Below, in pieces: positions 1 through 32,000 of a stretch of 32,000 nucleotides of DNA. The notes under the pieces are model-generated. The model was not told the DNA's origin. It saw only the letters and a list, made by a program, of their open reading frames with translations, and searched no databases. This DNA comes from Paracoccus suum (GTDB lineage Bacteria > Pseudomonadota > Alphaproteobacteria > Rhodobacterales > Rhodobacteraceae): contig NZ_CP030918.1 in assembly GCF_003324675.1 (NCBI RefSeq), positions 2,220,001 through 2,252,000 on the forward strand, in the 5' to 3' direction. Position 1 is the stretch's first letter. Each line of letters begins with the position of its first letter. Made by a program: the position numbers and the translations under genes.

Positions 1-444
1 GTTCCAGGTGATGTACATCTCTGGCGCGTGCATCACGATCATCCCCAGGTTCACCGCCGCCAGCCGCAGGTGCTGCTGGCCGGCAGCGGTCCCCGTCGCG
101 CCCCCGGTCGCGCCGATGATGCCAACCGGCTTTCGCGTAAAGGAGCTTTGGCCCGACGGCCGGCTGCCCCAGTCAAATGTGTTGGCGAGAATCCCCGGAT
201 AGCCGCGGTTGTATTCAGGCGAAACGATGAGGACGCCATCCGCGGCCTCGATCTGGCGCTTCATCCGCGTCACCGGGGCGGGCACCTCCGCCCACAGATC
301 CTCGTTGTAGAGCGGCAGATCGCCGATCTCGACATTCTCGAATGTCAGCTTGTCCCCACCCAGTCCCTCAAGCGCATGGGCGAGCTTGCGATTGATCGAC
401 CCACTTCTGAGCGAACCCACTAAAACGGCGACGTTTTTAGGCAT
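1..444 (-). CDS. NADPH-dependent FMN reductase family protein (ChrR/YieF-like); C-terminus lies beyond the window edge
   Basis: Absent from the ORF track because it runs off the window. Hand translation of the reverse strand from ATG (complement of 442-444) gives MPKNVAVLVGSLRSGSINRKLAHALEGL...GVLIVSPEYNRGYPGILANTFDWGSRP...KPVGIIGATGG. This is the typical flavodoxin-like FMN_red pattern, and the frame stays open to base 1. Confidence 0.7.
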   Translation of the reverse strand, partial: MPKNVAVLVGSLRSGSINRKLAHALEGLGGDKLTFENVEIGDLPLYNEDLWAEVPAPVTRMKRQIEAADGVLIVSPEYNRGYPGILANTFDWGSRPSGQSSFTRKPVGIIGATGGATGTAAGQQHLRLAAVNLGMIVMHAPEMYITWN

Positions 445-548
445 TGGCCCTCTTTCCGATAGCATACCGGGCATAACCGGGCGTTGCCGGCAGGGTTCCC
501 GGGGGTTAGGAAACGAAAGAGGAACAACCGGAAAGAAGGACGGTTTGC

Positions 549-2024
549 ATGACGTTGGATGCGCCCATGATTGCAATCGTTCTGCTGCTCGCGGTGCTGG
601 GCCTGCTTCTGTTCTTTTGGCGCGGCGCGGTTGGAACGGCCGCCCGGGCAAGGCTTGAGGCCGAGGCGCGTTTGCGTGCGGCCGAGGAACGGCTGGCGGC
701 GGCGCGCGAGGGGCTGGAAGTGGCGGCAAACACGCAGCGCGGGTTGGAGGCGCGGCTCGCCGATGTGTCCGATGCACGCGAGGTGCAGGCCCTGCGCGCC
801 GCCGCGGCGGAAACGCGGGCCGAGTCGCTTGCTGGGCAACTGGCCGACCGAGCGGCCGAGCGCGACAGCCTTGCGGGCCAGTTGCGCAGTGAGCGCGACG
901 CCGCCAACGACCTGCGGCAGCAGCTGGGAGAGGCCCGCCTTGCCGCGCAGAAAGACGCTGAGGCCATGGCGCGTGAGATCGCAACCCTGCGCGGCCTGCG
1001 TCAGGAGATGACGGACCAGTTCCGTCTGCTGGCCGACGAGACGCTGAAGTCGACGGGGACGGCGCTGCACGAACGCCATGCAGAGCAACTCTCGGCCCTT
1101 TTGACCCCCTTTCGCGATCAGGTCGCGACCTTTCAGACGGAACTTCAGAACCGCGAGGATCAATCCAACCGCGAACGCGCGCGCCTGGGCGAGCAGATCC
1201 GCCTGCTGCACGAGCGCTCGGAACAGATCAGCGTCGAGGCGGTGGCCCTGACCCGCGCATTGAAGGGCGAAAAGCAGCGCCAGGGCGCCTGGGGCGAGAT
1301 GATCCTTGCCCGCCTGCTGGAGGATTCCGGGCTGGATGCGGGGGTTCACTACCTGACCCAAGAATCCCGGCGGGACGAGGAAGGCAAGCTGTGGCGCCCG
1401 GACGTGATCGTGCGGCTGCCGCAAAAGAAGGTGCTGGTCGTCGACAGCAAGGTCTCGCTGAACGCTTACGCCGAGGCGACCGAGGCTGAGGATCCGCTGA
1501 TGCGTGCCGCCGCCCTGAAGCGCCATGTCGCAGCCGTGCGCACGCATGTGCAGACCCTGTCCGACAAGGGCTACGAGCGCCTGGACGAGGGCTCGGTCGA
1601 CTACGTCATGATGTTCATGCCGATCGAGGGTGCCTATGCCGAGGCGGTCCGCGCCGACGGCGATCTGGTCAGCTGGGCAATGCAGCGCCGGGTTGCGGTC
1701 ATGACGCCCGCGACGCTGATGCTGGCGCTGCGGATCGTCGATCACATCTGGACGGTGGAGCGCCGGGAAAGCAACGCCGCCGCCATCGCCGACCGGGCCG
1801 GCGCGCTCTACGACAAGTTCGCGCTGTTCATAAAGTCAATGAATGACGTCGGGACAGCATTGTCGCGCGCCCACGAGGCCCATGGCATCGCCATGGGCCG
1901 GCTGACCTCCGGGCCCGGGAACATCACCGGGCAGATCGAGAAGCTGCGTCTGCTGGGGGCCCGTGCCAAGCAGCGCATCGGCATCGAGTTTGACGGCGGG
2001 GACGACGAGGACGAGCAGAGTTGA
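549..2024 (+). CDS. rmuC: DNA recombination protein RmuC
   Basis: 491-aa ORF with an N-terminal TM helix (IAIVLLLAVLGLLLFFW) and a long Ala/Glu/Arg coiled coil. The conserved RmuC C-terminal nuclease-like region follows (WGEMILARLLEDSGL...PDVIVRLPQKKVLVVDSKVSL...YVMMFMPIEGAY). ATG at 549 has an upstream GAAGGA. Confidence 0.9.
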   Translation: MTLDAPMIAIVLLLAVLGLLLFFWRGAVGTAARARLEAEARLRAAEERLAAAREGLEVAANTQRGLEARLADVSDAREVQALRAAAAETRAESLAGQLADRAAERDSLAGQLRSERDAANDLRQQLGEARLAAQKDAEAMAREIATLRGLRQEMTDQFRLLADETLKSTGTALHERHAEQLSALLTPFRDQVATFQTELQNREDQSNRERARLGEQIRLLHERSEQISVEAVALTRALKGEKQRQGAWGEMILARLLEDSGLDAGVHYLTQESRRDEEGKLWRPDVIVRLPQKKVLVVDSKVSLNAYAEATEAEDPLMRAAALKRHVAAVRTHVQTLSDKGYERLDEGSVDYVMMFMPIEGAYAEAVRADGDLVSWAMQRRVAVMTPATLMLALRIVDHIWTVERRESNAAAIADRAGALYDKFALFIKSMNDVGTALSRAHEAHGIAMGRLTSGPGNITGQIEKLRLLGARAKQRIGIEFDGGDDEDEQS

Positions 2025-2303
2025 TTCGCCACTCCAGCTTATGGTTGAATTCGATATCTGCTTTCGCCTTATTGATTTCATCCGGTAGATGAAATTCCTT
2101 TCTCGACCTACAATCCTCGCCGTAAATCCTGATACAATTTATATTGGAATTTTCACGTTCCATTAACTATTGTTAACGGGCTAATTGACTGATTTGCGCA
2201 CTTGCCGACCTTATGAGCTCGCCGCGCTGATCCGGTTGATCAGGCGGCGGCGCCAATCGACCGCGCGCCACCCCTGCGGTCGAAAGTCAGGGAGCGTAAA
2301 TAA

Positions 2304-2870
2304 ATGGCAAATGCCTTCAGAATCGCTGCGATGTCGAACGAAGGCTCGGTCGAAATCGGCACGCCCGGCGACGACTTGATCTGGGGAAGCACCCAGGATG
2401 ATCTTCTGCGCGGCTACAACGGCGATGACTACATCTTCGGGGATAACGGCAACGACGTCCTCACCGGCGGCAGCGGCAATGATTTCCTCGACGGCTGGAA
2501 CGGTGCCGACCTCCTCCGCGGCGGCAACGGCAACGACGTTCTGCTCGGCTGGGAAGGCCGCGACACCCTCTTCGGGGGGCAAGGCAATGACCAGCTGGCG
2601 GGCGAGAATGGCGATGACATGCTGTACGGGAACGCCGGCAGGGATACCTTCTGGTTCGATGATGCGTGCGAGACGACCGATGCAGACAAGGTCATGGACT
2701 TCCAGGACGGCAAGGACCTGATCGGAGTCAGTTACGGCGCCGACGTGGACGCCATCCTGAACAGCGCGGTAACCACCGAGGACGGCCTGATGCTGACCCT
2801 TGACGGGGACAGCACCGTCCTTCTGTGGCACTTCAACGGAGCTCTGTCCTCGGCAGACTTTACCATGTGA
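2304..2870 (+). CDS. RTX-type calcium-binding repeat protein, probable type I secretion substrate
   Basis: 188 aa with about 9 consecutive nonapeptide repeats of the GGxGxDxUx type (GDNGNDVLTGGSGNDFLDGWNGADLLRGGNGNDVLLG...GGQGNDQLAGENGDDMLYGNAGRDTFWF). The repeats are followed by a D-x-V-x-DF-x-x-G-x-D-x-I tail typical of T1SS C-terminal target domains. SD AGGGAG lies before the ATG. Confidence 0.85.
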   Translation: MANAFRIAAMSNEGSVEIGTPGDDLIWGSTQDDLLRGYNGDDYIFGDNGNDVLTGGSGNDFLDGWNGADLLRGGNGNDVLLGWEGRDTLFGGQGNDQLAGENGDDMLYGNAGRDTFWFDDACETTDADKVMDFQDGKDLIGVSYGADVDAILNSAVTTEDGLMLTLDGDSTVLLWHFNGALSSADFTM

Positions 2871-2874
2871 GGAA

Positions 2875-2906
2875 AATGGGGCGGCGGCGGCCGCCCCATT
2901 CAATTT
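2875..2906 (+). terminator. Rho-independent terminator candidate after the RTX gene
   Basis: Perfect 10-bp stem aatggggcgg / ccgccccatt (2875-2884 / 2891-2900) with a 6-nt loop, followed by caattt. The U tract is weak. Confidence 0.55.
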
Positions 2907-3195
2907 GAGGGTTCTGACCCCGGAGCCGAAAGTTATTTGTTATTTCAGAGTATTCTGAGACAGGCCGCTTGCCGCCCGAGGGTTGCGCAATTTCGTGTCT
3001 GATACTTGCGCCTGGGTCTTTTCAAAGCACTGCGTCTAACGGTGAAATCCGGGGTCAGTTCTTCAGATAAAGAGTCGGGCGCAACCCGGCTCAAATTCAA
3101 GCCCTAATTCGGGCGCCCCCCCTTGGCACACGAAGCGTGAAAACCGCCGAGAGCTACAGCTATCGCGGGTGTTTCAAATCAAATGAATGTAAATT

Positions 3196-3279
3196 TGGTA
3201 GGGGCGGCCGGGATCGAACCGGCACTCCTTGCGGAAGCAGAGTTTGAGTCTACCGCGTCTACCATTTCGCCACGCCCCC
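3196..3279 (-). tRNA. tRNA-Leu (anticodon CAA), type II with long variable arm and encoded CCA
   Basis: The reverse complement reads GGGGGCG TG GCGAAATGGTAGACGC G GTAGA CTCAAAC TCTGC TTCCGCAAGGAGT GCCGG TTCGATC CCGGC CGCCCCT ACCA. It has a 7-bp acceptor stem (G1-U72 wobble), the T-loop TTCGATC, and anticodon loop CTCAAAC giving CAA. Confidence 0.9.
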
Positions 3280-3583
3280 AGCACGGCGCCGATGATCAGC
3301 GATCTTCGACAGTGCTGCGCTCCCGCTACCGGCAAATCCGCATCGACGCAAGGTTTTCGTCATGCCGGAGGCGGCGGAACTCCGCGGCGCCGTGGCCATC
3401 ATGCAGCTTTGATAGTCGACGAGTGGGCTGCCCCCGCACCTAAGGTTCGGCTAGAATCTTGGCGGACAATTGTGGGACCCCGGGCAGAGCTTCGGACCGC
3501 TGTCGCTGTGCCGCAGGCTCACGCCCGTCATATGCTTTCGGCGCCAGGACTGCAGAGCGGGTATTTGGGTCGCCAACCCTTCG

Positions 3584-4306
3584 CTAGTAGCTGCGGATCA
3601 GACCCACCAACCTGCCCTGAATCTTGACCTTGTCCTCGCCGAGGATCCGCGTCTCGTAGGCGGGGTTCGCAGCTTCAAGGGCAATCATGTTTCCCTTGCG
3701 GCGATAGCGCTTGAGGGTGGCCTCGTTGCTCTCGACCAAGGCGACCACAATGTCGCCGTTATCGGCCGTAGTCTGCTCGCGGATGACCACAACGTCGCCG
3801 TCGTTGATGCCTGCTTCGATCATCGAGTCGCCCTTCACCTCGAGGGCATAGTGATGCGTCCGACCGGAGATCATGGTCCCCGGCACGGCGATATGGTGCG
3901 AGACCTCGCTGATCGCCTCGATGGGGACACCCGCCGCAATCCGGCCCATGACGGGCAGATCGACCGAGGACGATACGACCGGCATGGCGTTGCGTGGCGG
4001 TGGCCGGCGATCGCCTTCGATCACCTCGGGGCGGAAAGCAGAGGCCGCATCCGGCCCGGCGATGGTGCCGGGGGGCACGCGGCCGCCGATACTGTCAGGC
4101 AGGCGGACAATTTCGAGAGCGCGCGCCCGGTGCGGAAGGCGGCGGATGAAGCCGCGCTCCTCAAGCGCGGTCACCAGTCGATGGATGCCGGACTTGGAGC
4201 GCAGGTCGAGCGCCTCTTTCATCTCGTCAAACGAGGGAGGAACGCCGTCACGAGCCATCCGGGACTGGATGAAAGTGAGCAACTCAACTTGTTTTTTCGT
4301 CAGCAT
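3584..4306 (-). CDS. lexA: LexA repressor (SOS regulator, S24 autopeptidase)
   Basis: 240 aa. The N-terminus is [65 protein letters not shown] (winged HTH). The C-terminal S24 domain reads [13 protein letters not shown]...[23 protein letters not shown]...ATLKRY. Confidence 0.95.
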
Positions 4307-4328
4307 GGCATCCCTCGGCCCCGCCTGT

Positions 4329-4343
4329 GTTCGGGGATTGTTC
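4329..4343 (-). promoter_or_regulatory. Alphaproteobacterial SOS box (GTTC-N7-GTTC; GAAC-N7-GAAC on the lexA strand)
   Basis: gttcggggattgttc lies 23-37 nt upstream of the lexA ATG. It exactly matches the direct-repeat LexA operator described for Rhodobacter/Rhizobium-type alphaproteobacteria and overlaps the predicted -10. Confidence 0.8.
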
Positions 4344-4368
4344 TACCCTTGCGGGGGTCCTTCGTCAA
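4340..4368 (-). promoter_or_regulatory. Putative lexA promoter (TTGACG-17 nt-TAGAAC)
   Basis: On the minus strand TTGACG (complement of 4363-4368), a 17-nt spacer, then TAGAAC (complement of 4340-4345). The -35 lies inside a perfect GTCAAC-GAG-GTTGAC palindrome (4364-4378). Found by eye only. Confidence 0.45.
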
Positions 4369-4398
4369 CGAGGTTGACCGATTCGCGTAAATATCGGG

Positions 4399-5058
4399 TT
4401 AACCGCCGATCCAGGTGAAGCGCGGCTCGGCGTCGCGGTTGTCAAAGAATGGCACGCTTGAGGGCTGCACCAGGGCATCCGCCCCTGCCATGGGGATCAA
4501 GGATGCGACTTGAGCCAAAACGACTTCCGTGATGAACGGCAGGTCGAGCCGAGGCGCTTCGTCAAGCCGAACCCAGTGCAGGTGCGAAAGCTCGTCACAG
4601 GCAGCTGAAAAATCATCGGGATCCGCCGTCAGATCACGGGCGTCCGCGAGCAGGAAGCGGGCGTCGAACCGGCGCGGTCGGCCGGGCGGAGTGACGGCCC
4701 GAAAAAAGAAGTGAAGCCTCGAGTTCGATGACAACTTCAGCCCCGTTTCCTCGGCCAGCTCGCGCCTTGCGCAGGTCAGGATCGCATCCGCCGGACAGTC
4801 GCTATCGATTGCGAGGGGACCGGAATTGGTGGATGCCCTGGCAAAATCCTCCGGATCAACCGCGCCGCCGGGGAAGACATATTTCGATGCCATGAAGGCG
4901 GCTTTCGCGCCGCGCATGCCCATCAGGACCCGCGTGGGTCCGTCACGGCGAACCAGAACGACGCTGGCGGCGTCGCGGATCGGAGGAGCCGGATCAGTCA
5001 GCGCGGGCCTCGCCGGAGCCGAAGCCGTGCATCCGGCGCGCCCACTGCATGCCCACAA
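4399..5058 (-). CDS. NUDIX hydrolase
   Basis: NUDIX box visible (YVFPGGAVDPEDF...CARRELAEETGLKL). The track start is a TTG that overlaps the upstream gene by 65 nt, so the true start is uncertain and could be internal. Confidence 0.75.
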   Translation of the reverse strand: MWACSGRAGCTASAPARPALTDPAPPIRDAASVVLVRRDGPTRVLMGMRGAKAAFMASKYVFPGGAVDPEDFARASTNSGPLAIDSDCPADAILTCARRELAEETGLKLSSNSRLHFFFRAVTPPGRPRRFDARFLLADARDLTADPDDFSAACDELSHLHWVRLDEAPRLDLPFITEVVLAQVASLIPMAGADALVQPSSVPFFDNRDAEPRFTWIGG

Positions 5059-5413
5059 GCGCGCCCTTGATGACCGGCAGTAGCGCCAGCGACATCACAA
5101 CGGCGGCCCCCAGGAACCCGATCAGCATGTAGGACACGCTCGGCCGCCAGGTAATAAAGACCGCCATCAGCACCGGGGTCAGCAGGTGCGACACGATCAA
5201 GATCGTGAGGTAGGCCGGTCCGTCGTCTGCTCGCTGGTGGTGCAGCGGTTCGCCGCAGGAAGGGCATTCGTCGCGGACCTTGAGATATCCTTGAAAGAGC
5301 CGGCCCTCGCCGCAGGCAGGGCAGCGACCCAGCGCGCCACGACGCATGGCAAGACCAGTGATGCGGTCATTAACGATCGCAGGCTGCACGACTTCGATCT
5401 GGCTCAGGGACAT
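4994..5413 (-). CDS. DUF983 family zinc-ribbon membrane protein
   Basis: GRCPACGEGRLFQGYLKVRDECPSCGEPLHHQRADDGPAYLTILIVSHLL plus two TM helices is the DUF983 pattern. Start re-picked at ATG (complement of 5411-5413, MSLSQIEVV) rather than the longest-ORF start at 5512. Confidence 0.8.
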   Translation of the reverse strand: MSLSQIEVVQPAIVNDRITGLAMRRGALGRCPACGEGRLFQGYLKVRDECPSCGEPLHHQRADDGPAYLTILIVSHLLTPVLMAVFITWRPSVSYMLIGFLGAAVVMSLALLPVIKGALVGMQWARRMHGFGSGEARAD

Positions 5414-5508
5414 CGGACCAATTTCGGTTGGGGCGACCCGGCTGGCCGCACCCGCGTCAGATAGCGCAGGCAGGGAAAATTTTCCATGCCGGATTGCGTG
5501 ACATGCGA

Positions 5509-6930
5509 TCAAACGCCGCAGAATGCGTCAGGCTGCGACCACAAGGGGGCAGCGACCACGCGGTTGCGTCCCATGCTCTTGGCACCAAGCAGCGCCCGGT
5601 CTGCGCGCAGCATGATGATGTTGGCCAGTTCGCCCTGCATCCCGCGGGCAAGGCCGATCGAGGCGGTCACGGCGATCTGGCCGCCGCCAAGAATGGCTGG
5701 CAGTTCGACCGGCGCAGCGGCAACGCACCGGCGCAGACCATCGGCGGCTGCCTCGGCGCCGCCGGGTAGGAGGTTTGGTATGGCGATCAGAAACTCCTCG
5801 CCGCCGATCCGGGCGAGCAAGGCGGAAGGGGGAAGCACATGCGCGAGGCGGCACGCAACTTCGGTCAGGACGGTGTCGCCGGCGGCATGGCCGTAGGTAT
5901 CGTTGATGGCCTTGAAGCAGTCGAGATCGACGACCATCACCGCCAGTTCGCCGCGCTCGGCCTCCGCTGCCATCGCTTCGAGGCGCGGCATGGCGAAGCG
6001 GCGATTGTGAAGGCCAGTCAGTGGGTCGGTGACCGCCCAGTGCCGTTCCGCCTCAGCGGCGAGGCGGCGGTGGTCGGCTGCCCGCTTGCGCTTGAGTTGC
6101 GCGGTGATGCGCAACGCGGCCTCCTCGGCGACCGGACGGTCGCGCAGGGACATGGGCAGTACGTCTCCCGCGCCGAGGTCGAGCGCGACCGGGGCCAACG
6201 CGGCCCGCTCGTCACTGAGCGCAATGATGAAGGCCGCGCCGCGAGAGGAAGGCCTGGCGCGCAATTCGGACAACAGCCGCAGGCCATCGCCGGGCAGGGC
6301 GAGGTCGGCGGCGATCAGATAGACATCGCCCGGGCGGCCGGCTGCGGCATCGTTCAAGGCGCGCTCGGCCGAACTTGCCTCGATAGAGAACGGACCGTGT
6401 CCGCCAAGCGCCTGCTTCCAGCCGATGACCGTGGCGCCATCAGGGGCGACCAGGACCAGCCGGCCTTTCGGCGAGGGCGCGGGGGCAAAGCTTGCCGGCG
6501 CCTCTGCGAGACCGAGCGCCGCGAATGCGTCTGGCACCGTTGGTGTGTCCGGGCCGGCAAGGGGCCGGCCGCCACCGGCCATCAGGTTTCGAATCCGGGC
6601 GAGCAGCAAAAATTCGTCGACCGGACGCTCTAACACCGCGTCTGCGCCGGCACGCACGGCTGGGAGGCGACCCGAGGCATCGCAAAGGGCAATGACCGGG
6701 ATTGCGCGGGTCAGGGGATCGGCCGCCAGGCGCCGGAAAAGCTCGATCGCGCCTCCGCCGGGTAGTGCATCGTCGACCAGGAGCAGATCCGGAACCTGGG
6801 CCCGCGCCCCCGCCAGCGCCGTGTCGACGTCGGTGGCCACGCAAGTATCATAGCAGGCCGCGGACAGCTTGACCTTCAGCGCGATCCGATTCCTGGATAC
6901 AGCATCGGCGATGAGAATTGTGCCTGACAT
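5509..6930 (-). CDS. PleD-like response regulator diguanylate cyclase (REC-REC-GGDEF)
   Basis: The N-terminus aligns by eye with Caulobacter PleD (ILIADAVSRNRIALKVKLSAACYD...PDLLLVDDALPG...DPLTRAIPVIAL...ERPVDEFLLLARIRNL). A second degenerate REC follows, then GGDEF (DPLTGLHNRR...MVVDLDCFKAINDTYGHAAGD...RIGGEEFLIAIP). Confidence 0.85.
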   Translation of the reverse strand: MSGTILIADAVSRNRIALKVKLSAACYDTCVATDVDTALAGARAQVPDLLLVDDALPGGGAIELFRRLAADPLTRAIPVIALCDASGRLPAVRAGADAVLERPVDEFLLLARIRNLMAGGGRPLAGPDTPTVPDAFAALGLAEAPASFAPAPSPKGRLVLVAPDGATVIGWKQALGGHGPFSIEASSAERALNDAAAGRPGDVYLIAADLALPGDGLRLLSELRARPSSRGAAFIIALSDERAALAPVALDLGAGDVLPMSLRDRPVAEEAALRITAQLKRKRAADHRRLAAEAERHWAVTDPLTGLHNRRFAMPRLEAMAAEAERGELAVMVVDLDCFKAINDTYGHAAGDTVLTEVACRLAHVLPPSALLARIGGEEFLIAIPNLLPGGAEAAADGLRRCVAAAPVELPAILGGGQIAVTASIGLARGMQGELANIIMLRADRALLGAKSMGRNRVVAAPLWSQPDAFCGV

Positions 6931-7044
6931 TGGGGTCTCGTACCTTGAACAGGTCTCGTGTCTTGGGGTCAGACTGCGCCCAAGTCGTTAACAAATCGTT
7001 TCCCGCCCGCGGCGTAGTGCCCGGGACTGGGCGAAAGGCCGCCG

Positions 7045-7320
7045 ATGACCCCCCTCGCTGCGCGCGAACTTGCTGACGATGCTCTGCATTTTGTTGCCAC
7101 CGATCCTGACCTCGCCGCTGCTCTTCTGGCGGCGTCTGGGGCCGAGGCGGGTGGGCTTAGAAAAATGGCTGTAGAGCCTGAATTTGCCCTGTTCTTGCTT
7201 GACTTCCTGCTCGAAAACGACGCCCGCGTTGTTGATTTTGCAACCGCGGCGGGCGTGAAACCAACGGAAGTCATGGCGGCGCGCCAAGCGCTTAGCGGGC
7301 CCGAGGACGGCTGGGATTGA
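7045..7320 (+). CDS. Small conserved protein, DUF3572-like
   Basis: 91 aa (ALHFVATDPDLAAALLAASGAEAGGLRKMAVEPEFALFLLDFLLENDARVVDFA) resembles DUF3572 proteins of alphaproteobacteria as I recall them. GC3 is coding-like. Confidence 0.55.
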   Translation: MTPLAARELADDALHFVATDPDLAAALLAASGAEAGGLRKMAVEPEFALFLLDFLLENDARVVDFATAAGVKPTEVMAARQALSGPEDGWD

Positions 7321-7377
7321 GGTTTTCTTAACCCAAGGGTGCTAGCGCTGGGCCAAGGACAGCTCCAGGGCACACAA

Positions 7378-7959
7378 ATGCACGGTCTCATCAACCGCTC
7401 GATCGAAAGCTTTCTGCGCGACAGCTATGGAGAGGCTGCGTGGAACAGTGTTGCCGATGCACTGGGGATCGAGCGCGAGGGCTTCGAGCCCTTTCGGCGC
7501 TATCCTGACGCGGACACCCATTGCCTCGTCGCGATCGGCGCTCGGGTCTTGGCAAAGCCCGAGGCCGAGTTCCTGGAGGATGTCGGAGCGTGGCTCGCCC
7601 GGATAGAGCCGGCGCGACGATTGCTTCGCTTTTCTGGCGCGGATTTTGCCGATTTCGTCCTCGCGCTGGAGGAGTTGCCGGGTCGCGCCCATCTGGTGTT
7701 GCCCGATCTCGACATGCCGAGGATCAGCGTGCTGGTGCAGGGTGAGGCGCAGTTCTGTGTCGCCGTCACCCATTCCTTCCCGGAGTGGCGCTGCGTCCTG
7801 GCGGGCGTCTTGCGCGCCATGTCGGATGAGTATGGCGCCCTCGCGCTCATCGTGGATGAGGGGGCCTATATCAGTGTCGACGTCTCTGACGACAGCTTCG
7901 GCGCGGCGCGCGACTTTGACCTCGGCGCGGGGCCGCGCGCGCACAGGGAGGCGATCTGA
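7378..7959 (+). CDS. H-NOX (heme NO/O2-binding, HNOB) domain protein
   Basis: Start re-picked at ATG 7378. MHGLINRSIESFLRDSYGEAAWNSVADALG is the characteristic H-NOX N-terminus, and a His falls at position 105 (PGRAHLVL). The stop overlaps the next ATG (TGATG at 7957-7961). Confidence 0.8.
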   Translation: MHGLINRSIESFLRDSYGEAAWNSVADALGIEREGFEPFRRYPDADTHCLVAIGARVLAKPEAEFLEDVGAWLARIEPARRLLRFSGADFADFVLALEELPGRAHLVLPDLDMPRISVLVQGEAQFCVAVTHSFPEWRCVLAGVLRAMSDEYGALALIVDEGAYISVDVSDDSFGAARDFDLGAGPRAHREAI

Positions 7960-9044
7960 TGCGCGACGAGGCACTGGATTTCGGGGACGTCGGCAGGCTG
8001 ATGCCAATGCACCTGCTGATCGACGAGGACGGCTGCATCGTCTCCAGTGGGCCGACCATTCGTAAACTGACCAAGGGCGCCGCCAACCTGACCGACAGCT
8101 TCGTAGTTGAGCGCCCGCACCCCGGGGACGGACCGGCCGCGGCTGCGCTGGCCGAGGCTGCGCGCAACGGCGCGCGCGTCTTTCTGCGCCAGATACAGAC
8201 GCCGTTCACCGTTTTGCGCGGCCACGCCGTGCCGGTTGGCAGGGGACGGCTGCTGGTAAACCTCGGCTTTGGGATCAACCTGCCGCAATCGGTCCGCCAG
8301 TTTGACCTCACAGACGCCGACTTTGCCCCCAGCGACCTGGCGATGGAGCTGTTGTTTCTGCACGAGGCCAATGCCGCCGCGACGGGCGCACTGTCGCATT
8401 TCAACGCTCGCCTGGACGAGGCTCGCCGCACCGCAGAGGCGGATTCCACCACCGACGCGCTGACAGGGCTCTGCAACCGGCGCGGCCTCGATGCCGCCTT
8501 GCTTGGGCTGACACGGACGGCCGACGGGACGGCCACGCGGCGCCAGGGCGATCCTGCCGGTCATGCGGTCATGCACATCGACCTCGACGGTTTCAAGGCG
8601 ATCAACGACGCCCATGGCCATGCGACGGGCGATCTTTTGCTGCGGCACGTCGCGGCAGTGCTTGTCGAACAGACCCGCAGCAGCGATGTCATCGCGCGTC
8701 CTGGCGGAGACGAATTCGTGGTGGTGCTGCCGGGCACGACCTCTATCGCCTCGCTGGATTCTCTGGCGGAACGGATCATCACCCGGATCGAAAAACCGGT
8801 CGCCTTGGGCGCGGTCGCGGTTTCCGTCTCGGCCAGCATCGGCATCGCGCTCAGCTGCGACTATCCCGGGGTCGGGCACGAGACGCTGGCGCGCGAGGCG
8901 GACGCTGCCCTCTACGCCGCCAAGCGCGCCGGACGCGGCCGGGTCTGCCGCTGCACCGGCTTTGGCGCGGCGACGGTCTTTAAGGGCCCGTGGCGCGAGC
9001 GGCCGGTGCTTGCGCTGGCGCATGACAGCCGGGGTGGCGCTTGA
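7959..9044 (+). CDS. Diguanylate cyclase with HNOBA-like N-terminal domain (H-NOX partner)
   Basis: The N-terminus (MPMHLLIDEDGCIVSSGPTIRKL...) is followed by a coiled linker and GGDEF (DALTGLCNRRGLD...HIDLDGFKAINDAHGHATGD...RSSDVIARPGGDEFVVVLPG). An RxxD I-site is present, and the gene is translationally coupled to the H-NOX gene. Confidence 0.85.
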   Translation: MRDEALDFGDVGRLMPMHLLIDEDGCIVSSGPTIRKLTKGAANLTDSFVVERPHPGDGPAAAALAEAARNGARVFLRQIQTPFTVLRGHAVPVGRGRLLVNLGFGINLPQSVRQFDLTDADFAPSDLAMELLFLHEANAAATGALSHFNARLDEARRTAEADSTTDALTGLCNRRGLDAALLGLTRTADGTATRRQGDPAGHAVMHIDLDGFKAINDAHGHATGDLLLRHVAAVLVEQTRSSDVIARPGGDEFVVVLPGTTSIASLDSLAERIITRIEKPVALGAVAVSVSASIGIALSCDYPGVGHETLAREADAALYAAKRAGRGRVCRCTGFGAATVFKGPWRERPVLALAHDSRGGA

Positions 9045-9098
9045 GTGGGGTCTGGCTTGCCCCACAATCTACCGCAGTCTTGCCTGAAGGCCTGCGGC

Positions 9099-9752
9099 AT
9101 GAGACAGCGCCCCATGCGATCTGGTTTTCCTCTGGCATTCGCGGGGCAGTCCATCGGTTTGCTTGGCGGGTCTTTCGACCCGCCGCACGAAGGCCACGTC
9201 GCGATTACCCGTGCTGCGTTGCGCGGCTTTGGGTTGGACCGAGTGTGGTGGCTGGTCTCGCCCGGCAATCCGCTGAAGGCACACGGACCGATGCCGCTGG
9301 AGCATCGCATCACTGCGGCGCGCAAACTGCTGCGCGACCCCCGGGTTGTCGTCACCGCCATCGAGGCGCGGCTCGGCACGCGCATGACGGCCGACACCAT
9401 CGCGGCGTTGCAGAAGCATTACCCGGGGGTCCGGTTCGTCTGGCTGATGGGCAGCGACAATCTGATGCAGTTCGACCGCTGGGACCGCTGGCGCGAGATC
9501 GCGGAGCGCGTTCCGATCGGTGTCCTGTCGCGCCCTGGCAGCCAACTGGCCGCACGGAGGGCGCGGGCGGCGCAGATCCTGGCGCCGTGGCGCATCCCCG
9601 CTCGGCAGGCCGGCAAACTGGCGCAGATGAGGCCCCCTGCCTGGGCGATACTGGATTTGCCGCGCAACCCTGCCTCCTCAACCGCGCTTCGGGCAGCCGC
9701 CCACGGAGTGCCCCCGCTGAGGAGCGGGATCGGCAGAGGCGTTAGCGCTTAA
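9099..9752 (+). CDS. nadD: Nicotinate-nucleotide adenylyltransferase
   Basis: [42 protein letters not shown]...[15 protein letters not shown]...SSTALR are NadD motifs. Start re-picked at ATG 9099; a GTG at 9045 is also possible. Confidence 0.85.
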
Positions 9753-10171
9753 AGTGTGCGATGCCGCGCGCGGGCGCTCAATTCGATGGCGGCGGCGTGC
9801 AAGCGGTCGATCTCCAGCTCGCTGCGGATTTCAGCCAGCAGGGCGCCCTCGGTCTCGCCCATGCGGCCGTCGGCGGCAGCGACGTCACAGGCGAGGGCAT
9901 AGGCGGTGTCGTGCAGACGCTGGGGCAAAGCCTCGCGGATCAGGCCGAAAAAGGCGTCGAGGCCGTCCTCTTCCTCAAAGAGGCTCACGACCGTTTGCGA
10001 CACCGCCCGCACGCGGTCGGCGTCGTAGTCCGCGAACACCGGGGCGTGGTTCACCATACGCTCGATCGCGACCAGCTCGGACGTGCGCATGCGCGCGTCG
10101 GATGCCGATACCGCGACCATCACCGCAACGAGCGCGTCGCAGACCGACAGCGAGGGCAACTCAAGGGACAT
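9749..10171 (-). CDS. TerB-like (tellurite-resistance TerB family) protein
   Basis: 140 aa, all-helical and acidic. It shows the TerB-type pattern ([28 protein letters not shown]...[29 protein letters not shown]). The stop overlaps the nadD stop (TTAA). Confidence 0.6.
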
Positions 10172-10287
10172 CGATCTCTCCGGCGGGGATGCAACGGCGC
10201 GTGGACCGGCAGATTATTGACGCGCGGCGGGGCTTTCAATATGGCCGGTGTCTGCCCGCACACCGCCGATATTCCCGGAGATCCGCC

Positions 10288-11886
10288 ATGACCCCCTTGC
10301 GCGACGCCGCCATGACCTCAAAGGCCTGGCCGTTCGAGGAGGCGCGCCGGGTGCTGAAACGTTATGAAAAACGCGATCCCGAAAAGGGTTACGTGCTGTT
10401 CGAAACCGGCTACGGCCCCTCGGGGCTGCCGCATATCGGCACCTTTGGCGAGGTCGCGCGTACGACGATGATCCGGCGCGCGTTCGAGATCATCAGCGAC
10501 ATTCCGACGCGGTTGTTCTGCTTTTCCGACGATCTCGACGGAATGCGCAAGGTGCCCGAAAATGTGCCGCAGCAGGAAATGCTGCGCGAGCATCTGCAAT
10601 TGCCGCTGACCTCGGTCCCCGATCCGTTCGGCGAGCTCGACAGCTTTGGTGGCCATAACAATGCCATGCTGCGCCGCTTTCTGGACACTTTCGGATTTGA
10701 GTACGAATTCATCAGCGCGACCGAATTCTATAAATCGGGCCAATTCGACGCGACGCTGCTGAAAGTGGCCGAGAAATATGACGCCATCATGGAAATCATG
10801 CTGGCCAGTCTGCGCGAGGAGCGTCAGCAGACCTATTCCTGCTTCTTGCCGATCAGCCCGCGCACCGGCCGCGTCCTGTACGTGCCGATCAAGCATGTCG
10901 ACCCCAAGGCCGGCACGGTGACGTTTTACGAAGAGGGGGTGGAGACCACGCTGCCGGTGACAGGCGGCAATGTGAAACTGCAGTGGAAACCTGACTTTGG
11001 CGCCCGCTGGGCCGCGCTCGATGTCGATTTCGAGATGTATGGCAAGGATCACAGCACCAACACGCCGATCTACGACGGTATCTGCAAAACCCTCGGCGGC
11101 CGCGCGCCGGAGCATTTCAATTACGAATTGTTCCTGGACCAGCACGGCCAGAAGATCAGCAAGTCGAAAGGCAATGGCCTATCGATCGACGAATGGCTGA
11201 CCTATGCCGCGACCGAGAGCCTGTCGTATTTCATGTACCAAAAGCCCAAAACGGCGAAGCGCATGTATTTCGACGTCATTCCCAAGGCCGTCGACGAATA
11301 TCATCAGCAATTGCGGGCCTATCCCGACCAGACACCGGAACAGCAGGCGGCCAATCCTGTATTCCATATCCATGGCGGGCAGGTGCCGCCCTCGGACATG
11401 GTGGTGCCGTTTTCGATGCTGCTGAACTTGGCGTCGGTTGCCGGCGCCAAGGACAAGGCGGGCCTCTGGGGCTTCATCCAGCGCTATGCGCCCGAGGCGA
11501 GCCCGCAGACCCACCCGGGCCTCGATGCTGCCGCGGGTCATGCACTGCGCTATTTCAACGACTTCGTCGCGCCGACCCGCAGCTACCGCGCCCCGACCGA
11601 GGCGGAGCGCGCGGCACTGACCGACCTCGCGGCGCGGCTGGGCGAATGGACCGAGCCGGCAGATCCGGAAAAGCTGCAGGAAATGGTCTACGCCGTCGGC
11701 CGCGACCACGCCTTCGATTCGATGAAGGACTGGTTCTCGGCCCTGTACCAGGTCCTGCTTGGGGCCGAACAGGGCCCGCGCTTTGGCGGCTTTATCGCGC
11801 TTTATGGCCTGGCGGAAACCAAGGCACTGATCGAGCGCGCCCTGGCCGGAGAGTTGACGACAGCGGCTCCGCAGCCCGCCGCCTAA
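10288..11886 (+). CDS. lysK: Lysine--tRNA ligase, class I
   Basis: [15 protein letters not shown]...[26 protein letters not shown]...[12 protein letters not shown]...[16 protein letters not shown]. The HIGH-like and KxSKS motifs are typical of class I LysRS. Start re-picked at ATG 10288 (ATG 10312 also possible); the 178-codon upstream extension in the track is Arg/Pro-rich junk. Confidence 0.9.
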
Positions 11887-11994
11887 GGCTGCGCATGCGA
11901 GGCCCGTCGCAAATTGCCCTGTAGGGCGCGGCACCCCACCCGCGCCCGATGTTGCGCGTTTGGCCGTTGCAGCGCCCTCCTCGGTCAGGCCGCA

Positions 11995-12002
11995 TTAACC
12001 AT
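11995..12002 (+). promoter_or_regulatory. Exact CtrA half-site motif TTAACCAT upstream of the beta-helix gene
   Basis: ttaaccat lies 67 nt upstream of ATG 12069. TTAA is rare in this high-GC window. An 8-mer match alone is weak evidence. Confidence 0.3.
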
Positions 12003-12068
12003 TCGCTGACACTGTGCCCGCAATACGGGGTGACAGCGGCCCCGGCCGGTCAGCAAGGGGAACTGCAC

Positions 12069-14363
12069 ATGAACATCGCCATCACGGACGGCATCCAGCT
12101 CAGCCCGCCGGGCTTTGCCGCGGGTCTGTCGGTCTGGTCGCGTGAGGATGGCACCGCCGGCAGCGCCACCTGGGCAAACGCGACCAACGCCGCCGTGGTG
12201 CCGGCGGACCAGGATTTCGGAACCTGCCTCGAGATATTCAAGCAGGACGACCTCACCAAGCTGCGGTTCATGGCGGAAACGCCGATCCTGCCGGGCACCT
12301 ATCTGCGCATCAGCGCGCGAGTGAAGGCGGTGGCTGGCATGCTGCCCTCAGTGCGCATCGCCGCCTTTGCCGGCAACGGCGCGCGCCAGCGTGTTACCAA
12401 CCTCGTCGATACCGGCCCGGCCGCCGCGCTGTCCGGCTATGGCCGCATTGTCGAGGTCAGCGCCATTGTCGGCACCGGCCGGCGCACCGGCGTCAACATG
12501 GCCTGGGGTTCGGCCCCGATCTACGGCCACTTTGGCCTCGATCTGTTTGGCGCCAACGGCGGCTCAGTCCGGATCGAGTCGATCAGGATCGAGGATGTCA
12601 CCTCGGCCTTTCTGCGCACGATGATGGACTGGGTCGACGTGCGCGATTTTGGTGCGGTCGGTGACGGCGTGACCGACGACCGCGCGGCCTTTGCTGCCGC
12701 CGACGCCGCCGCACGCGGGCGGCAACTGGTCGTCCCGGCCGGCACCTTTCGCATCGGCAGCGATCTGACGATCAATGCCCCCATCCGATTTCAGGGCAAG
12801 CTGGTGATGCCGCGCACCGCGCGCCTCGCCCTCGTCGCCAGCTTCAACTTTCCGACCTACGCCGAGGCATTCGGCGAGGAGACCGAGGGGTTCAAGCGCG
12901 CCTTGCAGGCGCTGCTGGGTTATACCGACCACGGCACGCTCGATTTGTGCGGCCGCCGGGTTGACCTTACCGGCCCGATCGACCTCGCTGACGCGGTTCC
13001 GGGTGTGACCAATTTTTCCAACCGGCGCGTCATCAGCAACGGCCAGCTTTGCGCCGTGCCCGGCGCTGCCTGGAACACTGGTAGCGTGAGCTCGGTCGCG
13101 ACATACAACGTCGGCCAGTCCACGCTGCTGACCGGTGTTGCCAATGTCGCGAACATCGAGGTCGGCAGCCTCGTCACTGGCGCCGGCGTCGGACGCGAAG
13201 TCTATGTGAAAGAGCGCAATATCGGCGCCGGCACCCTGACCCTCAGCCAGCCGCTGTTTGGCGGGTCCGGCACGCGCACCTATGCTTTCAAGCGTTTCCG
13301 CTATATCTTCGACATGTCCGGCATGGCCAAGGTCGACCGCCTGAACTTTGCCGACATCGAGTTCCTGTGCGACGGCGTTGCGAGCGCGGTCATGCTGCCG
13401 CCCGCCGGCGAGATGATCCATTTCCGCGACTGCTACGTCGTGCGGTGTCGCGACCGGGGGATCACCTCGATCGGGCGCGGCTGCCAGGACATGCTCGTCG
13501 ACCGCTGCCAGTTCCTGTCAAACGAGATGGACGAGCTTTGGCAGAACCGCACCAACGTCTGCATCAACGTCAACGCCAACGACACCAAGATCTGCGAGAA
13601 CCGCTTTGTGCGCTTTCGCCACTTCATGGTCGCCTCGGGCACGGGCCACCTGATCAGTGGCAACCACTGGTTCCAGGGCGATGCGGCCGATCCGGGCGTG
13701 CGCGGCGGCGGCCTCGTGATCGCCAACACCACCGTCCAGATAACGGTGACTGCCAATTACATCGACAACAGCAGTATCGAATGGACCAACGAATACGCGC
13801 CGCAGCCGACGTTCAACGGTGCGCAATGGTCGTTCGGCGGGCTCGTAGTTACGGGCAACACGTTCCTCTGCTCGCACACGGTGAATTATTTTTCGTTCAT
13901 CGTGGTCAAACCCTATGGTCCCGGGCACTTCATTCAGGGACTTACGGTGACGAGCAACGTGTTCCTGGCGACAGATCGCAACATCACCCGGGTAGACCGC
14001 GTGGATACGACCTACGCGGCGCTCGACAACGGCTGGATGCGCAACATCACCTTCGACGGTAACACCTATAACGGCGTCGACGTGTGGACCAGCAACCCGC
14101 TGCTGGTCGAACATAGCCAGGCCACCGCCTCGACCGGCTGGACCGTTCCGACCGCCGACCGCCTGCCATTCAACGGCTGGGCCAAGCAGGCGGATTCGAT
14201 CATTGCCACCACGGCGATTACCGACAGCGGCAATGCCAGGCTGAATGACATGCCCTATTTGCAGGTCCGACAGGCGAGCGATCAGAAATCGCTGAAGGTC
14301 AATTGGTCGAAGGCGGCCAAGGGCAGCATCTCGGTTAGGGTGCGGATGGACAACAAGAATTGA
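12069..14363 (+). CDS. Right-handed beta-helix (pectate-lyase-superfamily / tailspike-like) protein with N-terminal jelly-roll-like domain
   Basis: Start re-picked at ATG 12069 (SD AAGGGGA). WVDVRDFGAVGDGVTDDRAAFAAADAAARGRQLVVPAGTFRIGSDL is the Pectate_lyase_3 N-cap signature. It is followed by repeated short hydrophobic beta-helix rungs (NxxIxxNxF). No signal peptide is visible. Confidence 0.8.
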   Translation: MNIAITDGIQLSPPGFAAGLSVWSREDGTAGSATWANATNAAVVPADQDFGTCLEIFKQDDLTKLRFMAETPILPGTYLRISARVKAVAGMLPSVRIAAFAGNGARQRVTNLVDTGPAAALSGYGRIVEVSAIVGTGRRTGVNMAWGSAPIYGHFGLDLFGANGGSVRIESIRIEDVTSAFLRTMMDWVDVRDFGAVGDGVTDDRAAFAAADAAARGRQLVVPAGTFRIGSDLTINAPIRFQGKLVMPRTARLALVASFNFPTYAEAFGEETEGFKRALQALLGYTDHGTLDLCGRRVDLTGPIDLADAVPGVTNFSNRRVISNGQLCAVPGAAWNTGSVSSVATYNVGQSTLLTGVANVANIEVGSLVTGAGVGREVYVKERNIGAGTLTLSQPLFGGSGTRTYAFKRFRYIFDMSGMAKVDRLNFADIEFLCDGVASAVMLPPAGEMIHFRDCYVVRCRDRGITSIGRGCQDMLVDRCQFLSNEMDELWQNRTNVCINVNANDTKICENRFVRFRHFMVASGTGHLISGNHWFQGDAADPGVRGGGLVIANTTVQITVTANYIDNSSIEWTNEYAPQPTFNGAQWSFGGLVVTGNTFLCSHTVNYFSFIVVKPYGPGHFIQGLTVTSNVFLATDRNITRVDRVDTTYAALDNGWMRNITFDGNTYNGVDVWTSNPLLVEHSQATASTGWTVPTADRLPFNGWAKQADSIIATTAITDSGNARLNDMPYLQVRQASDQKSLKVNWSKAAKGSISVRVRMDNKN

Positions 14364-14384
14364 CCGCAGACGTGGACTGATCCT

Positions 14385-14417
14385 GCCTCCGGGCCGCCCG
14401 CCGGCCCGGAGGCTTTT
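14385..14417 (+). terminator. Rho-independent terminator of the beta-helix gene
   Basis: Perfect 11-bp GC-rich stem gcctccgggcc / ggcccggaggc (14385-14395 / 14403-14413), followed by tttt. Confidence 0.8.
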
Positions 14418-14581
14418 GCATGTCAGGCCCGGAGCGCGCCCGCGATCAGATATTTACTTGCTTTTGCGCCTCGCCTTTAGTGGACCCAATCCGCCTCGCG
14501 ACGCTGGTTGTCGGTCTTGGCGGAATGCGGGACTGCCCCGGAACCGAAGCGGCAGTCGCCGGTGGTCATGAGGGGGGCAGG

Positions 14582-16537
14582 ATGTCGGTTCAGGATGTGC
14601 AGAAGGTCAAGATCCCGGCGGGCGCCGAGGCTAGCAGCATCGATCCCGCAGGATACCAGCGGCTCTATTCGGACTCGATCACCGATCCGGATGCGTTCTG
14701 GGGACGCGAGGGTCAGCGCCTCGACTGGATCGAGCCCTACACCCGCGTGAAGGATACCGACTTCACTCTGGGCCAGGTCTCGATCAAATGGTTCGAGGAC
14801 GGCGTTCTGAACGCCTGCGTCAATTGCGTCGACCGACACCTTCCCACTCGCGCCGATCAGACCGCCATCATCTGGGAACCGGATGATCCCTCCGAGCCCG
14901 CGCGCCACATCACCTATGCCGAACTCTCGGATCAGGTGAACCGCATGGCCAACGTCCTGCTGAGCCAGGGCGTGATGCGCGGCGACCGGGTGGTGATCTA
15001 CCTTCCGATGATCCCCGAAGCCGCCTTTGCCATGCTCGCCTGCGCGCGGATCGGGGCGATCCATTCGGTGGTCTTTGCGGGCTTCTCGCCCGATGCCCTG
15101 TCGAACCGGATCAACGATTGCGAGGCAAAGCTGGTCATCACGGCCGACACTGCGCCGCGCGGCGGCCGCCGGACGGCGTTGAAAGCGAACACCGATGCCG
15201 CGCTGCTGCATTGCAGTGACCGCGTGCGCTGTCTCGTCATAAAGCACACTGGCGATCAGACCACTTGGATCGACGGGCGCGATGTCGACGTGCTGGCCCT
15301 GATGCGCGAGGTCAGCCCCGACTGCCCGCCGCGGCCGATGCATGCCGAAGACCCGCTGTTCATCCTTTATACCTCTGGCTCGACCGGGCGGCCCAAAGGG
15401 GTGGTGCATTCCACGGGCGGCTACCTGGTCCACGTCGCGATGACCTTCGATACCACCTTCGACTGGCGCGATGGCGAGGTGTTCTGGTGCAGCGCCGATG
15501 TCGGCTGGGTCACCGGGCACAGCTATATCGTCTATGGCCCGCTGGCGAACGGCGGCACGTCGCTGATGTTCGAGGGGGTCCCGACCTGGCCCGACGCGGG
15601 CCGATTCTGGGCTGTCTGCGACAAGCACAAGGTCACGCATTTCTATACCGCGCCAACCGCCATCCGGGCGCTGATGGGACAGGGGCCGGAGTGGGTCGAG
15701 AAATACGATCTGTCCAGCCTGCGCATCCTTGGCACCGTCGGCGAGCCGATCAACCCCGAGGCTTGGCACTGGTATGACACCCATGTCGGCAAAGGCCGCT
15801 GTCCGATCGTTGACACTTGGTGGCAGACCGAGACGGGCGGGCACATGCTGACCTCGCTGCCCTATGCCATCGAGGCCAAGCCCGGAAGCGCGACCCTGCC
15901 TGTGTTCGGGGTGCGGCCGGTGGTCCTGGATGCCGCGACCGGCGAGGTAATCGAGGGCAACGGCGTCGAGGGCGTCCTGGCCATCTCTGACAGCTGGCCC
16001 GGCCAGATGCGGACCCTGTGGGGCGATCACCAACGCTTTGAGGAGGCGTATTTCCAGCAGTATCCCGGCACCTATTTCACCGGCGACGGCTGCCGGCGTG
16101 ACGAGGACGGCTATTACTGGATCACGGGCCGCGTCGACGACGTCATCAATGTCAGCGGTCACCGCATGGGCACCGCCGAGATCGAAAGCGCGCTGGTCGC
16201 CCATGCCAAGGTCGCCGAGGCGGCGGTCGTCGGCTATCCGCATGATCTGAAGGGGCAGGGCATCTATGCCTATGTCACGCTGATGAACGACGTACCCGCC
16301 ACGGACGAGTTGCGCGCCGAGTTGGAGGGCTGGGTCCGGGCCGAGATCGGGCCAATCGCCCGGCCCGACCTGATCCAGTGGGCGCCCGGCCTGCCCAAGA
16401 CCCGCAGCGGCAAGATCATGCGCCGGATCCTGCGCAAGATCGCTGAAAACGACTTCGGGGCGCTGGGCGACATCTCGACGCTGGCCGATCCTGCCGTGGT
16501 CGAGGAACTGATCGAGAACCGCATGAATCGCGGCTGA
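14582..16537 (+). CDS. acs: Acetyl-CoA synthetase
   Basis: 651 aa from ATG 14582. [49 protein letters not shown], and a C-terminal [17 protein letters not shown] with the acetylatable Lys motif. Confidence 0.95.
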
Positions 16538-16638
16538 GACGGAATTGCCGGCCGCCGGGGGGCGGTCCGGCCAACGCAGGGCCGACCCGGGGCGACAAGC
16601 GAACCACCGGGCGGCCCGCAGAGGGGGAGGAGAGACCC

Positions 16639-16947
16639 ATGGACGAGGCGGTGCTTCAACGCATCGTGTCAGACCCGAACTATCAGGCGCTGCGCACGCA
16701 ACGGCTGAGGTTCGGGTGGACACTCACGATCATCATGATGATCGTCTATTACGGCTTCATCCTGATGATCGCGTTCGGGAAATCCTTCCTGGCAAGGCCG
16801 ATCGGCAACGGCGTCACGACGCTCGGCATTCCGCTGGGATTCGGCGTCATCATCGTGACCGTCATCCTGACCGCCATCTATGTGCGCCGCGCCAATACCG
16901 AGTTCGACGCGCTGGCCGAGCAAGTCCGCCGCGAGGCGCTGCAATGA
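16639..16947 (+). CDS. yjcH: DUF485 inner-membrane protein (YjcH-like)
   Basis: 102 aa with two TM helices. It sits between acs and actP as in the enterobacterial acs-yjcH-actP operon. The stop overlaps the actP ATG (ATGA at 16944-16947). Confidence 0.85.
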
Positions 16948-18668
16948 GGTCGGGGCTCTCTGCACCCGCCCTGGTGACGGCGGCGGCCCTGCTGGCCCTG
17001 CCGACCCTGTCCCTCGCCGCCGGCGCTCTCGAGGGCGAGGTGGTCAAGCAGGCGACCAACTGGACCGCCATCGTGATGTTCGGCGCCTTTGTCGTGATGA
17101 CCCTGGTCATCACGCGCTGGGCCGCGACGCGCACCCGCTCGGCTTCGGACTTCTACACCGCGGGCGGGGGGATCACGGGGTTCCAGAACGGCCTCGCGAT
17201 TGCCGGTGACTACATGTCCGCGGCCTCGTTCCTTGGGATCTCGGCTGCGGTCATGGCCAACGGCTTTGACGGGCTGATCTACTCGATCGGCTTTCTGGTC
17301 GGTTGGCCAATCCTGACCTTCCTGATGGCCGAACGGCTGCGCAACCTGGGCAAGTACACTTTTGCCGATGTCGCCGCCTTCCGCTTCGCGCAGACCCCGG
17401 TGCGCATCTTTGCCGCCTGCTCGACGCTGGTTGTGGTGGCTTTCTACCTGATCGCGCAGATGGTGGGCGCCGGTCAGCTGATCCAGTTGCTGTTCGGGCT
17501 GGAGTACTGGATGGCGGTCGTCATCGTCGGCGTGCTGATGATGGTCTATGTCCTTTTTGGCGGCATGACCGCGACCACCTGGGTGCAGATCATCAAGGCC
17601 TGCATGCTGCTGGGCGGCGCGACCTTCATGGCCTTCATGGTGATGGCCCGGTTTGGTTTCAGCCCCGAGCGCATGTTCGCCGAAGCGGTCCGCATCAAGA
17701 CCGACATCGCAAGCGCGGCCGGCCAGCCGCCGGCCGAGGCGGCTGCGACCGGACGCTCGGTCATGGCACCCGGCAACTTCATCCACGACCCGATCAGCGC
17801 CATCAGCTTTGGCATGGCGCTGATGTTTGGCACCGCCGGCCTGCCGCATATCCTGATGCGCTTTTTCACCGTTCCCAGCGCCCGCGAGGCGCGCAAGTCG
17901 GTGATGTGGTCTACCGTCTGGATCGGCTATTTCTATCTGCTGACCTTCATCATCGGCTTTGGCGCGGTCACCTTTGTCCTCAGCAATCCGGACTTTCTGG
18001 ACGCAAAGGGGGCGCTGCAGGGCGGCAACAACATGGCGGCGGTCCATCTGGCCCATGCGGTTGGCGGGAACGTCTTCCTGGGGTTCATCTCGGCCGTTGC
18101 CTTCGCCACCATCCTTGCGGTGGTGGCCGGCCTGACGCTGTCGGGCGCCTCGGCCGTGTCGCATGACCTCTATGCGACGGTGGTCAAGCGCGGCAATCCG
18201 GCACCGGGGTCAGAACTGCGCGTCTCGCGCGCGACGACCGTGGCGCTGGGGATCGTGGCGGTGATCCTGGGGATCGTGTTCGAAAAGCAGAACATCGCCT
18301 TCATGGTCTCGCTCGCCTTCGCGGTTGCGGCCTCGGCCAACTTCCCGGTGCTGCTGCTGTCTCTGCTTTGGAAGGGGATGACCACGCGCGGCGCGGTGAT
18401 CGGCGGCTTCCTCGGCCTGATCTCCTCGGTGATCCTGACCGTGCTCTCGCCCTCGGTCTGGGAGGCGACGCTGGGTCATGCCAAGGGCACGGCGCCATTC
18501 CCCTATACCTCGCCGGCGCTGTTCTCGATGACGCTGGCGTTCCTGGGGATCTGGCTGTTCTCGGTCACCGACCGCTCGCGGCGGGGCGACGTCGACCGGG
18601 CAGGCTACCTCGCGCAGCAGGCCCGCTCGGAAACCGGGATCGGCGCGACCGGCCCCTCGGGTCACTGA
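16944..18668 (+). CDS. actP: Cation/acetate symporter ActP (SSS family)
   Basis: Start re-picked at ATG 16944. [34 protein letters not shown] and [12 protein letters not shown] motifs, with a multi-TM profile. Confidence 0.9.
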
Positions 18669-18688
18669 GCCGGCAGGCAGGAATTGAG

Positions 18689-18712
18689 AGGGCGCCCGCG
18701 GGCGCCCTTTTC
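18689..18712 (+). terminator. Rho-independent terminator after actP
   Basis: Stem agggcgcc / ggcgccct with tetraloop cgcg, followed by ttttc. It also lies just past the stop of the convergent proline-rich gene. Confidence 0.75.
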
Positions 18713-18715
18713 GAT

Positions 18716-19429
18716 TCAGAGCTCGATCTGCGTGCCCGGTAGCACCGAGGGGATCGGTGCGGCCAGCGGCGGCGGGTCGTTGGGCGCAGTCGTATCGGGC
18801 GCCATCGGAGCCGGAGGCGTGGTCGGCTGGACCGTTCCAGGAGGCGAGGTTGCCGGCGGCGTTGTGCCGGGCGTGTCCTGCGGCGTCGTCAGATCGCGCA
18901 ACGCGTTGCTGGCCGGCGGCGGCGGGGCATCGGCGCGACGGCGGATCAGGATGTCGCCATTCGGCAGCCGCTCGGGTGTCTGGTAGTTGTGGATGTCATC
19001 AACCAGCGAGCCGAGGTCCTCCAGCGCGGGGCCGAACTTGTTGGCAACGCCATCAAGGCCGCGCGCCATCTCCTCGAAAGTCGGCTGCATCTCGGTCAGC
19101 AGGTTGTCGAGAAGGATCCCAGCGCCGCGTTCGATCAGATCGGCGCCAGCCTCGGGCGGGGCCGGGGTCGGCGAGGGCGCCTGTATCCGCACCTGGGGCG
19201 GTGGCGGGGCAGTCTGTTGCCAGCCCGGCGCCGGCACGACGATGATCGGCGGCTGCGGGGCGGGAACGCGAACGGGCGGGGTCGCCTGGACCGGGGGTAG
19301 CGGCACCGCGAGCGGATCGAACTGCTGCGCCGGCGCGAGTGGTACCACCCGTTCGGCCAAAGCCAGGCCTGGCAGAACAAGGGCGCTGAGCGAGGAGATC
19401 AGCAGCGGGCGAAGGTTGAAGAGACGCAT
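18716..19429 (-). CDS. Secreted proline-rich protein of unknown function
   Basis: Start re-picked at MRLFNLRPLLISSLSALVLPGLALA (signal peptide). Pro-rich N- and C-terminal tracts flank a short helical core (LIERGAGILLDNLLTEMQPTFEEMARGLDGVANKFGPALEDLGSLVDD). Confidence 0.55.
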   Translation of the reverse strand: MRLFNLRPLLISSLSALVLPGLALAERVVPLAPAQQFDPLAVPLPPVQATPPVRVPAPQPPIIVVPAPGWQQTAPPPPQVRIQAPSPTPAPPEAGADLIERGAGILLDNLLTEMQPTFEEMARGLDGVANKFGPALEDLGSLVDDIHNYQTPERLPNGDILIRRRADAPPPPASNALRDLTTPQDTPGTTPPATSPPGTVQPTTPPAPMAPDTTAPNDPPPLAAPIPSVLPGTQIEL

Positions 19430-19519
19430 GGCGCGGCCTTTCATAGGGGCGCAACGGAGGGCGCGAACGAGGGGCGCAGGCAACGAGGGAAACCCGCCGC
19501 GCCGCGCCCGGTTCCGCTG

Positions 19520-20233
19520 CTAGACACTCGGATGGCGGGCCTGAAAGGCCTGCCACGCTGCGTTGATGCGGCGGGTGCGGGCCTCGGCCAGGCGCACGGC
19601 CTCGGGCGGCAGGCCGCGGGCGATGGCGCGGTCGGGATGCGCCTCGAGGATCAGGGCGCGATATTTCTGGCGTGCCGCCGCCATCGGCGTGTCCGGAGCG
19701 ATGCCCAGAACGGTGCAAGGGGCGCAGCCGGCCGGGTCGTGGCGTTCGATGATGGCTTTGACCACGGCGGCGGGCAGGCCGAAGATCTCGCCGACCTGGG
19801 CGATGAAGCCGCGCTCGGCCGGGCCGACATTGCCGTCGGCGGCGGCGATGATGGCCAGCCCCTCGATCACGTCGGTCAGGACCGGATCACCAGGCTCGAA
19901 CAGGCGCACGAGGCGGTTGGCCCAAGCGTCAAATCCCGCCGGGGTCTGGCGGGCCAGATCGAAAAGGCGCGCGGCGTTCTTTTCCTCGGCGCGGGGGATG
20001 ACGAAGATTCGGCGGAAGGCGGCGACCTCCGAACGCTTCACCTCGCCATCGACCTTGGCGAGTTTGGCCCCGAGGGCAATGACAGCAATCGAGAAGGCGA
20101 CCGAGCGTTCGGGCGGCAGCGCGGGGTCGGCGCGGCCGATGAAGGCCGCGACGCGGTCGGCCAGACGTCCCCAGAAGCCGCGTTGGGGCGGCAGTCGCGG
20201 GACAGTCGAAAAGGGGCCAGGCTGATCGAGCAT
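19520..20233 (-). CDS. DjlA-like co-chaperone (TerB-like domain + C-terminal J domain)
   Basis: The C-terminus TVLGIAPDTPMAAARQKYRALILEAHPDRAIARGLPPEAVRLAEARTRRINAAWQAF is a J domain with HPD. The central region (LGAKLAKVDGEVKRSEVAAFRRIF...IIAAADGNVGPAERGFI) is TerB-like. Confidence 0.75.
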   Translation of the reverse strand: MLDQPGPFSTVPRLPPQRGFWGRLADRVAAFIGRADPALPPERSVAFSIAVIALGAKLAKVDGEVKRSEVAAFRRIFVIPRAEEKNAARLFDLARQTPAGFDAWANRLVRLFEPGDPVLTDVIEGLAIIAAADGNVGPAERGFIAQVGEIFGLPAAVVKAIIERHDPAGCAPCTVLGIAPDTPMAAARQKYRALILEAHPDRAIARGLPPEAVRLAEARTRRINAAWQAFQARHPSV

Positions 20234-20429
20234 GTCCCCAGCCTAAGCCGCGGGGCGGCGGCTGGCCAGCCGCCCGAGGCACCCCCGCGCGCGGCAGACC
20301 GTCGCGTCACGCGGATCGACGCGTGCGACGCGCGGATCTGCGCCATTTCGTGACGCAACGTCATTTGACGGCTTCCCATCTCGGGCCAAACATGCCCGAA
20401 TACTCCTCAGGGTTGCAGAGGGGGAGACC

Positions 20430-23324
20430 ATGAACCGTTTTCTGGGATGTGTTGGCGCCGGGCTGCTGATTGCTGCCGGGCCCGCCTGGGCGGATTTGCC
20501 GTCGTCGGCAACGCATGAGGCGATGGACGTGCCCGGTCTGGAAAAGCCAGCCGAAATCATCGTCGACCAATGGGGCGTGCCGCATATCTATGCCGGCACC
20601 GACCGCGATGCGCTGTTCCTACAAGGCTACAATGCCGCCCGCGACCGGCTGTGGCAGATCGACCTGTGGCGCAAGCGCGGCCTGGGCAAGCTGTCGGAGA
20701 GCTTTGGTGACGCCTTCGTCGCGCAGGACCGCGCCGCGCGCATGTTCCTTTATCGCGGCGACATCGAGGCGGAATGGGCCGCTTATGGCCCGAACGGCAA
20801 AGCATATGCCGCTGCTTTCGTCGACGGCGTGAACGCCTATGTTCAGCAGGTCCTGGATGGCGATCGGCCCATGCCGGTCGAGTTCGGGCTGACAGGCTCT
20901 AAACCCTCGATTTGGGAGCCTGAGGACGTGGTGCGCATTCGCAGCCATGGCCTGACCCGGAACGCCGCCTCGGAGGTTGACCGCGCGCGGATCACCTGCG
21001 GCAAGGACATCGAGGCCGACCGTCTGCGCCAGAAGCTGGAGCCGGAATGGACCCCCATGGTGCCCGAGGGCCTCGATCCCTGCTCGATCCCCGAGGATGT
21101 CTTGAAGGATTACGAACTGGCGACCCAGAACGTGAAGTTCGAGGTTCCGAAGGCGGATGGGGCGGCTGCGCCGGCTGGAGCGGAAGCCGCGAGCGGCTCG
21201 GCCGCGCCGGCCGCAGGCGCGACCTCCGGAACCGAGGCTGCGGCGCCAGCGGCCGCACCGGCCGATCCGGCTGCGGCAACGCCCGCCGACGCGACTGCGA
21301 CCCCGACGGCGGAGCCTGCTGCGGGCGAGACGCCCGCCAACGATACCGCCGTGCCCAACGATGATGCGGCAGCCGCGCCCGAGCCGGCCGACGCACCCGC
21401 AGATGCTGCGACTGACGCATCGGCCAGTGGCGGTACTGATACCGTCCCCGGCGCAGCTGACGCGCCGGCCGGAGCCGCGGCTGATGCCCCAGCCGACGCG
21501 CCGGCCGACACCTCCGCGGACGCCCCGGCCGAGCCCGCCGCGCCTGCGGCATCAGACCCAGCGGCGTCGCCCCTGGTCCCCGCGGCCCCGGACCCTGCGG
21601 CTCCTGCGAGCCACGAGAACGGCCAGTCCTCGGGCGACAAGCAATCCGCCCTGAAGCCGGCCGATTTCCTGCGCGAGGTCGCGGCCGAGGTTCACGAGAT
21701 TGGCTCGAACAACTGGACCATCGCCCCCTCACGCACGGCGACGGGCCGCCCGATACTCGCGAACGACCCGCACCGCGCGCATGGCGTGCCGTCGCTGCGT
21801 TATGTCGTGCATCTGAACTCGCCGGGCATGTCCGTCATTGGCGCGGGCGAGCCGGCACTGCCCGGCATCTCGATCGGGCATAATGACAAGATCGGCTTTG
21901 GCCTGACGATCTTTGCGGTCGATCAGGAGGATATCTTTGTCTACGAGCTGAACCCCGACAACCCCGACCAATACCGCTACAACGGCGAGTGGGTCGACAT
22001 GGAGGTCGTGCGCGACACCATCCCGGTGCGGGATGGCGAGGCGCAGGAAGTCGAGATGCGGTTCACCCGGCACGGCCCGGTGCTGAAGGTCGACGCCGAG
22101 AACAACCGCGCATTCGCCTTCCGCAGCGTCTGGTTCGAGCCGGGCACCTCGGCCTATTTCGGCTCGGTCGACTATATGGGCGCCAAGAATTGGGACGAAT
22201 TCCGCACGGCGATGGCACGCTTTTCGGCCCCGTCCGAGAACCAGGTCTATGCGGACACCGATGGCAACATCGGCTGGATCGTCGGGGCGATGTCGCCGTT
22301 GCGCAAGAACTGGGACGGGCTGCTGCCGGTGCCGGGCGATGGTCGGTACGAGTGGGGCTTCCTCGAACGTTCGGAACTGCCCTCGGTCTACAATCCCGAG
22401 GCCGGGTATTTCGCCACGGCCAACCAGATGAACCTGCCCGAGGGCTATCCCTACAAGGAGAACAAGGTCGGGTTCGAATGGTCCGATCCGGCGCGGTTCA
22501 ACCGCATTACCGAGGTGCTGTCGGCCAATGACAAGGTCACGCTGGCCGATTCGATGGCGCTGCAGAATGACGACAACAGTCTGATGCAGCGGCGGCTGGT
22601 CGCGCTCTACAAGGGCGTGAACTTGCCGGAGACAGCGCCGCAGGCCGAGCGCGATGCGCTGGCGCTGATCCAGGGGTGGGATGGCGTGACGGCGGCTGAC
22701 AGCGGCGCGGCCGCGGTGGGCGAGGTGCTGTTGAGCAAGCATCTGGTCCCGACAGCAGCGCCCCGCGTGCTGGACGCGCCGCTGGCCGAACTGCTGGGCA
22801 GGGGCGCGATCACGCCGATCATGGACCTGATGGAGGCGCCGGATGATCGTCTCGGGTCGGACCCCGCGGCGGCACGCGACGAGATCCTCGCCAAGGCGCT
22901 GAGCGGGGCGGTCACCGAAACGACCGAGCTGTTGGGCGAGGACCAGGCCAACTGGCAGTGGGGGGACATCCACAAGGGCAAGTTCACCAGTTCGGTCGCG
23001 GGTTTGGCGCGGCCGGGGCGGGCGAGCCAGCTGAACGTCGGGCCGCTGTCGATGGGCGGGTCGGCCTACAGTCCCCGCGCGGCCAGCTATAACGACAAGT
23101 TCGAGGTCACCTCGGGCGCGTCGTTCCGCATGGTCCTGGATGTCGGCAACTGGGACGCCAGCCGGTTCGTCAACACCCCGGGCCAGTCCGGCGATCCGAT
23201 GAGCGCGCATTATCGCGACCTGGCGCCGCTGTGGGCCGCGGGCGATTACGCGCCGCTGGTCTATTCGCGCGAGGCAGTCGAGGCCGCGGCCGAGCATGTG
23301 ATCGAGCTGAAGCCCGCGTCCTAA
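20430..23324 (+). CDS. Penicillin acylase family (Ntn hydrolase S45; includes AHL acylases) protein with expanded spacer
   Basis: Signal peptide, then IIVDQWGVPHIYAGTDRDALFLQGYNAARDRLWQIDLWRKRG (alpha subunit). EIGSNNWTIAPSRTATGRPILANDPH follows (beta-subunit N-terminal nucleophile Ser at 21705-21707), then a long conserved beta subunit. Confidence 0.9.
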   Translation: MNRFLGCVGAGLLIAAGPAWADLPSSATHEAMDVPGLEKPAEIIVDQWGVPHIYAGTDRDALFLQGYNAARDRLWQIDLWRKRGLGKLSESFGDAFVAQDRAARMFLYRGDIEAEWAAYGPNGKAYAAAFVDGVNAYVQQVLDGDRPMPVEFGLTGSKPSIWEPEDVVRIRSHGLTRNAASEVDRARITCGKDIEADRLRQKLEPEWTPMVPEGLDPCSIPEDVLKDYELATQNVKFEVPKADGAAAPAGAEAASGSAAPAAGATSGTEAAAPAAAPADPAAATPADATATPTAEPAAGETPANDTAVPNDDAAAAPEPADAPADAATDASASGGTDTVPGAADAPAGAAADAPADAPADTSADAPAEPAAPAASDPAASPLVPAAPDPAAPASHENGQSSGDKQSALKPADFLREVAAEVHEIGSNNWTIAPSRTATGRPILANDPHRAHGVPSLRYVVHLNSPGMSVIGAGEPALPGISIGHNDKIGFGLTIFAVDQEDIFVYELNPDNPDQYRYNGEWVDMEVVRDTIPVRDGEAQEVEMRFTRHGPVLKVDAENNRAFAFRSVWFEPGTSAYFGSVDYMGAKNWDEFRTAMARFSAPSENQVYADTDGNIGWIVGAMSPLRKNWDGLLPVPGDGRYEWGFLERSELPSVYNPEAGYFATANQMNLPEGYPYKENKVGFEWSDPARFNRITEVLSANDKVTLADSMALQNDDNSLMQRRLVALYKGVNLPETAPQAERDALALIQGWDGVTAADSGAAAVGEVLLSKHLVPTAAPRVLDAPLAELLGRGAITPIMDLMEAPDDRLGSDPAAARDEILAKALSGAVTETTELLGEDQANWQWGDIHKGKFTSSVAGLARPGRASQLNVGPLSMGGSAYSPRAASYNDKFEVTSGASFRMVLDVGNWDASRFVNTPGQSGDPMSAHYRDLAPLWAAGDYAPLVYSREAVEAAAEHVIELKPAS
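21153..21610 (+). repeat. Low-complexity Ala/Pro/Asp/Thr/Glu-rich coding tract with imperfect 12-nt (PADA-like) periodicity
   Basis: About 150 codons made almost only of A, P, D, T, E, G and S (for example DAPADAPADTSADAPAEPAAPAASDPAA). They sit inside the acylase ORF between the alpha domain and the nucleophile Ser. Confidence 0.8.
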
Positions 23325-23358
23325 ACTGCCGCCTGGCCGCGGAGCGGGAAATTCCTGG

Positions 23359-23397
23359 AAAGCCGGCAGGGAGACCTCTGCCGGCTTTCGCTTTGTT
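23359..23397 (+). terminator. Rho-independent terminator of the acylase gene
   Basis: Perfect 11-bp stem aaagccggcag / ctgccggcttt with an 8-nt loop, followed by a T-rich tail (tttcgctttgtt). Confidence 0.8.
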
Positions 23398-23629
23398 GGA
23401 TGGAGAGTCGGCACGCGATGGTCGAGTGTTCGATCGGTCTATTCAGCGTGCCCCTTTAGGCCTCGTCACGGAGTGTGTGCGTGATGACAGTCGATGGACT
23501 TCCCGATTCCCGCAGGTCGCGTCGGCGTTGCTGGGCGAGATCCAGACGGTGTTGCGGGGGTGTTGCGCGCCGTGGCGCCAGTAAACGCTGGGAAACAAGC
23601 GGTTAACCGTGCGCCCTCGGGCCGCCAGA

Positions 23630-23658
23630 TTGACTTGGCGAACGGTGCGGGGTACAAC
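23630..23658 (+). promoter_or_regulatory. Candidate sigma70-type promoter upstream of the GTA cluster (TTGACT-17 nt-TACAAC)
   Basis: TTGACT at 23630-23635, an exactly 17-nt spacer, then TACAAC at 23653-23658. Found by eye, with no experimental or comparative support. Confidence 0.3.
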
Positions 23659-23685
23659 AACGACATGCTGGGAGAGGTGGGCAAG

Positions 23686-23720
23686 CGGCCGGGTCGGGAA
23701 CGACCGACGGGCCGTTTTTT
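23686..23720 (+). terminator. Intrinsic terminator / attenuator hairpin in the GTA leader
   Basis: cggcc-gg-gtcgg gaacga ccgac-g-ggccg forms 5 + 5 bp with a small internal loop and a hexaloop. It is immediately followed by tttttt (23715-20) and lies 49 nt upstream of the g1 ORF. Orientation is plus-strand only. Confidence 0.6.
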
Positions 23721-23768
23721 CATGTCTCGCGCCTGTGCGGACGGGCCCTGAGGCAGGACAACCAAAGA

Positions 23769-24212
23769 ATGACAGTGATGTGCAACCGTGGCCTTCAGGC
23801 TGCGGACGGACCCTATGTGCCGGGACAAGGCCAAGGGTCAAAGGATGGCGAGGCGGTCCGCATCAGTCCGGAATCGGGCTGCGCCGGAGGGACCGAGGAC
23901 GTCGACCTGGAGGACGTGATCCGTCAGGCATTCGGAACGGTCGGCGGCCTGTTCAACAGCTGCGCCGACAAGATGCAGGCGATGAATGACCGGTTCGACC
24001 GGGGCGAGCTCGACGACCTGAAGGACGCGGTCAAGCTGGCGCGCGAAATGCGCGGCGCAACCCTCGTCATGATCGAGGAGAGGAATCGCATTGAAAAACT
24101 TCGCAAGGATGTTGCCGGGGGATGCGGCGGCGCAGGCGCCCTCGACCTTGACGCAGCACGAGAGGAAATCGGGCGCAGGCTGGCTTGCCTGCGCCGCGCC
24201 GCAGGAGGTTGA
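23769..24212 (+). CDS. g1: GTA g1 (small-terminase-like protein of RcGTA-type clusters); start uncertain
   Basis: The call rests on position directly upstream of terL and a helical charged sequence (ELDDLKDAVKLAREMRGATLVMIEERNRIEKLRKD...LDLDAAREEIGRRLACLRR). Coding-like GC3 only becomes clear from about 23890, so in-frame GTG 23817, GTG near 23907 or ATG near 23970 are alternative starts. Confidence 0.55.
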   Translation: MTVMCNRGLQAADGPYVPGQGQGSKDGEAVRISPESGCAGGTEDVDLEDVIRQAFGTVGGLFNSCADKMQAMNDRFDRGELDDLKDAVKLAREMRGATLVMIEERNRIEKLRKDVAGGCGGAGALDLDAAREEIGRRLACLRRAAGG

Positions 24213-25509
24213 CGCCTTCCTCGGCGGGCTGAGCGACAATGCCCTGGCGGCATTGCCCTGGCTGTTCGAATTCTGGGCGCTGCCGCACCAGTTGCCCCCC
24301 GAGGGCGACTGGAAATCCTGGGTCATCATGGGCGGGCGCGGGGCGGGCAAGACCCGCGCCGGCTCGGAATGGGTGCGGCGCATGGTCGAGGGCACCACGG
24401 CCACGGCCCTCGGCGCGGCCCGGCGCGTCGCGCTGATTGGCGAGACCATGGACCAGGCCCGCGAGGTGATGATTTTTGGCGAGAGCGGCATCCTGGCATG
24501 TTCGCCCCCAGACCGGCGGCCGGTCTGGGAGGCGACGCGCCACCGCCTGGTATGGGCCAATGGCGCCACCGCCTCGGTGTATTCGGCGCATGAGCCGGAG
24601 GCCCTGCGCGGCCCTCAGTTCGATGCCGCCTGGGTCGACGAGCTGGCCAAGTGGAAAAAGGCCGAGGATACTTGGGATATGCTGCAGTTCGCGTTGCGGC
24701 TGGGCAGCCATCCCCAGCAGGTCATCACCACCACGCCGCGCAATGTCGCCGTGTTGAAGCGGATCCTGGGCAATGCCTCAACCGTAACGACCCATGCGCC
24801 GACCGACGCCAACCGCGCCTATTTGGCGGAGAGTTTTCTGGCCGAGGTCGAGACCCGCTATGGCGGCACGCGCCTTGGCCGGCAGGAACTGGACGGCGCG
24901 CTGCTCGACGATGTCGAGGGCGCGCTGTGGACCCAGGCGATGCTGGAGGGCTGCCGCGTCGCGCGGCCGCAGAAGCTGTCGCGGATCGTGGTCGCGGTCG
25001 ATCCGGCCGTCACCGGCGGCAAGGCCAGCGATGAATGCGGCATCATCGTCGCCGGCGTCGTAGCCGAAGGCGATCCTTCGCAATGGCGGGCCTATGTGCT
25101 GCAGGACGCGACCGTAAGGGGCGGCCCGACCGACTGGGCGCGGGCGGCGATTGCCGCCGTCGACCGGCACCGGGCCGAGCGGCTGGTGGCCGAGGTGAAC
25201 CAAGGCGGCGATCTGGTCGAGAGCGTCATCCGGCAGGTCGATCCGCTGGTCCCGTTTCGGGGCCTTCGCGCGGGTCGCGGCAAAGGCCTGCGGGCCGAGC
25301 CGGTTGCCGCCCTCTACGAGCAGGGGCGGATCAAGCATGTCGCGGGGGGCCGGTTCGGCGCGCTCGAGGATCAGATGTGCCAGATGACGGTCCGAGGCTT
25401 TGAGGGGCAGGGGAGCCCCGACCGGGTCGATGCGCTGGTCTGGGCGATCCACGAGCTGATGATCGAGCCGGCCCAGGGCTGGCGCCGGCCGCAGGTGCGG
25501 ATGCTTTAG
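24091..25509 (+). CDS. g2: GTA large terminase (TerL)
   Basis: LPWLFEFWALPHQLPPEGDWKSWVIMGGRGAGKTRAGSEWV (Walker A), then DELAKW (Walker B-like) and a C-terminal nuclease region. TTG 24091 is preceded by GAGGAGAGGA with a 6-nt spacing; ATG 24109 is an alternative start. Confidence 0.9.
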   Translation: MKNFARMLPGDAAAQAPSTLTQHERKSGAGWLACAAPQEVDAFLGGLSDNALAALPWLFEFWALPHQLPPEGDWKSWVIMGGRGAGKTRAGSEWVRRMVEGTTATALGAARRVALIGETMDQAREVMIFGESGILACSPPDRRPVWEATRHRLVWANGATASVYSAHEPEALRGPQFDAAWVDELAKWKKAEDTWDMLQFALRLGSHPQQVITTTPRNVAVLKRILGNASTVTTHAPTDANRAYLAESFLAEVETRYGGTRLGRQELDGALLDDVEGALWTQAMLEGCRVARPQKLSRIVVAVDPAVTGGKASDECGIIVAGVVAEGDPSQWRAYVLQDATVRGGPTDWARAAIAAVDRHRAERLVAEVNQGGDLVESVIRQVDPLVPFRGLRAGRGKGLRAEPVAALYEQGRIKHVAGGRFGALEDQMCQMTVRGFEGQGSPDRVDALVWAIHELMIEPAQGWRRPQVRML

Positions 25510-25551
25510 CAAGGTCGGAGTCTGCGGACCGCTGACGTGGCGGAGACAAGG

Positions 25552-25585
25552 AAGGGCTGGCGATCCGCCGGCCCTTTTGCTTTTT
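25552..25585 (+). terminator. Terminator-like hairpin plus T tract between terL and portal
   Basis: aagggctggcg atc cgccggccctt forms 11 bp including one G-U pair. It is followed by ttgcttttt and lies inside the 93-nt terL-portal spacer. Confidence 0.45.
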
Positions 25586-25602
25586 GTGATGGAGGACGCG
25601 AG

Positions 25603-26823
25603 ATGGCGTTGCGACTGTTTGGCCGGGGCGGCGCGCCCGAGCCTGCCGCGCCCGCCCCGGTCGTGGAGCGCAAAAGCTCTGCAACCGGGCGGGTCGTGGC
25701 CTTGGCGTCTGGATCGGGCCGCGTGGCGTGGTCCCCGCGCGACACTGCCAGCCTGACGCGGGCCGGTTTCACGAACAACCCGGTCGGCTTCCGCACCGTC
25801 AAGCTGATCGCCGAAGCCGCGGCCGCCGTGCCTTTGGTCTGCCAGGACGCGGACCGGCGCTACGAGGTGCATCCGGTCCTCGACCTTCTGCGTCGTCCGA
25901 ACCTGGGGCAGGGCCGGGCCGAGCTGTTCGAGGCGCTTTACGGCCAGTTGCTGCTTACCGGGAACGGCTATCTGGAGGCCGTCGGCGAAAACGACGGCGG
26001 CCTGCCGGACGAGCTGCACGTCCTGCGTGCGGACCGGATGGCGCTGGTGCCCGGCGAGGACGGCTGGCCTGTCGCGTTCGAGTATCAGGTCGGCGGTCGC
26101 AAGACCCGGTTCGACATGACCGGCAGCCCCGATCCGATCTGCCACATCAAGGCGTTCCACCCGCAAGACGATCACTACGGGCTGTCGCCAATGCAGGCGG
26201 CAGGCGTGGCGGTGGACGTTCACAACAGTGCCTCGGCCTGGTCTAAGGCGCTGCTGGACAATGCCGCGCGGCCGTCGGGCGCGATGGTCTACAAGGGGGC
26301 CGACGGGCAGGGGGTCATGTCCCCCGAGCAGTTCGAGCGCCTGCAGTCCGAGATCGAGATGCACCATCAGGGCGCGCGCAACGCGGGCCGTCCGATGCTG
26401 CTGGAGGGCGGGCTCGACTGGAAGCCGATGGGGTTCAGTCCCAGCGACATGGAGTTTCACCAGACCAAGGACGCCGCCGCGCGCGAGATCGCGCTGGCTT
26501 TTGGCGTGCCGCCGATGCTGCTGGGGATACCGGGCGATCTGACCTATGCCAATTACGCCGAGGCCAACCGCGCCTTTTATCGCCTGACGGTCCTACCGCT
26601 GGCGACGCGGGTGTCGGCCGCAGTCGCGTGGTGGCTGTCCGAACATCTGGGCGCCGAGGTCGATCTGAAGCCCGACCTGGACCAGATCCCGGCGCTTTCG
26701 GACGAGCGTGACCAGCACTGGCGCCGGGTTGCCGCGGCGGATTTTCTGACGCCGGCCGAAAAGCGCGCCGCCTTGGGTCTGCCGCCGCTGGCGCCGGACC
26801 TGCTGCCGACGGCCGAGGGCTGA
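25603..26823 (+). CDS. g3: GTA portal protein (HK97 family)
   Basis: Start re-picked at ATG 25603 (SD GGAGGA at 25591-96). Typical HK97-portal stretches are present: NNPVGFRTVKLIAEAAAAVPL, LLLTGNGYLE, HYGLSPMQAA, FGVPPMLLGIPGD.TYANY.EANRAFY. Confidence 0.9.
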   Translation: MALRLFGRGGAPEPAAPAPVVERKSSATGRVVALASGSGRVAWSPRDTASLTRAGFTNNPVGFRTVKLIAEAAAAVPLVCQDADRRYEVHPVLDLLRRPNLGQGRAELFEALYGQLLLTGNGYLEAVGENDGGLPDELHVLRADRMALVPGEDGWPVAFEYQVGGRKTRFDMTGSPDPICHIKAFHPQDDHYGLSPMQAAGVAVDVHNSASAWSKALLDNAARPSGAMVYKGADGQGVMSPEQFERLQSEIEMHHQGARNAGRPMLLEGGLDWKPMGFSPSDMEFHQTKDAAAREIALAFGVPPMLLGIPGDLTYANYAEANRAFYRLTVLPLATRVSAAVAWWLSEHLGAEVDLKPDLDQIPALSDERDQHWRRVAAADFLTPAEKRAALGLPPLAPDLLPTAEG

Positions 26824-26845
26824 GGCCGTGGATGGGGGCGGACAG

Positions 26846-27064
26846 ATGCCGCACCGCATGCCCGATTGGCGCGACCACCGCTTTGACACGCAGGAGCGGA
26901 TCATGGCGCTGCAGTTCGGCCAGGTCGAAAAACGGCTGGAGCGCATCGAATACCTTATGGGCGCGCTGGAAAAACGGCTGTGGGTCACGGTTTACGGTGT
27001 GGTTGCCGTGATCCTGACCCAAGCCGTCCAGTCGATCCTGACCTATGTGCCGAAAGGGGGCTGA
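26846..27064 (+). CDS. g3.5: GTA g3.5 small membrane protein
   Basis: A small ORF between portal and protease, as in RcGTA. It has a C-terminal TM helix (LWVTVYGVVAVILTQAVQSILTYV). The stop overlaps the protease ATG (TGATG). GTG 26828 is an alternative start. Confidence 0.55.
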   Translation: MPHRMPDWRDHRFDTQERIMALQFGQVEKRLERIEYLMGALEKRLWVTVYGVVAVILTQAVQSILTYVPKGG

Positions 27065-27651
27065 TGGTGGAGACTGGCGATAGGCTGAATGCCTGGGGGC
27101 TGGAGACGAAATACGCGGCAGGCGTGGCCTGCCCGGTGATGACCGACGGCGCCACCATCGAGGGCTATGCCAGCCTTTTCGGCATTCCCGACCAGGGCGG
27201 TGACGTGGTGCAGCCCGGCGCCTACAAGGCAGGGCTGAGGCGGCTCTCTGGCAAGGGCGGGCGCGTGCGGATGCTGTGGCAGCATGATGCCACCGCCCCG
27301 ATTGGCGTCTGGGAGGAAATCCGCGAAGACGAGCGCGGGCTGTGGGTCAAGGGCCGGCTGCTGACCGAGGTTGCACGGGCCCGCGAGGCCGCCGCGCTGA
27401 TCGCGGCCGGGGCCATCGATGGGCTATCGATCGGATACCGCACGATCAGCGCCGAGCGCGACCAGAAGGGTCGCCGGGCGCTCACCGAGGTCGAGCTGTG
27501 GGAGGTCTCGCTGGTGACTTTCCCGATGTTGCCGGACGCGAAACTCGCGGCGGCGGTCCGGCCGGAGGATGCAAAATCTGCCGCTACCGTTGGCCCGGGT
27601 GCTCTGGCCAACCTGTTCATGCGCGCCGCAACGATGCTGCGCGCCGACTGA
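27064..27651 (+). CDS. g4: GTA prohead protease (HK97 family, S78)
   Basis: Start re-picked at ATG 27064. IEGYASLFGIPDQGGDVVQPGAYK...MLWQHD...PIGVWEEIREDERGLWVKGRL...IDGLSIGY...EVELWEVSLVTFP. Confidence 0.9.
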   Translation: MVETGDRLNAWGLETKYAAGVACPVMTDGATIEGYASLFGIPDQGGDVVQPGAYKAGLRRLSGKGGRVRMLWQHDATAPIGVWEEIREDERGLWVKGRLLTEVARAREAAALIAAGAIDGLSIGYRTISAERDQKGRRALTEVELWEVSLVTFPMLPDAKLAAAVRPEDAKSAATVGPGALANLFMRAATMLRAD

Positions 27652-27752
27652 GACCGGGGAGGGGCGCGCAGCCGCGCCGCCCGTCCCGGACCTGCGTGAC
27701 GCCGCGGCCCCAGTCGCCGGCGAATGCAACTTTCCGACAAGGAGATCGAGGG

Positions 27753-28916
27753 ATGACCGAGGTGAAAGCCACGGCCGAGGCAGACGCGCCTGCCGACCTG
27801 AACGAAGCCGTGATGGGCTTTGTCCAGGAACTCAAGACGTTCCGCAAGAATGTTAACAATCGCTTGCAAGTACAGGAAAATCGCATGACCATGTTCGACC
27901 GCAAGACCGCGCTGCGTGGCCGCTCGCCCCTGGCCTCGAGCGCCGAGGCCGAGGCGCCGCATCAGAAGGCGTTCAACGCCTATGTTCGCAGTGGCGACGA
28001 GGACGGCCTGCGTGGCCTGACCTTGGAAGAAAAGGCGATCAGCGTCGCCGATGGCGGCTTTCTGATGCCGACAGTGGTTGCGGAAAACGTGCAGAGCGCG
28101 CTGCGCTCGGCCACCTCGATCCGGGCGTTGGCAAATGTCGTGCAGATCGACGCCTCAAGCTATGACGTTCTGGTCGAGACCGGCGATACCGGCACGGCCT
28201 GGACAAACGACATTGCCGCGACGGCCGAGTCCGCGAACGCCGGCCTCGCCCGTATCTCGATCCCGCTGAACGAGCTGTCGGCCATGCCGAAGGCGAGCCA
28301 ACGCCTGCTGGACGACGCCGCCTTTGACGTCGAGGCCTGGCTGTCCGAGCGGATCGCCGAGCGTTTCGGCCGGGCCGAGGCTGCAGCCTTCATGACCGGC
28401 AACGGCACTGACAAGCCCAAGGGCCTGCTGACGCAGGCAACCGCGACCCTCTACACCGAAGATCCGTTGAAGATCGGCGTCACCGCGACCACCACGCCCG
28501 GCGATTTCGACGTCGCCGACCCGATGGGCAAGCTGATCGAGGTGATCTACGCGCTGGGCGCGGGTTACCGCGCCCATGCCTCGTTCGTCATGAACAGCAA
28601 GGTCGCCGCCCGCCTGCGCCGCCAGAAGGATGCCGATGGCCGCTTCCTGTGGCAGGACAGCGTCTCGGCAGGCGAGCCGTCGCGGCTGCTGGGCTATCCG
28701 GTGGTCGTGTCCGAGGACATGCCCGACCCGGTCGGCGGCGGTGTCGCGCTGCTGTTCGGCGATTTCCGCGCCGGCTACACCATTGTCGAGCGTCCGGAGC
28801 TGCGCATCCTGCGCGATCCCTTCAGTGCCAAGCCGCATGTCCTGTTCTACGCGACCAAGCGGGTCGGCGGCGCGGTCACCGACGCCCGCGCGATCAAGCG
28901 GCTGAACTTCGCCTGA
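27753..28916 (+). CDS. g5: GTA major capsid protein (HK97 fold) with N-terminal delta/scaffold domain
   Basis: Start re-picked at ATG 27753 (SD AAGGAGA). An N-terminal coiled coil (FVQELKTFRKNVNNRLQVQENRM) is followed by GGFLMPTVVAENVQSALR...IPLNELSAMPKASQRLLDDAAFDVEAWL...GNGTDKPKGLL. Confidence 0.9.
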   Translation: MTEVKATAEADAPADLNEAVMGFVQELKTFRKNVNNRLQVQENRMTMFDRKTALRGRSPLASSAEAEAPHQKAFNAYVRSGDEDGLRGLTLEEKAISVADGGFLMPTVVAENVQSALRSATSIRALANVVQIDASSYDVLVETGDTGTAWTNDIAATAESANAGLARISIPLNELSAMPKASQRLLDDAAFDVEAWLSERIAERFGRAEAAAFMTGNGTDKPKGLLTQATATLYTEDPLKIGVTATTTPGDFDVADPMGKLIEVIYALGAGYRAHASFVMNSKVAARLRRQKDADGRFLWQDSVSAGEPSRLLGYPVVVSEDMPDPVGGGVALLFGDFRAGYTIVERPELRILRDPFSAKPHVLFYATKRVGGAVTDARAIKRLNFA

Positions 28917-28931
28917 TCCAAGGGCGAGGAA

Positions 28932-29005
28932 GGGGCCGCGCGCTGACGCATGCCGGTCCAGCTGTCCGCGCGCGCCGGCAGGCGCGCGGGCGCGGCCCCG
29001 TTTTC
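28932..29005 (+). terminator. Large GC-rich stem-loop plus short T tract after the capsid gene
   Basis: The outer stem ggggccgcg / cgcggcccc (28932-40 / 28991-99) encloses further GC palindromes (ccgcgcgcgcc ggca ggcgcgcgg). It is followed by gttttc. Confidence 0.4.
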
Positions 29006-29044
29006 ATTCATTCAGCCACGCGTCCGTGACGGGAGAACCGAGAG

Positions 29045-29677
29045 ATGATGCTTGTCGAGGAGACGGCCCCCCCGGCCGCGGCGCTGCCCGTCGAGGCCTT
29101 TCGCGCCTACCTGCGACTTGGAAGCGGCTTTGATGTGGCGGTTGATGCCGCCGAGGATGCGGCCCTCGCGGGCTTTCTGCGCGCCGCCATCGCTGCGGTC
29201 GAGGCGCGCACCGGCAAGGTGCTGCTGACACGCCGCTTTCGCATGCGGATCGAGGACTGGCGCGACCCGGAGGCCCAGCCGCTGCCGCTGGCGCCGGTGC
29301 TGGCCATCGACAGCGTCGTGATCGACGATGGCCGCGGCAGCGAGACCAGCCTTGCCGCCAGCGAGGTGCAATTGCTGCCCGACAGTCAGCGTCCGCTGCT
29401 GGTCCCGGCCGGCTCGGTCCTTCCCGTGGTCCCCGAGCGCGGCTTCGTGACGATTCTGTTCACCGCGGGGTTTGGCACCAGTTGGACGACCATTCCGGCG
29501 GATCTGGCACAGGCGGTCATGATGCTTGCCGCGCACTACTACGAAGATCGTGGCGGTATGAGCGTGTCCGCTTCGTTGCCCTTCGGGGTCGCGGCGCTGA
29601 TCGAGCGGTGGCGCGCGGTGCGCACGCTGGCCGGGCGCGGCGGGGCAGCAAATGTCCGGCGGAGTGCGTGGCGATGA
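29045..29677 (+). CDS. g6: GTA head-tail adaptor (phage gp6-like connector)
   Basis: 210 aa at the position of RcGTA g6. LPVEAFRAYLRLG...LAGFLRAAIAAVEARTGKVLLTRRF... is typical of gp6-like head-tail connectors. It has an ATGA overlap with g7. Confidence 0.8.
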   Translation: MMLVEETAPPAAALPVEAFRAYLRLGSGFDVAVDAAEDAALAGFLRAAIAAVEARTGKVLLTRRFRMRIEDWRDPEAQPLPLAPVLAIDSVVIDDGRGSETSLAASEVQLLPDSQRPLLVPAGSVLPVVPERGFVTILFTAGFGTSWTTIPADLAQAVMMLAAHYYEDRGGMSVSASLPFGVAALIERWRAVRTLAGRGGAANVRRSAWR

Positions 29678-30012
29678 GCGGGCCTGATCCGCGGCACCGC
29701 CTGATCCTCGAGGCTCCGGAGCGGGCGTCCGACGGGATGGGCGGGCAAACGACGGTCTGGCGCGCACTCGGGGCAATCTGGGCCGGGATGCGCGCCTCGA
29801 CCGGGCGCGAGGCGCGCGGTGAGGTCGGTGCGGTCAGCGTGGTGTCCTGGGCCATCACGACGCGCGCGGCACCCGCGGGCGACCCGCGCCGACCCCGGCC
29901 GGGGCAGCGCCTGCGCATGGGCGAGCGCCTCTTCCGCATCGAGGCGATTGCCGAAACCGATGCCGGCGGACGCTGGCTGACCTGTCATGCCCGCGAGGAG
30001 GGAGGCGCATGA
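29674..30012 (+). CDS. g7: GTA head completion / stopper protein (head-tail joining family)
   Basis: Start re-picked at ATG 29674. 112 aa, RHRLILEAPERASDGMGGQTTVWRALGAIWAGMRASTGRE...RLFRIEAI, typical of SPP1 gp16/HK97 gp9-like head-closure proteins. Confidence 0.8.
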   Translation: MSGPDPRHRLILEAPERASDGMGGQTTVWRALGAIWAGMRASTGREARGEVGAVSVVSWAITTRAAPAGDPRRPRPGQRLRMGERLFRIEAIAETDAGGRWLTCHAREEGGA

Positions 30013-30431
30013 GCTATATGGGTTCGATCGCCCTGCAAGGCGCGGTCTACGCGCAGCTTTGCACCGATCCGGCCGTTACCGCCCTGATCGGCGATGCGGT
30101 CTATGACGCCATGCCGGTGACGCCCCCGGCCGGCACCTATGTCTCGCTAGGACCCGAGGTCGTGCGCCCGGCGGGTGATCAGACGGGCGCGGGCGCGGAG
30201 CATGAGTTCGTGGTGTCGGTCCTGTCCGGCTCGGACGAAGACAATGGCGGTTTCCAGGCGGTCAAGTCCGCCGCGGCGGCTGTCGCAGCCTCTCTGGAGG
30301 CTGGCGATCTGCCGCTGGACGAGGGCCATCTGGCAGGCCTGTGGTTCCTGCGCGCCACCGCCCGCCGGGCCGAAAGCGGTGCCGGGCGGAGGGTCGACCT
30401 GACCTTTCGCGCCCGCGTCGATCTGGGCTGA
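30009..30431 (+). CDS. g8: GTA tail terminator (DUF3168 family)
   Basis: 140 aa with an ATGA overlap with g7. ALQGAVYAQLCTDPAVTALIGDAVYDAMP...YVSLG is the DUF3168 pattern, and the position matches RcGTA g8. Confidence 0.75.
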   Translation: MSYMGSIALQGAVYAQLCTDPAVTALIGDAVYDAMPVTPPAGTYVSLGPEVVRPAGDQTGAGAEHEFVVSVLSGSDEDNGGFQAVKSAAAAVAASLEAGDLPLDEGHLAGLWFLRATARRAESGAGRRVDLTFRARVDLG

Positions 30432-30461
30432 CAGACAATCAAAGCATGAGGAGGGCCTGCA

Positions 30462-30896
30462 ATGGCTGTGCAGAACGGACGTGATCTGCTGATCAAGATG
30501 GACATGACCGGCGGCGGTCAGTTCGAGACAGTGGCCGGGCTGAGGGCGACTCGTATCGGCTTTAACGCCGAGACGGTCGATGTCACCAGCCTCGACAGCA
30601 CCGGCCGCTGGCGCGAGTTGCTGGGGGGTGCGGGCGTGCGCTCGGCCTCGATCACCGGCTCGGGCGTGTTCCGGGACAGCGGTTCGGACGCGCGCGTGCG
30701 GCAGGTGTTTTTCGATGGAGAGGCGCCGCGTTGTCAGGTCGTGATCCCGGATTTCGGCATCGTCGACGGGCCGTTCGTCATTACCGGCCTGGAATATGCC
30801 GGGACCTGGAATGGCGAGGCGACTTACGAGCTGACGCTGGCAAGCGCGGGAGCGCTGACCTTTACCGCCGACGCGACCCCCGCCCCGGTTCCCTAA
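30462..30896 (+). CDS. g9: GTA major tail (tube) protein, TP901-1 family
   Basis: MAVQNGRDLLIKMDMTGGGQFETVAGLRATRIGFNAETVDVTS...ITGSGVF...YAGTWNGEATYELTLASAG. Confidence 0.85.
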   Translation: MAVQNGRDLLIKMDMTGGGQFETVAGLRATRIGFNAETVDVTSLDSTGRWRELLGGAGVRSASITGSGVFRDSGSDARVRQVFFDGEAPRCQVVIPDFGIVDGPFVITGLEYAGTWNGEATYELTLASAGALTFTADATPAPVP

Positions 30897-30897
30897 G

Positions 30898-31218
30898 ATG
30901 GCCGGCGCAAACCCCTATGCGGGCGAGGTCGAGGTCGTCCTGGACGGCGTTCCGCACCACGCCCGCCTGACCCTCGGGGCGCTGGCTGCGCTGGAGGGAG
31001 ATCTCGGCGCAGAGAGCCTGGTCGCGCTGATCGAGCGGTTCGAGGGTGGGGCGTTCTCTACCCGGGACGTGCTGGCGGTTCTGATCGCGGGGCTCCGCGG
31101 CGGCGGATGGCGTGGTCGGTCGGAGGATCTGCTAACCGTCGAGATCGAAGGCGGCCCCCTGGCCTGCGCCCGCGCTGCGGCAGAGTTGATCGCCCGCGCT
31201 TTTCGCATCACGCGATGA
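30898..31218 (+). CDS. g10: GTA tail assembly chaperone-like protein
   Basis: 106 aa. GEVEVVLDGVPHHARLTLGALAALEGDLGAESL..LIERFEGGAFSTRDVLAVLIAGLRGGG is typical of the gene-transfer-agent family protein that precedes the tape measure. Confidence 0.75.
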   Translation: MAGANPYAGEVEVVLDGVPHHARLTLGALAALEGDLGAESLVALIERFEGGAFSTRDVLAVLIAGLRGGGWRGRSEDLLTVEIEGGPLACARAAAELIARAFRITR

Positions 31219-31457
31219 CGGGCGCGGCGGGTGATGTGCACCCCGACGGCCTCGACTGGCCGGGGCTGATGCGCGCCGGCATCCAGGGGCTGGGGCTGAA
31301 GCCGCGCGAGTTCTGGGCGCTGACCCCGGCCGAACTGGCGCTGATGCTTGGCCTCGACCTGACGGGTGGCGGGGGCGGGCCGATGAACCGTGTGCGGCTG
31401 GCCGAGCTGGCGGCGCGCTTTCCCGATGCGCCCGAGGGCGCCGCGCCTACGGGGTGA
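31215..31457 (+). CDS. g10.1: GTA g10.1 (second chaperone-like small protein)
   Basis: ATG 31215 overlaps the g10 stop (ATGA). LDWPGLMRAGIQGLGLKPREFWALTPAELALML is the conserved phage tail-assembly-chaperone-like motif. Its frame is -1 relative to g10. Confidence 0.65.
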   Translation: MTGAAGDVHPDGLDWPGLMRAGIQGLGLKPREFWALTPAELALMLGLDLTGGGGGPMNRVRLAELAARFPDAPEGAAPTG

Positions 31458-31486
31458 CAAACTGAAATGCGAGGATGGAGGCTGTG

Positions 31487-32000
31487 ATGGCGGACCAGGA
31501 TGGACTCGACCGGCTGGAGCAGGGCCTCGGCGCCTCGGGCCGTATGTCGGCAGAGTTTGAGGCCGAGCTGGCACGGCTGCGCCAGTCGATGTTGTACACC
31601 GCCCGCGAGACGGGCCAGTTGTCGGCCGGAATCGGCGGCGGGCTGCGGCGTGCGTTCGACGGTCTCGCGCTCGACGGGATGAAGCTGTCCGACGCATTGA
31701 AGGGGGTCGCCCGCAGCATCGTCGACACCGCCTTCAGCATCGCCATGAAGCCGGTCCATCAGGCGCTGGGCGGCGCCATCGCGCAGGGCATGGGAGCCAT
31801 GCTGGGCGGCACGATCGGCGGCGCGCAACCCTTTGCCAAAGGCGGCGCCTTTACCGAGGGGCGCGTCATGCCCTTTGCCCGCGGTGGGGTTGTCAGCCAG
31901 CCGACGTATTTCCCGATGCGCGGTGCAACGGGCCTGATGGGCGAGGCTGGCCCCGAGGCGATCATGCCCCTCCGGCGTGGTCCGGACGGGCGCCTCGGCG
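31487..32000 (+). CDS. g11: GTA tail tape measure protein, N-terminal part (continues beyond the window)
   Basis: Absent from the track because it runs off the window. Hand translation from ATG 31487 (SD GGAGG 6 nt upstream) gives MADQDGLDRLEQGLGASGRMSAEFEAELARLRQSM...FAKGGAFTEGRVMPFARGGVVSQPTYFPMRGATGLMGEAGPEAIMPLRRGPDGRLG. This is the conserved GTA/phage TMP motif. ATG 31475 is an alternative start. Confidence 0.85.
   Translation, partial: MADQDGLDRLEQGLGASGRMSAEFEAELARLRQSMLYTARETGQLSAGIGGGLRRAFDGLALDGMKLSDALKGVARSIVDTAFSIAMKPVHQALGGAIAQGMGAMLGGTIGGAQPFAKGGAFTEGRVMPFARGGVVSQPTYFPMRGATGLMGEAGPEAIMPLRRGPDGRLG

Follow-up and report, generated by a model that had tools for sequence, protein, structure and literature searches.

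Production of GTAs is lethal to the cell that makes them, and only a small fraction of cells switches it on. The mode of action of the regulator GafA is debated, the protein being described as a sigma-like factor, as an activator or as an antiterminator.

GafA corresponds to GafY plus GafZ (PMC11150451). In the CcGTA of Caulobacter, activation is by GafY/IHF, and GafZ, with NusA/G/E, bypasses the terminator terGTA (Tran and Le, 2024; PMC11150451). In the BaGTA of Bartonella, the Q21-like protein BrrG acts on the leader terminator T_bgtA-K, and deleting this terminator leads to uniform expression (preprint, 10.1101/2024.11.20.624540). For RcGTA-type clusters, GafA as an antiterminator is a matter of speculation only, in both PMC11150451 and 10.1101/2024.11.20.624540, and in the literature on RcGTA and GafA we found no terminator described in an RcGTA-type leader and no measurement of termination or read-through. 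The first-pass annotation of the locus studied here knew of no promoter-terminator checkpoint ahead of a GTA operon; for GTAs at large the idea is not new, antitermination having been published for CcGTA and reported in a preprint for BaGTA, and for RcGTA-type clusters it has only been speculated upon.

In R. capsulatus, the RcGTA promoter is not constitutive and requires GafA for activity (Fogg, 2019). Among the promoter probes used in EMSA, GafA bound only that of the middle segment, pGTA2, which comprises the spacer, the -10 and the transcription start site (TSS) and ends just before a terminator-like hairpin; the TSS mapped by RNA-seq falls within pGTA2, that is, upstream of the hairpin (Fogg, 2019). 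The fragment bound by full GafA is also a target of its C-terminal domain, and the N-terminal fragment of GafA binds promoter fragments 1 and 3 (Sherlock and Fogg), fragment 3 presumably being the hairpin probe. gafA has been reported throughout Rhodobacterales; no gafA-like gene was found among the ORFs scanned in the window (the whole 32,000-nucleotide stretch of Paracoccus suum DNA analysed here), so that its presence in this P. suum strain rests on that literature statement.

The RcGTA-type cluster of P. suum and the region upstream of g1

Two features frame the leader examined here:

23358..23397, plus strand: terminator of the penicillin-amidase gene, with a hairpin at 23358-23389 (14-bp stem, 9 G-C pairs) and then the T-rich GCTTTGTTGG
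23769..24212, plus strand: GTA g1, an RcGTA small terminase homologue and gene 1 of the head-tail operon, with a conserved N-terminus and with TerL and portal genes next

A P. suum protein named 'permease' at NCBI matches the ORF at 23769-24212 (+) with 100% identity, and the TerL and portal genes that follow identify this ORF as g1 of an RcGTA-type GTA cluster. Its ATG at 23769 is backed by the N-terminal motif MT..F.PG..EGP, common to Paracoccus homologues. With this start genuine, the U tract described below ends 48 nt before the first gene and a promoter hidden further 3' is excluded; a later g1 start, with which the promoter would follow the hairpin, was likewise ruled out by the conserved g1 N-terminus.

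Upstream of the leader lies a penicillin-amidase-family gene (20430-23324; Pfam Penicil_amidase, PF01804). As the first-pass annotation had it, this acylase gene has a terminator of its own, the 14-bp hairpin with its T-rich tail, and this already shields the GTA promoter from upstream transcription. Its view that no ORF before g1 looks coding also holds, the ORFs in 23398-23768 giving zero Pfam or NCBIfam matches.

A conserved promoter with a motif in its spacer

The elements upstream of the transcribed leader, and the one at its predicted start, are the following:

23549..23567, plus strand: candidate far-upstream activator site, two direct repeats of GTGTTGCG (23549-56 and 23560-67)
23630..23635, plus strand: -35 hexamer TTGACT, homologous to that of the R. 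capsulatus RcGTA promoter, with TTGAC invariant in 77/77 aligned leaders
23638..23644, plus strand: conserved motif of the spacer, GCGAACG (in general CG-NN-CG), where the GafZ-like C-terminal domain of GafA may load
23653..23658, plus strand: -10 hexamer TACAAC, TAGAAn in most relatives
23664..23669, plus strand: NANNNT '-10-like' element CATGCT, 5 bp 3' of the -10 and near-invariant

TTGACT and TACAAC are separated by a 17-nt spacer in P. suum. A consensus promoter scan rejected TACAAC because its position 6 is not T; the first-pass annotation had picked TTGACT-17-TACAAC as the best promoter candidate, its coordinates are correct, and the same -35 and -10 are conserved at every related locus. 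T24 and A25 of the -10 are invariant, G26 and A27 are conserved at 90% or more, and position 6 is variable. The poor match of this -10 to the consensus implies dependence on an activator.

In the set of leaders retrieved through g1, G11 and C14 of the spacer motif are invariant and A13 and G15 are present in at least 90% of sequences. Conservation and position, the latter within the 50-bp R. capsulatus probe bound by GafA, make the P. suum motif a candidate GafA-binding element. Sequence conservation inside a -35/-10 spacer is in itself unusual.

The columns of CATGCT were near-invariant also in the unbiased alignment (C 79/80, A 80/80, T 78/80, G 80/80, C 80/81, T 81/81), where the discriminator columns between it and the -10 vary. 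NANNNT at a 5-bp spacing is how the element for sigma-dependent pausing is described at lambdoid PR' promoters and at that of BaGTA (10.1101/2024.11.20.624540), and CATGCT is by its sequence a candidate for such a pause. A repeat of the promoter -10 in the transcribed region (GAGAA) was rejected as the pause element, with only 2/6 matches in the window.

The R. capsulatus RcGTA promoter, as assembled from the EMSA probe table (Fogg, 2019), runs from ...GCACTTGAC through TTTGCGAACGCTTCAAGGTAGAGATAAGGCATGCTAGGAGAGGTGGGCAA to GCGCCGCGGGTGACCGTGTGCGCTTTTTTCATTT...ATG. The probes, in which a few bases differ between forward and reverse oligos, have the same layout as the P. suum leader, including the hairpin and T6. 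This homology, together with an R. capsulatus TSS upstream of the hairpin, places the predicted P. suum TSS near A23665, and it speaks against a GTA start 3' of 23720, the outcome with which the first-pass annotation would have given up its reading.

Further upstream, the two GTGTTGCG repeats of P. suum lie at ~-116 and ~-105 from the predicted TSS (-79 and -68 from the -35), and both are retained in the closest relative. Across the related loci described below, GTTGCG occurs at ~-69 and ~-91 from the -35 hexamer in 70/80, compared to a background of 0.13 per 200 nt, and the upstream repeats lie ~105-127 nt before the predicted TSS. These repeats may have a regulatory role.

A hairpin and U tract between the promoter and g1

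Downstream of the predicted start, the leader contains four further features:

23670..23684, plus strand: purine-rich 5' segment GGGAGAGGTGGGCAA, near-invariant, a potential partner of the U tract and CAUGUCUC in a lower stem of the read-through RNA
23685..23715, plus strand: terminator hairpin, with outer stem GCGGCC/GGCCGU, internal loop and inner stem GUCGG/CCGAC
23715..23720, plus strand: U tract (T6), directly 3' of the stem and ending 48 nt before g1
23733..23751, plus strand: second conserved hairpin region, CUCGUG..CACGAG in relatives and degenerate in P. suum

The core hairpin, C23686-G23714, can be extended to G23685-U23715, and its stem in P. suum has an internal loop and a closing G-U pair. 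Its positions and those of the U6 that follows had been given correctly in the first pass, and the gap to g1 is 48 nt. On its own the hairpin folds at -20.7 kcal/mol; a 71-nt segment of the leader folds at -36.1 kcal/mol (z = -4.3), and 0/200 shuffles did as well. With a G+C-rich hairpin and an adjacent U tract, the leader terminator has the sequence hallmarks of an intrinsic (Rho-independent) terminator. It is predicted to span ~+21 to +56 relative to the predicted TSS, with ~20 nt preceding the stem, and termination by default would be expected to yield a leader RNA of ~57 nt. A simple terminator scan missed the leader hairpin because of the internal loop, and in the region it returned about as many sites as in shuffles. 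On the single P. suum sequence the case for promoter and terminator is thus only suggestive, and it is conservation that lifts both above chance.

Two other kinds of leader control were considered and rejected. A riboswitch or alternative-structure attenuator is excluded by the first 35 nt of the leader RNA, which show no folding beyond that of shuffles (z = -0.08), and by the mere ~20 nt before the stem; we found no competing antiterminator structure and no Rfam family, a scan of 22800-24400 at E up to 10 returning only noise. A leader peptide is excluded because the ORF from ATG 23666 varies from 5 to 173 codons, lies in all three frames relative to g1 and in many relatives begins with AAG.

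Conservation and covariation in related genomes and metagenomes

Scanning species-representative genomes with the g1 alignment yielded 80 loci, mostly from Paracoccus, with others from Rhodobacter spp., Phaeovulum, Acidimangrovimonas and some MAGs. Across these 80 loci, strong conservation extends over the 140 nt before g1, with the shared layout TTGACT-N17 (with GCGAACG)-TAGAAn-5 variable nt-CATGCT-GGGAGArrTGGGCAAG-hairpin-CTTTTTTCATnTCT-hairpin CTCGTG..CACGAG-g1. In Acidimangrovimonas, ~200 nt are inserted between terminator and g1, and promoter, hairpin and T run are intact. Among the matches listed, the TerL homologue search returned Paracoccus only, and the g1 profile search mainly Tabrizicola and related Rhodobacter-like sequences, R. 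capsulatus not being among them; nothing matched in the phage collection, and in the plasmid collection only Paracoccus second chromosomes did.

A covariance model built from 77 leaders found exactly one full-length copy per locus, always upstream of g1, in 81/81 cases including the window (97 bits), and matched 2/2 extra loci, from the closest P. suum relative and a Tabrizicola genome. No further leader copy was detected in the 32-kb window or in the ~8-kb loci, minus-strand matches being the same hairpin read backwards. The geometry is equally constant: counted from the -35, the hairpin starts at +56 or +57 in 81/81 sequences. In 82 sequences the terminator hairpin has 9-11 pairs and folds at -15.6 to -24 kcal/mol, and 5-7 T occupy the 8 nt after the stem in the 73/82 in which the fold isolated the terminator hairpin (the T count is not applicable in the remaining 9/82, for which the script took the longer two-hairpin stretch).

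For IMG/VR, contigs were retrieved with a degenerate pattern limited to the promoter and 5' arm, without the 3' arm and U tract, which gave 106 contigs. Full-length model matches (46-138 bits) were present in 80/80 of the contigs tested of these 106, and 79/80 are followed after ~317 nt, on the same strand, by a TerL with 63-85% identity to that of P. suum. In a separate fold test, 103/106 showed a hairpin (median -20 kcal/mol) with at least 5 T in the 8 nt directly 3' of it. As read from these sequences, the promoter-terminator arrangement is kept in nearly 190 related clusters.

RNAalifold on a plain MAFFT alignment misaligned the variable inner stem, and a hand-drawn structure with model-based realignment was used instead. 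In the two resulting alignments, which are fitted to the model and in which kinship among sequences inflates the compensatory counts, pairing was as follows:

Genome-set alignment: 96-97% of cells paired, ~50% with partners slid; compensatory pairs 7 of 25-26; covariation score reached in 0/500 shuffles
Diverse IMG/VR alignment: 93% of cells paired, ~50% with partners slid; compensatory pairs 16/25; 0/500 shuffles on all five measures

The two robust measures, those counting pairs and pair types, are clearly exceeded. Among the compensatory changes of the genome set, G-C is replaced by C-G in the outer stem and by U-A in the inner stem. The comparison that the first-pass annotation had named as a check, an alignment of upstream regions with covariation in the stem, therefore came out in its favour: hairpin and U tract are conserved, and compensatory changes go beyond shuffles. 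Pairing in helix 3, the second hairpin, stands at 90-97%, and in the diverse set each of its 5 pairs shows compensatory changes; in the window, 2/5 of its pairs are non-standard in the model alignment.

A second terminator-like site is found within the P. suum operon:

25550..25588, plus strand: intrinsic-terminator-like site, with a hairpin at 25550-25578 (13-bp stem) and then GCTTTTTGTG

It lies between g2 and g3, in the 93-nt gap from the TerL stop at 25509 to the likely portal start, ATG 25603. A comparable post-TerL site is present in 49/75 related loci, compared to 0-2/75 control windows, and in 23/99 IMG/VR loci, compared to 0/99 controls.

Parallels with lambda, Caulobacter, Bartonella and UpsM

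The first-pass annotation had likened the locus to lambdoid PR'-tR' on account of a promoter closely followed by a terminator, and the likeness is strengthened by the conserved spacer motif and by NANNNT 5 bp after the -10. Like PR'-tR', the leader has a conserved element between -35 and -10, NANNNT just 3' of the -10, and an intrinsic-type terminator before the head, tail and packaging genes, with a short terminated RNA as the presumed default; further terminators inside the operon are also common to both. By sequence, the cis parts of a Q-type circuit (spacer element, NANNNT and a terminator before the late genes) appear to be present. Unlike in lambda, where tR' is ~190 nt downstream of the start, the leader terminator here is much closer, at ~+21 to +56. 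Moreover, GafA, presumed here to be the factor, does not resemble Q in sequence, and the R. capsulatus promoter is GafA-dependent rather than constitutive.

With CcGTA, the RcGTA-type clusters share homologous regulators and a terminator that must be bypassed for cluster expression, in the latter as proposed here. The spacer motif sits where the Caulobacter ZBE (and the lambda Q-binding element) sits, between -35 and -10, and the far-upstream element at ~-105 to -127 compares with the GafY-binding YBE of Caulobacter at -123 to -113. On the other hand, the ZBE palindrome GCGCCCG-CTGGCGC is unlike GCGAACG, and terGTA is made up of three GC-rich direct repeats of 150 bp that come after the first gene and behind a UTR of 229 nt, whereas the RcGTA-type terminator is a compact canonical hairpin and U tract before the first gene. 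The Caulobacter terminator, being of another kind and in another place, is therefore an analogue and not a homologue, and no sequence homology was found between the CcGTA and RcGTA-type leaders.

BaGTA also has its terminator between the promoter and the first structural gene, and NANNNT 5 bp 3' of the -10; the role of its leader terminator, as shown by deletion, is that proposed here for the RcGTA-type terminator. The lineage of this GTA is, however, a separate one: its leader measures 864 bp, its L-shaped terminator is weak (-6 kcal/mol), its promoter is constitutive and BrrG is encoded in the ror locus. The RcGTA-type leader terminator is thus homologous to neither the Caulobacter nor the Bartonella terminator.

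UpsM, the dcw cluster sRNA of Rhodobacteraceae (PMC5089854), likewise stems from a Rho-independent terminator in a 5' UTR that releases a short RNA, its downstream operon requires read-through, and the element is family-wide. It differs in its 268-nt UTR and in an sRNA much longer than the ~57 nt predicted here, as well as in its Hfq-dependent cleavage by RNase E and in having no link to a promoter-loaded factor.

A probable leader checkpoint and its alternatives

The probable reading, towards which we lean on balance, is that the head-tail operon of RcGTA-type clusters has a tR'-like leader checkpoint and that processive antitermination of the GafA type lets the polymerase through. RNA polymerase would start near A23665, from a promoter of the sigma-70 type whose -35 is close to consensus and whose -10 is poor. 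Unaided, it would meet the intrinsic terminator at ~+21 to +56 and release the ~57-nt leader RNA, leaving g1 and the later genes silent. GafA, encoded elsewhere in the genome, would dock through its GafZ-like C-terminal domain on the spacer motif during a halt of the polymerase at the -10-like element NANNNT. Thus made termination-resistant, the polymerase would pass the leader terminator and later sites such as that between g2 and g3. That the operon needs terminator read-through, as the first-pass annotation proposed, is borne out in so far as the order of promoter, intrinsic-type terminator and g1 holds in the sequence. The reading joins the cis elements, fixed geometry, conservation and RNA-level covariation observed here to what the literature provides, namely GafA binding to the homologous 50-bp fragment, the R. 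capsulatus TSS and GafZ antitermination in Caulobacter. Termination at the hairpin in vivo and its suppression by GafA are what we infer from them.

This would not be a new principle; it is the missing cis element that is supplied here, for the largest and best-studied GTA family. If true, the RcGTA-type, CcGTA and BaGTA lineages all keep the logic of lambda late genes, and the leader terminator would be a lock against leaky, lethal expression. The conserved covarying terminator, the spacer motif and NANNNT are precise mutational targets for the GafA question, and these leader elements make the mechanism of GafA directly testable. The covariance model, in turn, specifically marks where RcGTA-type clusters begin in genomes and metagenomes.

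Since GafA acts as a classical activator as well, the leader terminator may be redundant rather than the switch. Were it a fixed attenuator or dampener, a constant terminated fraction would lower the output of the GTA promoter, and regulation would take place entirely at initiation through GafA. The terminator features are equally expected under such a scheme, which also agrees with GafA being documented as a promoter-binding activator and with the lack of an alternative RNA structure that could make termination conditional. It leaves NANNNT, the spacer motif and the second, intra-operon terminator unexplained, however, and the homologous regulator GafZ is an antiterminator; we consider it unlikely.

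Another reading is in terms of RNA stability or processing. Stem-loops set mRNA half-life in the puf mRNA of Rhodobacter, and here a long 5' helix could protect the 5' end or be an RNase III or RNase E site, the U tract serving solely to pair with the purine tract. A ~21-bp helix can indeed form in read-through RNA between GAGAGGUGGGCAAG and the U tract with CAUGUCUC (-50.6 kcal/mol for the whole leader), and the lower-stem columns are >94% paired. This pairing comes mostly from base composition, with shuffles reaching 86-93% and little covariation, so that the lower part of the long helix (purine tract with U tract and CAUnUCU) is weakly supported. Moreover, the U residues near the stem stay U opposite G (G-U 67-72 vs G-C 1-3) although C would pair better, a bias that selection for helix stability alone would not give, that a terminator U tract predicts and that points to selection on U identity itself. 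The U run also always begins right after the G-C stem, and ~8 unpaired nt before the helix would make for poor protection of the 5' end. An element of this kind is, in our view, quite improbable.

It is very unlikely that the ~57-nt terminated RNA is itself the functional product, acting in trans as an UpsM-like sRNA, for example in feedback on GTA regulators. Terminator-defined 5'-UTR sRNAs do occur in Rhodobacteraceae (UpsM, PMC5089854), a terminator inside the 5' UTR is so placed here that it could release a short RNA, and the single-stranded 5' part is near-invariant, as a seed region would be. That conservation is equally explained, however, by DNA contacted by GafA, this part lying within pGTA2; the data at hand suggest no target, there is no match to an Rfam family, and no GTA-leader RNA is named in the main text of the sRNA survey of R. 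capsulatus.

A DNA-level palindrome (for instance for the N-terminal domain of GafA, whose N-terminal fragment binds fragments 1 and 3, fragment 3 presumably being the hairpin probe) or an insulator against read-in, with the real promoter downstream, is very improbable, since the inner stem varies freely in sequence yet stays complementary, a sign of RNA and not of a protein-DNA code, the upstream gene already has its own terminator, only 48 nt, devoid of promoter-like sequence, separate the U tract from g1, and the R. capsulatus TSS is upstream of the hairpin.

Counting against the preferred reading is that the conserved 5' purine tract can pair with the U tract, so that the long helix may have a role in the read-through RNA. 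Beyond being a stop signal, the leader RNA might itself be active in the switch, either with the invariant purine segment and hairpin as a nut/put-like site, at the RNA level, of GafA-Nus assembly, or with the ~57-nt RNA accumulating and acting in trans (on GTA regulators, for example) and so aiding bistable expression restricted to a subpopulation; we regard this idea as distinctly doubtful.

Upstream motifs of the GTA promoter

Far upstream of the GTA promoter, whose −35 hexamer is TTGACT, the P. suum window carries a repeated motif:

23549-23567, two GTGTTGCG direct repeats, spaced 11 nt

The GTGTTGCG motif is present in 70 of 80 loci, and in most Paracoccus loci it lies at about −69 and −91 relative to the −35 hexamer, with a spacing of 22 nt. 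The repeats probably constitute a far-upstream regulator site; the GafY-binding element of Caulobacter CcGTA occupies a similar position. In the Rhodobacter-like loci L059, L068, L071 and L077, the repeats are replaced by GGTTAACGA-N5-GT(G/T)AA, about 50-60 nt 5′ of the −35 hexamer and similar to CtrA half-sites (TTAAC). This replacement by a CtrA-like motif hints that the GTA promoter may be wired to different upstream regulators in different lineages.

Closer to the promoter, CAACC-N4-GGTTTA is found directly 5′ of the −35 hexamer (~20 nt) in the related loci L001, L003 and L013 and in most Paracoccus loci; R. capsulatus has GCAACCCTGAATAT at this position, and P. suum lacks the motif at that position and has GGTTAACC at 23602-23609 instead.

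Leader region and g1

In the related Acidimangrovimonas sediminis locus (L061), an insertion of ~200 nt (3727-3934) separates the leader terminator from g1, the first gene of the head-tail operon, and leaves the promoter, hairpin and T run all unaltered, which argues that the distance between terminator and promoter is constrained while that between terminator and g1 is free.

The leader also holds a second conserved hairpin, with covariation in the diverse set:

23733-23751, second leader hairpin, CUCGUG..CACGAG

Its P. suum version is degenerate, with two of five pairs broken, and its 3′ arm overlaps a GAGG lying ~15 nt from the g1 ATG, a distance too great for this GAGG to act as a normal Shine-Dalgarno sequence. 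The g1 product itself (23769-24212) has 147 residues in P. suum, compared to ~115-120 in most Paracoccus homologues, from which it differs by an insertion of ~30 residues behind the N-terminal motif.

Terminator-like site between TerL and portal

TerL stops at 25509, and portal probably starts at the ATG at 25603, which is preceded by GGAGGA. The intervening 93 nt contain a further hairpin:

25550-25588, strong intrinsic-terminator-like hairpin, 13-bp stem followed by GCTTTTTGTG

A terminator-like site 3′ of TerL occurs in 49 of the 75 related loci and, among IMG/VR loci, in 23 of 99 (control windows, 0-2). Among the related loci compared, it was not found in the Rhodobacter-like ones.

GGDEF genes upstream of the cluster

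Two genes for GGDEF-domain proteins, one of which has a response-regulator receiver domain, lie ~15 kb 5′ of the GTA cluster:

5509-6930, minus strand, GGDEF-domain protein
7959-9044, plus strand, GGDEF-domain protein

In R. capsulatus, RcGTA production is affected by c-di-GMP.
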